Origin: Octopus vulgaris
Taxonomy: Eukaryota
Direction of reading: 5' to 3'
Assembly (NCBI GenBank): GCA_951406725.2
Contig: OX597815.1
Location: 204,910,001 to 204,974,000, forward strand
DNA: 64,000 nucleotides
The notes beneath the pieces were generated by a model. The model was not told the DNA's origin, did no database searches, and was given only the letters and a program-made list of their open reading frames with translations. The stretch's first letter is position 1; each line of letters starts with the position of its first letter. The position numbers were made by a program, and so were the translations under genes. This document shows positions 1 to 64,000 of the stretch, in pieces.

Positions 1-900
1 TTTTGGTTTCCAGATATACTAGAGTTTGTATTGTTTTCTTATTTCTATCATTTCCAGACGATCAGGTAATACCAATTTATATCATCAATACGATAGCTAT
101 ATCTATCAATGAATTGCATTCTTAAAGTAACAGCTTTTTTTATAATCTGCAAAGATATATGGACCGTTTTCCGAACGCTCAATGGAAAGGAAAGAGAAGT
201 TCTCTGAATAGGCAGCTAGTTTTTTTTATGGTTAGCGTTTCTGGAAGGAGGATTTGAACTCGGCATTGCAATCTAACAGATCAGTCCTCGACTTCTCAAT
301 TGTCTCGCTTTTATAGCGATGAGCTATATATTTCTTTATTGTCCACAAGGAGCTAAACATAGAGGGGACAAACAAGGACAGACAAAGGGATTAAGTCGAT
401 TACATCGACCCCAGTGCGTAACTGGTACTTTATTTATCGACCTCGAAAGGATGAAAGGCAAAGTCGAATTCGGCGGAATTTGAACTCAGAACGTAACGGC
501 AGACGTAATACGAATAAGCATTTCGCCCGGCGCGCTAACGTTTCTGCCAGCTCGCCGCCTTTTTAGCGATGAGCTATATTGTGTATGTGTTCCCCTTCGG
601 TATTTTTTTACCATAACAGCTATTCTCTAATAGCACTGAATTACCTATTGCTTCTGTCCGTCTCTTTTATTTTTTTGGTCATCCATATTGTGTCAGCAGT
701 GAAACCTCATACTATTAAAGACTTACCTCCATTATTCCTCTGTATATGCATCACCAATAATGCTTCAGTATTCTCTATCTCATCTACTAACTTGCAAAAA
801 TCTAAGTCGAACATTAGCAGTATCGACTCACCTAAGAGGATCTGCACTTCGAGCTGTTTCAATCTTCAAACATTTTAGCATCTCATAGATACATCTCTCT
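1..900 (-). mobile_element. Highly degenerate non-LTR retrotransposon fragment (possibly R4/Dong-like), interrupted by a SINE
   Basis: Minus-strand remnants 'MHIQRNNGGKSLI' (~760-715; resembles the LY.PR..GGRGL motif) and 'IDIAI..D' (~110-85; resembles a REL endonuclease region). Many stops. Confidence 0.3.
330..563 (-). mobile_element. SINE family A copy with target-site duplication
   Basis: Reverse complement of the GGCGGCGAGCTGGCAGAAACGTTAGC...GTCGATAAA...GTACCAG body seen many times in the window. Flanked by the direct repeat TAGCGATGAGCTATAT (314-329 and 564-579). Confidence 0.9.
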
Positions 901-1282
901 AAATTTTGCTTCCTCCAGCATCATGCAGAAATCTGCCAAGTGTGGTGTATGAAACTGAAGACTCCCAGGCAACGAATCGACCCTTATTCTATTGTAAATT
1001 ATTCTTTAATTATTGTCGACACCAACAACACATATCCGCCATTTTATGTCAAATTCTCTTTTTCATCGTATCGGATGTGAGAGCTATTTTCCATTTTACC
1101 TGAAAGCAATTACATTCAATTATGTTGGTAGTGGAATTGTGAGAGAGACAAGAAGATAGTTAACACTTATTTGACCTTTCTTGTGAATCTTTACACTTGA
1201 TTTTACACGGGAAATTAATTTCTATTCAGAAATTGGTATTATGACAGATGTGTGTGTGCGCACGCTCGTGCGCTTTTGTATA

Positions 1283-1337
<55 letters not shown>

Positions 1338-1339
<2 letters not shown>

Positions 1340-1565
1340 TCTTTTACTCTTTTACTTGTTTCAGTCATTTGACTGCGGCCATGCTGGAGCACCGCCTTTA
1401 GTCGAGCAACTCGACCCCGGGACTTATTCTTTGTAAGCCCAGTACTTATTCTATCGGTCTCTTTTGCCGAACCGCTAAGTGACGGAGACGTAAACACACC
1501 AGCATCGGTTGTCAAGCAATGCTAGGGGACAAACACAGACACACAAACACACACACACATACATA
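1338..1565 (-). mobile_element. SINE family C, 3' half
   Basis: Matches the ACTCTTTTACTTGTTTCAGTCATTTGACTGCGGCCATGCTGGAGCACC segment of the full copies at 21.4, 30.8, 42.0, 43.8 and 59.3 kb. Confidence 0.9.
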
Positions 1566-1585
1566 TCAGAAACAATTACTACTAT

Positions 1586-1730
1586 AATGTGAAGTATATT
1601 TGTCACTTAAATGTGGCTAACCACTAAGGGCGGATGCTACTGTAGCTTGTAGCCCCAGGAGAACATCTTGCCACATTTAAGTGGTAAATATACTTCACAT
1701 TGTCGTGCAGCTACTGTTTATACCTCGTTC
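1586..1730. repeat. Short fold-back relative of the 23.4-kb hammerhead palindrome
   Basis: 32-bp inverted repeat 1586-1617 / 1670-1701. The sequence is clearly similar to the outer arm of 23437-23910 (GTATATTTG..C..TT.AAT.TGGCTAACC.CTAAGGG.GGATG.TACTGTAG.TTGTAGCCCCAGGA). Confidence 0.8.
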
Positions 1731-1984
1731 AAAGATTTATTATTGCTTAATTACTACTGTATTTATCGAAACTCTGGAAGAAAGATTTTGAAGAAAAAAT
1801 TAGTATCAAATGTATAAAAAGACGAAGGGAATATTTCATATTGCAACAGATGTTTTATGAGGTTCAGAATGTGGTAGCATGGAGACATTAAAGTTGCTCA
1901 CGACAGCCTTTTGCTTCTCCATAAAAACTCAAATGGTATTCTGTTTTGAGTTAACTGTATCGTTAAGTTTCTCATAAATATATA

Positions 1985-2213
1985 TTTCTTTACTACCCAC
2001 AAGGGGCTAAACACAGAGGGGACAAACAAGGACAGACAAAGAGCTTAAGTCGATTACATCGACCCCAGTGCGTAACTGGTACTTTATTTATCGACCCCGA
2101 AAGGATGAAAGGCAAAGTCGACCTCGGCGGAATTTGAACTCAGAACGTAACGGCGGACGAAATACTGCTAAGCATTTTTCCCCCGCGTACTAACGATTCT
2201 GTCAGCTCGCCGC

Positions 2214-2214
<1 letters not shown>
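1985..2214 (-). mobile_element. SINE family A copy followed by (ATC)n
   Basis: Full family A body abutting an (ATC)n tract at 2215-2260. Confidence 0.9.
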
Positions 2215-2260
<46 letters not shown>

Positions 2261-3643
2261 ACAAGACGATATCGGCTTGTTCCTCCAGGTGCCGAGGTTT
2301 CTCATAAATATATTTGGCTCGCAATGCTGTGGTAGTTGATGTCAGATGCTTGTCTGCGCTTAATGATAAATCATTTATCAATAAATTAGTATGCTTAATC
2401 ACTTATTAATATTTGTAAAAACTAAAGACAACGAGGTGGAAAGAATCGTTAGCACGCAGGGCGAAGCGCCAAGCGGCATTTTGTCCGTCTTTTATGTTCT
2501 GAGTTCAAATCCCACCGAAGTCTACATTGCCTTTCATCCTTTCGAGGTCGATAAAATAAGTACCAGTTAAGTAACCGACTTACCCCCTCCTCTAAAATTG
2601 CTGGCCTTGTGCTAAAAGTTGAAATCAATATTTGTAAAAACTGAAGAACAGGGAATGCAGGTGTAATGCCGTTACCTCGTTACCTTCTTCAGAGCAGGAC
2701 TTTTAGGATGCAAACGCAACAGTACAAGGTAAAGAAATACTGGAGAAGAAAACATGAAATAATTCTGCAGTTTTGTATTAGTCTGGTTCAGGCTGTTAAG
2801 TTCACTTTGTCTGTCTTGATCTCCATTCCATGAATATTGAGGTTACTGCAGATGACTTTATCAAGCCTTTCAGAAATTGGTATTATGACAGATGTGTGTG
2901 TGTGGGCGCGCGCTCGTGCGCTTTTGTATATGTACATATATATATGTGTGTGTATATGCATGTTTGTATGCAAATATATATGTGTGTAAATACATAAATG
3001 CAAACATACACACATACATGCATATATACACACATGCATATATATACACATACATACATGCATATATACACACACATGCATACGTACATACATACATACA
3101 TGCATGCATACATACGTACATACATACATACGTGTGCGTATATAAGTATGTAATCATATGTGTGTGTGTTTGTGTGTCAAAAACATCTGCCGCCACATTA
3201 CATGCACATTATACAGGCTGTCCTAGAATTTGCTATTTATTTCAGTGAAATTGGTATTTTTTAAAAATCTCATTTTTATTTATGTTTATCATGTTTAATA
3301 TGTGTAAAATGTGTATAAATTTTCAATTTTGTTTATAATTTGTATAATTTGTATAATTGCTTTATAATTCTATTTTCATTCCTGTCGGATCCCACGCGTT
3401 TGTCCACGACAGATCTTTTCCAAGTTGGTTACAATAATTTTCTTTAACTTCATTTTTCAAGATGGAGCAAATAGTTTAGCTGGACTTAAAGAATGCATTC
3501 AGATAGTAGTGCGGGAGATAACTCTTGAAATGCTTCAAAATGTGCTTCGCAACGCTAAGGATGGATTTGAAACTTATAGGGATACAGATGGCGCTCATGA
3601 TGAACATTTGCAGTAAAGTTTTGACGTAAGATTTATAAATCCA

Positions 3644-5353
3644 CTAGCTGAATTACCCGGCAATACTCGGAAAAGCGAGGGTTATTTCCAGTTCCCGTTC
3701 CCATTACACTGTTTCATGTCCTATCCTGTTCCCTGTTCAGTTCCCATTTAAATTGCAAATAGATTCACAAGTACACGGTGACGTGGAATAGGTTTACAAA
3801 TACTGGCAAATAATACAGTTGAATCATAGAATTGATTGATTGTAATGGTAAGGTAATATCAAAGTTGAATTGGTGGATGGCTAGAAAGATGAGAGGATTG
3901 ACGATGTATGACTATGAAACAAATGATTGATGGTTGATTATTATCAATTTTGCAGAGCCTCTTGATAGACTACATTTTTGGTCTTGCTCTCTGGAGCATA
4001 AATAAACATATGATTTGTGAAATTTTAAAATTACTTGAAAATTTTCAAATTTGGTATATTGAAATAATTTTCCACGTTAAATCCGATTTTGTTATGTATT
4101 TGTTCCAGAAAAATTGAAGTAAAATGTTATTGGGGTTTAAAGTTAAATCAATTTTACCTAATCAGAGAACAAGATTTGGAAGTAGGCATTTTCTGCATGA
4201 TAGCTGTCTATCACAAAATGAAAGCAAAATTATTACGAAGAATTTTTATTAAACAAACGAAAGCAAAGCATTACGACGACCAAAGTTGTAAGAACTTCTG
4301 AAGTTTTGATGAATAAAATTATGGGAAACGGTCGAACAAATATGTAAATAATTTTAAAAGGAAAAAGATCGTCAAGGATTTTTTTTTTTTTTTTTCGTTT
4401 TTGCGAAATCATCAACATCATTGTTCGACCGTGGTCGAGACATTGGAATTTACCATACTACGCCAGACTTCACGGTCCATCATGACATTATGGAGGTCCT
4501 GTTGCTGGATGCCTGTATCCCTGGAGATTACATCAGGGTAGGAGAGTGTGCGCCCTCTGGTATTGCGAGTAGATGGCTTCCAGAGGAGAAGAGTAGAAAT
4601 TACCTCTTTTTCAGCCCTACAACAATGTCCAGCAAACTGGACTCTCCTACCTTTCACAAGAGATGACATCTCTTGTGTCATCTCTTTTGCGAAAACTAGC
4701 ACAAGTCTGTCCTAATCGGGGAATAAACAAAAGTTTATATAAGACATTCTATTGTAAAAACTGCCTGACAACGACGGGCTATTCATCTATAGAAAAACAT
4801 TAAAGACCTTATCTTTCGTGTTATTGTATCATTCCTTAAAGTTTTAATAAATCTTAATACGGTGATTTAGAAACAGACATAAAAACAATTTACCTTTCAC
4901 TTCTTAAATTTAACATCTGTTGTTGGGCATATTGTAAAAGTTAATTCACTAAAGCGTATGCGTTAAGTGATAGGTAATAATTGAAGAGCAAAGTATTAAA
5001 ATTCGCTGTTCCCTTCGGTAAACACATTCTCTCTCTCTCCCACTGTATTCATGACACTCGTTCTCTCTCTCTCTCACATTCCCTTCCTGTTTCCTCCTCT
5101 TCCCTGGTATTAGCCATCCTCATTATGCCACCAGATTTCATTCAATGTATCACTCTTTGCACCCTTCTCCTTTTATCATGTGATAGCCCAAACCCCGTAG
5201 GGAGCCTATTATCGACTTTTATCGAAATTCAATTAACCTATAATTTAAATGGATGTTAGTTTAACATATATGCAAAATTTCGTGAAGATTGGTTCGCTGG
5301 TATAGGCAACAAGATGGTAACAGACAGACAGAGATTGCCATTTTTATATAAGA
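3644..5353 (-). mobile_element. Non-autonomous Helitron (~1.7 kb)
   Basis: On the minus strand: 5' TCTTATATAAAAATGGC at 5353, 3' CCGAGTATTGCCGGG...CTAG at 3644, inserted between A and T. Same end architecture as the short Helitrons in the window. Confidence 0.7.
4409..4684 (-). mobile_element. 5'-truncated RTE-clade LINE 3' end
   Basis: Encodes 'RRVQFAGHCCRAEKEVISTLLLWKP...MMDREVWRSMV', a typical RTE ORF C-terminus. Short (TGA)-type tail. Flanked by the direct repeat TTTTGCGAAA (4399-4408 and 4685-4694). Confidence 0.8.
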
Positions 5354-5598
5354 TTTGTTTTGGCATCATTATTAAGTAATAAACATAAATCTGTCAGTTT
5401 TTTTTTTAATTTGCCCGATTACATTGAAATAGATAGTTAATTCTGAGACATCCTGCTTTTACTAGAGTTGTGGTGAATAGTTGAATAAATTATCGATATC
5501 TCTAGCTCGTGAGTTGGTATCATAGTACACTATTTTGATGGAATTATTTCCCTACTAAGTTGAACATCTGTTGTCACGTACACTATACACGTTTTGAA

Positions 5599-6012
5599 GG
5601 CGGCGAGCTGACAGAAACGTTGGCACGCCGGGCGAAATGCTTAGCGGTATTTCGTCTGCCGCTACCTTCTGAGTTCAAATTCCGCCGAGGTCGACTTTGC
5701 ATTTCATCCTTTCGGGGTCGATTAAATAAGTACCAGTTACGCACTGGGGTCGATACAATCGACTTAATCCGTTTGTCTGTCCTTGTTTGTCCTCTCTGTG
5801 TTTAGCCCCTTGTGGGTAGTAAAGAAATAGGTATTTCGTCTGTCGTTACGTTCTGAGTTCAAATTCCGCCGAATTCGACTTTGCCTTTCATCCTTTCGGG
5901 GTCGATAAATAAATTACCAGTTTCGCACTGGGGTCGATGTAATTGACTTAATCCCTTTGCCTGTCCTTGTTTGTCCCCTCTTTACTGCCCCTTGTGGGCA
6001 GTAAAGAAATAT
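5599..6012 (+). mobile_element. SINE family A, dimeric body
   Basis: Head GGCGGCGAGCTG, then the body unit (TATTTCGTCTG...GTAAAGAAATA) occurs twice in tandem. Confidence 0.9.
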
Positions 6013-7346
6013 ATACACGTTTTGCAACTGCGCACGCAGAAAAGATATTACAGAGAAAAGATTAGTTGCCGAAAATAATACTAACAACAAATTAATTTCT
6101 TTTTAATTTTGGTTTGCTGTAACGAAAGATTATAAACATTTAGTATACATATATTACTTACTCCAACTTTGGAGAGATTAAATTATAATTCTACTCCGTC
6201 ATGGTTTGAACTCAGAACAATATATTACTGTAATTTATATAAGCCAACTCTGTTTTGACCAGACCATTGCCAGTATTCCACATGAAAAACAAACATTGTC
6301 TACTCGTAATTAGGCGAGATGAAACAATGGCTGATAAAGTATCACACTCAGAGACGGATTTGATCTCGCAAGCTATGAGCAAGTAGACTAATATCTTATC
6401 CATGCGATCAATCGCTTATACATATCCCAGATCGATGTCCAGTTACAACTTGCTTCAGCAATACAATAATAGTATTTTCAGGTCTTTTGTGATTTCTTTC
6501 TGTTAAAATAATCGATCATTCTGTAATCTCCTTATATCATACAGTTGAATTTTTATTCATTGGTTATTAAGCATATCCCGAACAAGTTAATGAAAAGAGA
6601 GGTTTCACATTGTTTGATTAGAAGACGAGATGCTATTGTTTATAACTTCCTCATATGAACCAAAATTGGAATACATGGTTGCTTTCATGCAGACATTAAA
6701 CACTTGTCTAACTAACCTTGTATTCCATCTCACTGAAATATTATCAACATTCTTATTTACCATCTAACTACTAACCAGTAAACATTCACTAAAGATGAAG
6801 TCTAGAATTGTAAAAGGAATTCCTAGGAACAGTGGCCACTACCAGAGAGCCTCAGTTAACTTGAATAAAAGCGCAAAGCTGATGTGTAAATAAAAGAATA
6901 ATATATCAAAACAGTTGCTTTACCAGTTCATAGAGACTAGAAGTAAATATCTTTGATTTATGTGCTTTCAATAATTTATCTTTCAATAAAAGATAAAAGA
7001 CTTAGTATTGGTATTGTGAAGCAAAAAAATCGATCTTGCAATAATAGATGTGTGGATATTTGTTTATTCAGATAAGCAATCTCCTTAGATCATTTTTTCG
7101 ATTCCTTATTAGAACTTTCAATATGATAATTTCAACTATTGTAAGCAGAGTACCATTTTATACTTACCTATACTTCTGTGGTAAACAAAAGTGCAAAAGT
7201 GAACTACCAACAAGCTGAGACAGAGATCCGATTTCGATTCCTGTTTAAAACTGTTACGTTTCACTTTCACCATAGATACAGTTGGGAAATGTGTAGATCC
7301 ACAAATATGACAAAGATAGGCACCAAGTGCAAATATTGTGAAGAGG

Positions 7347-7725
7347 GAGGCGCAATGGCCCAGTGGTTAGGACAGCGGACTCGCGGTCGTAGGATCGCGG
7401 TTTCGATTCCCAGACCGGGCGTTGTGAGTGTTTATTGAGCGAAAACACCTAAAGCTCCACGAGGCTCCGGCAGGAGATGGTGGTGATCCCTGCTGTACTC
7501 TTTCACCACAACTTTCTCTCACTCTTACTTCCTGTTTCTGTTGTACCTGTATTTCAAAGGGCCGGCCTTGTCACTCTCTGTGTCACACTGAATATCCCCG
7601 AGAACTACGTTAAGGGTACACGTGTCTGTGGAGTGCTCAGCCACTTAACGTTAATTTCACGAGCAGCCTGTTCCGTTGATTGGATCAACCGGAACCCTCG
7701 TCGTCGTAACCGACGGAGTGCTTCC
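7347..7725 (+). mobile_element. tRNA-derived SINE family B
   Basis: Head GGAGGCGCAATGGCCCAGTGGTTAGG with A-box and B-box-like (GTTTCGATTCC) motifs; ends CGACGGAGTGC. Near-identical copies at 14.8, 39.4, 45.2 and 50.0 kb. Confidence 0.9.
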
Positions 7726-8879
7726 ATTATGAAGAATTTCCTCTAAATTTCTGTCAAATGTGTCTTGTGCAGATGAAAATACACAATGAGGTTGCAAATA
7801 GCTAACAAAATAATGAACGCCTTCATACAAAATTATCAACTTTATTATTTTTTCTCTCTCTCTTTTATTCGAGTCAACAAGTGTATTTATTTTCACTGAG
7901 AGTAAATGTTACTGTTCCGAGGAATTAATTTTACCTTGTGCTCATTTTGATGCAAATATTTGTTAGTTAATAACTGTCCCAGTTACGTTCTCTCATGCCT
8001 AGGTCAGTTTGTTATGGGTTCGGTACAAGAGCAATGATATAATTACCATACGAAGCCCTGGGATTGATGTAATCAGCTAAAATCTCATGAATACTGTAAC
8101 TCAGCATGGTCGTAGTCGAATGGCTGAAATAGTAAAAGGACAAAGGAAAGAATATTAAAAGGATTGAGAGCGATATAGTTTCAGAAAAATGCAATTGTGA
8201 GAAGATTGGTAAGGATTGGCATAAATGGTTTAAAATTTTTACAGCAATTTGGGGAAGCTGGGAGATAAGCCGACTACATCGACTCCAGTGTTCAACTGGT
8301 ACTTAATTTAACGACCCCAAAAGGATGAAAGACAAAGTCGACCTTGGCGGAATTTGAACTCAGTACGTAAAGATGGACGAAATGCCACTAAGCATTTTTC
8401 TCGGCATGCTAACGATTCTGCCAGCTCACAGCCTTGGATTGGCATAATAAATCGTATACAGGGCAAACTTAGCAGGATTATAGGCCCCCAGACAAATCAA
8501 TGCACAAGGCCTTGTAGTATTTATCTATTGATAACATTCACAGCTTACATAGATCAGAATTGGGCCCCAAAACCAATCGGGCTTCATGGCAATTGCCTCG
8601 TACACCCATACTTTCCCTCCAGCGTTTAAAACGGCCAGATCAGGCACAATTATTCTGCCTGTTTACATTCAAACCAGCCAGGCCTGGTATTTAACACCTA
8701 CCCTATAATGTCATCCCAAAAATAAGCAATCACATCATCGAAATCTTGAAGCTACGAGATAATATAAGATTAACTCTAAACACTCTGGATAAATAAGCAT
8801 TTCTTTTAACAGAATAATCTGGATGCTAAAGGGCTAAGACGACAGTTTACTTACATCTTCATTATTCTCCTTATAATCT

Positions 8880-9280
8880 TTTCTTGTCTAGGCACAAAGC
8901 CCGAAATTTTCGAGGAGGGGGAGGCAGTCGATTAGATCGACCCCAGTACGCAACTAGTACTTAATTTATCGACTCCGAAAGAATGAAAGGTAAAGTTGAC
9001 CTCGGCGGAATTTGAACTCAGAACTTAAAGACAGACGAAATACCTATTTCCTTACTACCAACAAGGGGCTAAACACAGAGAGGACAAACAAGGACAGGCA
9101 AACTGATTAAGTCGATTATATCGACCCCAGTGCGTAACTAGTACTTATTTAATCGACCCCGAAAGGATGAAAAGCAAAGTCGACCTCGGCGGAAGGAATT
9201 TGAACTCAGAACGTAAAGCAGACGAAATACGGCTACGCATTTCACCCGGTGTGCTAACGTTTCTGCCATCTCGCCGCCTT
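8880..9280 (-). mobile_element. SINE family A, composite copy
   Basis: Family A head at 9280 followed by two body units. Confidence 0.85.
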
Positions 9281-9404
9281 GTTATTCTCCTCGTAATGAC
9301 GGACATAAAGGAGTTTTTATGTTAAGTCTTAAAGCGTTGAGCTGTAAGTGTAGACTAACCTTCGTGATATCAGGAACCTTAAAGAATATCGTATTATATT
9401 AAAA

Positions 9405-9802
9405 CTAGCAGTATCGCCCGGCGTTGCTCGGGTTTGTAAGGGAAATAACTATATAAGCATTTTTAGAGAGTTATAGCCAAAATATAGCAAAAAATGCATT
9501 AAAAATGGGAAAAAAATGATGGTAAATTTTTTTTTAAATCGTTGACTCCTCGTAGACATTTTTAGAGAGTTACTTCCCTTATATAATAGCGAAAAAAATG
9601 CATTAAAATGGAAAAAAATGATGGTAAATGTTTTTTAAAATCGTAGACTCATCGTAGACGCGCGCTAATACCCAGAAGGGCTCGATATGAATGACGACTA
9701 TAAGATACCCTGTTTTGGTTAAACTGCACCGCAAAATGTGGGAGTAGTTAGGAATCTAAATCGTAGGAGACAGACACACAACTTCACTTTTATATATAAA
9801 GA
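9405..9802 (-). mobile_element. Short non-autonomous Helitron, family H1
   Basis: 5' TCTTTATATATAAAAG, 3' CCCGAGCAACGCCGGG hairpin plus CTAG, A|T insertion site. Near-identical to the copies at 20351, 26849 and 54461. Confidence 0.85.
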
Positions 9803-10408
9803 TTACATTCATAAAACTCATTCGTGTTAATGACATTTCTTGTCAGGGAAAACAAGATGCTAAACACGTTAATTCTCAAACATTTAAAAACTCACACATC
9901 TGTTATTGCACCATCAAGTTTTGCTGAAGAATACGAGCGTTAAGTCATTCGTATTTTCTCAATTATTGAAGACGCATTAATAAACCCATAAGGCTATAGC
10001 ACCCACCTCATATAGAATTGCCGCTATTCAATACTGGAAACCTCGAATTTATGTAGTGTATCTGTAGCACGTCAGCTGAACAGACCCCCATCCCTCTCTG
10101 AATCAGATTCACAAACGTGGTTGAATTCAACACTGGAAGCGAACCAACGGTGACCTTCACCGTAGTAAATAATGAATACCCTTCCTTCTTCTCAGCCACC
10201 TTAATTTTGCTCTCTTCTCTGTTTTCTCTTCTTCCTTTCTTCTTCTTCTTCTTCTTCTTCTTCTTCTTCTTCTTCTTCTTCTTCTTCTTCTCGGTTAACA
10301 TCCAGCTCCCTGGATCAAGCGGCACATTGTGTACTTGTGCAAGGCACTACATTCTAATTTGTTCCACTGCACTCAGCTGAAAATGAGTACCAACCAAGTG
10401 GTTGTGTG

Positions 10409-10479
<71 letters not shown>

Positions 10480-10931
10480 GGGTCAAAGATGGAAAGGCCG
10501 AAATGTCTACACTCAACGCAACTAAATAGACAACATAAAGTAATTGACCAAACAAGGTATATGCAACCACGTCATACTCGTTTGTGGGTTTGCGAATGAC
10601 GTGCTTCAGATAAACATTCTTCAAATTGATATCCATTTAATTTTATTCAGTCATGAATTTATGTTATTATTATATCTCTGTACGAAACGATCGTCTGAAA
10701 GAATTAAATTTCTTATAAATTTTAACAACTTGTTTCCTCCATTTTTAACAAATTTGATGGGATTTATGGAACTTCATTCCATAAATTCATCATATTTTAT
10801 ATACAAGTACTACTTTCATATCTTCTCAAATTTACGCCAGTAAACTCCCAGCAAAGTAAGAAGAATCAACATTAGAAATCTTTTTTGAAAACCTCCAATT
10901 AAAGGACGAATCTACATTCAACCTTTGTACA

Positions 10932-10996
<65 letters not shown>

Positions 10997-12890
10997 TCCA
11001 GGATGTGGTTTCAATGAATTCGCCTTTGTATATCAACTTTTGTTTATGCTTCGTAAATTTTCCTTTAAGATAAAGAGGTTCATTGGTTGGGTTTTTGTCC
11101 TTGATTCTTATCGTTAGATTATATTTAAGGAGTGTACTTTGTGCATGAATATCATTCAGTTTTATCTGTAGTGGTACAAATTGCGTCGAGTTCTCTGATA
11201 AGTAATTTCAACTAAGTCGATCTTTCTGTGGAAGAACTCCTCACAAATATATAGTTAATTGAAGTTACTTATCTCAGAAACTCGGCACAAATTTTACCAC
11301 TACAGATAATGTTGTGAATGATATTCATGCAACAAGGTACACTACTTAAATATAATCTGAAGATAAGAACCAAGGTCACAAACTCTGACAATGAACCACC
11401 CTTATCTCAGAGGAAAATTTACGAGGCAGAAACAAACGTTGACCTGCAAAGGAGAAATCCATTGAAATCACAACTCTGGAATAAACTTCTGAATCAACGC
11501 AAACATGCATATTGGAAAAACATTCGTTGTAACAACATAGCCAACACCTACCGTAATTTGCGAAACAAAGAAAACCCAATCCCCATCAGAAAATTCCTCA
11601 TTAGAGAAATGAAAGGTGAAAAGCTAGAAGAAACAACGATACACACAAACTTGGTATTATGCCGTCAGGAAGCAGAACTATTTCTTTTTCAATCACGAAA
11701 ACTATGATATAAAGAAAAATTCAAAACAATTGATGTAGTCATGATTGCTGAAATCTCGGAACAAATTGATAATTAAAGTAAAAAAAAAAAACAAATTACA
11801 GCAATTATGGAAAGAAGACACCGAACGGGAAGAGGAATAATTCACAAAAGATGTGGGGGAAAGCAACAGGAGTGATTCATTAATTACGAAAAAGCCATTA
11901 TGAGAACAGAACTACAACAACAACAAAAATACAGAAAAATCAAAAACAAGCATGGACACTGACACAAGAAGAACCAGACAAAGGTATCCAACTTCTAGTT
12001 GTCCAAAAACAGATACGGAGATGGTCTCCAGATCATCTCAAATGCAAATTAGAAACTCGTACTCTACCATAAACAATCCTACAAAATATAGAAGACAGCC
12101 AGCAACTCATGATACCAAATACCCTAGAGGAATGAATACATGGGGAGAAAGGCAAGAAAAATACGGACAACACAGAAATCGTAATACAAATAAACATCAT
12201 GGAAGCTTTAGAAATCCACAATTTACGTCTAACAATTCCAAATATTCCAAATGATTTAACAAGCATAGAAGATGAGAAGACAGACCCTATATGTGATGAC
12301 ACATAAACAAACATAACCCATTCCCTCGCCTAAGAAGAAACATGAACTTCAGAAACATAAAATGATGATACAATACTACAACTCCTTTTTTAGGGAGAAC
12401 ATACTACAACTGGGCCCCGGACACGAAGAAACAAATAATTTTAATAAAGCCACGGAATATATAGACCTTAAAATTATAAATGTAGCAAAGAGAAACTTCA
12501 ACAAAACTGAAATGAGTCTTTTATTGTAAGGTTTCAAATTTACCCATACACCCACCTCTAGTCTCTAGAGCTAAAAGCAGACATTAAACATTTTAGTCGC
12601 CACCTCCGCCTCTTCAGCAGTAAGAATATAAAGGATGAGCCAATTGTCAGAAACAAATCCTGCTTCGCTCCTTACAGAGGGAGTGACAAACATTTAGATA
12701 CATATAGAGACGCAATTTCCAAATTCCTTCTCAGTATCCGTAAATGCAAACAGAACCTTCGTAAAGAAGAAAAGCAAGTTGTACTAACACTCAAGAACGA
12801 CAATTCAATCATCCTAAGAGAAGCCGATGAGGGTGGGGCGATAATGATTATGGGGAGAGGCTATTATAAGCACAAAACAGTGTAACATCT
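10997..12890 (+). mobile_element. Degenerate Penelope-like element (5'/N-terminal part) with an inverted 5' segment
   Basis: Remnants 'NLRKEEKQVVLTLKNDNSIILREADEGGAIMIM' (~12750-12850) and 'TEMSLLL*GFKFT' match N-terminal motifs of Penelope-type RT. 10997-11480 is an imperfect palindrome abutting (TA)n. Confidence 0.75.
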
Positions 12891-12899
12891 AACAGAGGA

Positions 12900-13980
12900 T
12901 TGAAAAAGTGATTCTTAAGCAAGTAAATCCACGGTTATAAACTATAAAAGAAACCAAAAAACTCCAAGTCCAGTTTAGAATGAAATCATGCTTTGACCCA
13001 ATGTTAATTAATTTTATACAAAATGAAACACTTGGAGAAGGTCAAACTTAAGTTTTCAAGTACTCGCATTTGCCTTATTTTACTCCAACCGTATTTTTTG
13101 GAAAGTTAGCGAGGTACAGTGCCCGTATGAGTTAACTATGTAAAATAGTGTCCATAACTTGTTCAATTTTAGTGTTCTCAAATATTATCCTTCCTTTTGT
13201 TTAAAACGTTTAGTAAGAATTTTTTGATAAAAAAAGGAGTTCCGTTGCCTTCGGAACTTTGGGTCAGCCGTTGAACATTTGTAGAAGGGAAAGGGCTTGA
13301 ATTTGCCGTCTCCATATATTTCCAGATGCTTACTCAGTAGAATCTTGCATAGTTCCTTTAGTTTGATATGCTGTCTGTGGAAAGTTGCACGTTGGCAAAG
13401 GGAATTGTTGGTTTCGCCAATTCATATCTGCATTTATTTTGAAGGAGAATCCATTTGTAAATTTGATGTGGTAACCATTGTCTAAATATTTGAAGTTGTT
13501 GTTACGCGTTCCACATCGTTTATCTCCACAGTCCTTCAAGGAGAATTCTGAATTATTCTCTGATGTGAATTTTGCCCGCGTGAGATGTTATTAGAGGTTT
13601 TTGGGGATGACGTTTACTGTTTCGTGAAAAGTTTTCATTAACCAAATTTCTCCTTTTGAGGCTTTTGTTTCGGTAATTCTTTTTAGTGTGAAAAATTTTG
13701 GCTACTCCAGGATTGTGTGTATTGGTAAATGGGATAGTATTTTCTTTGATTTGTTTTCTTTGGTGTCCTCAGTTATCTGACGTCCAGTTTCATCGCATTT
13801 ATAATTCTATAATTTAAGAATTTTAAGCGGTGATTCTGTTTTTAGGAAGCATTTGAATTTATTAAGTCGAATTTGACGTATTTTTGTATCAACAACTATT
13901 GCACAGATACTTGCCATTCTGTATGGAATGTTCCTTTGGATGTGTGAAAGATGGCAAGGTGTTTCACGTCTACTATTAGA
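12900..13980 (-). mobile_element. Degenerate Penelope-like element (thumb/GIY-YIG part)
   Basis: Minus-strand remnants 'HLSHIQRNIPYRMA', 'CGDKRCGT' and '..YSTE*ASGNIWRR/YIG-like' are consistent with the C-terminal thumb and GIY-YIG region of PLEs. Frameshifted. Confidence 0.6.
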
Positions 13981-14769
13981 CCTGGCAATATTCACGACTC
14001 ATCAGACAGGAAACACATAGCCTCTGGTATAGCACGTTCACTGGCTTATTGTTCGTTGGACATTTGATTAGTGAGAGAGACGGAATACAATAATAAGGCA
14101 TGCACAACCATACAATATCGTTTCCGGGAGATGCAAACCATGGCTCTGGGGAATCGTTGTCCATTTTCGGAACAAGCTCATTGATAGGATTTCTGAAAGA
14201 CTATCAAGATGCTTGCATGCTACTAAATACACTTTCGCACAATACAATGGGTGTGAATTAGGGGAATCGTTGACTAAAATAATAACCACACTTTACCTAA
14301 ATCTATGGCAGAATAACCTATTTCTTTACTACCCACAAGGGGCTAAACACAGAGACGACAAACAAGGACAGACAAACGGATTAAGTCGATTATATCGACC
14401 CCAGTGCGTAACTGGTACTTTATTTAATCGACCCCGAAAGTATGAAAGGCAAAGTCGACCTCAGCGGAATTTGAACTCAGAACGTCACAACCTCTCCCTC
14501 CTTATAAACACAGTGCCGCACTGGTTACTAACATCACTGGGATACTCCTTTGCCATTGTATACCGCTGAAAGTGAGAAAAATACCAACTTGAGTCTCTCA
14601 ATAAATATCCCTCATCATCGGATGGAAACGCAAAAACATATACCTATCTATACTGGTGATCTTTACCCAGGCATTGCCGCTTTCTACAGGCTATCGGTTG
14701 TTTATTAGGCATTTAAAAAACTAGAAATCTACATCGCCAGTATTTATGTCCATATTTATGACTGTGAGT

Positions 14770-15148
14770 GGAGGCGCAATGGCCCAGTGGTTAGGGCAGC
14801 GGACTCGCGGTCATAGGATCGCGGTTTCGATTCCCAGACCGGGCGTTGTGAGTGTTTATTGAGCGAAAACACCTAAAGCTCCACGAGGCTCCGGCAGGGC
14901 TGGTGGTGATCCCTGCTGTACTCTTTCACCACAACTTTCTCTCACTCTCACTTCCTGTTTCTGTTGTACCTGTATTTCAAAGGGCCGGCCTTGTCACTCT
15001 CTGTGTCAAGCTGAATATCCCCGAGAACTACGTTAAGGGTACACATGTCTGTGGAGTGTTCAGCCACTTACACATTAATTTCACGAGCAGGCTGTTCCGT
15101 TGATCGGATCAACCGGAACCCTCGTCGTCGTAACCGACGGAGTGCTTT
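14770..15148 (+). mobile_element. SINE family B with target-site duplication
   Basis: Full body; ATTTATGACTGT occurs on both flanks. Confidence 0.9.
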
Positions 15149-16645
15149 CACATTTATGACTGTACAACTGCTATAAATATACCAACCAGACCCAGTGAAC
15201 CGCGTAACAGAATTTGTGACTCCTCACCAACCAGAGTCGTATCACTAGCCAGTAGTTGACACTGACTTTATCAATATCTCCTCAATACCGTGTGCGAGCG
15301 TATGTGCCCCAAACAACACGTTTATATGTGCTTGTATGTGCGTGTGCATTTGTGCGAGCGAGTGTGCGTGCGCCAGACCACGTATGTGTGGGCGTTTTTA
15401 CATCCATACCTACTAATGGTTATATCTAATACTCGTTTTCGTTGCATTGTGTATTTGTTTCATTTTGGTAGCTGATGTTTGTTATGGATCTTCTAATAGA
15501 ATGAAATTGTATACCTTAATTTGCCACTTCTATATACGAAGACCAAAAAGAAATCTTGCGAGTTTATTTTAACGAGATACGTATTGAAATCACTTGAGGA
15601 CACATAGGATCTTTTCTAAAAGATGGACAGAATTTCTACTTAACTAAATAATTTGAAACTTCGTATACTGGTAGAATGTGTCAAAAGAAAACATTAATTT
15701 CAATTAGTTTTTTTTTTTTTGAGAAAAATGTATTTTTGTAACTTCGAATTTTAACCAATCGTATTCTCTGTTTTGAGCTCAATTCATTTACTGCCGTGTT
15801 ATTCATCCTTCTGTCTTCTGTCTTCAAAGGCTTCTCCCATGTTTATTTCAATGTCATCCCTGACTTACGGAACGATTACCTGTGTGTGTGTGTTTGTTGT
15901 GTATGTGTGTGCGTGTGTGTGTTTGTTGTGTGTGTGTGTGTATTTGTTTTTGTTGTGTAGGTGTGCGTGTGTGCGTGTATGTCTTTTTGTTGTGTATGTG
16001 TGTGTGTTTTTGTTGTGTATGTGTGTGCGTGTGTGTGTTTGTTGTGTGCGTGTGTGTGTTATTGTTGTGTATGTGTGTGTGTGTTTGTTGTGTATGTGTG
16101 CCTGTGTGTGTGTGTCTTTAATATCGATAATAATGATAAGTGACCTCATGGTCATTTATCATCATAAGAAAACGATCAAGATAAGGTGAAGAAATCTACC
16201 TAACTTTATTATTTAGTGTACCAACTTTAGATACACAACTATATTCAGTACCAGAAATGCTACAATGTTTTCAAGTTCCTTCTGTCGCAGTAATATATAT
16301 TCAATTCTTATTACTTGGGAATACAAATTACATTATAGGACCAAAATTCAGGTTACCTTCGAGAGTAAACGAAGCCAGAGACAATAATATAACATCATAA
16401 TCAAAATGGAGAGATTACGGTAGCTTGCGACTCACTAAAGGTAACAAGAGAACAATACAATTGATTCGTGCAGTGTTCGAAAGATTTAACCCAAAGGCTT
16501 TAGAGAAATGGAATTTTTAACCTTCCAGAATTAATTTTTTAAGCCAGCTTTTTAGTGAAATTTTGTAATTTCACAAAAAAACGCTTCAAAAGCAAAGTTT
16601 TTATTAAAGGTGATTCGTAATTTGATTTCACTCACCGTTCTATAT

Positions 16646-17246
16646 TCACGTGACTTTTATTTTAAACTTTATTCTTTTGTTCTTTAGTTTCTTTGCTTGT
16701 TTCGTGCGTTCATCTTTCGATCTCGCAATCATAGCTTTCGCTTCCTTCACATATTGGTGGAGTTTATAAGCGTTGTGTTCCTCTAACATTACAGCATCGA
16801 ACGGTTTCACTGTGATTCGATCACTTCCTGCGATAGTTACGCCACCTTTTACTAACGACTGGAAGTCTTCATTGTTACTTACACAAACAACCCATCTATT
16901 TTTCGTATGAGAGTTACCAACAGCCACTGATACGGGATCGAATCGAAGACTGAGTAGCAGAACCTCGGGGTACTGAGATTCTAATTCACGTTTAATATCT
17001 TCATGAGTTATCTGAAGGTCAGAGTCACAAGCAAAACAAATGGTCAACGGCTGTGACTCTGGAAGCGTCTTACGCATACGGATTGTCGGAGCTTTCGTCT
17101 TTTTACTACGCAGCTTCGATTTTATATCAGCCACAAGTTTTTCTACTTTCTCTTGTTCAATACCATTCTCATCGTACCACATTAGTTGTTTCTTAATTTC
17201 TTCTTCACTCACAGAAAGTCCGGTTGCAATTTTCACTTGCAAGCAT
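16646..17246 (-). CDS. C19orf81: Last coding exon of a C19orf81/DUF4732-like protein
   Basis: Acceptor cctcttcttttgttttttag| at 17247, phase 2, open to TGA at 16648-16646. 'PTIR..TLPESQPLTIC...ITHEDIKRELESQYP...LRFDPVSVAVG...KNRWVVCV...LVKGG...FDAVMLEEH' parallels my recollection of human C19orf81 ('PCIR..TPPASQPLCLC...FTHLEVLQALEAQLP...IRFENMNVICG...RNRWLIAV...LLRSG...HDDLLLGDY'). Confidence 0.8.
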
Positions 17247-17681
17247 CTAAAAAACAAAAGAAGAGGAACGCCAATATAAGCGCAATATGGAGGTATTCGG
17301 CATTCATTAATTTAATATGACACTTAACTTTCACGAAGTTATCCAAGATGAAGTTACTTTAATAATTTGTATATTTATGAAACCATGTAACATGAGTTTG
17401 TGTATTTACCACGCCTAGATTTTTTTGCTCCCAACGTAGGGGACGTGGGCAGAAACTCTTCGTGATATTTATTTTGTTTATGCCATTCTGATATTTATGC
17501 TTTTTCATGGTAAGTAGCATATTAAGTGAAGAGAGTTGGTCAACTTACTTGACTTAAGATAGAATCAAAAATTACAAGTTTAGGAACCCTTTAATAAAAA
17601 CTTTTAGAAAATCAATTATTATAAATAATTAAACACTACCAATTGATACCTGCCTTCCATTAAAATATAACCTAGTTACAC

Positions 17682-18357
17682 CTTGCTTTTAAGACCACAA
17701 TCAAAGAAGTATCAAGAAATGAAGCATACTTAGTCTTTTCGTTATTGTTTAATGAAGAAAATGTAAGACTGGAATAAACAAACCTTGGACCAACTTTGTT
17801 TCCATTTAAAGAATAAATCTTTTCGGAAATTATATCATTTTCAGCAGCATCTCTACATGAAATCGGAATTATTGATTCGTTGGCGGTAAAATCTTTCGCT
17901 ATCGTCTGTTTTTCATCTCTATTATCGGAACTCCAAGTTCCGTAAGGTCGAAAACCAAGACTACGCAAGCGCTGGATTAAATTATTAGCATTTTCTTCAT
18001 AAGAAGAGAGAGAATCAATTGAAGACTGTTGATAACTGTCTGTATTTAGAGACATCAATGTCATATTATTGTGCAGAGCATTCAGTGACTGTAATGGCTT
18101 GTGAAATTGTTGAGATTTGCGAATTTCAAGAACAGGTTTTACTACTTCTACGGGATTTTGATCACTTGTCAAGTTCATTTGACTTTGATTGTAAGAACGT
18201 TGTTCATAGAATGAATTCTCAGTAAAGGATCGCGGCAGACGGGAAAAATATCGACCAGCGGTGAAATAATGGAGTTGAGCTGTCTTTGGCATCAAATAAA
18301 TTAGATTTTTATCATCTGTCCTGGAGCAACAAGGTTTTGGATCAAATATGTTTCTGC
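17682..18357 (-). CDS. C19orf81: Middle coding exon of the C19orf81-like gene (Ser/Asn-rich region)
   Basis: Acceptor tcttctttttcag| at 18358, phase 1, open frame 'GRNIFDPKPCCSRTDDKNLIYLMPK...'. Phase-2 donor either AG|gtgtaa after 17682 or AA|gtatgc after 17730; both keep frame with the next exon. Confidence 0.7.
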
Positions 18358-18820
18358 CTGAAAAAGAAGATTCAAGTTTTTCATCAATAATTCTTTAATA
18401 TGAGATCAAAACTAAACAATATAGCTCATTATTTAGTTGTATAATCTTAAATTATCAAAATCCATCAAAAACATAAAGTTTACTCTGTAATCAAACACAA
18501 GACTGGTTGTTTAAACGAAGCGAACAGTTAAAAAATCAATTCTAGTATATTATTAGTACGTGTGTTATCAATGCCGAAAGGATGAAAGGAAAAGTTGATC
18601 TTGCAATATTCAGAATCAGAACACAGAGGGACAGATTTAAATAATCTTTTCTACTTCAGGCACAAGACCAGAAATTTTGGGGGGAAGGGGCCAGTCGATT
18701 AGACCGACTCAGTACGCAACTGGTATTTTATTTATCGACCCCGAAAGGCTGAAAGGCTAAGTCGACCTCGGAACAGATTTAAATAATGTAAAATATTTAA
18801 TCCAATGCTGGACCGTTTCT

Positions 18821-19055
18821 TATTTCTTTACAGCCCACAAGGGTCTACACACAGAGGGGACAAACAAGGACAGACAAACGGATTGAGTCGATTGTATCGA
18901 CCCCAGTGCGTAACTGGTACTTATTTAATCGACCCCGAAAGGATGAAAAGCAAAGTCGACCTCGGCGGAATTCGAACTCAGAACGTAGCGGCAGACGAAA
19001 TACCGCTACGCATTTCGCCCGGCGTGCTAACGTTTCTGCCAGCTCACCGCCTTAT
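18821..19055 (-). mobile_element. SINE family A in intron, with TSD
   Basis: Flanked by TGCTGGACCGTTTCT (18806-18820 and 19056-19070). Confidence 0.9.
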
Positions 19056-20350
19056 TGCTGGACCGTTTCTGCCAACTTACTGCAGTTCTTCAGATATATA
19101 CTAATTTCTTTCTTTGATATCAAACGTCAGATATATTTGGAAAAAACAAATTGTAATGTCATGACATTAACTTCAATCTCGAAAGGTAAATAGCGACGAA
19201 GGTGAAGCCAAAATTTGGGAATGATAAATTAGTCACGGTATCTTGAGTGATTCATCATTACGTTGGTGTTTATTTGACTAAATATAAAAGCCGTATGTTT
19301 CGAGAAATATGTATTAAGACGCTATGTAATATGCGACTCATATAAGAACATTAGTTGTGGATGGTCGTAGATATGGATGTATGGCTAAGGTGTTTGGCTT
19401 GCAACCACATTGTTCAGGATTCAATTCCACTGCACAGCACCCCAAACAAGTGTCTTTTACCATAAACTCAAGATAGCCAGTGCCTTGTGGGTGGAATTTG
19501 GTAGATGGAAACTGTGCGGAAGCTTGATATCGTGTGTGTATGCCTCTTATCCAAAGTGTATTGGTGAAAGATGTAAAAGATCGGCGAGAAAACACGAAAA
19601 CCCATGCTTTGCAATAAAAAAGTATTTATTCTGTCCGAGCTGTACTGACTATTCTTTATCACCATCGGCGTAAGAAATATAATGAATTAGTGACTGACCA
19701 ACCGAGAACCTATTTCTTTACTACCCACAAGGGGCTAAACACAGAGTGGACAAACAAGGACAGACAAATGTATTAAGTACTTATTTAATCGACCCCCGAA
19801 AGGATGAAAGGCAAAGTTGACCTCGGCGGAATTTGAACTCAGAACGTAGCAGCAGACGAAATATGGTTACGCATTTCGCCCAGCATGGTTACGCATTTCT
19901 GCCAGCTCTGAGAACCTGTAACAGTGACATTACTATTGTTGCTTAACACTTAACAGTGGGAATGAGTTGCATGAATGTGTGTGCCGAACAGGCAAAAAGC
20001 GAAAAAAAAGTCTCTTTTTCGGAAAGGTAATCTTTACACTCATTTTCACTTTAAATAAGTACAAAAACAATAGGAATTGTCAGTGTCTCGCACAATAAAA
20101 TTCACAATCTCATAATCGAAAAGTGCTGTCAAATATTCACTTTCTTTTGATGATGGCCGTATTCATATAAAATCTTTGGAACTTCAATTGGTGATGTCTT
20201 CTGTTTAAGGGTTAAAAACCATTCTAGAAGGATAAGAGGTGAAGTTGATTCAGTTGGTCTCAGAATATAAAGAGACGTGACTAATTACCACATGATATTT
20301 TGCTCGCCACTCCACCACAAAGAACCCACACCTCTAATTCTACGTTATAA

Positions 20351-20752
20351 TCTTTATATATAAAAGTGAGGTTGTGTGCTGTCTGTCTCCTACGATTTAG
20401 ATTCCTAACTACTCCCACATTTTGCGATGCAGTTTAACCAAAACCGGGTATCTTATAGACGTGATTCATATCGAGCCCTTCTGGGTATTAGCGCGCGTCT
20501 ACGATGAGTCTACGATTTAACAAAAAAATTTACCATCATTTTTTTCCATTTTAATGCATTTTTTCGCTATTATATAAGGGAAGTAACTCTCTAAAAATGT
20601 CTACGATGAGTCAACGATTTTTAAAAAAATTTACCATCATTTTTTTTCCATTTTTAATGCATTTTTTTTCTATTTTTTGGCTATAACTCTTTAAAAATGC
20701 TTATATAGTTATTTCCCTTACAAACCCGAGCAACGCCGGGCGATACTGCTAG
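20351..20752 (+). mobile_element. Short non-autonomous Helitron, family H1 (intronic)
   Basis: A|TCTTTATATATAAAAG ... CCCGAGCAACGCCGGGCGATACTGCTAG|T; no TSD. Confidence 0.9.
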
Positions 20753-21389
20753 TTCTATATAAGATCTTTGGTCTTATTTAATTTAGCAAGTGTATAACTT
20801 GTAGGAAGAAAACATAGATCCTGCATGTGCAACGCTAAATATACTTTCTTTTATAGATTTAACCTAATTTGCAAACATCGATATGTGGTTTAAGAAAATA
20901 GCAACGAACAGCTGCTGGTAATTGAACATATTCATTTTTTGTTTGCTGCGCAAACGTCATCATTTATACAATTTACAGTTGCACCTTTCTTCTCTCAAGC
21001 CGAAATACGAATGGTTTTATGCCATATTAAACTGTCAATTAAGCACATTAATCACGTCCTGTTTGTTTTCTCAGGAATTCGCCACGAATGTAGTTATGCA
21101 GTGATAAACTTCTTTCAGGTTTATCTGACATTGCAATGTTTCCCAAAGTGATCCGATGTATAAACGAACGTTAACTACGAAGATGGAATGAATTACATGC
21201 AAGCGGCTGAGACTCCAAGTATTTTATTCCATTATTTCATTCCTCTATTTGTTTCAATTTCACGACTGTGGAAAGGTTCATATAAAGAGCTTCTGCACAG
21301 TTTCCACCTGCAAAATTCCACTCAAACACATCAGTCAAGAATATATTTTTAGCTATACTCTAAAATATTTAGATAATTTGTAATCCATA

Positions 21390-21805
21390 AGCGCAGGAGT
21401 GGCTGTGTGGTAAGTAGCTTGCTAACCAACCACATGGTTCCGGGTTCAGTCCCACTGCGTGGCATCTTGGGCAAGTGTCTTCTGCTATAGCCCCGGGCCG
21501 ACCAATGCATTGTGAGTGGATTTGGTAGACGGAGACTGAAAGAAGCCTGTCGTATATATGTATATATATATATGTGTGTGTGCGTATGTATGTGTGTGTG
21601 TGTGTTTGTGTGTGTTTGTCCCCCTAGCATTGCTTGACAACCGATGCTGGTGTGTTTACGTCCCCGTCACTTAGCGGTTCGGCAAAAGCGACCGATAGAA
21701 TAAGTACTGAGCTTACAAAGAATAAGTCTCGGGGTCGATTTGCTCGACTAAAGGTGGTGCTCCAGCATGGCCGCAGTCAAATGGCTGAAACAAGTAAAAG
21801 AGTAT
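21390..21805 (+). mobile_element. SINE family C, full length, with internal (TA)/(TG) microsatellite
   Basis: tRNA-like head GCGCAGGAGTGGCTGTGTGGTAAG...GGTTCAGTCCC, then TTGGGCAAGTGTCTT, and tail GTAAAAGAGT. Confidence 0.9.
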
Positions 21806-21832
21806 AGAGAGAACATATGAGTCTAGCAAGTG

Positions 21833-22063
21833 CGGCGAGCTGGCAGAACCGTTAGCGCGCCGGGCGAAATGCGTAGCCGTATTTCGTCTGCTCTTACGTT
21901 CTGAGTTCAAATTCCGCCGAGGTCGACTTTGCCTTTCATCCTTTTAGGGTCGATAAATTAAGTACCAGTTTCGCACTGGGATCGATGTAATCGACTTAAT
22001 CCCTTTGTCTGCCTTTGTTTGTCCCCTCTATGTTTAGCCCCTTGTGGGTAGTAAAGAAATAGA
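21833..22063 (+). mobile_element. SINE family A
   Basis: Full family A body. Confidence 0.9.
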
Positions 22064-22429
22064 TATAGAATTAACGTTATTTCAAGTTCTTTTCTGAATC
22101 AAACTGATGCGTGTGTGTGTAAATCAATAGATGAACTACAGATTCAATTTCGGCTCAAATTGTTTTCACATTTAGAATATGTTCTATACAGCCTTGAACT
22201 TTTTCAAAAAAGAACAAGAATGCTGGATTGTTATCTAGCAACTTCTTTTAACAAATTGTTTTTTATTGTCTACATATATCAAGAAGTTTTCACTTACTAA
22301 ATGAAAAATCAATAGAAATTTGGTTCCCAAAAATGCTAATGAAAAGTCCATTGTAGATGGCAAAAACACGCCTTTCCAGAACAGAAATACTTGTTCTCTC
22401 AAACTTACCTTTAGATATTTCCAACTTAC

Positions 22430-22796
22430 CTGACAAAGAGCTTGTGTTACTGATTCGCAATGATGCTTTTGTCGGATCATGTTTCTGAATAGCAGTCGAG
22501 GGCTCACGCTGATACAAGAACTCTAAAGAAGAATATAAAGAAGTTTTGGAGGGTTGCATATTGTCAGCCGAACAAGTAGGGTTACATTTGGTGGGACCAA
22601 AATATTCTGATTTGGAGGGTGATAACCGATGAAGGCAATATGGAGAACTCTCTGGAGAAGAATTCAGTGGCTGGTTTGTGTGGTCAGAATTCCTCCTTAC
22701 AGACGACTGGAACTGATTGATCAGGGGTATATGCTGGTCTAAAGGATTCGGATTGTCTACATTGAGTAGAATTAATGCTTGGCTTGAGGTGGGCAT
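22430..22796 (-). CDS. C19orf81: First identifiable coding exon of the C19orf81-like gene
   Basis: Polypyrimidine acceptor ...tctcaacag|ATG CCC at 22796. Open frame 'MPTSSQALILL...SSLS'. Perfect donor CAG|GTAAGT after 22430 in phase 1, matching the next exon (G+GC=Gly). The joined CDS is 1644 nt, divisible by 3. Confidence 0.7.
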
Positions 22797-23600
22797 CTGT
22801 TGAGATATAATGTAAGAAAACAAAAAGGGCAATCAAATACATTCAAATTTTGGCACAAGGCCAGCAATTTCAGGGGTGGGGATAAGTCGATTACATCGGC
22901 CCCATTACTCAGCTGGTACTTATTTTATCGATCCCAAAATGGTGAAAGGCAGAGTAGACCTCGGCAGAATTTATGTTAAGCAACTATGTTTGTATGTATG
23001 GATGTGCATCTTTATATGTGTGGACACGTGTCTCCATATGTATACTTGTGTGGAGTAAAGTGTGTGTGTATATATGGTCATGTGTTTCAGTCTCCATTTG
23101 CGTATGTGTGCTTGTCTGTTCATATAATCTATGTACCTATCCGTTTGTATGTTGATCTGTTTATTTTCATATCCATATGCTTACATACATGTGCATACAC
23201 ACACTCACGCCCCCACACACACACATACATACATCTATCTATATAACAGACCACTAACTATTCTACTCTATCTAAGTAAACTGTGGGTATGGAGGTATGA
23301 TATCTACTATGTATATTTTCTATTTAAGATTGGGGAAGTTTCATTTATGAAATGAAACTTCCCCAATACTAAAGTTTCATATATATATATAATGATAAAT
23401 CTCAGAGCGAGTTATAAACAGTAGCGGCAACACATCGTGACGTATATTTGCCATTTGAATATGGCTAACCCCTAAGGGTGGATGGTACTGTAGTTTGTAG
23501 CCCCAGGAAGACACCTTCTCCAGCTGGCTATAGACACACTTTCTGTGCCCTATCAGTATTTGTGAAGGGAAGTCATCCTTCCCGTCTTCAACTTATGATA

Positions 23601-23645
23601 CACACGGACTCGAGTTTCAAGGTATTGACCTATCATCGGCGTGTG
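23601..23645 (-). ncRNA. Hammerhead ribozyme motif (type I, variant core), left arm
   Basis: Exact reverse complement of the 23702-23746 motif. Confidence 0.75.
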
Positions 23646-23701
23646 ACAATCATAGTTGTCGACGAGAAGTCAGTTCCCCTCACGTCGACAACTATGATTG
23701 T

Positions 23702-23746
23702 CACACGCCGATGATAGGTCAATACCTTGAAACTCGAGTCCGTGTG
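23702..23746 (+). ncRNA. Hammerhead ribozyme motif (type I, variant core), right arm
   Basis: Stem I CACACG/CGTGTG; core CCGATGA; stem II AGGT-CAAT-ACCT; GAAA; palindromic stem III A-CTCGAG-T; GUC site at 23738-23740. Confidence 0.75.
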
Positions 23747-23906
23747 TATCATAAGTTGAAGACGGGAAGGATGACTTCCCTTCACAAATACTGATAGGGC
23801 ACAGAAAGTGTGTCTATAGCCAGCTGGAGGAGATGTCTTCCTGGGGCTACAAACTACAGTACCATCCACCCTTAGGGGTTAGCCATATTCAAATGGCAAA
23901 TATACG

Positions 23907-23961
<55 letters not shown>

Positions 23962-24079
23962 AATGTGAGTATGATATCCAAAGGGTTGTCAGAAGACTTG
24001 AAACACTCAATGACCCCAGCTAACACCACTTATGATGTGTCGAAGTGCATCACAAGATGAAGTGTGAGAAAACTATATT

Positions 24080-24447
24080 CTTTTCTACTCTAGGTACAAA
24101 GCCCGAAATTTGGGGGGAGGGGCAACCGACTAAATCTACCCCAGTACGCAGCTGGTACTTAATTTATCGGTGAGCTGGCAGAAACGTTAGCATGCCGGGC
24201 GAAATGCGTAGCCGTATTTTGTCTGCCGTTACGTTCTGAGTTCAAATTCCGCCGAGGTTGACTTTGCCTTTCATCCTTTCGGGGTCGATTAAATAAGTAC
24301 CAGTTACGCACTGGGGTCGATATAATCGACTCAATCCGTGTGTCTGTCCTTGTTTGTCCTCTCTGTGTTTAGCCCCTTGTGGGCTGTAAAGAAATAGGTA
24401 CTTAATTTATCCACTCCGAAAGGATGAAAGGCAAAGTCGACCTCGGT
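24080..24447. mobile_element. SINE family A (+, ~24170-24397) nested in an opposite-strand related SINE
   Basis: GGTACTTAATTTATC occurs on both sides of the plus-strand insert, and the host body continues after it. Confidence 0.8.
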
Positions 24448-25454
24448 GTGAAAAAACTATATTACCACAGAGACGGTGTTGAAGTTTAATGTATTTGACA
24501 ACAGTGAAAGAAACTGGTTATAACTAATTAACTTGATAAAAAAAATGTCAGTACATTGTCATATGTATGGTAAACAGTGAAAATCGGAACAAAGACAAGC
24601 ATATTATTTATTCTTAACACATTCCGGCAGATTCCAACACGAATATTCTACTCGAAACAAAACAGTGATTAGCATTTTATAATTCGAATCTGTCGGAACA
24701 TATAAATATGAAAGTCATCGCTTTGATTGTCGCTGTTCACCGTGAATAGGACGATTTATTATCGGTTTGCAGATAACAGCACGGATCAACAAGTAACTTG
24801 TTTGCCACTAAAAAGAGCCATATATGTGCAAGTCATCGAAAGATATTTTAATGCGTGAGAATAACACATTAACAGATGATTTTTATTTTAATGTTGGTTT
24901 AGGTATTGTTGTTTAACTAGAAGTCAGATTGACTGAAATCGGTGTGTGTGGGGGGTGGGGTGGGGGGTGGATGGATGGATGGATGGATTTCTTTATTGCC
25001 CACAAGGGGCTAAACATAGAGGGGATAGACAAAGGGATTAAGTCGATTATATTGACCCCAGTGCGTAACTGGTACTTAATTTATCGACTCCGAAAGGATG
25101 AAAGGCAAAGTCGACCTCGGCGGAATTTGAACTCACAACGTAACGGCAGACGAAATACGGCTACGCATTACGCCCGGCGTGCTAACGATTCTGCCAGCTC
25201 GCACCGACTGACAGATACATACAATTTTTGTGCCTTTGGTCGGCCTGGGGCTCTAGTAGAAGATGCTTGCCAAAAATGCCACGCCGTAGAACTGAACTCG
25301 AAACCACTTGGTTGTGAGACAAACTTCACAGCCAACAACCATGTCTGTGGCTGTGTAATTTATACTTTTGCCAAGAAAACTTATGAAACAATATACTGTG
25401 TAAAGAAACGGTTGCTGCACAGATAAATAGTTCTTGTGCTTGGGGAGTCTAAAC

Positions 25455-25679
25455 TAGTAGTAGTAGTAGTAGTAGTAGTAGTAGAGTAGTAAAGTAGTAG
25501 TAGAGTAGTAAAGTAGTAGTAGTGATAGGAGTAGTAAAGTAGTAGTAGTAGTAGTAGTAGTAAAGTAGTAGTAGTGATAGGAGTAGTAAAGTAGTAGTAG
25601 TAGTAGAGTAGTAAAGTAGTAGTGATAGGAGTAGTAAAGTAGTAGTAGTAGTAGTAAAGTAGTAGTAGTAGTAGTAGTG

Positions 25680-25718
<39 letters not shown>

Positions 25719-25810
25719 AAGTAGTAGTAGTAGTAGTAGTAGCAGCAGTAGTAGTTGTGGTAGTAAAGTAGTAGTAGTAGTAGTAGTAGTAAAGTAGTAG
25801 TAGTAGTTGT
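25455..25810. repeat. (GTA)n microsatellite with recurrent variant units
   Basis: Seen directly; GTAAA and GTGATAGGA interruptions recur. Confidence 0.95.
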
Positions 25811-26189
25811 TGTTGGTGTTGTTATTTAGCTTGAATGGGTTAAAGCATTATCAAAGTACAATTATCGATTTTAAAGTGACCACGTGACTGATCAGACTAA
25901 CAGACGCTGTTAATCATTGCTGGCCTCAATGTACTTTGCATTGTTTTAGCCTTCGGATGGTGCCACCCTTTTGGATAGGTGAGCAGGCAAGCATTCCCTT
26001 CCGATAAAAAGGAGGGACTGGAGCAACGTGAAATGAAGTGTTTTGCTCAACAGCACGACGTGGCGCCCGGTCTGTGAATCGAACCCACAGTCTAGCGATC
26101 ATGAGTGCAACACCCTAACCACTAGGCCATGCGCCTTCACGCTATTTTAAAATATACTTATCAAACCACACAAGTGGGATAAGGAAATA

Positions 26190-26610
26190 TATATTTCTTT
26201 ATTGCCCACAAGGGGCTAAACACAGAGGGGACAAACAAGGACAGACAAAGGGATTAAGTCGGTTAGATCGACCCCAGTGCGTAACTGGTACTTAATTTAT
26301 CGACCCCGAAAGGATGAAAGGCAAAGTCGACTTCGGCGGAATTTGAACTTAGAACGTAACGGCAGACGAAATACCTATTTCTTTACTACCCACAAGGGGC
26401 TAAACACAGAGAGGACAAACAAGGACTAACACACAGATGAGGTCGATTATATCGACCCCAGTGCGTAGCTGATACTTATTTAATCGACCCCGAAAGCATG
26501 AAAGGCAAAGTCGACCTCGGCGGAATTTGAACCCAGAATGTAGCGGCAGTCGAAATAATACTGCTAAGCATTTCGCCCGGCGTGCTAACGTTTCTGCCAG
26601 CTCGCCGCCT
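26190..26610 (-). mobile_element. SINE family A, dimeric body
   Basis: Head at 26610 and two body units. Confidence 0.9.
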
Positions 26611-26848
26611 GGATGAGGAAATATAACGTTAATAACAGACATGTTAAACAAAGAATGGTGAGGAAGGTAAAAAATTTGGGTAAGGAAAATAATAAAGAAT
26701 AAGGGTGAAAAGATAGAATTTCTAGATGTATTGTGTTAGTGCCTCTCACATTATAGAAAGATTTCTCATGGCACCAGCAAACAAAATGGAAAAGGCGATA
26801 CCCCGGAGGATAGCGAGGGAGATGAAGGAAGTCGTCATTTAGTGACAA

Positions 26849-27148
26849 CTAGCAGTATCGCCCGGCGTTGCTCGGGTTTGTAAGGGAAATAACTATATAA
26901 GCATTTTTAGAGAATTACTTCCCTTATATAACCGAGCAAAAATCATTAAAAATGCGGAAAAATGATGGTAAATTTTATTTTAATCGTAGACTCATCGTAG
27001 ACGCGCGCTAATACCCAGAAGGGCTCGATATGAATCACGACTATAAGATACCCGGTTTTGGTTAACCTGCACCGCAAAATGTGGGAGTAGCTAGGAATCT
27101 AAATCGTAGGAGACAGACAGCACACAACCTCACTTTTATATATAAAGA
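26849..27148 (-). mobile_element. Short Helitron family H1 (lacks one internal subrepeat)
   Basis: Same TC/CTAG ends and hairpin; about 100 bp shorter than the copy at 20351-20752. Confidence 0.85.
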
Positions 27149-27939
27149 TGTAAAGGCGGCGAATTGGCAGAACCGTTTGCGCGCCGGACAAAATGCGTAG
27201 TGGAATTTCTTCCGGGTTTTTACGTCCTGAGTTGAAATGTCTCTCAGGTCAGTTATGCCGGTCAATCTTTCGGGATCGATAAGATAAGTACCAGCTGAGC
27301 ACTGGGGTTGACGTAGTCGACTAGCCTCCTCCCGCAACCTCTCAGGCTTTGTGCCTATAGTAAGAAAAAAAAATTTAGTTGCGAGGTCAAGGACATTTGA
27401 GAGGAGCGGTTTATTTTTTATTGTGAAATATGAATAATGATTCCTTTTATAAGTAACTTGCGGCCTACGTGCAATTTTGCAGAAAATTGTAGCAACATTT
27501 CTATCTACAAACACAACGTATGTCCTTTTAATTTCTCAAAGCATTTGTTGTCGTTTCAAAGCAAACATTACGCTTCCTTTAAGATATTGTATTCAATACA
27601 CAGACTATTTTATACAAACCATTTCAGTTCATTTTTTATTGCTGTTTGTGAATGAAATTCGATTGATATTTGTTTGCTTTTCACTTATGTTTCAGTGTTT
27701 TGTATGGGTGAATAGTCGGCGAACAGGCTTATCTCCAAACGACTATTCAGTTAGAATAAAAACTACCTTGATACACGAAGTGTGCATATACATACATACG
27801 TACGAACATACATACATACATACATACATAGTCCATATGTGTGTGTATATAATGTTTGTTTTTATAAGTTTTCAAATGCCCTTCAGCTTAGGCAAGTATT
27901 TCCAACTATAGACCGGCACTGACCAATGATTTATGAGTT

Positions 27940-27944
<5 letters not shown>

Positions 27945-27992
<48 letters not shown>

Positions 27993-29960
27993 TGATGATG
28001 ATTTCTTTATTAACCACAAAGGTTTACATTAAGAAAACATGTACAGCACAGGACAAAACAAAGATTGTGTGTGTATGTGTGTTGTTGTGAGGGTTTTGCT
28101 GTAATCAAGACTAACAATAATTTTTTTTAAAAAGAAAAAGAAACAAAAAAACAAACAAAGGAAAGGAAATCAACAATGTGTAAGCTTCAATAGGGAAGAG
28201 ACGTTCGAGTGCTGCTCATGGAAAAAAAACCCATAAAAAACCATGGGTACCCTCACTTTTGGGGCAGGTGCCTTTTTTCTTTTCCTTACCTTTTTCTAAA
28301 CTACAGGCTTATGCTCAGGGCAGGCCCGTTCACTCGCACCATTTTGCCACTTTTATCCCCCTTTCAGCAAAATGGCTAGAAGACAACACTTCCCTCCCTA
28401 CCCTTATTTTCCTTTTCAAGTGAAACCTGAAGAAGTTGATCAAGGGTTGACCAAAGAGAAAAGTGTTGGTCTTTAGCCCCTTCAATCTCGTCCACCATAC
28501 AACCTTTTTCACCATGGCCACCAGGCATATAAACACAGCCTTTCCTTCCCGGTTAAAGGAAGGCGGCAGGGGCGAACTTCACGATGGATTCAGTTGCTAG
28601 CAGGATCCGTCCCACACGCGACAGCAGGTGTTTCACATAAACCCACAGGTCAGCAATGTTCGGGCATTGGACAGGTGCGTGTAGGACCGTTTCGTCGTCC
28701 TGCTCGCATTTCGGACATGTTCGGCTGACGACACTTCCGAGCCTGTAAAGTTTATCTCGAACAGACAAGGCTCCCCGGTAGCACTGCCAGGCCAGAGATT
28801 TTTGGAAACTATCCATCGGTCCTGGCCGGAATGTTCTCGGAAAAAGAGCGGTTATTTGATCTTCTTCGACACCCAAGGTCTCCCCATGAACATTGTCGTA
28901 CTTTTCCTTCTCTAATTCTCTATAAAAGGCTAAAATGGATGTTCCACCTATTGCAGTGTTCGATTGGCTGAGGGCTGTGAGCACTTGAAGACATTCCACT
29001 TTCCAAATGCTCCCCTTCGGTCTCTGTTTTGCCCGGGACTCCAGCTCCGTTAAAGAATCTAGCGGCGGAAATACGTATCTGGCGAACGGCGACCACAACT
29101 GTTCACCGTGAAGCTCTGGAGATGTCATACTCTCAGAGTCATGTCTGCGTATCATCTACCACGGCATTCCCAGGCCACCACTTAGCGAGTGCTGACAGCA
29201 GATAGACCGCCGACCATCGGGACGCGTCTCTTCTACAAGAAGCGGAAGAGTATACGCTCCAGCATAATCAGACGGTGGTCAGGACAAGATACTAAGATCA
29301 AACGACAGTAGATGACGGACACGATATACGCCTTATCCACCTTTCTGCCCGACCTTTCAGGGATAGCTTTCTCTCGGCCTATTTCTGGGTGAGAGTAGTC
29401 GCCAGGTATAGATGGTGGACCCTATCGAAAGCTTTAGACTAGTCTAAATTGATCGAGGCCCCACCCGTGCCAGGTTCTTTAGTCACTTTCTCAATGATGT
29501 ATCACATGAGGTGGAGTTTGTTGTGGATAGATCTTTTCGGGGTGTCACATGTCTGTGCTTTCCCTTTCAGATCTCCGACGACGTAGCTGACACCTGGGCC
29601 TAAAGTTGTCAGTACAATCCTCCTTCTTCAGATCTTTTCTCAACAACGCCACCGCTCCTCGGTTCTCAAAATTTTCCTATTCTTTTTCTAGTTGCAGTAA
29701 ACGCTTGCTAAGAAGTCACCCAAGAATTCTGGCATGTAAGCGCAAAGGTCGTTGGGCAGACCATCCAAACCAAGCGATTTACCCCTCGTGCAGCTAGCCA
29801 TTGCTTCCCATATTCCAAAAGCTGTTATCGGCCTTTCGCAGCCATCCGCCTCCATCGCCGAGAGCCGCGACAGTCCACCGTGAGCCGAGGCAGTCCGTCG
29901 AAGTAAGACGTGAAATCCATCCTGCAACCCGGCTTACCGCTGCGAGGCTGCACACATCTG
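27945..29960 (-). mobile_element. Degenerate L1/Tx1-clade LINE ORF2 3' part with UTR and tail
   Basis: Remnants 'GKSLGLDGLP', 'INLD*SKAFDRVHH' and the zinc-knuckle region 'WQCYRGALSVRDKL...CPKCEQDDETVLHAPVQCP'. AATAAA followed by an (ATC)/(ATT)n tail at ~28010-27945. Confidence 0.85.
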
Positions 29961-30754
29961 TATCGGATCAGTTATCATTTGCCCATCGTGAAATTTTGAA
30001 AATGCGATTTTTGGAAAAATCTTTTTTTCGGAATCGGATCCTCCATAACCAAAAACGTGGGATTCCGTTAAAAAAAAATCAATATATAACCATTTTACCG
30101 GAAGTTATGGCGAAAAAATCGAATCGTGTGAATTTTCCGCGTTTTTATTTTTCATATTCGTTTTCCACACACTTGTTAACATCCACCAGGCTGGTTTATT
30201 ATTATTTTTTTTTGTTCCCGAGTGAAGGTCTTTATATTGACCCATTTTACCACGGGGTCTTAGAATTAACTGCAGGATGTGTTGATGAGTCGGAGAAAAT
30301 TATTAAACCCTGGATAAAGGACATACGTGTTTCAGCAAGACAGCAGTTTCTCATAAAGCTCGCGTAACCCAAAACATTAATATCAAATTCACAATCCGCT
30401 CGTCGGATTTTCGTTTCCATCTTGCGCACTACACGTCTGTACTCTAGGCGTAACAGCAGAGAACTGACGCGACCTATCGGCGCGAAAATTTTCACGCAGG
30501 CCCAGAAAGAGGGACATCACTTCTCACTTAAAGGATTTTTTCCCCGCAGCAATAGTTTTGGCTGGAAAAAATGAAGCCGGACACCTTTTGAATGCACCAT
30601 GTATATCCACGCACACAAAGATACACATATACATCGCCAGAGGGTAGGCGAGATACTAACCCTTTTTATTACCATTTTAGAGCAGCCAGCCAATCATTTT
30701 GCTTTAATGTATTATCTACATCACCATCTAATCAATATATATATATATATACTA

Positions 30755-31245
<491 letters not shown>

Positions 31246-31734
31246 TATATATATATATTCATTAAATATATATATATAATATATATGATATAAATATATA
31301 TGATATATAAATATATTATTTATTTATATTATTCAAGTGCGTAGGACTTCCGTTTGAGATTAACCGAGATTTGTCCAGCTGAACCGGATCTTGAATTCAG
31401 CAGCGGAAATGTTTCTAGGCTCCGGCTAAGTAACCCCCAAGATTTGCCATCTGTCGTAGGGAAGGTCAACGTTTAAGAGACTTATTCTTACCGAAGGGCT
31501 TTAGAATCGTTTCGAAATATAAACAATAACTTTTTCTCATTTTTCCTTTTCTGTTTTATTTCTTTCTTCTGTATTTTGTTTGTTAATCAGGTGATTAATC
31601 GGGTTTTCTCTTCGGTTTTTCTTCCTATGTATAAGTTTATTATCCATTTACAGAAGAATTATTTTCTTGACTGCAACTGCATAGCGACCAACGTCATATC
31701 TTCATCCTCTGTTCGTCGTCAGGTCACCGTCAGA

Positions 31735-32334
31735 TTTATTTCTTTATTACTCACAGGCGGATAAACGTAGAGGAGACAAACAAGGACAGACAAAGGGATT
31801 AAATCGATTACATCGACTCCAGTGCGAAACTGGTACTTATTTAATCGACCCCGAAAGGATGAAAGGCAAAGTCGACCTCGACGGAATTTGAACTGAGAAC
31901 GTAACGGCAGACGAAATTCTTATTTCTTTACTACCCATAAGGAGCTAAACACGGAGAAGACAAACAAGGACAGACAAACAGATTAAGTCGATTATATCGA
32001 CCCCAGTGCGTAACTGGTACTTATTTAATCGACCCCGAAAGGATGAAAGGCAAAGTTGACCTTGGCAGAATTTGAACTCAGAACGTAGCGGCAGACGAAA
32101 TACCTATTTCTTTATTACCCACAAGGAGCTAAACACAGAGGGGACAAACAAGGACAGACAACCGGATTAAGTCGATTACATCGACTCCAGTGCGTAACTG
32201 GTACTTAATTTATCGACCCCGAAAGGATGAAAGGCAAAGTCGACCTCGGCGGAATTTGAACTCAGAACGTAGCGGCAGACGAATTACTGCTAAGCATTTT
32301 GCCCCGCGTACTAACGATTCTGCCAGCTCGCCGC

Positions 32335-32335
<1 letters not shown>
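31735..32335 (-). mobile_element. SINE family A with three tandem body units
   Basis: One head (~32335) followed by three ~180-bp TATTTCTTTA...GCAGACGAA units. Confidence 0.85.
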
Positions 32336-32373
<38 letters not shown>

Positions 32374-33921
32374 ACTCATCATTTGTCACTGTCGCTATTA
32401 TTGTAATCATCATTCATTTATTATCATCTTTGTTATCACCATTGTCATCAACATCAACATAGTCAACGGTCGAAGCCACTGTCGTCTTAACTGTTATATC
32501 TTTTGATACCGAGTTAACGATGGAGGAACCCCAAGTAGTCGTTAGACCCGCTAGAAATAGCAAACACGTGTATGTGTGTGCACGTACTTGTGTTCGTGGA
32601 TAGAAGTCGACTCAAATAACGAGTACGATAATTGCTTGTTTTTTCAATTCAATTCAATTTTATTGGCTCAAAAAGCAAAAGCAAGGCCATGTAGGGGAAC
32701 AGGAAGTTATGTACAAGGAGAGTGGTCATACAAAGAGTTCAGGCCATTTCTGGTCAAGAAAGACTTTCAACCGAGCGGTCGTCGGCATCTTCACTATCTC
32801 GTCCGGCAGGAGAAAGCTCCTCTCCTTCGATTGAGATGAAATCGTCGTAGATAGAGCTTTTCGGAGTGACCCCGCAGCCGACGCTCTGGAGCAGCAGTGA
32901 AGAACAGCTCTTTTGAGAGGTTACACTTTCCGCTTATGATGTTGTGAGCGAGAATGAGATCACGGCGTCGTCGTTTTTCGAGTTAATAGGTCACAAACCA
33001 AGAATGATTATTTTTATCCCAGCTAATTATTAGCCGTGTATACCTCAATTATTACATATTTCTTTTTAATTAAGCCTAACCCAGAATCGTGCAGATATCT
33101 GTCCCTTCAGACAACCAATAAAAAAAGTGTTTCTGACATGATTAGTGAACTCATTTCTGACTGTTAGTGTGCAATTATTAGCCTCCTTTGTTTCGTGTAA
33201 ACCTTAATTGGCTTACAAGATCAGCCTTAGAAAAGCAAACTCGGTCAGTTAAGCATTCGAAAGATTACTGATATTGATGGTGTTTGCGTTCTAGAGGGGG
33301 GTTCTGTGCGGGGGTGGGGTTGCTTTTGCGTCTCGAATCAATTATCAGTTTTTAATGACATTCTCTTCAAATGCTTGGACACATTGAGCATGTTTTTTTC
33401 TTATTTTTTTTTTAATGTTCCTTTTTTCCTTCCCTGATGCTGTCAAATGTATTTGGTTCCATCTGACCTTTTCTTCATATTAGAATGAACATATTTGCGT
33501 GCGCGTGTATATATATATATATATATATATATTAATAAATAAAACATATGCATATATATATACATATATGTACGTACCTACCTCTACATGTATATATACA
33601 TGCATATATGGGTACAGGACACCAAAAAAACGTCGAACACAATGAGAAACGAAAACATAAACACAAAAACAAGGAAATGGACATTTTTTTAAACAACGAA
33701 AAAATAGAATACAGGACAATTAACACAAGGAAAATGCCCCTTCTTCAGTCGCCTTAGATTCATCTACTCCACGTTTCGAAGGTCGTGTGTATGTATATAT
33801 GTACACACGTGCACACAAAGAGTATATCTTGTGTATACAAATACAAACAACTGTCACTGTTGTGTTTAGAGCTCCACGTAGATTCCTACGTTCCAGTCTG
33901 CTTCTGGACATATAAACGTAG

Positions 33922-33979
<58 letters not shown>

Positions 33980-34742
33980 GCGTGTGTGTGTGTGTGTTAT
34001 CTTCACTAGTTTCCGCTATTGGAATACAGTTACACGGGAGCATCGCTTCAAAGGGTTTTTTCCCCTTTTTATAGTCAATTATATCTGCCCTAGAAATAAT
34101 ATTTGACTTCCCTGATAATCAAAATGCTTTTTCCTTGTCCTCCATTTTAAATGACATGACATTTACACAGACGACGTTTTTACAAGACTTGTCAACGTTA
34201 AGACATACCAAGAAACGCATACAAACACACACACACACACATGTATATATATATACATACATCCAAACACACACGCGCATATTGTGAAGGCGCGTGGCTT
34301 AGCGGTTAAGGGTGTTTGACTCCTGATTGTAAGATTGTTGTTTCGATTCCTGGGCCGGGTGACGCGTTATATTCTTGAGCAAAACACTGCATTTCATGTT
34401 GTTCCAGTCCACTCAGCTGGCAAAAATGAGTAACCTGGCGACGGGCCGGCGCCCCGTCCATATAGGGAATATATACACCATAAAACCGGCAAACCGTCCC
34501 TTGTCAGTTGCGGAGGTAACATTCGCTTTACTTTTTTTACACACGCATATACTTTTCTTTTAGTCTTTTTCTTGTTTCAGTCATTAGACTTTGGCCATGC
34601 TGGAGTGTCGCCTTGACGGCTTTAGTCGAACAAATCGACCCCAGTATTACTCATTTTTTTTAAAGCCAGATAATTAATTCTATCTTTTTGGCGAAGCACC
34701 AAGTTATGGAGACGTAAACAAACCAAGTGGTTGTCAAGTGGT

Positions 34743-35045
34743 TGTTTGTTCCTTCTCGAGCCACGCTTGGCTCATTAGGACCGGTTCTCCGGTTTCCTTG
34801 GCGTACAGGTTCCCCACCTGGACGGGACGCCGGTCCGTCGCAGGTAAGCTGCAAGATGCCGGAGGAAAGAGTGAGAGAAAGTTGTGGCGAACGAGTCTGC
34901 AGAAGTTCGCCATTACCTTCAGCCGGAGCTGCGTGGAGCTTAGGTGTTTCGTTCATAAACACACACATTGCCCGGTCTAAGATTCGAACCCGCGATCCCT
35001 CGACCTCGAGTTCGCTGCTCTAACCACTAGGCCATGTGCCTCCAC
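34743..35045 (-). mobile_element. tRNA-derived SINE (family D) nested in an old family C copy (34560-35270)
   Basis: Head GTGGAGGCACATGGCCTAGTGGTTAGAGC...GGTTCGAATC. TSD TTGTCAAGTGGT at 34731-34742 and 35046-35057. Confidence 0.85.
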
Positions 35046-35379
35046 TTGTCAAGTGGTGGTAGGGGATAAACACAAGCACAAAAACGCACGCACACACGCA
35101 CGGACACTCACACACACACACACACATATGCGACAGGCTTCTTCCAGTTTCCGTCTGTCAAATCCACTCACAAAGCTTAGGCTGGCCCAGAGCTATTGCA
35201 GAAGACATTTACCCTGAGTGTTACGTAGCGAAACTAAATCTAGAACCAAGCTTCTTACCACACAGCCACGCACATACACACGCACACACACACATACACA
35301 CACGCGCCCACACACATACACACACATACACACGCACGCACACACACATACATAAATACACACAAACAAATACAATGTC

Positions 35380-35930
35380 AGGATTTCCTCGTCGACGCCT
35401 AGATTCTGCCCGAGAACGTCGTCATATCTCTCCTCCACTAATCCTCTATAGAATACCTTTGGGGAATTGAAGTTGCACAAGTTTGGTCCCGGACAGCAGA
35501 ATTGCTTGAGAGCAAGGTGACACTCGTGGTGCCATTCGCCTAGCCTCGGTCTCTATTTGATCCACGACTGCAGTTTGGCCAACGAGACGAACTGCGGGAA
35601 AGCGCGCCGCACAAGCAGCGTCCACACCTGTTCACCGTCGACGATGAAGCGCCGGATATGTCTCAGTCTCAGCGCATGTCTGCGCATCATCAACCACAGC
35701 ATGCCTAGCCCTCCATTTAGCGAATGTTGACAGCAAATGGATCGCCTAACCATCGGAACGCTTCCCTTCCACAAAAAGCGGAAGAGTATGCGTTCCAGTT
35801 TGGTGATGGTAGGGTCGGGACAAGGCACGACGGTCAAACGGTAATTGGTGACGGATGCGATGTACGCGTTCGCCACCTCCGCCCGACCTTTTAGGGGTAG
35901 CTTCCTCTCGGCCCATTGCTGGGTGAGAGT
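35380..35930 (-). mobile_element. L1/Tx1-clade LINE ORF2 fragment (same family as 28-30 kb)
   Basis: 'WAERKLPLKGRAEVAN...LFRFLWKG...NGGLG' are L1-type post-RT motifs; homologous to ~28850-29400. Confidence 0.85.
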
Positions 35931-36020
<90 letters not shown>

Positions 36021-36040
36021 ATTGATCAAGTGATATAAAC

Positions 36041-36083
36041 GCCTCTGATGAGAACCGAATAAGGGTCAAAACTCAGTTAAGGC
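36041..36083 (+). ncRNA. Degenerate hammerhead motif
   Basis: GCCT-CTGATGA-GAACC..GGGTC-AAAA-CTCAG-TTA-AGGC. GAAA reads AAAA, so it is probably inactive. Confidence 0.5.
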
Positions 36084-37053
36084 TGTTCATAATTTTTAGC
36101 AGTTTACGGAGAAATAAGTAAATTTGACGTGTACTTTTTGTGTTTGTTACGTTGATTTACATATACGATATCATACCTATTTCTTTACTGCCCACAAGGG
36201 GCTACACACAGAAGGGACAAACAAGGACTGACAGACGGATTAAGTCGATTGCATCGACCCCAGTGCGTAACTGGTACTTAATTTATCGACCCTGAAAGGA
36301 TGAAAGTCAAAGTTGACCTCGGCGGAATTTGAACTCAGAACGTAACGGCAGGCGAAATACGGCTACGCATTTCGCCCGGCGTGCTAACGTTTCTGCCATA
36401 CCTTGATACTGTACTGACTGGCTTTCCCTGATGTTTAATAAAGTGTTAAATACTCATAGTGTACAAATTAGTATAATACGTTCCATTCTTTTTTTTCATA
36501 ACTACTTAGATTTGATGGGTTTATAAACGGATTACCTACTTGCTTCACTGAGACTTGGTCAAGTGATGTGGACACTAACGAAACCCTTTAAAAAAAAGGG
36601 TTGAAAATCGATGAAGGCTATTTAACATTGTTTTTTGTTTGTTTGTCTTTTTCAATCTACGAAGAACTAGGCAAATCATGTTTGTATGTCTGCTATGTAG
36701 GTTTAGGTGCTACATTAACCTTTTTCATCGCCTTACACCCTGAGACTCTCCAGGGTATTACCGTGAACCCTATAATAAATTTTATAATGATGAACTTTGC
36801 GTAATGGTAAGATAAAACAAATGCAATAGCTCAAAACCATGAAATAAATTACTTGCTCCAAAACCCTCCGTGAGCCCCACGAGAAATCTCAAATGCCACC
36901 CCACCCCCCAGGGGTCATAAAACCGAATGTTAAGAACCGCTGATATAGAGAAAAGGTAATGAATAAATAGATATCTGATGGACCCGATTAGATCAAGAAT
37001 CCGAAATTCTACTTTTCCTCTCACTGCCACGTTCGTGTATGCCTATAGTACAG

Positions 37054-37470
37054 GGCGGCGAGCTGGTAGAAACGTTAGCACACCGGGCGAAATGCTCAGC
37101 GATATTTCGTCTGCCGTTACGTTCTGGGTTCAAATTCCGCAGAGGTCGCCTTTGACTTTCATCCTTTCGGGGTCGATAAATTAAGTACCAGTTACGCACT
37201 GGGGTCGATGTAATCGACTTAATCCGTTTGTCTGTCCTTGTTTGTCCCCTCTGTGTTTGGCCCCTTGTGGGTAGTAAAGAAATAGGTATTTCGTCTGCCA
37301 TTACGTTCTGGGTTCAAATTCCGCCGAGGTCGACTTTGCCTTTCATCCTTTCGGAGTCGATAAATAAAGTACCAGTTACGCACTGGGGTCGATGTAATCG
37401 AATTAATACCTATGTCTGTCCTTGTTTGTCCCCTTTGTATGTAGCCCCTTGTGGGCAGTAAAGAAATATA
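37054..37470 (+). mobile_element. SINE family A, dimeric body
   Basis: Head plus two body units; TATAGTACA on both flanks. Confidence 0.9.
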
Positions 37471-37879
37471 TAGTACATTACCTGCAAACAGGACACATTT
37501 GTTTTACGCACCTCACTACAAAGATATGTCAAGTTATATATAATTGAACTAAACCGGCACTCCGTCGGTTACGACGATGGGGGATCCATTTGATCCGATC
37601 AACGGAACAACCTCCTCGTGAAATTAACCTGCATGTGGCTGAGCACTCCACAGATGCGTGTACCCTTAACGTAGTTCTCAAGGAGATTCAGAATGTGACA
37701 CGGCTGGCCCTTTGAAATACAGATACTAGTCATTTTTGCCAGCTGAGTGGACCGGAGCAACGTGAAATAAAGTGTCTTGCTCAAGGAGACAACGCGACGC
37801 CGGGAAATATACAATTGAATTCGTGTAGTAAATGGGGAAGGAGAGAATTGCAATTGCTGTGTCCGGACGTTTCCTTGCA

Positions 37880-38520
37880 CAATACATACATACATACATA
37901 CATAATACATACATACATACATACATACATGCATACATACATACATACATACATACATACATACATACATACATACATACATACACACATACATACACAC
38001 ATACATACATGCATGCATGCATGCATACATACATACATACATACATACATACATACACACATACATACATACATACTACATGCATACAAACATACATACA
38101 TACATACATGCGTACATACATACATACATACATACATGCATGCATGCATACATACATACATACATACATACATATACATACATACATACATACATACATG
38201 CGTACATACATACATACATACATACATGCATACATACATACATACATACATGCATGCATACATACATACATACATACATACATGCGTACATACATACATA
38301 CATACATACATACATCATACATACATACATACATACATGCATACATACATACATACATACATACATACATACATACATACATACATACATACATACATAC
38401 ATGCGTACATACATACATACATACATACATACATACATACATTCATACATACATACATACATACATACATACATACATACATACATACATACATACATTA
38501 CATGCGTACATACATACATT
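37880..38520. repeat. (TACA)n microsatellite, ~640 bp
   Basis: Seen directly; explains the MYVC/HTYI ORFs. Confidence 0.98.
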
Positions 38521-39369
38521 GAGACATCTCGATAAGCAAGCAAAAACTTCTGGTAACGTAAATTAAATCATATCATAGTGATTTCAAGATTCAGTATGGA
38601 TTAACAAGCTTAATCACTCCAAATGATGGTGAAGGTTATAATATTGATCATATATCATATCAATGCCAACAGCGACCTAGAAGCAGGCAGCATCCACTCA
38701 CCGCACAATTCTTAGGTCAAGTGCAATTGATTTTGAAGTTCAAATCACGGTGAACGAACAAATGACTGCAAACGTATCTTTAAGTACCTAATGAATGATT
38801 TGAAATGGCAGAGTGGAACAAATGTGAAATATGGCCTTAAAAGAGAAAATATTTGATAAAAATTTAATCTTTAATTTTTCCCTTGTTTCAGTCATAAGAC
38901 TGCGGCCATGCTGGGGCACCGCCATGAAGAATGAATTGACCACAGTACGTTTTTTTTTGTTCTTAAGCCTGGTACTTATTCTATCGATCTCTTTTGCCGA
39001 ACCGCTGAGTTACGGGCACGTAAACATGCCAACACCGGTTGTGAAGCAGTGGCGAGGAGGACAAACACTGGCATAAAGACACACACACGTAGACATAAAA
39101 ACACACGACGGGCTTCTTTCAGTTTCCGTCAACCAAATCCACTCACAAGGCTTTGGTCGCCCGAGGCTATAGTAAAAAAAAAAATACTTGCCCAAGATCC
39201 TGCGCAGTAGGACTGAACTCAAAACCATGTGGTTGGGAAGCAAGCTTCACTTTTCCCGGACCAAATATATCTAATCATGCAGCAGGAAACCACCTTAAAG
39301 GAATCCAGCCAAACATTGTACAAACAATCTGTTGAGACCCTAATCTTTCTGACGTACAGTATCAAGTTG

Positions 39370-39755
39370 TGGAGGCGCAATGGCCCAGTGGTTAGGGCAG
39401 CGGACTCGCGGTCACAGGATCGCGGTTTCGATTCCCAGACCGGGCGTTGTGAGTGTTTATTGAGCGAAAACACCTAAAAGCTCCACGAGTCTCCGGCAGG
39501 GGATGGTGGCGATCCCCGCTGTACTCTTTCACCACAACTTTCTCTCACTCTTACTTCCTGTTTCTGTTGTACCTGTATTTCAAAAGGGCCGGCCTTGTCA
39601 CTCTCTGTGTCACGCTGAATATCCCCGAGAACTACGTTAAGGGTACACGTGTCTGTGCAGTGCTCATCCACTTACACGTTAATTTCACGAGCAGGCTGTT
39701 CCGTTGATTCGGAACAACCGGAACCCTCATCGTCGTAACCGACGGAGTGCTTCCA
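39370..39755 (+). mobile_element. SINE family B with TSD
   Basis: Full body; ATCAAGTTGT on both flanks. Confidence 0.9.
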
Positions 39756-40291
39756 ATCAAGTTGTATATCTCGAATCAGAGCGAGTTCGTAACTTGAGAG
39801 AAAGAAAGAAAACAGCTCGTTATTACGAAAAGACATTTTGAAGATTTTCGTTGTTATGAAGTGTAACATAATACGCTCACAAAATACCAGAAGCAAATAA
39901 AAGAAAAATTAGAAGAGCAGAGAGGGCAAACGAAATTAGAAGCTCTAATTTATGGAATACATAAGCTAAAACAAAAGATTCACAGTCACGACTGAAAATC
40001 TAAAATATAAACTAACAAATGATAAACAGAAAATGCTGAGTCGACTGTTTGTCAAAGATCATAAATCACTCTGTTGTAGGTTCAACGTAATCAACGAAAT
40101 TACTGTAAAAACAATCCCACAAGGACACGAAAGCTTATGGAAGTATATTATATGAAGAAATGTTAGGTTTAACGAGAATGACAAATGGAAAAGCTAGAGA
40201 ACGCATGCTGGGCAAAGACAATATATAATAAATGGTAAAATACTGGGGAAAAATTCTTAAGTGAGGTAAATAACTGGAAATTGAACAAGGT

Positions 40292-40364
40292 GGGCTTGTG
40301 GCGCAATGGATAACGCGTCTGACTACGGATCAGAAGATTCCAGGTTCGAATCCTTGCAAGCTGG
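40292..40364 (+). tRNA. tRNA-Arg(ACG), possibly a pseudogene
   Basis: GGGCTTGTGGCGCAATGGATAACGCGTCTGACTACGGATCAGAAGATTCCAGGTTCGAATCCTTGCAAGCTGG matches metazoan tRNA-Arg-ACG through the D arm, anticodon arm and T loop. G1:G72 mismatch and one T-stem mismatch. TTTT at 40371-40374. Confidence 0.85.
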
Positions 40365-40496
40365 CATTCGTTTTATGTCTCATGAGTGTATATCAGCACG
40401 TGTGCATATCTGTGTTGTTGTTGTCAGTAAATAAGAGTTAGCAAACATAAGTTCGTGAGTAGTAATTCCCGACAGCACCATGGGATACATGTTTCC

Positions 40497-40539
40497 CTAC
40501 GGGTCAGAAGATTCCGTGTTCGAATCCTGACAAGTTCGC
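40497..40539 (+). pseudogene. 3' half of a second tRNA-Arg(ACG)
   Basis: CTACGGGTCAGAAGATTCCGTGTTCGAATCCTGACAAGTTCG parallels the 3' half of 40292-40364. Confidence 0.75.
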
Positions 40540-40629
40540 ATGCATTTCAAATGGCGGTGCCCCAGTATGGCCACAGCTCGTGAGATGAAACTAGAATCAA
40601 TCAATTTCCCGGTTCAGATCATTATGGCA

Positions 40630-40672
<43 letters not shown>

Positions 40673-40812
40673 TATATATCAAATTCAAGCAAAACATTAT
40701 GGGTGATGTACAACTGAGTCTCTCCGGAGAGTTAAAGCATATTAAGCACAATAGTTGGGAGCTTATTCGGGTTTCCATAACTTTTAAACGACTAATAACG
40801 GGCCACCATTTA

Positions 40813-41670
40813 GCTACAGAGTCAACCCTCAGGATATCACTGGTACACATTGCTGCAGAGTTAACCCTCAGGATATCACTGGTACTCATTACTGCAGAGT
40901 TAACCCTCAGGATATCACTGGTACTCATTGCTGCAGAGTTAACCCTCAGGATATCACTGGTGCTCATTGCTGCAGAGTTAACCCTCAGGATATCACTGGT
41001 ACTCATTGCTGCAGAGTTAACCCTCAGGATATCACTGGTACTCATTGCTGCAGAGTTAACCCTCAGGATATCACTGGTACTCATTGCTGCAGAGTTAAGC
41101 CTCAGGATATCACTGGTACTCATTGCTGCAGAGTTAACCCTCAGGATATCACTGGTACTCATTGCTGCAGAGTTAAGCCTCAGGATATCACTGGTACTCA
41201 TTGCTGCAGAGTTAACCCTCAGGATATCACTGGTACTCATTGCTGCAGAGTTAACCCTCAGGATATCACTGGTACTCATTGCTGCAGAGTTAAGCCTCAG
41301 GATATCACTGGTACTCATTGCTGCAGAGTTAACCCTCAGGATATCACTGGTACTCATTGCTGCAGAGTTAAGCCTCAGGATATCACTGGTACTCATTGCT
41401 GCAGAGTTAAGCCTCAGGATATCACTGGTACTCATTGCTGCAGAGTTAAGCCTCAGGATATCACTGGTACTCATTGCTGCAGAGTTAACCCTCAGGATAT
41501 CACTGGTACTCATTGCTGCAGAGTTAAGCCTCAGGATATCACTGGTACTCATTGCTGCAGAGTTAAGCCTCAGGATATCACTGGTACTCATTGCTGCAGA
41601 GTTAACCCTCAGAATATCACTGGTACTCATTGCTGCAGAGTTAACCCTCAGGATATCACTGGTACTCATT
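40813..41670. repeat. Minisatellite, 22 x 39 bp
   Basis: Unit GCTGCAGAGTTAA(C/G)CCTCAGGATATCACTGGTACTCATT; 858 bp = 22 units; no spacers. Confidence 0.98.
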
Positions 41671-41994
41671 TTCAGCTGAGTGCACTGGGCTGTCCGCTCA
41701 AAGACAACGTGCCATCCACTCCGGAAATCGAATCTATGATCTGTTGATCGTAAACCGAAACCGCTACATCACACCTTCATGGAGTGGACAATGCAAAATA
41801 CGTGAATGCCATGAAAGATCACAAGAGATTATGAGCTCTAACATTTAAGATGTGTCGTAGATTTTTATCTTTGTGTTGCTCATAAATAGGTAAGGTCTAG
41901 CATTGAGAGTTTCTTTGACAAGTTTGTGATTTGGTTTTGATGTTTATAAACGAATCTAGGTTGCCATGTATCCATTGTAGGATGTTATCATGAT

Positions 41995-42405
41995 CTCTCT
42001 TTTACTCTTTTACTTGTTTCAGTCATTTGACTGCGGCCATGCTGGAGCACCGCCTTTAGTCGAGCAAATCGACCCCGGGACTTATTCTTTGCAAGCCTAG
42101 TACTTAGTCTATCTTTCTCTTTTGCCGAACCGCTAAGTGAAGGGGACGTAAACACACCAGCATCGGTTGTCAAGCGCTGTTGGGGCGACAAACACAGACA
42201 CACAAACACCTACACACACATACATATATATATACATATATACGACGGGCTTCTTTCAGTTTCCGTCTACCAAATCCACTCACAAGGCTTTGGTCGGCTC
42301 GAGGCTATAGTAGAAGACACTTGCCCAATGTGCCACGCAGAGGGACTGAACCCGGAACCATGTGGTTCGTAAGCAAGCTACTTACCACACAGCCACTCCT
42401 GCGCC
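41995..42405 (-). mobile_element. SINE family C
   Basis: Full body. Confidence 0.9.
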
Positions 42406-43015
42406 TCTGTTCATTAAAGCAATGCATAATTGGTATGCGAAACAGTTTCATGTCGATGATACATGTACAAAGGTTATTAAGGAGTCAAGGGTGACATCAA
42501 TAGCACACATGTATGCATAGTAAGGTGTACTCAGTTTTGGGAAAGAGTTTGTAATATTAAACATTGGCTTCAGATTTTGGCACAAAGCCAGCAATTTCAG
42601 GGGAGATGTTAGTCGATTACATCGACCTGGTGTTCAACTGATACTTATGTTATCGACCCCGAAGGGTAAATGCCGAAGTCGACACCCGCGGAATCTGAAC
42701 TCAGAACGTGAAGTCTGATGAAATGCTGCTAAGCATTTTGTCCGGCGTGGTAACGCTTCTGCCAGTTGACCTCCTCTGTAATATTTGTTTCAAATTTTTG
42801 CACAAGGCCAGCAATTGTGAGGGGGGGGATGCAAGTCGATTACATTGACCTAAATATTCAACTAGTGCTTCCTTTAACAACCGCGAAAGAATGAAAGTCA
42901 ACCCCGGCGGCATTTGAACGCAGAACGTAAAGTCGGATGAAATGCGGCTTAGCATTCTGTCCGGCACGGTAACGATTCTGCCAACTCACCGCCTCTGTAA
43001 TATTAAATATTAAGA

Positions 43016-43056
<41 letters not shown>

Positions 43057-43754
43057 CATATTTACACCGGTGTTTATTGACAGGTACCTTCACTCTACGA
43101 TGAAGAGTACCTCTACCTGTAATACATACAATGTGTTTAGGATTATATATGATAAACATATTCAATGTCGCTGTGAATTTAGGACATATTACGATGCATT
43201 GGTGCTCTAATTATGAAAGAGAAAAAAACAACAATTCTTGATCCAGTAGATCTGTAATCATTGACGTTCATACCAATTCCGTTTTATTTTCAGAAACAGT
43301 CTACCTTCAACTACGTTATATACTGTTCTCCATTTATCCATTTTATTTTGTTAAGGAACTTTATGGTGTACTTTAAGGAAGATTTGGTTGCTATTTCTAG
43401 CAGGTCGAGAAATCAAGTAAAGGTTACGTTTTCGTTGTTCTGATTTCCATGGACATAAACAGTGGGGCTTATTCGGCTGCTGGACATAGCCCCGTGTTAA
43501 GTTGAGCTTTAATTCAATACTTTGTAAATGGAAAGAATGTATTCCCTTTGTTGATTTTCCATATTGGTGCAAAACCTGGAAATTGTTGAGGATGACTAGA
43601 TTCAATTGGACCGACACCTTTATAATAGAATGCTTCAGCGGGATTCTCTACTCAGAAACGTAAAGAAATGCCAACTAAATACAGTAAGGAATGTATTCTA
43701 GCGATATTCCACTTATTCTGCTTTCCCATCTCATTACAAAGATAAGCTTTTATA

Positions 43755-43984
43755 CTCTTTTACTCTTTTACTCTTTTACTTGTTTCAGTCATTTGACTGC
43801 GGCCATGCTGGAGTACCGCCTTTTTTTTAGTCGAGCAACTCGACCCCGGGACTTATTCTTTTGTAAGCCCAGTACTTATTCTATCGGTCTCTTTTTGCCG
43901 AACCGCTAAGTTACGGGGACATAAACACACCAGCATCGGTTGTCAAGCAATGCTAGGGGGACAAACAAAGACACACAAACACAA

Positions 43985-44029
<45 letters not shown>

Positions 44030-44195
44030 TACGACAGGCTTCTTTCAGTTTCCGTCTACCAAATCCACTCACAAGGCATTGGTCGGCCCGGGGCTATAGC
44101 AGAAGACACTTGCCCAAGGTGCCACGCAGTGGGACTGAACCTGGAACCATGTGGTTGGTTAGCAAGCTACTTACCACACAGCCACTCCTGCGCCT
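43755..44195 (-). mobile_element. SINE family C
   Basis: Full body with an (ACTCTTTT)n tail. Confidence 0.9.
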
Positions 44196-44445
44196 TTTAT
44201 ATTCATTAAAATGTATTCATTTAATCGTAGTAACTTATCGTCCATAATTATACAGATTCCTATAATGTGGCGAGCTGGCAGAGCCATCACAGTACCGGCC
44301 GAAATGCTTATCTACATTTCTTCTAGCTTTACATTCTGAGCTCATATTCCACCGAGTCGACTTTGCCTTTCATCCTTTTGGGATCGATAAAATAAGTACT
44401 AGTTGAGTACTGGAGCTGTTGCGATCGACTTACCCGACCCTACCC

Positions 44446-45038
44446 GGATCTTCTCCTTTTGAACGGCAGACAATTTCTAGTTAACTAAACACTTTAAAAC
44501 TTTGTATACTGGTAGAATGTGTCAAAATAAAACATTTTTTTCACTTGGCTTTCTTGAGAAAATTGTAATTTGTTTGTTTAACGTAGTTTAATTTTTCGAA
44601 TTTTAACCAATCCTATGCTCTCTTTTGAGCTAAACTCATTTGCTGCGTCTAAAACTGAGACAACATCCTGTAACTAACCCTAACCCTAACCCTAACCCTA
44701 AATTTTTTTTTCTTAATTGTTAAATTAATTTAATTGTTACGCGTGTAAAAAAACTAAAGCAATGGAATTAAATTAATTTAACAATTAAGAAAAAAAAATT
44801 GGGGGTTAGGAGGGAGGTTTAGAGTTAGTTACAGGATGTTGTCTCAGTTTTAGACGCAGCAAATGATTTTAGTTGAATGGAGGTAATCGATTGGTTAAAA
44901 TTGCCGAAATGCTCGGATTTTCAGACGAAATATCTTACAAACTATAGAATTTTCTCAATAAAACCAAGAGAAAAATGTTGTTTTATAAACACATTCTACC
45001 AGTTGTGTTGACATCTGCCGTTCAAAAGGAAAAGATCC
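44446..45038. mobile_element. MITE with long imperfect TIRs and an 8-bp TSD (Merlin-like)
   Basis: Termini GGATCTTCTCCTTTTGAACGGCAGA / TCTGCCGTTCAAAAGGAAAAGATCC. TSD CCCTACCC at 44438-44445 and 45039-45046. Internal (TAACCC)4. One-ended relative at ~15607-15800. Confidence 0.85.
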
Positions 45039-45194
45039 CCCTACCCTACTCCCAAAATTCCAGGCCTTGTGTCAATTGTAGAAAGGACGATTATAGATTC
45101 ATATTAAAATGTATCGTTTCAAACGTAATACTTTCAACGGTTTTATCTAAACAGGAGTTCCCTTTCAGTGGGATAGGCTATTAACGGAACTAAT

Positions 45195-45580
45195 GGAAGC
45201 AATCCGTCGGTTACGACGACGAGGGTTCCGGTTGATCCGAATCAACGGAACAGCCTGCTCGTGAAATTAACGTGTAAGTGGCTGAGCACTCCACAGACAC
45301 GTGCACCCTTAACGTAGTTCTCGGGGATATTCAGCGTGACACAGAGAGTGACAAGGCCGGCCCCTTGAAATACAGGTACAACAGAAAAAGGAAGTAAGAG
45401 GGAGAGAAAATTGTGGTGAAAGAGTACAGCAGGGATCACCACCATCCCCTGCCGGAGCCTCGTGGAGCTTTCTAGGTGTTTTCGCTCAATAAACACTCAC
45501 AACGCCCGGTCTGGGAATCGAAACCGCGATCCTACAGCCGCGAGTCCGCTGCCCTAACCACTGGGCCATTGCGCCTCCAC
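45195..45580 (-). mobile_element. SINE family B with TSD
   Basis: Full body; AACGGAACTAAT on both flanks. Confidence 0.9.
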
Positions 45581-46205
45581 GAACGGAACTAATACACTAT
45601 TCCCAACAGCTTTTTAAAACTGCACTCATTGCCCTCGTGCTTTTTGTTCTACTCTCACGTCACCCCATGTCATGTAAATCAACCAAATAAAGCTTAAACG
45701 ATGTAGGTTCGATCCTTTCACTGACACAAAAAGAAAATAAAAATTCAGATTACTTGATCTAATTATGTCTGAACAGCAAGAAAAACCATAAAGAAACTGA
45801 CCCCCCTCTGCTCCCTTCACCTATTTCTCCCTGTAAACTAAAGAAACATTAACCTTTAAGGTTGTATCAATACAGCGTTTAATAAAGTATCATATTGTAG
45901 TTCAAGTGAATATTTACTTCGACCCAGACAGCTTCTCGCCTGCTTCTCGCCAATCTCAAACGAACATGCTGTTGTTGTTACTGTTGTTGTAGTAACTTTA
46001 TAACATTCTAAAAACGCAGGTGGAGGACCTTCATACGTTTGAAAGGCGACATTGGGGTTAACTATCATCTGTCAAGGCAGTATTTCAAAAACAAAATTGC
46101 TACTGGTAAACCTGTTTTTTAATATAGTTCTTCATCGAAAAAGAAAAGAAAAACTTTAATGAACAGTTACAAAGGCGAAGTTTTGTAGTAATCATCCTCA
46201 CTGTA

Positions 46206-46249
<44 letters not shown>

Positions 46250-46332
46250 CAAGAATCCAAAAAGACAACAACGCGAGGATGTGGAACAAATAAAGTATTA
46301 TTGGACGCTCAGGAAAGAAGGGAAGAAGGAGG

Positions 46333-46367
46333 GTATGACGTTTCGATCGGAGCTCTTCGTCGGAAAC
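46333..46367 (-). ncRNA. Minimal hammerhead-like motif in a (TA)n-embedded repeat (46245-46435)
   Basis: Minus strand GTTT-CCGACGA-A-GAGC-TCC-GATC-GAAA-CG-TC-ATAC. Sister copy at 57884-57918. Confidence 0.5.
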
Positions 46368-46449
46368 ATAGGAGAAAGAAAGATCCCGAGGTGGGAGGAC
46401 AGAGGAAAAAAAAAATTGCAAGTAGTCTTCACGAATATATATATATATA

Positions 46450-46620
46450 GGCGTAGGAGTGGCTGTGTGATAAGCAGCTTGCCTACAACCCACATTGTTC
46501 CGGGTTCAGTCCCACTGCGTGGCACCTTGGGCAAATGTCTCCTGCTATAGCCTCGGGCCGACCAAAACCTTGTGAGTGGATTTGGTAGACGGAAACTGAA
46601 AGAAGCCCATCGTACATATA

Positions 46621-46683
<63 letters not shown>

Positions 46684-46900
46684 GTGGTGTGTGTATATAT
46701 TTCTGTGTCTGCCCCCCCCTCAACATCACTTGCCAACCGATACTGGTGTGTTTACGTCCCCGTAACTCAGCGGTTCGGCAAAAGAGGCCGATAGAATAAG
46801 TACTAGGCTTACAAAGAATAAGTCCTGAGGTCGATTTGCTCGACTAAAGACGGTGCTCCAGCATGGCCAAAGTCAAATGACTGAAACAAATAAAAGAATA
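46450..46900 (+). mobile_element. SINE family C
   Basis: Full body. Confidence 0.9.
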
Positions 46901-48420
46901 TATATATATATATATATATATTCAGAACATGTTCTACCCATATTTGTGTATATAGAGAAATATAAATATTTCTAAAACTCGTTGTTAGTTGAAAATATAA
47001 GCTGTAAATACAATATAATAAAATTAAAGTGTTAGGTCTCAGGTGTTCTTGGCTGGCGAGACACAATACGTCGAGACACCTGTGTCTCAGAATCTCGTGC
47101 GCTAATGAGCTGACTGTCGTCGTAAAAGGAAGAAGTTATTCCCTTATGACGTACACGGCAGTGATCAGCATATTTTGCGTTCGATCCTTCCTCGAACTAT
47201 TAAGAATAAATAAAAACTTTCGAAATCAAAATATATTCCAGTATAATGATTTTTTCCCTCGCCTCTCATCTTGGAACAAACTGCCATTGTTGTTGCTGAC
47301 GTCAAGTCAGCCTTTGCTGGTTAAAAATATTATTAAAGACATTCCAGTCTTGATCACCCCTTCTTTTCCGATGTCTAGGATTACATAAGGGACCTCAGTC
47401 GGTTTCGGCTGACATATATGTGCAAACTTGGGAATGAATTTTATTTTATTTTATTTATTTATCTAGAAAGATTGTGCCCACACATGCAAATCTCCCCTCT
47501 CCTACGATGTCGAAAGGTCACTGACTTAATTTGATAGATTGGTACCTTTGCCACCGAAGCTGTCAGAACGTAAGGAGACAAAACAGCTACCACCTGTCCC
47601 TTGTCTGACCTTCTAAGACTTACGTTAATCAATAACTCAGAAGAAATAAAATACAAACTTGACTTAAGCGAGATTTGAACTCAGAGGGCAAAGAATCAAA
47701 GCTAAAATCGTGATGCATTCGCCGCTTGGCCTCTTTGCCCGCATTATTCAAAATGAAATCCCCTTCCTTCTTTTTTTCTTTTTCCCCATCATGTATTCTT
47801 GCAAGGCTTTCAAGTAGTTTGGTGGTCAAGTGTAATGGTCTGAATTCCTATGAACTGGAAAGATAACAAATTAGGTTTTGTTGAACATGGGACTTTCAAA
47901 GACTCTTTAGCTTGTACCGAGGATGGGTCCCTGTAGTATGATTTCTTTGGAAATCATTGTTAGATTTTAGAATTATAATAGTTCTGTCCAGTTTCCTAGT
48001 ATTTGCCACTGTCCATACGAACAGCGAGTGAAATTACCCTTTATTCTCTAAAAGATGATGTATTTTAAACATATGATTTCATTTACTTTAGAGGCTTTTG
48101 AGCATTTGGATTTTTTTACTGCTGTTCTGGCATTTGAGCGAAAGAAAAAGGTTAATATTAGACTGCTTCATCAACGTGGTATTCTGGCGGAATCATTACT
48201 GCGCTGGGCAAAATGCTTAACAGCATTTCGCTCGTCTTTACGTTCTGAATTCAAATTCCATGGAGGTTGATTTTTGCCTTTCAGGGTCAATAAAACAAGT
48301 ACCAGTTGAGCACTGGAGTCGATGTAATCGACTTAACATCTCACCCGAAATTGTTGGCCTTTTACTAAAATTTAAAACCGATATTATGTTTTATTTTTTA
48401 TAATTATTATTTTTTTGTAT

Positions 48421-48908
48421 TTGCCAGTTTAGCCAATGAAAACACACGCACTATATATTTGGTGTTCACTTGCTTCAGCTTTATTTTATATTAATTGTAT
48501 TTGGCCAGAGTTCTTTTGTCACACTTCTGTGACCTCACCAGTGGTCCTTTGCTTTCTTCTTTCATTTTTGTGTATCTCCTTACTGAAGATCTGCCATTTT
48601 GTATTCACGTTGTTTGTGACTTTATTTGCGCATGCGTATGTCCCTGTGTGTGTCTATGCTTAGTAAGTGTGCGCAAATAAAGAAACGCAGGGATATACGC
48701 ATACGCAAATAAAGACACAACAGAAATACAAAATGGCAGATCATTAGTAAGGAGAGACAAAAAAGAAAGAAGAAAGCAAAGGACCACTGATGAGGTCACA
48801 GAAATGTAACGAAAGAACTCTGGCCGAAATATAATTAATATGAACTAAAGTTGAAGTAAGTGAACACCAAATGTATAGTGCGTGTGTTTTCACTGGCTAA
48901 ACTGGCAA
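48421..48908. repeat. Imperfect palindrome with ~230-bp arms
   Basis: TTGCCAGTTTAGCCA.TGAAAACACACGCACTATA... is mirrored by ...TATAGTGCGTGTGTTTTCA.TGGCTAAACTGGCAA; the arms can be followed inward to ~48650. Confidence 0.92.
48781..48825 (+). ncRNA. Hammerhead ribozyme motif with canonical core
   Basis: (GGA)CCA-CTGATGA-G-GTCACA-GAAA-TGTAAC-GAAA-GAAC-TC-TGG(CC). The mirror copy at 48503-48547 (-) has CTGGTGA and AAAA core changes. Confidence 0.75.
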
Positions 48909-50024
48909 CATCACCATCCCCAAATACAACAATATCTGCTTCAACACACGAATACAGATCAAGAATCTTGCAAAACGAATATATAAACATAACAAAGAAA
49001 TTTACTAGCTGACGGAGCATAGATATGTTACTTGTTTTCTTGTGGCATACGATTAATTTATTGCTCTAATCGTTGATTCTTTATTGCAAGCACCCTGACC
49101 TTTTAAGGGCTCCGGAGTCCTCAAAAGTCCTCCAGGTCTATCAAGAAGGACATGCGTATTCTCTCCCCCTCTCTGATTTAACAATTTGGAAAACTGTATC
49201 TATGAATCGGATGCATTGTTTCATGTATATATGACCTCCACAGCCTATCCTGTTTCATTTGGCTGTTAATAGGAATTTTATGGATTCTATGTTACACATT
49301 CGCTATGTTGCAGTATATTCTACGATGTTTTTGTTCCATTTGATGTAGAATTGCAAAGCTAAGGTAAGACCACAACTGTTATTGCTTTGCTATTGTTTAA
49401 TTACATTCAAGTAGTTAAGGACAGACTAAACAGACCTATTGTCATAAATATTCCAACCAAAGCAATCTCAGCTTTCCTTTGACCATAATACATCTTGAAC
49501 TATAGTTGTTCAACGTGTCTTCCTTTTTAAGACAGTATGGTGTTATTTTTCATTAAAAAAATTCACTGCTATTTTTAACAAGCTAAGCTACCACGGAGAG
49601 GCGTCATCGTAGAACAACTTTCGCCTTCGATTTTACTCCTGTTTGGTATCTGACCACACGTTGTTTTCTTTTTCTGTGTAGGCTTCATATCATTCAGCAA
49701 ATGTTTCACTTTGACCAATTATCTTCATGCATTTTTTCACATTATTTTTACAATTGGACAGTTGAATGTCGTTTGATATTTTAATTCTCCAGAGTTTGGT
49801 TTTAGAGATTTTTAATTTGGTAGTTCTAAAAAGCTGAATAACCACGTATAGCCTTCATCATTGGTTCAGTCCCTTAGCTGATGATGAGGGTAGCATCGGT
49901 GTTGTTGCTGGTGCTTAGCCCTAGTAAAGCTCTGTTAGGGCAGTCCAATGATCAGAGAGATTTCAGTTGGGGCAATATAGTCTTTCTTAGTGTATCTAGG
50001 ACTGTGGAGGAGCAATGGCCCAGT

Positions 50025-50380
50025 GGTTAGGGCAGCAGACTCGCGGTCGTAGGATCGCGGTTTCGATTCCCAGACCAGGCGTTGTGCTTATTGAACGAAA
50101 ACACCTAAAGCTCCACGGGGATCTGGTAGGGGGTGGTATCGAACCCTGCTGTACTCTTTCACCACAGCTTTCTCTCACTCTTTCTTTCTGTTTCTGTCAT
50201 ACCTGTATTTCAAAGAGGCCAGCCTTGTCATACTCTGTGTCACGCTGAATATCCCCGAGAACTACGTTAAGAGTACACGCGTCTGTGGAGTGCTCAACCA
50301 CTCGCACGTTAATTTCACGAGCAGGCTGTTCCGTTGATCGGATCAACTGGAACCCTCGACGTCGTAACCGACGGAGTGCC
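50025..50380 (+). mobile_element. SINE family B, older copy
   Basis: Diverged full body. Confidence 0.85.
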
Positions 50381-51224
50381 ACGTTATCTAAGACTACATT
50401 ATCCAGTGTGTCTTTGCTTTGCTAAAACATCACAATCTGATTTGAAGCAGGATTTCGCTTTTGTTTCAAGAAATTAGAGTGAACAGCAACACATAGAAGA
50501 TTCCTTGTTAGCTTTTGTAGTGTTGTTGTTTAGCACGTGTCTGCCTTGATTGAGTAGGTATATGATTAAAGGCGCTTCATCCGTGACCAACCAGTCTTAT
50601 ATATGAAAGATTACATTGTCCAATGTGTCCTTTATTTGTTTAAAAAGAAAAAAAAAGGAACAAGAGTTGTTTTGTGTTTTAGTGTTGGTGTCGGTATCAA
50701 TGTTAAAGATGGCGGCGAAGTGTCGGCGTTACTGCAGTGGTCGGTCATTGTTACTTTTATTATTACTGCTGCTTCGACTGATTTTATTACTGCTTCTGTC
50801 ACTACCGCCATCTTTGCCATATTTAGCCTCGTTTCCGATGTCGTTGTTATTGCTGTTTTCGTCTTTTGTCACCGCGTTTTCTCTTTTCATTTCTCCTCCC
50901 ACACACACACACACACACTTGCTCCTATTTGATTGTTTGTTTGTTGGTTTGTTTTGGTGACTTTATTTATTTAATGACCTCTGCACGTCAGGACATGTCT
51001 GACAGCAACGCCAACATGCAAAATAGCGAATATAAGTGTCGGAGGTGGGAAATTCATATGTGTTAATAAACTGATGGCCACTGGCCTAGCTCTGTCGACC
51101 AGCTATAAAAACTAATCAGTTTCCGTTTCACAAGGACCCATGAGACCGTTATTCGATACACAATTGCTGTAGAGGTGAGCAAATGAGAGTCAAATCTCCT
51201 CCTGTGTAGAGCGTGGGGTTATAG

Positions 51225-51449
<225 letters not shown>

Positions 51450-51865
51450 TAACCTCTACGTAGTCGTTCACTCTGCTAGAACTAGCAGCTCAGTCTACCT
51501 CAGATTACGCGTTAAGTCTTAAATAACTACAAAAATAGATACTGTAATTTTTGGCATTCCTAAAATAGACAAGATAGACACATCTGGAATGCTTTTGATC
51601 ATAGTTCTGGATACTCTACATGGTCGGAAAACGTGCAAAAAAGTAGTAGCGAAATCTCCCTCAAATTACACCCTTCGGTCTTAAAAATGGAAGGGGGACA
51701 TCAGACAATGGAAGTTTTTTAACAGAGCTCTGTCCGAACAATAACAGTTCGGGGAAGATAAATATCGTCAGGGTAAGATGGAGTTGGTCGATATCATTGA
51801 CCCTAGTACTGGACTGGGGCATCATTTTATACACCAAAACTGCAAGGCTTGTGTCAAAATATGAA

Positions 51866-51900
<35 letters not shown>

Positions 51901-51910
51901 TTATTATTAT

Positions 51911-51977
<67 letters not shown>

Positions 51978-52219
51978 AGCAGTGGTCTGGCAGAAATGTT
52001 AGCGCGCCGGACAAAATGATAAGCAATATTTCCAACGCTTTTACATTCTGAGTTCAAATTCCGCCGAGGTCAACTTTGCCTTTCGGAGTCGATAAAATAA
52101 GTACCATTTGAATATTGGAATTGCTGTAATCGATTTACCCGCCCCAACTCCGAAATTACTGGCTTTATGCCAAAATATGAAACCTTTATCATTATTATTA
52201 CTATTATTATCAATATGAA

Positions 52220-52452
52220 GGCGGCGAGCTGGCAGAAACGTTAGCACGCTGGGCGAAATGCTTAGTGGTATTTCGTTTGCCGTTACGTTCTGAGTTCAAA
52301 TTCCGCCGAGGTTGACTTTGCCTTTCATCCTTTCGGGGTCGATAAATTAAGTACCAGTTACGCACTGGGGCCGATATAATCGACTTAATCCGTTTGTCCG
52401 TCCTTGTTTGTCCTCTCTGTGTGTACCCCCTTGTGGGCAGTAAAGAAATAAG
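52220..52452 (+). mobile_element. SINE family A
   Basis: Full body within a cluster of older related SINEs (51980-52640). Confidence 0.9.
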
Positions 52453-52667
52453 AATCCTTAACACGTTTGACGAAATACTTCCAACTCTTTACATTCGGAA
52501 TCCGAATCCCTCCGAGGTCGACTTTGCTTTTCATCCATTCAAGGTGGGGCTGGAGGTAGATAAATTATTAGTTAAATACAGGAGTAGATGTAATCTACTT
52601 GCCTCCCTCACCTTAAAATAACTAGTCTTGTGCCAAAATTAGAATCTTTTAACCTGATAATCTAGGA

Positions 52668-52885
52668 CAGTGCTTTTCAAACTTTTTGCTGGAGCGGAAC
52701 CCCAAGGAAACATTCCTCTGGCTCGAAGAACCCCTGTGCAAAATTTAATAGTCTTTTGCACACATATCTGCACAGGAGAATTAAAAATTACTGCCGATTT
52801 TAGCAGTTTTGTAACTTCTTGCGGAACCCCTGGACTGTACTGGCGGAACCCTAAGGTTCCGCGGAACACTGGTTGAAAACCACTG
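52668..52885. mobile_element. hAT MITE with 8-bp TSD
   Basis: TIRs CAGTGCTTTTCAA / TTGAAAACCACTG. TSD ATCTAGGA at 52660-52667 and 52886-52893. Confidence 0.92.
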
Positions 52886-53291
52886 ATCTAGGATATCTTT
52901 ATTTTACCAGAGATGGAAAGACAGCGCGCGTAAACTTGACACATCGCCACCCAACCGTAGTGGTGTGGTAAATACATTTGTTAATAAGGTTGGACTTTTG
53001 TGGGCAGGTCATCATGTGGACCATGATTATGTAAATTTGTGCCCAAAAGCTTCTGGCAGTAACTATTACGGCTCTTTTTAAGGGATGCCTAAAAGTACAT
53101 AGATTCTTCCTTTTTCAAGATCTTTTATCTTTTATCTTTTACCTGTTTCAGTCTTAAATTTTTAGTCGAATAAATCAACCCCACTGCTTATTTTCTCTTT
53201 GAGTTTGGAACTTATACCCTAGGTTTCATTAGACTACGGGGACGTGAACACATCAACACCAGTTGTCAAGCGATGATGAGGAACCAACACA

Positions 53292-53383
<92 letters not shown>

Positions 53384-53386
<3 letters not shown>

Positions 53387-54200
53387 GGTGCGTAAGGTAT
53401 TTCAAGATATACTTTTTTGGTTGTCATTGCTGCATTTTTTGCTAACTCTGTATAATCTTTGTTTCAGAAAATAATAATGGCAGACCGTCAGCTTACTCAA
53501 GAAATGAAGAGGAATGCTGTTATTGTGGTTAAAAAGGCTGAGCATAGGGATTTAGAAATATCTCGATTTTTATAAGTTGCCAGATTTTTCGTCTACAAAG
53601 TTTGTAAGGAGCTAGAGACTGAAGATGGAAACGTACCACCAGTATCAAAGCATAAAAGAATATTCTAAACGCTCTGAAATCATCAGAACTCCTGAATTTA
53701 TCCAGCAAGTCCAACAGACTATTGACTACAATCCCAAAAAGTCCATGAGGTCAATTGCAAAAGATCTTCATGTGTCAGAAGGAACAGTCAGAAATGTTGT
53801 CCACGAAGACATCAGTTATATATGTCTTATGTGATGAGGAATGATCAATTTGTCAGGAAAAAAAAACAAAAGAAAATCACTACATCAGATCTAAAAGGCT
53901 CTTAAACAAACTGAAAAATCCAGCAGAAGAAAATTTGATTTGGTTTTTCTCAAACGAGAAAAACTTCGACCAAGGACAAAAAGTTAAGAGAAAAATATGA
54001 CAGATGGTTATGTGTAGACCCTTCTGAAGTTCCAAGTGTTATGCATACAAAATTTGTTGCAACTATCATGGTTTTAGGGGTTGTCAGCAATGAAGGACAT
54101 GTGATGCCTCCTTACTTCTTTCCACAAGGCCTTAGAGTTAAATCTGCTGCTTACATTGAGGTTCTGGAAATAATTGTTAAGCCCTGGATAGACAGTATAT
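53384..54200 (+). mobile_element. 3'-truncated Tc1/mariner (maT/DD37D-like) element with transposase pseudogene
   Basis: TA|CAGGGTG start; ATG at 53477. Remnants 'NPKKSMRSIAKDLHVSEGTVRNVVHEDI' (HTH), 'WFFSNEKNF' and 'IMVLGVVSNEGHVMPPYFFPQGLRV...YIEVLEIIVKPWI'. Frameshifts and stops. Confidence 0.85.
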
Positions 54201-54460
54201 GAGTCGACTTGAGAGAGCTGCTGATCATAGAGAATAGGTATTCATTATAACATATTCCATAATATTTGTCATTAACTTGCTGCTTAGTGTCCTAAAAAAT
54301 TGAAATTAAATTGTCCTGAAAGTAATGAAAATTAATAGAAGCCGATATCCTATGATTTCATGTAAACAAACTTCGAGTTAATGCGAATCTATTCACGAAT
54401 TTCATTTCTTGCATCAAAGACTATTATGTTTTTCCGTAAATGTTTTCATCTTATATAAAA

Positions 54461-54855
54461 CTAGCAGTATCGCCCGGCGTTGCTCGGGTTTGTAAGGGAA
54501 ATAACTATATAAGCATTTTTAGAGAGTTATAGCCAAAAAATAGCAAAAAAATGCATTAAAAATAGAAAAAAAATTATGGTAATTTTTTTTTTTAATCGTT
54601 GACTAATCGTAGACATTTTTAGAGAGTTACTTCCCTTATATAATAGCGAAACAAATGCATTAAAATGGAAAAAAATTATGGTAAATTTTTTTTAATCGTA
54701 GACTCATTGTAGATGCGCGCTAATACCCAGAAGGGCTCGATATGAATCACGACTATAAGATACCCGGTTTTGGTTAAACTGCACCGCAAAATGTGGGAGT
54801 AGTTAGGAATCTAAATCGTAGGAGACAGACACACAACTTCTCTTTTATATATAAA
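54461..54855 (-). mobile_element. Short Helitron family H1
   Basis: Near-identical to 9405-9802. Confidence 0.85.
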
Positions 54856-57479
54856 ATATATGTACGTTCTATACACTGGTTATGTCACATACATTGTTTA
54901 CACGAAACTGTAGGATGTCACCGTATCACTTCCGGTTTCTATTGCAGTTTCATTCTTTTTTGGCCAATTTATTTAAACTATTTTTTTAGAACTTTATGTT
55001 AATCATATTTGTTTGGTCGATTGAAGTTAAAAGGGAATTCCAGATTGCATTTACTTGTCTCCCGAGTCATGAATATCAGTCATTCACTGAGGTCACTTAT
55101 ATCAACCTTACCACTGTAGAAAATTCTTGACCTTTGACATACACTAGAAATTGTCATATACGCCTACTCCATGGTATTATGCTATTATTAAATATGATAT
55201 TTTTGGCAACATTTCCAGCGTGACATTTTTATCCCATATCCTACATTATTTGATATGGTGGTGATGGTGGCATCGATAGGGAGTCCGTAGTGCCAGTGGT
55301 AGTGATAGTTGTGTTGGTAGTAGTGGTGGTGGTGGTGGTACTGGAGGTTAATTGTTGTGATGGTGTTCTGTGCATTTGATTAATACATTTTTTTTTTTTC
55401 TTTTCATACAAACACAAGCATTTATTCAAACTTGCTACTCCATCCTCCCGCCACCACTACCACCACCAACACCACCACCAACAACAACAACAACAACAAC
55501 AGTACCACCACCATCACCACCACCAAACAAACCTACCGAGCGGAGAATTGGCGGGAAGAAAGAGAACTAACTCGTGATTTTACAATGCAGCACGGATTTT
55601 TGTCAGTGAACCGGTCGCGGTCTTTTTTTATTTAAATGCGTTTGGTTTTGGCTTGATTAATGTTCCAAATACAATCTTGCAGCTTGTATATCTTTTACTT
55701 ATTACGGTTAGGCTACGACCATGCTGGGGCACTGCCTAGAGGAATTTTTAGTCGATTAAATTGATCCTAGAACTTATTTTCTTTTTAAGCCTGGTCCTTA
55801 TTCTATCGATCTCTTTTGCCGAACCGCTGATTTACGGAGACGTAAACACACCAACGCCGGTTGTCAAGCAGTGCTGGGGGACAAATACAGACAAGCACAT
55901 ATATATGTATATGTAGATATATACTTTGTGAGTTGATCTGGCAGACAAAAAATGAAAGAAGCCTAGTACTTATTCTATCGGTCTCTTTTGCCGAACCGCT
56001 AAGTTACGGGGACGCAAACACACCAGCATCGGTTGTCAAGCGATATTGGGGGGGGGGACAAACACAGTCACACAAACATATACACACACACATATATATA
56101 TATAGATAGATAGATATATATAATATCGATAATAACAAAGGGTGAAATTAATTAATTAAGAAGTAATCAGTAATTTCACCAAGTAGAATTCGGCATGTAA
56201 AAGACCAATTCATGGTAAGTTTAAGTAATACTATATAATTAGGGTTCAGCAACGATTAGCTTCACCACACACCGAAGTTTAGAAATAGCAGTCAAAAAAG
56301 TGGTGTGATGTAGAGTGATGTGGTGTGGCATGATATGGTAGTGTTTGGTGCGGTATATGTGCTGGGAAGTGGCCAGCATTAGTTTATGTGGGGTGGTGGG
56401 ATGTGAGGTGGTGATGTAATGTGGCATGATGTGGTGTGGTGGTGTGTGGTGTGGTGTGGTATGGTGTTGTTGGGGTGTGGGAATGCGAGGGTGGGTGTGG
56501 AGATGTGAGTGTGAGGCGTGTGGTTTGGGTGAGAATGTGGAGGTAGGGATGTGGGTGTAGGAGTGGCATAGGTGGGGTGTAGGGGTGGGTGTGAATGGAG
56601 AGGGTAATGATGAAGGAAGAAGGTTTGTAGGAGTGAAAAGGGGAAGTAGGTGTGAGTTGAGAGTAGAGAGGAGGGGAGTTAGATGAAGAGAGAAGGGGAG
56701 TTGAGCCCATGTGGCGCAAAAGAGCGAAGAGAGAAGATTAATTTCTGTCAAGGCGAAGGCAGGAGTCCGGATGGCCACTGTGTAAAGCAGTGACCAATAA
56801 AGATTCTCCTATCTTCCATCTTTCGTCTCTCTCATTAATTACATGCCCGACAAACACTAAGCCAGTGAACATGCTTTACGAGCCAACAACCAAGTGTATA
56901 CCAGACGATTTAACAAATATTAAAGGTTCTACACTTCTAGCTGGTGCCGGGATTTCGTTTCAGAAGCTGCGTGAGTATACGCCACTGACGAGCAGAAAAA
57001 CTGCGAAATATCGATATCCCTCGGTCCCGTTCACATCCGAGGGGATTTCACTTCGCCTCTTTTGGGGCGTCGTCGCCGTTCGCGTTTTAGCGGTAGTAGC
57101 GCGTCCACCTCCCGGTCGTTTCGGCCCGCACAGTTCCTCCAAGGGTGCTCTTCGCCGAGTGTCCGAGGCGGCCGGTACGTTCACTGTGAAAAAATTAGAG
57201 TGCTCAGAGCGAGCCCCGCCGGCTTGCATACGAATTTCTCCCATACGTAATACCACGGCTACAAGCATTTAAGGATACACATATATTATGTGCTATTGGT
57301 AATGTTTTGTGTGTGCGCGTGCGTGTATGTGTACATATGTATGTATGTATATACGTATATATATATCACCGTGATCCCCGTGACCGACCAGGCTATCAGA
57401 TATTGCTACACATCGCTGGTCACAATGTGCTTCGCATTGTCTTAGCCTTCAAATGACGCCACCCTGCTGGCTAAGTGAG

Positions 57480-57790
<311 letters not shown>

Positions 57791-57883
57791 ATCCAAACAA
57801 GAAGGCACAAAAAACACAACAACGCGAGGACGTGGAACAAATATAGTATTATTGGACGCTCAGGAAAGAAGGTAAGAAGGAGG

Positions 57884-57918
57884 GTTTAACGTTTCGAGCG
57901 GAGCTCTTCGTCGGAAAC
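57884..57918 (-). ncRNA. Minimal hammerhead-like motif in a (TA)n-embedded repeat (57785-57995)
   Basis: Minus strand GTTT-CCGACGA-A-GAGC-TCC-GCTC-GAAA-CG-TT-AAAC; stems I and II pair perfectly. Confidence 0.6.
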
Positions 57919-58357
57919 ATAGAAGGAAAGATCCAGAGAAGGGAAGACAGTGGAAAAAAAATCGCCAACGGTACACACGCGGTCACATTTTGAATATATA
58001 TATATACACACACACACAACACACGCACATACATGTATGTATATCACAGTATGAGTGTATCGACCAGGCGAGTAGATGTGGTTATACCTCTCTGATCACT
58101 ATGCGTTTACTCGCGTTGTCGTAGTTTTCGAATGATGTCACCCTGTTGGCTAGCGGAGCAAGCAAACATTCCCTCTGAACGGGACACCAGTCCGATGCTG
58201 GGTTACCCACTTCACAGATGAGTAGACTGGAGCAACGTGAAATGAAGTATGTTGTCCAAAAACACAACGGTCTAGGAATCAAAATCAAAATTTTTGCGAT
58301 CATGAACACCCTAACCCCCAGGGCACCAACCGACAGACAGATAGATAGATTTAGCGA

Positions 58358-58411
<54 letters not shown>

Positions 58412-59267
58412 GTTAGAAAGCATTACTCCATTGCCTACCAATGGGCCTCATTTGGGAATCTGCTAAAAACAGTCTGACTGCCGGTTGTTCGTTGTATTTA
58501 AAGTGTATTGCTTATGTACACTGCATTTGCAGAGGTGTTTTTAACAATATTTAATAGTTAAAGTTTGTCATTACTAGCTCTGGCTAATTCTAGAGGACAT
58601 TTTATGTCGTAAATCGCAATTTCTGAACTACAAAAATATTGACTGTTTTGAAAACACATTTATTATTTTTTTTGCATTTCCCATCTGTATCGTTCATTGA
58701 TATTTCATACACATTCGCATTTGATACTTTAGTTTCAAAAAAAAAAATAATAAAATGTCTATTATTGCAATTGAATTGTAAAGGATAAATATACATTTTG
58801 TCAGCGATCTCCATTTCGAAAAATTTATCATAATTTTCAGATAATTCACATATGAAGAAAATTTAAATACTATATATTATTTTAACCCCTAAGGCACCAG
58901 TCAAAACCCAAAAAATATGAATAAAAATTTGGCAGTTAATGGGTTAAGTAGCTGTTGAAATTCCGATGCGCGACCCTTAATCAAGAAGTTTCAGTCGTGT
59001 AGTTTGATCCTTTCCAAAGCAGAATTGAATCTATTGCTAACGGCTTAATATAGTCTAGTGACTGATTTGCATATCAATATATTCTTGATATTTCAATTGC
59101 CAAGAATAAATATAAATATTGAAATCTATTCTGCTAAATAAATCCTTGAACAATTGTATGTTTATAAGCAATGTCTGTTTGATAACTTAAAGAACAACCG
59201 GTTGCTCATGAAATCTTAAGCGGACCACCAAGACAATGTATAAAGACAAACTATTTCATATATTTAT

Positions 59268-59479
59268 TACTCTTTTACTCTTTTACTTGTTTAAGTCATT
59301 TGACTGCGGCCATGCTGGAGCAAGGCCTTTAGTCGAGCAAATCGACCCTGGGGCTTATTCTTTTGTAAGCCCAGTACTTATTGTATCGGTCTCTTTTGCC
59401 GAACCGCTAAGTGACGGGGACGTAAACACACCAGCATCGGTTGTCAAGCAATGCTAGAGGGACAAACACAGACACACAA

Positions 59480-59510
<31 letters not shown>

Positions 59511-59512
59511 TA

Positions 59513-59544
<32 letters not shown>

Positions 59545-59708
59545 CGACAGGCTTCTTTCAGTTTCCGTCTACCAAATCCACTCACAAGGCTTTGGTCGGC
59601 CCGAGGCTATAGCAGAAGACACTTGCCCAAGGTGCCACGCAGTGGGACTGAACCCGGAACCATGTGGTTGGTTAGCAAGCTACTTACCACACAGCCACTT
59701 CTGCGCCT
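59268..59708 (-). mobile_element. SINE family C
   Basis: Full body. Confidence 0.9.
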
Positions 59709-59793
59709 ATTACCCATGGTGTTGGCTAAGAACCATAAATATACTCTATTGTATTTAAGAACATTGAAACAAAATACTTTTAACATACCAGTA

Positions 59794-59828
<35 letters not shown>

Positions 59829-59834
59829 GATACA

Positions 59835-60125
59835 CAGGGTGGTTGAAAAGTAACTCCCTATTTTAAAATAATTGTAATATTTTTCTCAAATTTTTTGTGT
59901 TTGTTTTTTGCAGTATGAGAATTTAATCTGTAATCGTATTGTTCTTGTCATTCGTAAATGGATGAATGCCCACTTCCCTAGGAAATGGATGGGTCGTCGT
60001 GGTCCGCATGGGTGGCCAGCTAGGAGTCCCGACTTAACACCCTATGACTTCTTTCTTTGGGGGTCAGTTAAAAGAACAAGTCTACTGAACCAAACCAAAG
60101 ACTTTAAAAGAACGTGAAGGGCGAA
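59835..60125 (+). mobile_element. Internally deleted Tc1/mariner element
   Basis: CAGGGTGG terminus; transposase motif 'WMGRRGPHGWPARSPDLTPYDFFLWGSVK'. Confidence 0.85.
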
Positions 60126-60419
60126 TATGTGTATAATTATTCGGTAGCAATGATAAAACTCCGAGTTTCGGATGTCGGGGCGGAAACCCACACCGGCATC
60201 TCTTCAGTTTATAGTATTTGTTCCTGCGTACGTTTCACCGTTGTGGCTGTTTGGGACTCTGCATTGGATGTTCCAAGTTCAATTAGATGCTTAACTACAA
60301 CGGATCATCGGGGAACGTTTTATTGCATTATGTTACATATATATGTATGCATGTGTGTTATTGTTCTTTTTTGTTCATTCTTTTTTCAAGATTTCTAACC
60401 AATAGAGAAAGAGCCGGTT

Positions 60420-61176
60420 TCATGTGTGTATGTATGTATGTATGTATGTATGTATGTATGTATGTATGTATGTGTGAGTACGTATGTATGTATGTATGAT
60501 GTATGTATGCATGTACGTATATGTATATGGGTGTAAGTATATCATTGTTCAGTTTTATTTCAAGATTTCTTGCCAATAGAGAAAGAATCGGTTTCTAACC
60601 TAGATTCAAGGCTCCTTCACAGGAATTTCAACATCAGTATTTTTATTTGTATGTATGTATGTATGTATGTATGTATGTATGTATGTATGTATGTATGTAT
60701 GTATGTGCAGATTTGTATGTTTTATGTATGTATTCTCATGAATATAGTTGCATATCTAGACATGTTCATATATATTTAAATGATAAATTTCTGGAAAATT
60801 TTACAGATTTTTACAGTTCCACTGATGGATTTGATCTGTAGTCTTCGAATTAACTTTCTCCTTTGTGGTTTTGAGAAGCCCGATTTCTCAAGATTGGTAT
60901 TTAGGCAGTGTTACACATCTCCGGATTTCATGTGTGTATGTATGTATGTACGTATGTATGTACGTATGTATGTATGTATGTATGTGTGTATGTATGTATG
61001 CATGTATGTATGTATGTATGTATGTATGTATGTATGTATGTATGTACGTATGTATGTACGTATGTATGTATGTATGTATGTATGTGTGTATGTATGTATG
61101 CATGTATGTATGTATGTATGTATGTATGTATGTATGTATGTATGTATGTATGTATGTATGTATGTATGCATGTATC

Positions 61177-61210
<34 letters not shown>

Positions 61211-61490
61211 TGTATGTATGTATGTATGTATGTATGTATGTATGTGTGTATGTATGTATGCATATATGTATGCATGTATGTATGCATGTATCTATATATG
61301 TATGTATGCATGTATGTATGTATGTATGTATGTATGTATGTATGTATGCATGTATGTATGTATGCATGTATGTATGCATGTATCTATATATGCATGTATG
61401 TATGTATGTATGTATGTATGTATACGTTTGTATGTATGTATGTATGTATGTATGTATGTATGTATGTATGTATGTATGTATGTATGTATG
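60420..61490. repeat. (TATG)n microsatellite tracts
   Basis: Seen directly at 60420-60530, 60648-60705 and 60930-61490. Confidence 0.97.
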
Positions 61491-61938
61491 GAGTGAACAT
61501 TGGTGTAGAACACGGAAACGATAGATGGAAAAGGTCGATTTAAATATGAAACATTTCTAGTTAGCCTTGAAGATTGTGTGTGTGAGAGAGAGAGAGAGAC
61601 AGAGGGGAAGAAAAGGAGAGAGAGAGGAAGGGAGATAGTAGGTAGTATGAAATATGTTTTCGTTGAATTGTTTATATGCCAGTGAGGTCGCGAGCGACTG
61701 CAAACCCTCACTCGGTTAGGACGTCCTTTATCTTTGTTAAACAACCTAAAAGTGATTTCCGGAGGCGAAAGAGTGCGGCATCAGCTGTTCTCTGCAATTC
61801 TATTTATCGATCCGTATCAGTTTAACAGCAAATTTGATCCTGACTAAACAAATACTCGAAGGCATTCTGTCCGACTCTTCCTCTCTCCCTCCCTCTCTCT
61901 CTCGCTTCCTGTATATACGTGTATGTATATATATATAC

Positions 61939-61996
<58 letters not shown>

Positions 61997-62860
61997 TATA
62001 TATTTATATATATATATATAATATATATTTATGTATATATATATATATAAATATATATTATATATATATAAATATATATTATGTGTATATATATAAATAT
62101 ATATATATGTATGTATGTATGTATTTATGTATTTATGTGTGTGTATGTATGTATGTATGTATGTATGTATGTATGTATGTATGTATGTATGTATGTGTGT
62201 GTGTATGTATGTTTGTATGTATGAATGTATGCATGTATGTATGTATGTATGTTTGTATGTATGTATAATATAACGTTACAAGATCCCACTGGAAATCGCA
62301 AAAACAGAAGAACTTACCTTACAAGTAATTAGAAACGTCTTCTGGAAACGTTGGACCATTAATGGTACAAAGCTGGCTATCTCTTCTTCTTCTTCTTCTT
62401 CTTCTTCTTCTTCTTCTTGTCATTGACTTCAATTAACGTTTATTCATTCCTAACCCATTTCCGTCAGTACTAACAACAAAAACTAGAATTTCCTCTCTTC
62501 CTTATTTTCCTATTTCATTTCATTTGTCGCTCGACGTCCTCCATCTCTGTCGTCTCTCTACCAACCTGCAAGGATTACTGACAAGGAAATAAAGCGCAAA
62601 GCTCGTTTACACATTCGTTCACCTCATAAAGCTGTCAACTGCCAGCACAAGACGGCCAATAAATCCTGCTGATGGTTTGATGTTTGCCTTTTTATATACA
62701 GTGTGTGTGTATTCATTCATTTATTTATTTATTTATTTGTGTATTTGGTTATTTGTTTATTTATTTGCTTATGTATTGTTGGGTTGAAATATTTGGAAAG
62801 GAAAAAGTGAATTGGCTGTCAATGCAGGTCAAAACGTCAAACAAGCAATATACATACACA

Positions 62861-62895
<35 letters not shown>

Positions 62896-62954
62896 ACTCA
62901 CTCTCTCGTTCTCTCACACGCGCGCACACATACACATCTATATATATATATATA

Positions 62955-63344
62955 TCTATATAAAGCTGAAGCTGTCTGTCTGTGTATGGCAGGTTTGGTA
63001 GCCTTCAACTAACACTATCTCCTCCGAGACCCTGCGGCGCAACTTGACCAAAATTGAAATTATGGTAGAAGAAGGCTTGCTCTTCATTCCGTAGAAGATA
63101 AAATTCAAATCGAACCATGTTAAAACCAAAAATTATTTACATCAAAAAGGTGCTTTTTCTATGAAAATCCCTATTTTTTACGATATTTTTACTGCTGTGT
63201 CGCCATTTTTTTCGGTGTATTTCAACCAGAAAAATGTTCACTTAAAGAGAATAACAAGCTACATAATGCAAAATTTTTACTTTTCAAAAATTCCACTTCT
63301 AAAGGGTCGAAACAAACCCGATCAACGCCGGGCGATACCGCTAG
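62955..63344 (+). mobile_element. Short Helitron, second family (H2)
   Basis: A|TCTATATAAAG ... AAACCCGATCAACGCCGGGCGATACCGCTAG|T. The 3' end is nearly the same as H1 but the body differs. Confidence 0.85.
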
Positions 63345-63774
63345 TAAAATGATAAATCCATACGTTTTACCAATTCACCTTATTTAGTTATTTGACTTGT
63401 GGCCATACTGGAAAACCGCTTTGAAGAAGAATTAAGGCCCAACGACTCGACCCCTGTAGCTATGTTTTCTTCTATTTTTTTTTTTTTTGTAAGTTCTTGT
63501 ACATATTCTGAGTGTCTTGCCGAATAGCTAAAGTACGAGAACATAAGGAAACCAACGCCGGTTGTCAAGCGGTGTGTGGCGCTGATAAATGGACACAGAC
63601 GTACGGATCAGCTCAATTGTACAAGTGCAATCTGTGAGTGGAACAGTAAAAATATGCAAGACTTTTCTCAAGTTCCAAGTGTGAATTTGTCTGTGTTAAC
63701 TACATCTCAAAGATGGAGATTTGTATCTTTGTATGCACAAAAATATATATATATATGTATGTGTGTGTGTGTGG

Positions 63775-63810
63775 ATAGACAGATAAATAGATAGATAGAT
63801 AGATAGATAT

Positions 63811-63900
<90 letters not shown>
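63775..63900. repeat. (GATA)n microsatellite
   Basis: Seen directly; another tract lies at 35930-36020. Confidence 0.97.
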
Positions 63901-64000
63901 GGGGGGTGCGTGTGTTCTCAGCAATGTGTGTGTATCTTCTCTGCTGCAACGACGATGAAACCAGCGTCAACATTAGATTCCAGACTGTTCAGCCTATGGA

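Follow-up and report, generated by a model that had tools for sequence, protein, structure and literature searches.

The locus studied here raises the question of what kind of element leaves an imperfect inverted repeat with a hammerhead-like motif in each arm. It lies in a 64,000-nt stretch of the Octopus vulgaris genome (contig OX597815.1, positions 204,910,001 to 204,974,000, forward strand), which we call the window; positions are those of the window unless another locus is named. The original prediction described a fold-back at 48421-48908 (488 bp) with two ribozymes reading outward, one intact and one mutated, and placed it in a general class of ~480-bp ribozyme fold-backs produced by PLE-type insertion. 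We conclude, with good confidence, that a decayed insertion accounts for the locus, in which two 5'-truncated ends of a Penelope-like element (PLE) that encodes a C-terminal GIY-YIG nuclease stand head to head; AT-rich DNA was likely cut on both strands, with one cDNA primed from each DNA end.

The arms are much as first described, with 209 of 231 aligned bases complementary between 48421-48657 and 48677-48908 (90.5%) and with both ribozymes reading outward, that is, with the arms head to head. The extent has to be revised, since the unit occupies 48409-48991 and is asymmetric, one arm carrying a 56-nt tail (Table 1). Genome matches of the right arm pass beyond the inverted repeat to 48987-48991 or end near 48935, and the right arm is therefore the tailed form of the family end and the left arm the tail-less form. 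The terminal 12-mer of the left arm agrees with the tail-less family end at 10 of 12 positions, a level reached at 1.7e-4 of window positions; its boundary at 48409 depends on a putative 15-nt deletion near the arm's outer end, between two CAA words. The right arm starts with a partial duplication of 32-nt period (48672-48686/48704-48718) that is missing from the left arm; in its strict pattern this is found in 0 of 100 references, and a diverged one is visible by eye in L026/L095. No target-site duplication (TSD) was found, the 30-nt flanks sharing at most a 4-nt word. Beyond the inverted repeat, 48910-48987 matches residues 1-26 of the intact protein of a sister family described below (tblastn, 77% identity, E 1.6e-7).

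Table 1. Features of the insertion and its left flank (window coordinates).
Feature	Position	Strand	Remarks
Whole insertion, head-to-head pair of 5'-truncated PLE ends	48409..48991	.	583 bp
Left arm, tail-less	48409..48671	-	5' end ~128-130 nt upstream of ribozyme core, in family coordinates
Right arm with tail	48670..48991	+	5' end ~125 nt upstream of ribozyme core
Arm junction	48670..48671	.	2-nt overlap (microhomology)
Minimal type I hammerhead motif	48781..48825	+	Core letters canonical; predicted cut after 48820
Mirror minimal hammerhead	48503..48547	-	Core changes A6 to G (48538) and G12 to A (48517); stem II fully paired
PLE reading frame, first 27 codons	48910..48991	+	Runs through tail; start codon decayed to ATC
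56-nt tail, right arm only	48936..48991	+	Family 3' ends bimodal at window equivalents 48935/48991
Left flank: terminal part of a different short repeat (very abundant) with its AT-rich run	48277..48408	+	AT-rich run is the likely target site of the insertion

The locus is an ordinary one, a single decayed copy among thousands, and is itself likely without function. Its right junction (48959-49150) also occurs, with 0 substitutions, in DNA contigs of two organism labels (A and F) that hold 30 and 33 tail bases, so that the insertion may predate the split of those organisms. Raw reads of organism C (90-99% alike) cover only the repeat parts, none falling at 48591-48714, and are not informative for 48409-48991; they have the family letters at 48804 and 48808, and show no pile-up of starts or ends.

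In the right motif, with core positions numbered after the hammerhead convention, stem I (48781-48786/48821-48825) is followed by CTGATGA (48787-48793), an unpaired G (48794), stem II (48795-48800/48805-48810), GAAA (48811-48814) and a triplet ending at 48820, with a 2-bp stem III closed by a 2-nt loop. The description of this ribozyme as intact is correct for its letters, as it has the conserved core and an NUH triplet, but not for its predicted fold. At 48804 and 48808 it departs from the majority letters of the family, and the change at 48808 creates a C-A mismatch in stem II (48797/48808); stem III is minimal. Stem II pair probabilities are 0-0.32, compared with 0.92-1.0 for the left mirror and copy L072; over stems I and II they are 0-0.33, compared with 0.92-1.0 for the family form, and the folding z-score is 0.0. 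The GAAC of the right motif is not self-complementary, so that the stem III loop is not a palindromic one, and a dimer would have two A-A mismatches. The left mirror (48547-48503) reads CTGGTGA and AAAA, as had been reported. Since each motif carries two substitutions, the pairing of one "intact" and one mutated ribozyme fits plain decay.

The motif itself is not a chance occurrence, because its family-type 29-nt form has 273 exact matches in the genome and its reversed control has 0. Rfam gave no hammerhead match (E<=10 for 48740-48870, E<=1 for the whole window), and returned only weak microRNA-hairpin matches under gathering scores. Among 39 copies, which were chosen by similarity and mix subfamilies, substitutions amount to 17/466 in the core and 369/5982 at other sites, and a loose core pattern is intact in 26 of 47 copies. 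Either strand of the fold-back contains only one motif sense. The whole-unit transcript folds at about -339 kcal/mol with the hammerhead paired to its mirror. In a read-through transcript, the one sense ribozyme would be concealed within a double-stranded hairpin of ~240 bp.

A search of the 2.8-Gb genome with the right arm and its flank gave 2008 first-look candidates, of which 40 were scored. To describe the family of this locus (hereafter the old family), we used 60 of the first 100 copies listed among the 273 exact motif matches, with 5 kb on each side; these are the earliest on contigs C1-C4, copies already in use being omitted. The sample of the young sister family has 60 loci with 25 abutting units, and includes in its denominators two loci (L197 and L198) that gave no arm at our filters. 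The samples are thus not random, having been chosen by similarity or exact ribozyme motif on contigs C1-C4 in listing order, and L136 and L137 look like one duplicated locus. Mates within 5 kb are head to head for 23 of the 60 old copies and tail to tail for 5 (P 9e-4). In the young family, the first 100 of 3050 matches have 22 head-to-head and 0 tail-to-tail opposite-strand neighbours within the same distance. Ten of the 39 best-scoring old copies, taken in windows of unequal length, have an upstream inverted mate, with spans of 646-1851 bp.

The asymmetry of the tails is equally regular. A tail is present on one arm and absent from the other in 20 of 23 old units, in 23 of 25 young units (the other two being unscorable) and in all 14 hand-picked long units with both ends in view; units with two tails are absent from those scored. 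Most young arms (67/86) end in (TA)n.

Longer copies of the old family continue upstream into a Cys linker and into GIY-YIG and RT-thumb sequence, with RT motifs present, and a protein search leads from here to the young sister family, which is 80% identical to the old one in this region and has frames of up to ~1310 aa. Its locus L110 contains a 1309-aa frame in a 4588-nt monomer, with partial tandems and (TA)n flanks, and a database protein labelled Octopus vulgaris is 99% identical. The modelled sister protein (pLDDT 93) has telomerases as its top fold matches (telomerase RT: Z 14.8, rmsd 3.9, 279 aligned), and residues 603-700 superpose on I-TevI (Z 10.3, rmsd 2.0, 88 aligned). The nuclease has a CCHH motif, with C611, H654, H659 and R634 invariant in 115 sequences and the second Cys visible in the sequence. 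Sequence profiles are less telling: Pfam matches to RVT_1 (E 0.0013) and GIY-YIG (E 0.0026, under cut-off) are weak, the whole 1309-aa protein matches 0 Pfam families at E 0.05, and PDB sequence searches give weak matches. A short cysteine linker (CX4CX2C, residues 1183-1191) precedes the nuclease directly, and the RT3-RT4 segment measures 131 aa, which is also its median length in 115 of 120 homologues.

Several features of the sister family are those of PLEs with a pLTR from partial tandems, namely direct repeats with seamless monomer joints, a hammerhead motif in aligned copies and an optional tail. An inverted, 5'-truncated copy stands at the 5' end, as in C-terminal EN+ PLEs, and the parent is such an element. 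We do not file it as Nematis, despite its Nematis-like linker, because the RT3-RT4 segment is about twice the canonical spacing. The lineage, represented by L110:2772-6698 (G000:C17, near 6.33 Mb) and P0002-P0120, exceeds canonical PLEs by ~70 aa between RT3 and RT4, which makes this segment telomerase-long, and it has many homologues. Such RT insertions are reported in PMC8557442 for N-terminal-nuclease PLEs and sporadically for Coprina. A long Asn/Ser-rich stretch (about residues 250-500) also keeps the L110 frame open.

The hammerhead of the young family (L110:7219-7263) has A9 changed to C and C17 to U in nearly all aligned copies, and this form has 3050 exact genome matches. Both changes would be expected to impair hammerhead cleavage. 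Related RNA reads under another organism label have the canonical letters at positions 9 and 17. Upstream partial units of the young family extend beyond the ribozyme cut site. The pattern agrees with in vitro experiments in which ribozyme mutants still insert (PMC11167929).

The proposal of a PLE-type insertion is thus upheld, by the continuity of the arms with an RT/GIY-YIG frame and by the head-to-head, one-tailed units. In the mechanism that we favor, the element's protein would cut AT-rich DNA on both strands, and each DNA end would prime one cDNA. The 56-nt tail would reflect a cDNA that likely began at the outer start site, its partner having begun at the inner one; both would stop early and would likely be joined through the 2-nt overlap. 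The hammerhead would be copied passively into both arms, by virtue of its place in the repeat before the start codon. A PLE protein cuts and extends both strands in vitro from two start sites bounding the tail (PMC11167929), and in combination with the unit geometry this makes two cDNAs from one source, with short-overlap joining, the simplest reading. In those experiments no difference between strands was seen in the start site, so the paper itself gives no strict one-tail rule. Many copies are without a mate, and the two-cDNA model gives no detailed account of them.

The arms of young units are closely related to one another. They share a haplotype in 16 of 17 loci, and their divergence is 0.13% within a unit (21 comparisons) versus 0.60% between loci (890 comparisons). 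From this we infer a single RNA source for two-sided priming, although gene conversion, or a single active source locus, may also lead to shared haplotypes. Overlaps of 1-11 nt at 19 of 25 young junctions are consistent with end joining. At the old locus, arm-to-arm identity is 90.2%, compared with a median of 89.2% between random copies, so that it bears no sign of a common template. In L124:1515-8408, one arm has a 33-nt block of another subfamily's haplotype, which represents a template switch or gene conversion.

The closest alternative retains the PLE origin and derives the second arm from self-priming (fold-back) of one strand; an instance, put forward in PMC3846280, would use an antisense template. 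This alternative would account for the shared haplotypes, and also for the nearly symmetric, palindromic junctions of 3 of the 25 young units and of L119 and L110. However, the tail-less arm extends further 5' in 15 of the 25 young units, and at 48409-48991 each arm holds sequence absent from the other. Neither arm of such a unit contains the other, which rules out simple DNA fold-back for these units and spares the version with antisense RNA. On balance we consider self-priming unlikely.

We give very little credence to the notion that the fold-back is a mobile, size-constrained ribozyme element spreading as a unit, which is what a ~480-bp class would amount to. Sizes near this value do recur, with 6 of 25 young units falling in a 450-520-bp mode and 4 of 23 old units measuring 475-487 bp. 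The class nonetheless dissolves on wider inspection: spans vary tenfold, from 275 to 3638 bp (275-2614 bp for the 23 old units, 282-3638 bp for the 25 young), junctions vary from unit to unit, 37 of the 60 old copies lack a head-to-head mate in the 5 kb on either side, and each arm is the truncated end of an element that codes for protein. A transcript would also carry a ribozyme of only one sense, and this paired with its mirror. The mode itself is accounted for by a shared stop zone of 5' ends upstream of the core (-77 to -59), where 15 of 83 young arms end, versus 1.9 expected from the neighbouring rate. None of the 83 arms ends within 10 nt of the ribozyme cut site, in a sample that favors ribozyme-bearing arms. 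These ends were mapped precisely on the young family; for the old family they were mapped on long sense references, and some may be alignment breaks. The stop zone probably marks a transcript start. The arms of 48409-48991 reach ~125 nt upstream and so lie outside the size mode, and they likely derive from a longer, read-through RNA. In L190-L249 there is a second cluster of 5 arms (of 83) that are very short and tailed, their 5' ends falling immediately ahead of the start codon, at 107-116 nt downstream of the core.

Equally improbable, in our estimation, are two independent insertions of adjacent PLEs or a later inverted duplication at the DNA level. Arms that resemble each other just as random copies do, and a 32-nt-period duplication confined to the right arm, are what such histories would leave, but they do not predict abutting 5' ends with a 2-nt overlap, asymmetric tails or a family-wide bias in orientation, and DNA duplication would not supply the left-arm 5' sequence that is missing from the right arm. 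A MITE, derived from a DNA transposon and bounded by terminal inverted repeats, would also have long inverted arms. The original prediction had set its own reading against this one, and we dismiss it: there is no TSD, the ends are unequal, the size is not uniform, most copies are single-armed and so lack one of the two inverted ends, and the sequence is continuous with the RT/GIY-YIG frame. A non-LTR retrozyme was likewise rejected for this unit, as none of the 60 old copies is preceded by a direct copy within 5 kb and the sequence is continuous with the coding frame.

Returning to insertion by two cDNAs, a broader synthesis can be offered tentatively, with somewhat less than even confidence. 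The units may document how PLEs integrate in vivo: a single RNA would be primed twice, with each end of the cut DNA and each of two fixed start sites used once, which would leave every two-armed unit with exactly one tail. Short units would stop at the RNA start, ~65 nt upstream of the hammerhead, and not at the cut site. The expanding sister family would have passed 3000 copies while its hammerhead core was non-canonical (A9 to C, C17 to U), which would make ribozyme cleavage dispensable. The parent would belong to a lineage, apparently unnamed, that combines a Nematis-like nuclease with RT fingers enlarged by a telomerase-sized insertion.

The locus had been likened to another fold-back, at 23.4 kb in the window (about 23391-23910), in geometry, total size and arm length. 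The two families are unrelated, as was stated, with one 23-nt local match and otherwise no similarity. The one-tailed, head-to-head geometry is common to both, but the sizes differ (583 bp versus ~520 bp with tails). The 23.4-kb element belongs to a young, separate, non-coding family of 352-nt period, which has no PLE frame beside 17 of 18 loci. Its core is CCGATGA (23 of 23 motif matches) with a palindromic stem III, and its two 3' ends lie ~45 nt apart, giving a one-sided tail of that length; the copy in the window has one tailed arm. It shares its mechanism with the 48.4-kb unit, and not a size rule.

Other features of the window are of several kinds. An older fold-back at 10994-11483 (79%), flanked on the left by (TA)n and with a right arm that seems to extend further, is possibly another PLE-type unit; a descriptor search found no hammerhead in it. 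The fold-back at 44508-45003 (76%) has internal telomere-like hexamer repeats and looks like a different, DNA-type element. On the minus strand, a hammerhead-like motif with a CCGACGA core and 4-bp stems lies in the region of 57914, and a tRNA-like match over the Rfam gathering score (47.3 bits) occupies 40292-40364 on the plus strand, either as a gene or as the head of a SINE.

What interest these results have comes from the rules that hold across the family and from the unplaced lineage. The locus is of little importance in itself, and the mechanistic value is modest. The near-identical copies of the young sister yield rules that can be counted (one tail per unit, a shared haplotype, a 5' stop zone and no ends at the ribozyme cut), and that are directly testable in vitro in a system such as that of PMC11167929. 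They also warn that hairpins of this kind should not be taken for MITEs, microRNA genes or a new class of ribozyme. In openly accessible literature we found no paper that describes the old or young family, attributes head-to-head PLE units to two-sided priming, or reports an RT insertion of this kind in a C-terminal-nuclease PLE. The head-to-head arrangement has been published in PMC4209133, PMC8557442 and PMC3846280, and the latter two state the origin of inverted PLE units as open.

Inverted truncated copies, a one-sided tail and a head-to-head bias are known for PLE insertion units from PMC8557442 and PMC3846280. The EN-bearing PLE units described there (PMC8557442, legend of Figure 2; PMC3846280) have in common with ours head-to-head arms, 5' truncation, a one-sided tail over the first codons, partial tandems and (TA)n targets. 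They differ in that the tail is 30-40 bp, versus 56 nt here, and our unit has no visible TSD and is non-coding end in both arms. N-rich inserts occur in the Penelope elements of Adineta vaga, according to PMC3846280, and an Asn-rich stretch likewise lengthens the sister frame to ~1300 aa. The minimal hammerheads of metazoan PLEs have low activity, and dual motifs lie ~100-700 bp apart on opposite strands (PMC4209133). Ours are similarly type I, with a long stem II, a short stem I, an unpaired base between 9 and 10.1, a G10.1-C11.1 pair and a tiny stem III, but here the stem III loop (AA in GAAC) is not palindromic, stem II has 6 bp, and the young sister has A9 to C and C17 to U.

Among C-terminal EN+ PLEs, the parent resembles Nematis (and Neptune) in the supplementary alignments of PMC8557442 (Figures S1 and S2), having a CCHH motif and, before the nuclease, a short CX4CX2C linker of the CX2-5CxxC kind found in Nematis; by eye, its nuclease end is like the Nematis rows. 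It departs from them in its 131-aa RT3-RT4 segment, where ~61-63 aa are counted by eye in the Penelope and Nematis rows of Figure S1, and in having DKS for DKG. PAc, a Poseidon element of Anolis (PMC11167929), belongs to another clade, and head-to-head units are absent from the main text of that paper; it shares AT-rich targets, a template that is uncut at the ribozyme, and a tail that lies within the beginning of the frame and is delimited by two 3' ends. Finally, the metazoan non-LTR retrozymes (10.64898/2026.07.22.740005) share the type I hammerhead and the link to PLEs. They fit the 23.4-kb family, with its 352-nt period and lack of a frame, whereas the arms at 48.4 kb are the ends of a coding element and not tandem non-coding monomers.
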